Notes: generated by a model not told the origin, from the sequence alone. A stretch of DNA of 14,954 nucleotides from Octopus sinensis (GCF_006345805.1 NW_021825668.1:1-14954); one strand, 5' to 3'; counted from the first letter of the stretch, positions 1 through 14,954 are shown. A program made the numbers and translations.

Positions 1-80
1 ATCGACGAACTTAACACCTTCCCCAAAATTGCTGGCCTTGTGCCAAAATTTGAAACCATTATCATTATTATTGTTGTTGT
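1..80 (+). mobile_element. 3' end of a tRNA-derived SINE (family A) with ATT/GTT tail
   Basis: aaaattgctggccttgtgcc resembles the 3' end (aaaatttcaggccttgtgcc) of the copies at 85-860; a simple-repeat tail follows. Confidence 0.7.
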
Positions 81-84
81 TTAA

Positions 85-860
85 GGCGGTGGGCTGGCAG
101 AATTGTTAGCACGCCGGGAAAAATGCTTACCAGTATTTCGTCTGTCTTTACGTTCTTAGTTCAAATTCCACCGAGGCTGACTTTGCCTTTCATCCTTTCA
201 GGGTCAATAAATTAAGTACCAGTTGTGTGCTGGGATCGATCTAATCGACTAGCCCTCTTCTCCAAAAATTTCAGGCCTTGTGCCTAAAGTGGGAAAGAAT
301 CGTGAGCACACCAGGCAAAATGCTTGGCCATATTTCGCCCATGTTCCCATATTCACATTCTGGTTTAAAACTCCACTGAGGGTAGCTTTGCCTTTCGTCC
401 TTTCAGGGTCGATAAATTAAGTACCAGTTGCATACTGGGGTCGATCTAATCGACTGGCCTTCTTCTCCGAAAATTTCAGGCCTTGTGCCTAAAGCAGAAA
501 AGAATTGTTAGCACACCAGGCAAAAATGCTTGGCCGTATTTTGCCCATTTTCACATTCTGGGTTCAAATTTCACTGAAGGCAGCTTTGCCTTTCATCCTT
601 TTGGGGTCGCAGCCCTCTTCTCCAAAAATTTCAGGCCTTGTGCCTAAAGTAGAAAAGAATCGTTAGCACACCAGGCAAAAATGCTTGGCCGTATTTCACC
701 CATGTTCATGTTCTGGGTTCAAATTCCACTGAGGGCAGCCTTGCCTTTCATCCTTTCAGGGTCGATAAATTAAGGACCAGCTGAGTACTGGGATCAATGT
801 AATTGACTATTCCCCTCCCCAAAATTTTAGGCTTGACCCTATAGAAGAAAGGATTGTTGT
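85..860 (+). mobile_element. Head-to-tail array of four family-A tRNA-derived SINE units
   Basis: Units at ~85-295, 296-500, 501-655 (internally deleted) and 656-860. A-box-like TGGCAGAATTG and B-box-like GTTCAAATTCC are present, and all units share gcctttcatcctttcagggtcgataaattaagtaccag-type sequence (truncated in unit 3). Confidence 0.85.
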
Positions 861-864
861 AGTT

Positions 865-1095
865 GTTGTTAACACAATGGGCAAATAGAATCGGACAAAA
901 TGCTTTGTGGTATTTCTTCGATCTTTGCATTCTGAGTTCAAACTCCACCAAGGTCACCATCTGCCTGAAATCCTTTCGGGGGCGGAGCTCGATAAGGTAA
1001 TGCACCGGTGAAGTACTGGGGGGGGGGGTCGATGTAAACAACTTAAAACCCACAGGCCTTCTCAAACTTGCAGGCGTTGTGCAAGAATTATTAAA
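865..1095 (+). mobile_element. Older, diverged family-A SINE copy
   Basis: Retains gagttcaaactccacc (B box), ggggtcgatgtaa and gcgttgtgc...aattatt in the same order as the younger units. Confidence 0.6.
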
Positions 1096-1336
1096 AAAAA
1101 AAACAGCTGTTGTTGTTATTGTTATTGTTGTTGATGTTCCCAGGGTGTTGCATCAAGCTCGTTAGACCTCTACGTTGTTTCTGATCCCACCCACCCCTTA
1201 CCAACCTCAAGACCACAGTACCAGAAATACAACAAGCTGTGTAACACCATCCTTGTTGTTATCATTGTTGTTGTTGTTGTTCTTCTTCTTCTTGTTATAA
1301 TTGTTGTAGTTGTTTTAAGTTATTCGTGTTTTCCCA

Positions 1337-1490
1337 TTGTCGTCGCCCTCGTTCCGCTTCTCCTACTCCTTCTCCTCCTTCTTTCTTCTTCCTCCTCCTC
1401 TTCCTCCTCCTCCTCCTCCTCCTCCTCCTCTTCCTCTCCTCTTCCTCTCCTCTTCCTTCTTCTTCTCCTTCGCTTTCTTCGATCTTCTTC
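1337..1490. repeat. (CCT)n/(CTT)n homopyrimidine tract
   Basis: Almost purely C/T on the + strand; explains ORFs 1295..1720, 1320..1538, 1337..1729 and 1363..1563. Confidence 0.95.
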
Positions 1491-1540
1491 TCCACCCCGT
1501 AGAGCTCTGCAGCACACACACACACACACACACACCATTC

Positions 1541-1630
1541 ATTGGTCCTTTCCTTTCCTTCACTGCTGCACCTCCTCTCTGCGACGGGCACTATAAAATC
1601 CACCACTCTGCGGCGTGGGCCTTTGTTCAT
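1541..1630 (+). promoter_or_regulatory. Candidate Pol II core promoter: reverse CCAAT (ATTGG 1541-1545) and TATA box (TATAAAA 1592-1598)
   Basis: Consensus TATA in a locally GC-richer, non-repetitive island. The predicted start is ~1620-1630, followed by an ATG-free segment ending at a strong splice donor. Confidence 0.6.
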
Positions 1631-1750
1631 CCTGAGAGCTTCTATAGACCAGGAAGTCCCGCGGTACAAAAGCAAGAAAGAACAACACCTCGAACTCATA
1701 AACGTGAACCAAATATACAAACCTATTAAGAACCTGTTTTATCAGTTGTG
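1622..1750 (+). other. Putative non-coding exon 1 (5' UTR) of the secreted Pro/Tyr/His-rich protein gene
   Basis: Downstream of the TATA box, contains no ATG and ends at GTG|GTAAGG (donor 1751). The link to the acceptor at 8665 is inferred and the start is approximate. Confidence 0.55.
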
Positions 1751-1771
1751 GTAAGGAATGATTACATTTTA

Positions 1772-1823
1772 TAAATATATATATATGTATATGTGTATAT
1801 ATGTATATATATGTATGTATATA

Positions 1824-1856
<33 letters not shown>

Positions 1857-1951
1857 ATATGTATGTATGTATGTATATATATGTATATATGTATGTATAT
1901 ATATATGCATGTATGTATATGTATGTATGTATATATATGTATGTATATATG

Positions 1952-1984
<33 letters not shown>

Positions 1985-2073
1985 ATATATATATACATAT
2001 ATATATATACATATATATACATATATATACATACATATATACACGAACACATATATATATAATATTCATATAT

Positions 2074-2106
<33 letters not shown>

Positions 2107-2145
2107 CCATACATATATATATATTTATATATTATATAATATATT
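1772..2145. repeat. Compound (TA)n/(TATG)n/(CA)n microsatellite
   Basis: Direct reading; source of the YI/MYVC ORFs. Confidence 0.95.
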
Positions 2146-2227
2146 CTTAGTTTTTTATATGCTAGACCACTGGTGTGAAATTGATGTTAATTAAATTAAT
2201 ATCTAATTTCTCACCCTCATTTAAATT

Positions 2228-2230
<3 letters not shown>

Positions 2231-2294
<64 letters not shown>

Positions 2295-2390
2295 TATAAT
2301 ATATATGTATATATATAAATATGTATTATGTATGTATATATCTATACATATAAATATGATTGAAGTATGTTTATATATGTATATATATAT
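2231..2390. repeat. (TA)n microsatellite, degenerate at the 3' side
   Basis: Direct reading. Confidence 0.95.
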
Positions 2391-2615
2391 TAGGGTGGTG
2401 CAAAAGTTTGGATACATAGGCAATTTGTTATATAACAATTTATGGTTTACAAGTGTTCTGCGCTTTCTGAAATTCTTGGCTTTTCTGCCATGGCTACCAA
2501 TCTGAATGACAGGAAAATGAAATTAGATATGATAATAATATGATCAAAATCATGCTAAAGATAAGAAATACGTTTTTGTAATTTCTCTATGGGTCCACAC
2601 TTTTGCACCACCCTG
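2391..2615. mobile_element. Tc1/mariner-type MITE (~225 bp)
   Basis: Left end agggtggtgcaaaagtttggatacatag matches the reverse complement of the right end ctatgggtccacacttttgcaccaccctg. TA follows at 2616-2617 and the element sits in a TA tract. Confidence 0.85.
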
Positions 2616-2616
2616 T

Positions 2617-2725
2617 ATGTGTGTGTGTGTCTGTATGTAGATATGTGGGTATGTACATATGTATGTATGTATGTTTTTATACTGGTACATATAATTACAT
2701 ATATATGCATACATATATATATATT

Positions 2726-2804
<79 letters not shown>

Positions 2805-2845
2805 TGTATATTATATATATAATATTTATATATTATATATATATG
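2617..2845. repeat. Compound TG/TATG/TA microsatellite
   Basis: Direct reading. Confidence 0.9.
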
Positions 2846-3045
2846 TGATCTCTTGAGCACACCAGCTCAAATATTTTTTCCTCTGTCTTCCCTTCTTGGG
2901 ATCTTTCCTTCTCCTTGTTTCCGACGAAGAGCTCCGCTCGAAACGTTTAAACCCTCCTTCCCTGAGCGTCAATAATACTTAATTGTTTCACGTCCTCGCG
3001 TTGCTGTGTTTTTTTTTCTCTTTTTTTTCTGTGTTTTCTTGTTTG
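2846..3045 (+). mobile_element. Penelope-like retroelement terminal-repeat fragment with hammerhead-like motif
   Basis: Pyrimidine-rich unit homologous to 3160-3355, carrying CCGACGA-A-GAGC-tcc-GCTC-GAAACGT. Minimal hammerheads are a known hallmark of Penelope-like element repeats. Confidence 0.6.
2917..2953 (+). ncRNA. Minimal hammerhead ribozyme-like motif (degenerate)
   Basis: GTTT / CCGACGA (core variant, U4->C) / A / stem II GAGC:GCTC / GAAA / CG / T T / T AAAC. Stem I GTTT:AAAC is offset by one extra T. Confidence 0.55.
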
Positions 3046-3054
3046 GATTACTTT

Positions 3055-3081
3055 ATATATATATATTATATATATATCTAC

Positions 3082-3158
<77 letters not shown>
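3055..3158. repeat. (TA)n microsatellite
   Basis: Direct reading. Confidence 0.95.
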
Positions 3159-3159
<1 letters not shown>

Positions 3160-3161
<2 letters not shown>

Positions 3162-3355
3162 CACGTGGGTATCATCAGCAATTTCCTTCCTCCGTCTTCC
3201 CTTCTTTGGACTTTTTCCATATTTCTGATGAAGAGCTCCGCTCGAAACATGAAATCCTCTTTCTTTTCTTTGCTTTCCTGAGCATCCAATAACACAGTAC
3301 TTGTACCACGTCCTCACACTGTTGTTTCTTCTTGCTTGTTCTTGTTTGGATTGAG
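3160..3355 (+). mobile_element. Second Penelope-like terminal-repeat fragment with hammerhead-like motif
   Basis: Aligns by eye with 2846-3045 (tcttcccttc..gga, gaagagctccgctcgaaac, cctgagc.tc.aataa, cacgtcctc.c..tg.tgt). Confidence 0.6.
3221..3255 (+). ncRNA. Minimal hammerhead ribozyme-like motif (probably inactive)
   Basis: ATTT / CTGATGA (perfect core, 3225-3231) / A / GAGC-tcc-GCTC / GAAA / C A T G / AAAT. The cleavage triplet is corrupted (ATG). Confidence 0.6.
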
Positions 3356-3576
3356 TATATATATATATATATATAAAATACACAATCTCAAGAATAATCA
3401 GCTGAAATTGCGATGATAATCTGGTGCTTGACTGAGGATAGAGGGCTTCGAATGACCCGTCCTTGTATTTTTTGTATCGTCTATTTGGATGTTTTGTTAT
3501 CCCTTTCTGTATCACCTAGTTGTCCAGATGTTTTGCATTCTTGTCTCATTTTGTATTTTATATATATATATATATA

Positions 3577-3971
3577 CTAGCAGTATCGCCCGGCGTTGCT
3601 TGGGTTTGTAAGGAAAATAACTATATAAGCATTTTTAGAGAGTTATAGCCAAAAAATAGCAAAAAAATGCATTAGAAATGGAAAAAAAAGATGGTAAATT
3701 TTTTTTTAAATCGTAGACTCATCGTAGACATTTTTAGAGAGTTACTTCCCTTATATAATAGCGAAAAAATGCATTAAAAGGGAAAAAAATTATGGTAAAT
3801 TTTTTAAAATTGTAGACTCATCGTAGATGCGCGCTAATACCCAGAAGCGCTCGATATGAATCATGACTATAAGATAGCCGGTTTTGGTTAAACTGCACCG
3901 CAAAATGTGGGAGTAGTTAGGAATCTAAATCGTAGGAGACACACACAAAACTTGACTTTTATATATAAAGA
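3577..3971 (-). mobile_element. Non-autonomous Helitron
   Basis: On the minus strand it begins TC (3971-3970) after an A and ends CTAG (3580-3577) before a T. A GC-rich imperfect hairpin (cccaagcaacgccggg) lies just before the 3' end, and there is no TSD. Confidence 0.7.
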
Positions 3972-4569
3972 TATGTAGAAAGTTGATTGTTATGACCAGT
4001 CAGAGAGTGACCACTCGATGCTCAGTAGCCAATGGTTTTGTTAATAAGTCCATGTCTCCCAGCCACAGTCCTGATTCAATGCATCTTGAAATTGGAGATA
4101 CTAAAACTGTTTGAAAGACCATTGGGTAGAACATACCTATGATTCAAAAGTTGCAGATTTGCCATATATTATGAGACGCTGATTCCAATGGAGAATTAGG
4201 CATAGGGTATTTGTGCGTCTATGGAATACTCAGCCAGTTAAAGTCAGAGTCAATGAGCAGATGGTTCGTTCAGTAAACAACTGGACATTCATTATTGAAA
4301 TTTACAGAGAACAATTTTTAGTGTATATGTATGTAGACAGATGTGTATACAAGCATAGATACAGTGTATGTTTGTATATGTACGGCCTTTTTATTATGAT
4401 TTAAGCTGGTCACATACACATACAAACTTATATATATATGAATCTATATGTAATATGTATATGTATGTATGTATAAATATATATATATTATATATCATAC
4501 CTAAAAAGGTCTTTTTTAACATACTGACTACTTGGTAAAATTATTAATTAATTAATTAATTAATTTTAC

Positions 4570-4640
4570 ACTATATATATATGTCTATGTATATTTGCAT
4601 GTACATTTTTTCATCAGATTTAGACACACACACACGCGCA

Positions 4641-4678
<38 letters not shown>

Positions 4679-4845
4679 CACATACACACATTTATAGCTA
4701 TGTCTATATATGCATGCATAAAAACATATATACATAGACACATAAATATATTGATATATATATATATATTTACACACGCATAAATATATGCATACACACA
4801 CACACACACACAACACACACACACACACATACACACACATTCATA
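4570..4845. repeat. Compound (TA)n/(CA)n microsatellite
   Basis: Direct reading. Confidence 0.9.
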
Positions 4846-4899
4846 TACCTATTAAATAATTTGCATCACAGAAGCAAAGGCATACAGTAACAGAAAAAT

Positions 4900-4963
4900 T
4901 TTTTTTATTCTCTTGTTCTTTTATATGTCTCAGCCTTGAGGGTTTGGCCATGCTGGGGCACTG
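4900..4963 (-). mobile_element. Short, diverged 3'-end fragment of family-B SINE
   Basis: tggccatgctggggcactgc and the preceding ttcttttatatgtctcag resemble the reverse complement of ggcggtgctccagcatggccg...ctgaaacaagtaaaagag at 6394-6445. Confidence 0.45.
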
Positions 4964-5044
4964 CAAAATAAAATTCTAAATTATATTTTTCTTTTATTTA
5001 TTTATTGTTTTCAATTCATCAATTCAGCCAGTCATATACTGTGA

Positions 5045-5061
5045 TGTATATATTATAGCAT

Positions 5062-5112
<51 letters not shown>

Positions 5113-5348
5113 TATATATTGTATGTATATATATATATATATGTGTATATATATATATATTAGTATATAATATATATATATATAATATATATAATATATA
5201 TAATATATTGCATATATATATCATATAATATATATATATATATATATAATATATATATCTATATATATAATATTATATATATACACATATATATATTACA
5301 TATATATACATATATATATATACATATATATATACCTATATATATATA
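5045..5348. repeat. (TA)n degenerate microsatellite
   Basis: Direct reading. Confidence 0.95.
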
Positions 5349-5597
5349 TTGGGTTGGGCATAATTTTGCAGCTTTTTTTCAACAAATTTTATTCAAGAAA
5401 AACAATCACATGTAAGAAATAAAAAATCTTTAAATGATTATTCCGGAGCATATTCACCATCTACTTCAATTATTGCTTCCCATTTGCTTGGCCAATGGTC
5501 AGACCATCATTTAAAGATGTTTTTGTTAAATATTGTTATTGTCTTTGTTGAATAAAATTTGTTGATAAAAAGCCGCAATAATTATGCACCAACCCGA
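5349..5597 (-). mobile_element. Internally deleted mariner element (MITE) retaining the transposase C-terminus
   Basis: ~50-bp TIRs (5349-5397 and 5548-5597) with TA on both sides. The minus strand reads ..WPSKWEAIIEVDGEYAPE* (stop 5438-5440), like the mariner C-terminal LPxRWxxxIxxxGxY motif. Confidence 0.85.
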
Positions 5598-5739
5598 TAT
5601 AAAATTTTTTTTTAAATACAAAGATCAAACAAAAAAAAACAACAACACCAGGAGATGGTATTGCCAAAGTATTAGCAGACGCTCAGGGAAGGAAAGAAAC
5701 TTTGCTTTATATTTCGAGCAAATGTATATATTCACATTT

Positions 5740-6468
5740 GGTGCAGGATTGGCTGTGTGGTTCCGGGTTCAGTCCCACTGCGTGGCATCTTGGGCAAGTG
5801 TCTTCTGCTATAGCCCCGGGCCGACCAATGCCTTGTGAGTGGATTTGGTAGATGGAAACTGAAAGAAGTCCATCGTATATATAGGCGCAGGAGTGGCTGT
5901 GTTAAGTAAGTAGCTTGCTTACCAACTACATGGTTCCGGGTTCAGTCCCACTGCGTGGCATCTTGGGCATTGTCTTCTGCTATAGCCCCGGGCCGACCAA
6001 TGCCTTGTGAGGATTTGGTAGATGGAAACTGAAAGAAGTCCATCGTATATATAGGCGTAGGAGTGGCTGTGTGGTAAGTAGCTTGCTTACCAACTACATG
6101 GTTCCGGGTTCAGTCCCACTGCGTGGCATCTTGGGCAAGTGTCTTCTGCTATAGCCCCGGGCCGACCAATGCCTTGTGAGTGGATTTGGTAGACGGAAAC
6201 TGAAAGAAGCCTGTCATATATATGTATATATATGTGTGTGTCTGTGTGTCTGTGTTTGTCCCCCTAGCATTTCTTGACAACCGATGCTGGTGTGTTTACA
6301 TCCCCGTCACTTAGCGGTTCGGCAAAAGCGACTGATAGAATAAGTACTGGGCTTACAAAGAATAAGTCCCGGGGTCGATTTGCTCGACTAAAAGGCGGTG
6401 CTCCAGCATGGCCGCAGTCAAATGACTGAAACAAGTAAAAGAGTAAGAGAGTAAAAGAGTAAAAAAGT
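5740..6468 (+). mobile_element. Family-B tRNA-derived SINE: two tandem 5' halves plus one full-length copy
   Basis: Units start at 5740 (deleted), 5884 and 6054 (170-bp period). Each has a GGCG(C/T)AGGAGTGGCTGTG-type head and B-box-like GGTTCAGTCCC. The last copy runs to a (GAGTAAAA)-type tail. Confidence 0.88.
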
Positions 6469-6726
6469 ATGCATGCATATGGATGTATGTAAAAATATGA
6501 AAATATATAGTTAAAAAATATTTATATATACATATATTATTATAAGTATATACACACACACACACATGCACACACAACACGCATGCACACACACACATAT
6601 ACACCCAGAATTTAGCATATATGATTTTAGTGCCATGCAATTTATTTTAGATATTTTTATGATGCCTTCATCTATTGTATAGCTGGTATGCATTTCATTC
6701 ATATAGTACACTTTACGTGTGTATAC

Positions 6727-6773
6727 ATATATTATTATTAATAATAATAGCATTATTATTATTATTATTATCA

Positions 6774-6807
<34 letters not shown>

Positions 6808-6823
6808 AATATTATTATTATTA

Positions 6824-6880
<57 letters not shown>
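6727..6880. repeat. (ATT)n microsatellite
   Basis: Direct reading; source of the poly-N ORF. Confidence 0.95.
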
Positions 6881-6881
<1 letters not shown>

Positions 6882-7044
6882 GTGGCACGTAAAAAGCACC
6901 CACTACACTCAACGTGGTTGGCGTTAGGAAGGGCATCCAGCCGTAGAAACACTGCCAAATCTGACTGGGCCTGATGAAGACTTCCGGCTTCACAGACCCC
7001 AGTTAAACCGTCCAACCCATGCTAGCATGGAAAACGGACGCTAA

Positions 7045-7078
<34 letters not shown>
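6882..7078 (+). mobile_element. 5'-truncated SINE 3' portion with (ATG)n tail
   Basis: ggcgttaggaagggcatccagccgtagaaac ... ccaacccatgctagcatggaaaacggacgctaa followed by (ATG)n. Recognised from memory as a common cephalopod SINE 3' end. Confidence 0.65.
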
Positions 7079-7080
<2 letters not shown>

Positions 7081-7358
7081 ACTATTATTACTATTATTAT
7101 TATCATTATTATTATTATTATTATTATCATTATTATTATTGCTATTATTACTATTATTATTATTATCATTATTACGATTATTATTATTATCATAATTATT
7201 ATTATTATTATTATTATTATTATTGCTATTATTACTATTATTATTATTATCATTATTACGATTATTATTATTATCATTATTATTATTGCTATTATTACTA
7301 TTATTATTATTATCATTATTACAATTATTATTATTATCATTATTATTATCATTATTAA

Positions 7359-7391
<33 letters not shown>

Positions 7392-7412
7392 CATTATTAT
7401 TATTATTAATAT
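7079..7412. repeat. Degenerate (ATT)n with higher-order repeat
   Basis: The variant block attgctattattactattattattattatcattattac(g/a)att occurs three times. Confidence 0.9.
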
Positions 7413-7460
7413 CTTATAGGATTCAGGTAACGCCTCCTGCAGGTACACAGAAACAAAAAT

Positions 7461-7658
7461 AAGAAGAGTGCCATTGTTATCACGTCAACGATATTTCTGC
7501 TTCTAGAGTGCCTTCCACGGGTTAAAAAAATAACCTTGCCAATCTACTTTATTGGGTACAACGTATGTTTCGACCAGTTCTGGGTCTCTTCAGGCACATC
7601 AATAAAAAGTCGCTAGATGCCAAAATATCGTTCACTTGATAACAATGGCACCCTTCTT
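7461..7658. mobile_element. Fold-back element: 46-bp inverted repeats around a hammerhead-containing spacer
   Basis: 7461-7506 versus the reverse complement of 7613-7658 gives 40/46 identical by manual alignment; the spacer is 106 bp. Confidence 0.75.
7548..7606 (-). ncRNA. Type I hammerhead ribozyme-like motif
   Basis: Minus strand reads TTTATTG atgtgc CTGAAGA GACC cagaact GGTC GAAA CA tacgt TG T A cc CAATAAA. The core, stems II and III and a GUA triplet are intact; proximal stem I is mismatched. Confidence 0.7.
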
Positions 7659-7709
7659 CTTTTATTATTATTAATAATAATAATAATAATGATAATAATA
7701 ATAATAATA

Positions 7710-8014
7710 CTGGAAACGTGGGTGGTTCTTTCAACATCCTTAAATAACCCTTATTCAGGGACCGTTAGAGCGGGATGGGCTACTCAACCTGAAGAAAATT
7801 CTAACTGGGCCCCACCTGCAAGGTTATGTGCTGTTTATCTTGATATGAGATCACCATATCGCGCACATATGGTTGTGATGCATGTGCCTGGTGTACCTTT
7901 ATCAGACGGGTAGTCATGATGGGTATATTGGGCTTCGTATATTTTACCCCAGTGTCACTTTGATGGCATGAACTGCTCTCTCACTCAATGATAATAATAA
8001 TAATAATAATAATA

Positions 8015-8055
<41 letters not shown>

Positions 8056-8060
8056 TATAA
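7710..8060 (+). mobile_element. 3' half of a non-LTR-type interspersed repeat (family C) with (AAT)n tail
   Basis: The first ~47 nt match the reverse complement of 12272-12318. The end (taccccag.gtcact..ctgctctctcactcaat) matches the reverse complement of ~11527-11563. An (AAT)n tail starts at ~7987. Confidence 0.75.
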
Positions 8061-8232
8061 ACAGCAACAATGATATTTTCATTTCGTGAGAATATCTCAT
8101 GACAAAGATGTTTTGTTTTTATTTTTAATCTTAATCACAAACTAGTTTCAAATTAATTGTGTGCAAGAAAGTCAATCAAAATTAATGCAGTAAATAATTA
8201 TGTACATAATTTGGAAGTAGCAGAATTACTTG

Positions 8233-8294
8233 TATACAAATTAATTGAACACCCTTCTTCTTTTATACAAATTAATTGAACACCCTTCTTCTTT
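8233..8294. repeat. Exact 31-bp tandem duplication
   Basis: tatacaaattaattgaacacccttcttcttt x2. Confidence 0.9.
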
Positions 8295-8541
8295 TATTAT
8301 TATTAATAATAATGATAATAATAATAATATATGTTACATTTTCTGGGGCCTTATATATCTGTTGAAATGTTTGTTTGATGGGTACTGTTTTTTATGTCCA
8401 CCCTGACAAGATTGATCCATAGCTGACCATTATTCATCCCATCGCAAGTATTTTGGATACATCCATCGAAACATATGTAGGAGATACGAAGATATAAATG
8501 TTTTAATAATATTTTGAACGTTTGTCTTCTTTTTCTATTTT

Positions 8542-8589
<48 letters not shown>

Positions 8590-8680
8590 ATATAGATATA
8601 TATATAATATATATAATATATACAGTATATACACACATACATACATGCTTAATCTTCATTTTCAGAATCCTACCAACAAA

Positions 8681-8726
8681 ATGTATACGTATCTTCTACT
8701 TTTGGCCCTAGTCACCATCTTTGGAG
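8681..8726 (+). CDS. Coding exon 2 (exon starts 8666): signal peptide MYTYLLLLALVTIFG
   Basis: Acceptor cttaatcttcattttcag| at 8665, A-rich context aacaaaATG, hydrophobic core, and donor GAG|GTAATG at 8727 (phase 1). Confidence 0.85.
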
Positions 8727-8756
8727 GTAATGTAGCCTTTCTTTTCCTTACATTTT

Positions 8757-9114
8757 GATTGTGTGTATGTGAGAGAATGTGTATGTGTGTGTGCACACGT
8801 GTGTATCTGTGTTTGTGTGTGTATGTGCATGTGAATGTGTGTATGTTTGTGTGTGTGTGCGTAAGTATGCATGTGAGAGTATACACATATGTGATTGTGT
8901 GTATTTGCATGTATATGTGTGTGTGTGTATGTATCTATGTGTGTGTATGCATGTAAGTGTATGTGTGTGTTTTATGTGTATATGTATGTGTATATATGTA
9001 TGTATGTATATGTATGAGTGTGTGTGTATGTATCTATGTGTGGGAATGCATGTAAGTGTGTGTGTATGTATGAGAGTGTGTGTATGTATCTATGTGTGTG
9101 TATGCATGTAAGTG

Positions 9115-9155
<41 letters not shown>
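8757..9155. repeat. Compound (TG)n microsatellite with higher-order unit gtatgtatctatgtgtg..atgcatgtaagtg x3
   Basis: Direct reading. Confidence 0.9.
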
Positions 9156-9156
<1 letters not shown>

Positions 9157-9470
9157 AAATGTTTTTATTTTTCATTCCCTTCGAAACTTTATCCCCAATA
9201 GTGGTTTGGAATTTAGCTGTTCTTTCTAGCGTGTAAGGAGTCCTATAATAGATGCCTCTTATGTGTTTAAATGTACACTGTATTTATATTAATGTGTGTA
9301 TGTATGCTTGTATGCTTGCACATGGAAGTAGTTCTCTGTGTGTGTATATGTGTTGTGTGTGTGTATGTGTGTGTGTGTACATTTTTGTTTTTATATATAA
9401 CTTTATGTTTTTGTTTATATTTACACATTTTTAATTCATATTTATTTAATGGTGTTATTATATTTTCCAG

Positions 9471-9497
9471 GACAAGCCGCAAGGGGAGAGGCTACAA
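9471..9497 (+). CDS. Coding microexon 3 (27 nt): (G)QAARGEAT(N)
   Basis: Acceptor tattttccag| at 9470 and donor CAA|GTAAGT at 9498. It is phase 1-1, in frame with both neighbours, and supplies small residues suited to a signal-peptidase site. Confidence 0.82.
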
Positions 9498-9544
9498 GTA
9501 AGTAAGACTACTTTTATGGGGAAAAGGGGTGGGTCTGTGTGTGT

Positions 9545-9664
9545 GTGTGAGTGATGGTTGTAAATGAGATTCACCATCATACAAGCAGTGTATTTCGTTT
9601 CCAACCTTCCATTAAAACATACCTTGTCATGGGAAAGAGCTACCTTACTTGGAAACAGATGGAG
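9545..9664. mobile_element. Internal fragment of an interspersed repeat (probable SINE body)
   Basis: Non-simple sequence (tcaccatcatacaagcagtg...ttacttggaaacag) resembling a cephalopod SINE body from memory; not verifiable here. Confidence 0.4.
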
Positions 9665-9733
9665 GTCTGGGAATCGAAACCACGATCCTATGACCGTGAG
9701 TCCGCTGCCCTAACCACTGGGCCATTGCGCCTC

Positions 9734-9734
<1 letters not shown>
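9665..9734 (-). mobile_element. tRNA-derived SINE head (family D), 5' fragment only
   Basis: Minus strand GGAGGCGCAATGGCCCAGTGGTTAGGGCAGCGG...GGTTTCGATTCCCAGAC is near-identical to the head at 13885-13952. Confidence 0.85.
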
Positions 9735-9766
<32 letters not shown>

Positions 9767-9767
9767 C

Positions 9768-9801
<34 letters not shown>

Positions 9802-9872
9802 ATATATATATATAATATATATAGATAGATAGACATGTATGTTTAGATATGTATGTTTAGATATGTATATAT

Positions 9873-9908
<36 letters not shown>

Positions 9909-9985
9909 GATAGATAGACATGTATGTTTAGATCTGTATGTTTAGATATGTATGTATATATATATATATATATTATATATAAATA
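9735..9985. repeat. (CA)n/(TA)n microsatellite with duplicated agatagatagacatgtatgtttagat block
   Basis: Direct reading; the block recurs at ~9822 and ~9908. Confidence 0.85.
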
Positions 9986-10367
9986 ATGATAAATATCAAA
10001 GTGAGTTATATACAGTAGCGGTAACACATCGTGACGCATATTTGCCATTTCAATATGGCTACCCCTAAGGGTGGATGCTACTGTAGTTTTTAGCCCCAGG
10101 AGGACACACTCCTCCAGCTGGCCATAGACACACTTTCTGTGCCCTATATATATATATATATATTATATATATATATATACACTCAGACACACACACACTG
10201 ACACATGCACAAACACATACACACACATAATGGCATATACACAGAGACATGCACACACACACACACACACACACACAACTAATTATAGAGTAGGTCAAAT
10301 TTGTTCATTGTTACCATTAATAATCGACCACTTCGTTTAAATATTTCCCCGTTCATCTATCTTGCAG

Positions 10368-10926
10368 ATAAAACCTCCAATGCCACCACGGATGACGGCC
10401 CTAGCAACCTCTTTAACCCTTACAACCCATCCCAACAATATCCGGGTGCCGGCTACTACCCGGGTGCCGGGCAACACCCGGGTGCTGGACCCTCTCCGGA
10501 TTCCAGTTTCCCTATCCTCAACAAAACCCACACACCCACCACACGACAACCACCACCCACTCTCACAATGCTCCCCATCATAGTGTCCAAGGTTCCTCCC
10601 AGCCTCAATTTCCGTTTCCTTTGCCCCCGCATAGCCACCACAGCTACCCAAATCACTTCGCCACCTACCAACCAGGCTCAAGTAACCAAGGTAACCATGG
10701 CTCCCAAGGGCACACTTCACCTTTCCCATTCCCTTTCCCTTTCCCCTTCCAAAAACAACAACAACAGCAGCCACATTTCCCACCCACCCACAACCAATAC
10801 CCTTATTACTCCCAATACCCCCACTACCCACACTATCCCCAATACTATTATCCCCATTATCCCTATTATCACCACTACCCATACTACCCCTACTATCATC
10901 ACTACCCTTATAACCAGCACTACTAA
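10368..10926 (+). CDS. Coding exon 4: secreted Pro/Tyr/His/Gln-rich low-complexity protein; 1-nt frame change near 10499-10501
   Basis: Acceptor ctatcttgcag| at 10367 in phase 1 gives KTSNATTDDG..(PGAG)x3..PSP. The frame from 10501 gives FQFPYPQQNPH..FPFPFPFPF..YPHYPHYPQYYY..HY* (TAA 10924-10926). Third-position variation supports each frame in its own segment. Confidence 0.75.
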
Positions 10927-11183
10927 ACAAACCCTCACCCTCAAAACCCCTTTTTTCCTCCCCCATCCCACCCCTCTACTGACCTCCTAGTAAACACCCC
11001 CTACGCTACCCAACACCACCTTCTCCCTTCTGTCTCTTTTTTTTTTTTTTAGCTCCTCTCCATTCTAGACCTCCGGGGGGGGGGCCTCGGCCCCTCGCCC
11101 CCTCCTAAGCAGATCCTTGCCACTTCTCCTGTGCCAGGATCACTCCTGCCTCCATCATGCCACTGCCTCTACCATCATGGCAG

Positions 11184-11184
<1 letters not shown>

Positions 11185-11223
<39 letters not shown>
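11185..11223 (+). repeat. (CAG)10(TAG)3 triplet repeat
   Basis: Direct count. Confidence 0.95.
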
Positions 11224-11484
11224 ACATTCGTACCGCTCCCTTTATTTTCTGACCTTCCTCCACCCCACCCCCTCCACCTACCACCCAAACCAATCTTTAT
11301 TACCTAAACCACCCGACCCCTGACCCCTGACCTCTGTGCCCTCTACCCTATTGACCTCTTCCTTAAACCAAACTTACCAAGTAGACCAATATGATGCAAT
11401 TCCACCATGTAGACTAACAGAACTATGAACCTTGTACTTAGTTCGTGTTACCATTACTTTCGTCCCATCTTACCAGTAAGTATT

Positions 11485-12930
11485 AGTATTGTTGTAATTG
11501 TTGTTGTTGTAATTGTTGTTGTTACTATTGACTAAGAGAGCAGAGTGACGGTGGGGTACAAATACACAAAGGTCTCTGAATAAAGGTTGTTTAACCCTTT
11601 TAGTGTTCGCATTATTCTGCTAAAATTCTTCATCCACATTGTTTTGAAATAATCCTGCATTAATCTTGTAGCTATGAGATTTTGATGAGGTAGCTGTTAA
11701 TTTTTAAAACGATATTGTAGGGTTGGTGTGAGAGACCAGATCTGGTCAGTTTGATCATAAAACAGGCAGAATATTTTTGGCCGGATATGGCCGGTTTCAA
11801 TGCTAAAGGGTTAAGGATGTTGAACGAACCCCTCATGTTACTAAAGGTGAATTATTCGAAACCCCAAAGAATCCCTCTCAACACACGGCTATGATGCTCC
11901 CCCACTACTTCTGCTCCTGATCAGAGGTGCACATATCGTCAACCACTAAGGGACATGGTAAACTGGTTACGGTCAAACAACTGACAAACAAATCTGTGGT
12001 ATTGAGCAGAATATTTGCTGTAGCCCATCTTTTATACCAAGACAAAACAATGTACATGATAACACTTCCAATCAGTTAAGATCAGTAGCCATGAGAGCCA
12101 CTGCCTGGTACTGCATCAGGGCATTAGCAAATCTGTGGTATCGAGCAAAATATTTGCTGTAGCCCATCTTTTATACCAAGACAAAACAATGTACATGATA
12201 ACACTTCCAATCAGTTAAGATCAGAAGCCATGAGAGCCACTGCCTGGTACTGCATCAAGGCATGAATCCGTGAATAAAGGTTGTTTAAGGATGTTGAACA
12301 AACCACCCATGTTTCCAAAGGTGAATTATCCAAATCCCCAAAGAATCCCTCTCAACACATGGCTATGATGCTCCCCCACTACTTCTGCTCATGATCAGAG
12401 ATGCACATATCATCAGCCACTAAGGGACATGCTCAATTGGTTATGGTCAAACAACTGGCAAGCAAATCTGTGGTATTGAGCAGAATATTTGCTGTAGCCC
12501 ATCTTTTATACCAAGACAAAACAATGTACATGATAACACTTCCAATCAGTTAAGATCAGAAGCCATGAGAGCCACTGCCTGGTACTGCATCAGGGCATGG
12601 ATCCATGAATAAAAGTTGTTTAAGGATGTTGAACAAACCACCCATGTTTCCAAAGGTGAATTATCCAAATCCCCAAAGAATCCCTCTCAACACATGGTTA
12701 TGATGCTCCCCCACTACTTCTGCTCATGATCAGAGATGCACATATCATCAGCCACTAAGGGACATGCTCAACTGGTTAAGGTCAAACAACTGGCAAGCAA
12801 ATCTGTGGTATTGAGCAGAATATTTGCTGTAGCCCATCTTTTATACCAAGACAAAACAATGTACATGATAACACTTCCAATCAGTTAAGATCAGAAGCCA
12901 TGAGAACCACTGCCTGGTACTGCATCAGGG
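11485..12930 (-). mobile_element. Family-C repeat on the minus strand with tandemly amplified 5' part (335-bp unit)
   Basis: Units start at ~11578 (interrupted by a MITE), 12126 (partial, ~140 bp), 12272 and 12607. The internally deleted 3' end and GTT/ATT tail lie at ~11485-11580. Confidence 0.8.
11595..11810. mobile_element. piggyBac-like MITE (216 bp)
   Basis: TTAA at 11591-11594 and 11811-11814, with termini CCCTTTTAG...CTAAAGGG. The empty site tgtttaaggatg is visible in sister units at ~12282 and ~12617. Confidence 0.9.
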
Positions 12931-12934
12931 AAAT

Positions 12935-13066
<132 letters not shown>

Positions 13067-13068
13067 AA

Positions 13069-13585
13069 GGTGGTGAGCTGGCAGAATCTTTAGCATGCTG
13101 GATGAGGATCTTTTCGGCTTGAACGGCAGTCTTTTCTAGCGGTGTCATATGAAATTGTCACCCATAATTATGACCCTAGTATCGATCTATTGCATTTCAA
13201 TCTATTTTAGGGTTAGGGTTAGGGGTGGAGGAAGGATATTTTTTTTCTTCAGAAATGTAAATAAACCCAATCTGTTTCTTAAACAAGGGACATATTCATA
13301 CGGCACAGAATGTTTTCACCTCATTGATTGGTTGAAATTGCAGAAATTGAAGAAAAAAAACCAACAAATATCTTACAAACTATAGAATTTTCTCAATAAA
13401 GCCAAAAGAAAAAGATGTTTTATAAACACATTCTACCAGTATACAAAGTTTAAAATTTTTTAGTTACGTGGAAATTATTTTAAAAAACTGCCGGTCAAAC
13501 CAAAAAGATCCCCGGATGAAATACTTAGTGGTATTTCACCCATCACTTCAGGCCTTGTGCCTTTAACAGAAAGGATTGTTGTTGC
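13069..13585 (+). mobile_element. Family-A SINE, internally deleted and split by a DNA transposon
   Basis: Head ggtggtgagctggcagaatc (13069-13103) resumes at 13518 (gaaatacttagtggtatttc) and ends ttcaggccttgtgcc..aaaggattgttgtt. Confidence 0.8.
13104..13513. mobile_element. Non-autonomous DNA transposon, Sola2-like (410 bp), with internal (TTAGGG)3
   Basis: ~30-bp TIRs (gaggatcttttcggcttgaacggcagt versus ggggatctttttggtttgaccggcagt) and a 4-bp TSD GGAT (13100-13103, 13514-13517). The superfamily is inferred from GRG termini plus the 4-bp TSD. Confidence 0.8.
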
Positions 13586-13952
13586 TGTTTTGTTTGTTTG
13601 TTGAGCGAAGCAGTCTTCATCCCGTCTGTAGTGGGAGAAGTCCGAAACGTGGTCCTTTGCTATTCGTAAAATCTGCAGAAGAGAAAGCAGGTCAACCCCT
13701 GACACCGAGAGCATCGACGGATGGATGAATGCGCATCAAGGCTCAGCGGTTGCGTAGGAAGTCGGGGACAAGAAACAGGAAGAAAGAGTGAGAGAAAGAG
13801 TACAACAGGGGTCGCCACGACCCCCTGCCGGAGCCTCGTGGAGCTTTAGGTGTTTTCACTCAATAAACACACACAACGCCCGGTCTGGGAATCGAAACCG
13901 CAATCCTCCGACCGCGAGTCCGCTGCCCTAACCACTGGGCCATTGTGCCTCC
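13577..13952 (-). mobile_element. Full-length family-D tRNA-derived SINE
   Basis: Head with A box TGGCCCAGTGG and B box GGTTTCGATTCCC at 13952-13885, followed by the body and an (AAC)n-like tail at 13577-13602. Confidence 0.88.
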
Positions 13953-13954
13953 AC

Positions 13955-14406
13955 TGCTGTTTCTGTTTCAGTTGCTGTTGAGCGAACGGTCTTCGTCCCA
14001 GAGTGGGAGAAGTCTGAAACATGGTCCTTTGCTATTCGTAAGACCCGCAGAAGAGACAGCAGGTCAACACCCCGACACCGAGGGGCATCGACGGATGGAT
14101 GAATCCGCATCCAGGCTCAACGGTTGCGTTTGTTGAGCGAAGCTGTCTTCGTCCCAGAGCTTGCAAGTAGTGGGAGAAGCCCGAAACCTGGTCCTTTGCT
14201 ATTCGTAAGACCCGCAGAAGAGACAGCAGGTCAACCGCCCCCCCCCCCCCCCCCCCCCCCCCCCCCGACACCGAGATGGATGAATGCGCGTCCAGGCTCA
14301 GCGGTTGCGTAGGAAGTCGGGGTGTTGTTGTTGCTGTCGTTGTTGTTGTTGTCGTTGTTGTTGTTGTTTGTTGTTGTTGTCGTCGTTGTTATTGTTGTTG
14401 TTGTTA
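13955..14406 (-). mobile_element. Two further 5'-truncated family-D copies in tandem
   Basis: 13973-14128 and 14130-14322 repeat gttgagcgaa..gtgggagaag..ggtcctttgctattcgtaa..ggatgaat..ggttgcgt. The second has an expanded C-run (~14238-14265), and a (GTT)n tract follows. Confidence 0.85.
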
Positions 14407-14849
14407 TTTTTCCCCCACTAGGTTCTACACAGTCGGTTTGAAACAGAGCTACCATCTTATGCAGCGAACGACGTTGGACGAAATTATTTTTTCAAAGCTT
14501 TCGACGCAGAAGAAATAAAAAAGAAAAAGGCAAAAAGAAAACGGAAAAAAAAACAACAACAAGAAAAGGAAAAACGAAAAGAAAGAAGGGAAAATACGAA
14601 GTTGACAGGAAAAAAAAGGAGAAAAAAAAAGGAAGAAAAAGAAGCAAACAAACACCTTTACATTCATTTGATGTCTCCTTCTATTTTTGTTTTTTCTTCG
14701 TCTTCTTCTTCTTCTTCTTCGCTGAAGGAAAAAGAAGAAAACGCAAAGTGATGAAATGTAAAAGAAAGATTGAAAAAATAAAATGAATTCAGATGCATCA
14801 ATAGACAAATATTTATGGGTTGTTGTTTTAATTCTTGTTGCTGCTTCTT

Positions 14850-14954
14850 CCCCCATCTTCTTCTTCTTCTTCTTCTTCCACTTCTTCTTCTTTTTCTTCT
14901 TCTTCTTCTCTTTCTTCTTCTTCTTTTTCTTCTTCTTCTTCTTCTTCCACTTCT
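14850..14954. repeat. (CTT)n microsatellite
   Basis: Direct reading. Confidence 0.95.

Follow-up and report, generated by a model that had tools for sequence, protein, structure and literature searches.

The window analyzed here is the entire unplaced contig VCDQ01011083.1 (14,954 bp) of the Octopus sinensis assembly GCA_006345805.1, which we take to be a long-read build. The assembly comprises 13,516 scaffolds, with the chromosome-scale scaffolds holding 86% of the bases (PMC10700109). The contig carries a genuine four-exon gene that is already in RefSeq; the earlier note had described it as unannotated-looking, but XP_029654002.1 ("mucin-3B-like", 231 aa; CDS range 8681-10990) has the same coding exons. 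Direct reading of the sequence places all exons, GT/AG splice sites and 1-1 intron phases at the coordinates first given, and the literal spliced translation of exons 2-4 is identical to XP_029654002.1 at every residue, so that RefSeq provides an independent gene model with both coding junctions. The reading frame of about 70% of XP_029654002.1 (163 of its 231 residues) is most likely wrong. The features of the locus are as follows.

1593-1599, + strand: TATAAAA box, putative core promoter, read directly, about 25-30 nt upstream of the start of exon 1
1622-1750, + strand: exon 1, putative non-coding 5′UTR with an approximate start; donor TG/GTAAGG at 1750/1751
1751-8665, + strand: intron 1, 6.9 kb, rich in microsatellites and SINE-like tandem units
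8666-8726, + strand: exon 2, with 15 nt of 5′UTR, the ATG at 8681 and the predicted signal peptide MYTYLLLLALVTIFG(G); acceptor ttttcag, donor GTAATG
9471-9497, + strand: exon 3, 27 nt, phase 1-1, (G)QAARGEAT(N), also in XP_029654002.1; acceptor ttttccag, donor GTAAGT
10368-10497, + strand: exon 4, first part, in the signal-peptide frame, (N)KTSNATTDDGPSNLFNPYNPSQQYPGAGYYPGAGQHPGAGPS(P); acceptor cttgcag
10490-10512, + strand: frame discontinuity; compared with the selected reading, the contig lacks one base (or has two too many), and the best-scoring frame switches within this interval
10498-10926, + strand: exon 4, second part, in the -1 frame, GFQFPYPQQNPHTHH...FPFPFPFPFQKQQQQQ...YPHYPHYPQYYYPHYPYYHHYPYYPYYHHYPYNQHY; TAA at 10924-10926
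10499-10990, + strand: RefSeq CDS continuation, Thr/Pro/Ile-rich and "mucin-like", judged an out-of-frame by-product
10927-11584, + strand: putative 3′UTR to the AATAAA signal at 11579-11584, read directly

Exon 1 is plausible, given the upstream TATAAAA, the donor and a combined 144-nt 5′UTR that contains no ATG (P ~0.03 from the ATG frequency of the window). The start codon at 8681, also the CDS start in the RefSeq record, lies in the context AACAAAATGT, with an A at -3, and the translation of exon 2 agrees with the N-terminus of XP_029654002.1. Both coding introns are in phase 1.

Reading frame of exon 4

XP_029654002.1 reads exon 4 literally, with no change of frame. The change of frame that the earlier note had described is present in the sequence. 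The frame of the signal peptide stays open to 10990, and a shift to the -1 frame gives the Pro/Tyr/His/Gln reading between 10498 and 10926. The proposal that this second frame is the one kept open is upheld by an asymmetry between shuffles and by a composition model. On the assumption that the annotated frame is real, shuffling codon order leaves the Pro/Tyr/His frame free of stops with a frequency of only 3e-4, and synonymous shuffling with one of 5e-5; on the converse assumption, the annotated frame is stop-free in 0.86 and 1.0 of shuffles, respectively. These P values are optimistic, because the sequence is internally repetitive and the shuffles treat codons as independent. TAR is avoided in the Pro/Tyr/His frame, which downstream of the break has 23 TA+pyrimidine and no TA+purine codons, beside 23 CA+pyrimidine and 19 CA+purine codons (Fisher p = 4e-5), and contains no stop across 142 codons. 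A 27-nt repeat in the same region has three synonymous differences in the Pro/Tyr/His frame and none in the annotated frame, and the Tyr/Pro/His repeat block ends just where the Pro/Tyr/His frame reaches its TAA.

Upstream of the break, the three PGAG units vary only at third positions of the signal-peptide frame (ggc/ggg/gga, gcc/gct), and 10368-10497 contains three stops when read in the other candidate frame. The composition model favors the signal-peptide frame up to ~10480 and switches at ~10484-10498; around 10520-10550 it slightly favors the third frame, so the reading of the His/Thr block is less secure than the remainder.

Because the shuffle tests favor the Pro/Tyr/His frame downstream of ~10498, the "mucin" C-terminus would be an out-of-frame by-product. 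It is very improbable that the RefSeq reading is right throughout, that is, that the gene encodes a 231-aa secreted, mucin-like protein, O-glycosylated and rich in Thr, Pro, Ile and Ser, and that the Pro/Tyr/His frame is an accident of C/A-rich composition. This reading is the literal, uninterrupted translation chosen by the NCBI pipeline, its Thr/Pro/Ser richness is mucin-like, and synonymous redundancy (codon minus amino-acid entropy) is the same in both frames, at 1.23 bits each. It is opposed by the shuffle asymmetry (converse 86-100%), by variation among repeat copies that hits its second codon positions and produces Thr/Ile, His/Leu and Pro/Ser changes, and by an abrupt change of composition at 10498: Ile, Met and Cys do not occur upstream and Lys occurs once, whereas downstream there are many. 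Residues that the remaining product lacks or nearly lacks (Ile, Leu, Met, Cys, Arg, Lys and Asp) occur in the annotated reading, and Pfam gave no SEA, EGF, VWD or other domain for that reading. The segment TPTIITTLITSTTK is a stretch within this Thr/Pro/Ile-rich reading.

The likeness to Mucin-3B extends only to the Thr/Pro/Ser richness of the out-of-frame reading; the SEA, EGF and transmembrane modules of Mucin-3B are not in the octopus product, and Mucin-3B has thousands of residues, compared with 231 in XP_029654002.1. A mucin identity was rejected, since the selected frame has no Pro/Thr/Ser repeat domain and the Thr/Pro-rich reading is, by the shuffles, the unselected frame. Membrane mucins were likewise rejected: Pfam returned no families at E <= 1 for XP_029654002.1 or the restored product.

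Origin of the frame break

Our preferred reading is that the contig would be missing one base (or carry two extra) at 10490-10512, most probably as a residual assembly indel, and that this would leave the last 163 residues of XP_029654002.1 out of frame. The interval contains short homopolymer runs (ccc, cc, gg, tt, cc, ttt and ccc) and no slippery heptamer. Exact look-ups found no independent contig.

Splicing could restore the frame if exon 4 contained a cryptic intron of 86-146 nt, with its donor at 10446, 10464, 10482 or 10506 and its acceptor at 10591, which we consider extremely unlikely. In that case the genome sequence would hold no error, and splicing would yield an in-frame mature mRNA that lacks the block FQFPYPQQNPHTHHTTTTTHSHNAPHHSVQ. 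Such GT..AG pairs are 2 mod 3 in length and give a stop-free product, but they are the only ones inside exon 4 and are weak: neither the donors (GTGCCG, GTGCTG and GTTTCC) nor the acceptor (...gtgtccAAG/G), which lacks a pyrimidine tract, comes close to the strong splice sites used by the three real introns. The Pro/Tyr/His frame cannot be reached from a phase-1 donor through any AG acceptor. The segment that would be removed shares the His/Pro/Gln/Thr character of the remainder in that frame, its Thr run varies synonymously (ACG ACA ACC ACC ACC), and the intron is absent from the RefSeq model.

A real, recent frameshift in the animal, which would make this a null or neomorphic allele or a species-specific pseudogenization of a former Pro/Tyr/His gene, is an unlikely explanation that nevertheless carries some weight. 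The shift lies in the last exon, so the mRNA would escape nonsense-mediated decay and give the hybrid protein of 231 aa entered in RefSeq. The literal sequence carries the shift, and indel alleles are frequent in low-complexity repeat genes. Tests on open reading frames reveal the frame that was selected until recently, and, by our estimate, a genuine shift would look no different if its age were below a few percent of neutral divergence; with an estimated ~5% of single-base changes in the Pro/Tyr/His frame creating stops, the open frame of 142 codons bounds the age of the shift only to that range. The contig may also be an alternative haplotype, duplicated BUSCOs making up 5.2% of the assembly's set (PMC10700109); were it merely a broken haplotype, however, an intact second copy would be expected, and none is annotated in the databases searched. 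The lack of any stop in the Pro/Tyr/His frame also argues against a real shift. Residual one-base indels, moreover, are commonest in small unplaced contigs of long-read assemblies, which again points to the contig rather than the animal.

Restored product and its proposed role

With the frame restored, the product is 210 aa long (~190 aa when mature) and appears to be an orphan, Pro/Tyr/His/Gln-rich protein that is predicted to be secreted. The N-terminus is signal-peptide-like, as first described, with a strongly hydrophobic LLLLALVTIF core followed by GGQAARG; hydropathy reaches a maximum of 3.2 over LLLLALVTI, cleavage is possible after G-Q-A, and the n-region has no basic residue. Next come a short, N-glycosylatable acidic stretch and three Y/Q/H-flanked PGAG units, then a His/Thr-rich block, an (FP)5 block, a short poly-Gln run and a C-terminal Tyr/Pro/His block of 50 residues. 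Both predicted sequons are present (N25-K-T and N29-A-T), the Asn codon of NKT straddling the 9497/10368 junction. Repeats consist of PGAG (three copies), (FP)5 and units of the YPHYP/HHYPYYPYY type.

The mature product contains 19% Pro, 12.5% His, 11.5% Gln, 7.3% Gly and 4.2% Ala, and Tyr, Phe and His together make up 33%. Past residue 34 there are 24 His, 27 Tyr, one Lys and no Asp, Glu or Arg; the earlier statement that C, D, E, I, M, R and W are absent after the DD pair holds for the restored product. Nor could we assign the protein to a recognized family, in agreement with the first reading: word-index and exhaustive searches gave no relative in either frame, and Pfam and PDB gave no match to the restored product. 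Single-sequence AlphaFold2, which is weak evidence, gave a pLDDT of 55, a pTM of 0.13 and no secondary structure, and the product is predicted to be intrinsically disordered.

We propose that a TATA-driven gene encodes, as its evolutionarily maintained product, a secreted protein of ~210 aa in which aromatic and imidazole "stickers" (Tyr, Phe and His) would be spaced by Pro, Gln, Ser, Gly, Asn and Thr "spacers." It would be a pH-switchable polycation, because His accounts for ~13% of residues and the fixed charges past residue 34 are the chain ends and one Lys. The disordered chain may be soluble in an acidic secretory compartment, where His is protonated, self-associate or coacervate at seawater pH, and later be fixed in the extracellular matrix by Tyr/DOPA-His or di-Tyr cross-links or by metal-His bonds. 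The explanation as a whole (a genuine gene, an indel in the contig, a maintained secreted Pro/Tyr/His protein and this pH switch) is, on balance, probable.

His-rich beak proteins (HBPs) of squid offer the closest comparison by composition and description. The repeats of HBPs carry no charged residue other than His; phase separation depends on pH and is driven by His together with Tyr, and cross-links are His-catechol adducts (PMC9999432). Like DgHBP-1/2/3 of Dosidicus gigas, the octopus product is a low-complexity cephalopod protein, predicted to be secreted, in which a non-repetitive N-terminal part precedes a repetitive C-terminal part and Tyr and Phe would act as hydrophobic stickers. His is virtually the sole ionizable side chain of the repeats in both, one of the features that define HBPs, here judged from composition, and pH-switched self-association is predicted on this basis. 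The Y-PGAG-YY-PGAG-QH-PGAG module recalls the GXGXA/GAGFA-type units of HBPs. HBPs contain 20-35% Gly, 16-19% Ala and 10-16% His, with C-terminal GHGXY and/or GAGFA pentapeptides (PMC9999432); the octopus product, in contrast to these Gly/Ala-rich proteins, is rich in Pro and Gln, and only its His content falls within range. Membership of the HBPs was rejected on these figures and on the absence of both pentapeptides, and no beak protein was among the matches of the word-index and exhaustive searches.

Suckerins, from the sucker ring teeth of squid and cuttlefish, are similarly secreted, modular and Tyr/His-rich, with Pro delimiting the modules. They are Gly-rich P[M1]P[M2] block copolymers of Ala/Val/Thr/His beta-sheet modules and GGY/GGLY modules (PMC11931252), and ring teeth are absent in octopuses (PMC9999432). 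The P[M1]P[M2] organization and both module types are absent from the octopus product, which was therefore not placed among the suckerins.

The gene also resembles those of amelogenin and statherin in its putative untranslated exon 1, its predicted signal peptide in exon 2 and the location of the bulk of the protein in the last exon. These vertebrate P/Q-rich secretory calcium-binding phosphoproteins are small, secreted, disordered and rich in Pro, Gln, His and Tyr; introns in their genes are in phase 0 and the proteins carry SXE motifs for phosphorylation, whereas the octopus introns are in phase 1 and the SXE motif is absent. Pfam, PDB and the exhaustive search revealed no sequence similarity to them, and to our knowledge the family is confined to vertebrates, so the resemblance is at most convergent.

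It is possible, if rather unlikely, that the selected-frame protein is real but soluble, either a salivary or mucosal peptide precursor resembling histatin or statherin, with an antimicrobial, metal-binding or surface-coating function, or part of an egg-jelly or chorion coat. A composition rich in Pro, Gln, Tyr and His is also typical of vertebrate salivary and enamel proteins, and the predicted signal peptide, the small size and the absence of a chitin-binding or cross-linking domain in Pfam fit such a factor. Dibasic processing sites are absent, however, and there are nearly no cationic residues beyond His; its 33% Tyr+Phe+His and its repeats in blocks fit a material protein that self-assembles better (PMC9999432), although neither point is decisive.

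For a self-assembling protein of the kind we favor, composition alone suggests a possible role as a biomaterial of beak, radula, sucker cuticle, egg capsule or glue. A bolder and doubtful proposal is that it may be the first recognized representative of a class of secreted proteins, specific to octopods, rich in Pro, Tyr and His and poor in Gly, that phase-separate when triggered by pH. They would impregnate and harden an extracellular structure made of chitin or protein (beak, radula, sucker lining or egg chorion), and the class would be an independently evolved functional counterpart of the squid His-rich beak proteins. If true, a mis-framed reference annotation would have hidden this octopod-specific class from proteomics and homology searches.

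Gene structure and existing annotation

The four exons proposed in the earlier note for a secreted Pro/Tyr/His/Gln protein were read directly from the window and then spliced by script. Exons, splice sites and the phase of the introns were all borne out by this procedure.

Features of the gene (splice boundaries marked by a slash)
1593-1599, forward strand: TATAAAA, upstream of exon 1
about 1622-1750, forward strand: exon 1, non-coding, ends TG/GTAAGG
8666-8726, forward strand: exon 2, acceptor ttttcag/, donor /GTAATG; ATG at 8681 in the context AACAAAATGT
9471-9497, forward strand: exon 3, 27 nt, acceptor ttttccag/, donor /GTAAGT
from 10368, forward strand: exon 4, acceptor cttgcag/, no donor; carries the remaining coding sequence
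11579-11584, forward strand: AATAAA, a plausible polyadenylation signal

Exon 2 contributes 46 coding bases and exon 3 preserves the phase, so both coding introns are in phase 1; the Asn codon of an NKT sequon straddles the 9497/10368 junction, as had been claimed. The 5′ leader, consisting of exon 1 and the first 15 nt of exon 2 (144 nt), contains no ATG (P about 0.03, from the ATG frequency of the window).

The gene is real and is already annotated; the earlier description of it as unannotated was wrong. A protein search returned a single match, XP_029654002.1 (UniRef A0A6P7TXJ9; "mucin-3B-like [Octopus sinensis]", 231 aa; hereafter P0001), and the only contig encoding it is the window itself (CDS 8681-10990), which constitutes the entire unplaced 14,954-bp contig VCDQ01011083.1 of assembly GCA_006345805.1. 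The literal spliced translation is identical to P0001; the NCBI model therefore has the same coding junctions, which supports the exon structure independently.

The introns are very heavily loaded with microsatellites, comprising (TA)n, (TATG)n, (CA)n, (ATT)n and (TG)n (1770-2390, 2699-3158, 5047-5349, 6730-7412, 8544-9154 and 9757-10277), to which most entries ("ORFs") of the mechanical ORF list are due. Units of 168 nt and 155 nt, 90-96% identical to one another, form tandem arrays at 5733-6243 (intron 1) and 457-764 and contain GGTTCCGGGTTCAGTCCCACTGCGTGGCA-type (SINE-like) sequence. Two 73-nt copies of a tRNA-like element, 92% alike, occur on the reverse strand at 9664-9736 and 13882-13954 (reverse complement GTGGAGGCGCAATGGCCCAGTGGTTAGGGCAGCGGACTCACGG...GGTTTCGATTCCCAGACC), the first within intron 3 and the second downstream of the gene; they are probably the heads of tRNA-derived SINEs. 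ARAGORN called no tRNA, and an Rfam search gave no matches. A 335-nt unit is present in about 2.4-3 copies (93-98% identity) at 11811-12930, closely 3′ of the putative poly(A) signal, and a 72-nt segment is found in three copies (88-93% alike; AGTGGGAGAAGTC.GAAAC.TGGTCCTTTGCTATTCGTAAGA...) within 13630-14240, one of them adjoining a 29-base C homopolymer at 14238-14266.

Reading frame of exon 4 and the frame break

Exon 4 is rich in C (43%) and A (28%) and contains merely 7% G, so stop codons are scarce and several frames are open. Because openness alone is not decisive in such a sequence, we examined which of the two open readings accounts for the other: the Pro/Tyr/His reading of 10498-10926 (frame 1) or the annotated Thr/Pro-rich reading that ends at 10990 (frame 2). 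Codon entropy minus amino-acid entropy is 1.23 bits in each frame and does not separate them; this global measure being uninformative, the codons of 10498-10923 were instead subjected to codon-order and synonymous-codon shuffles. If frame 1 is assumed to be real, frame 2 is stop-free with a probability of 0.86 (codon-order) or 1.0 (synonymous-codon); if frame 2 is assumed to be real, frame 1 is stop-free with a probability of only 3e-4 (mean 6.3 stops) or 5e-5 (mean 6.9 stops), P values that are optimistic because codons are treated as independent while the sequence is repetitive. Even with this caveat, the asymmetry amounts to three to four orders of magnitude. It arises because TA in frame 1 is always followed by a pyrimidine (23 Tyr codons, no stops), whereas CA takes either class of base (23 pyrimidines and 19 purines; Fisher p = 4e-5).

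Variation within the repeats also favors frame 1. Differences within the (FP)5 block (ttc cca ttc cct ttc cct ttc ccc ttc), within the run of Gln codons (caa...cag cag) and within that of Thr codons (acg aca acc acc acc) are confined to frame-1 third positions, and the two copies of a 27-nt repeat differ by three synonymous and three non-synonymous codons in frame 1, versus none and four in the annotated frame. Upstream of about 10490 the situation is reversed: frame 1 has three stops, and the variation among the three PGAG units is restricted to third positions in the frame of the signal peptide. When amino-acid composition was modelled with 10600-10923 as the training stretch, the preferred frame switched between the window that starts at 10478 and the one that starts at 10490. 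The frame correction made in the earlier note is thus well supported, and by implication both the RefSeq protein and the name given to it are for the most part artefacts; XP_029654002.1/A0A6P7TXJ9 is probably mis-translated across 70% of its length. In the His/Thr block at 10520-10550 the third frame (THPPHDNHHPLSQ) marginally outscores frame 1 (HTHHTTTTTHSHN) in the composition model; additional compensating indels are possible, though unsupported.

An ATG-initiated antisense ORF of 209 aa (10337-10966, reverse strand) spans exon 4. When synonymous codons were shuffled so as to preserve the frame-1 protein, this ORF remained open in 11% of cases; it was therefore rejected as a gene and regarded as a by-product of composition.

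The frame changes within exon 4, at 10490-10512. Splicing does not account for it: each AG acceptor in 10300-10560 yields the annotated or the third frame and none yields frame 1, which eliminates an alternative acceptor as the bridge, and the sole GT..AG pairs that bridge the frames span 86-146 nt, with poor donors (GTGCCG, GTGCTG and GTTTCC) and an acceptor (tccAAG/G) without a pyrimidine tract. Programmed −1 ribosomal frameshifting is unlikely, since 10490-10512 contains no X XXY YYZ slippery heptamer. It follows that the contig is short of one base (or carries two too many) within this interval, and the candidates for the junction residue of the restored product are G, D or DS. The interval consists of short homopolymer runs, and the assembly is a long-read build. 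A residual assembly indel is the most likely cause: the contig is small and unplaced, and the assembly has 13,516 scaffolds, with only 86% of bases at chromosome scale and 5.2% duplicated BUSCOs (PMC10700109). The frameshift may instead be genuine and recent in the animal: we count about 5% of single-base changes in frame 1 as stop-creating, so the intact 142-codon frame dates the shift no more tightly than within a few per cent of neutral divergence. Exact look-up of the antisense ORF and of a 101-aa frame-1 ORF, as a source of independent DNA over the break, found no record.

The restored product and its comparison with known proteins

With the frame restored, the product is 210 aa long. Its N-terminus has a strongly hydrophobic core (LLLLALVTIF; Kyte-Doolittle 3.2) and, after it, GGQAARG, consistent with a predicted cleavable signal peptide. 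The mature part (~192 aa) consists mainly of Pro (18.8%), Tyr (14.1%), His (12.5%) and Gln (11.5%), with Ser (7.8%), Gly (7.3%), Thr (6.8%), Asn (6.2%) and Phe (6.2%), and lacks Cys, Ile, Met and Trp; beyond the DD pair, Asp, Glu and Arg are missing as well and Lys occurs once. These counts agree with the residue absences listed in the earlier note, and its two sequons are confirmed as N25KT and N29AT, the only ones in the product. AlphaFold2, run on the frame-1 part as a single sequence, gave a model (pLDDT 55, pTM 0.13, no secondary structure) that fits a disordered chain but is weak evidence for one.

No family had been recognized by inspection, and the searches give the same picture. A word-index search with the full restored product returned nothing but the annotated protein itself; the 142-aa frame-1 part gave no matches at E ≤ 10 by word index and none at E ≤ 1e-3 in an exhaustive phmmer search against 1.84 billion representatives; and the product matched no Pfam family and no PDB entry. 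When the N-terminal 68 aa served as query in the word index (E ≤ 10), even the identical P0001 was missed, so this negative carries no weight, and because of low-complexity bias correction the homology negatives as a whole are weak evidence of orphan status. No paper was found with the accession, with the RefSeq name and species, or with any of six motif strings, and literature searches on proteomes of the octopus sucker, beak, radula and egg yielded nothing specific. The product is an orphan, though the general kind to which it belongs, the low-complexity secreted protein, is a familiar one; lineage-specific proteins of this sort are frequent in cephalopod genomes, and the finding is therefore unsurprising in kind.

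A mucin identity was rejected, as mucin domains are absent and the Thr/Pro-rich sequence comes from reading the wrong frame, and so was a suckerin identity, as the M1/M2 modules are missing. The product plausibly works like the His-rich beak proteins, yet is not a member of that group: it has 7% Gly and 4% Ala versus 20-35% and 16-19%, and lacks the pentapeptides GHGXY and GAGFA. The distinction is drawn on composition and motifs; no beak protein was returned by the database searches. Likeness to vertebrate P/Q-rich SCPPs in composition and exon layout is convergent at most, since SCPP introns are in phase 0 and those of this gene in phase 1.

Possible role and significance

His is the sole abundant titratable residue, and Tyr, Phe and His together make up one third of residues, with Pro, Gln, Ser, Gly, Asn and Thr between them; this gives the product the sticker-and-spacer make-up of proteins that undergo phase separation upon deprotonation of His. 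In squid His-rich beak proteins, the repeats contain no charged residue other than His, pH-dependent coacervation is driven by His-Tyr hydrogen bonding and Tyr stacking, and the material is cured afterwards by His-catechol adducts (PMC9999432 section 3.4.3; PMC11931252). By analogy, the octopus product would phase-separate once His is deprotonated, and would self-associate in a cross-linkable form as part of a secreted matrix. A soluble salivary, mucosal or egg-coat protein is a live alternative; on the strength of composition and the beak-protein mechanism, we favor a secreted, self-associating, cross-linkable matrix component.

If P0001 is mis-framed, proteomic searches against the reference would not catch the real product, and its name misleads; the O. 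sinensis annotation has also served as the basis for annotation of the O. vulgaris genome (PMC10700109). If the protein is expressed in hard or adhesive tissue, its Pro-rich, Gly-poor design would join the few His/Tyr-driven coacervating proteins of cephalopods, a group under active exploration as a source of pH-responsive peptide materials (PMC9999432; PMC11931252).
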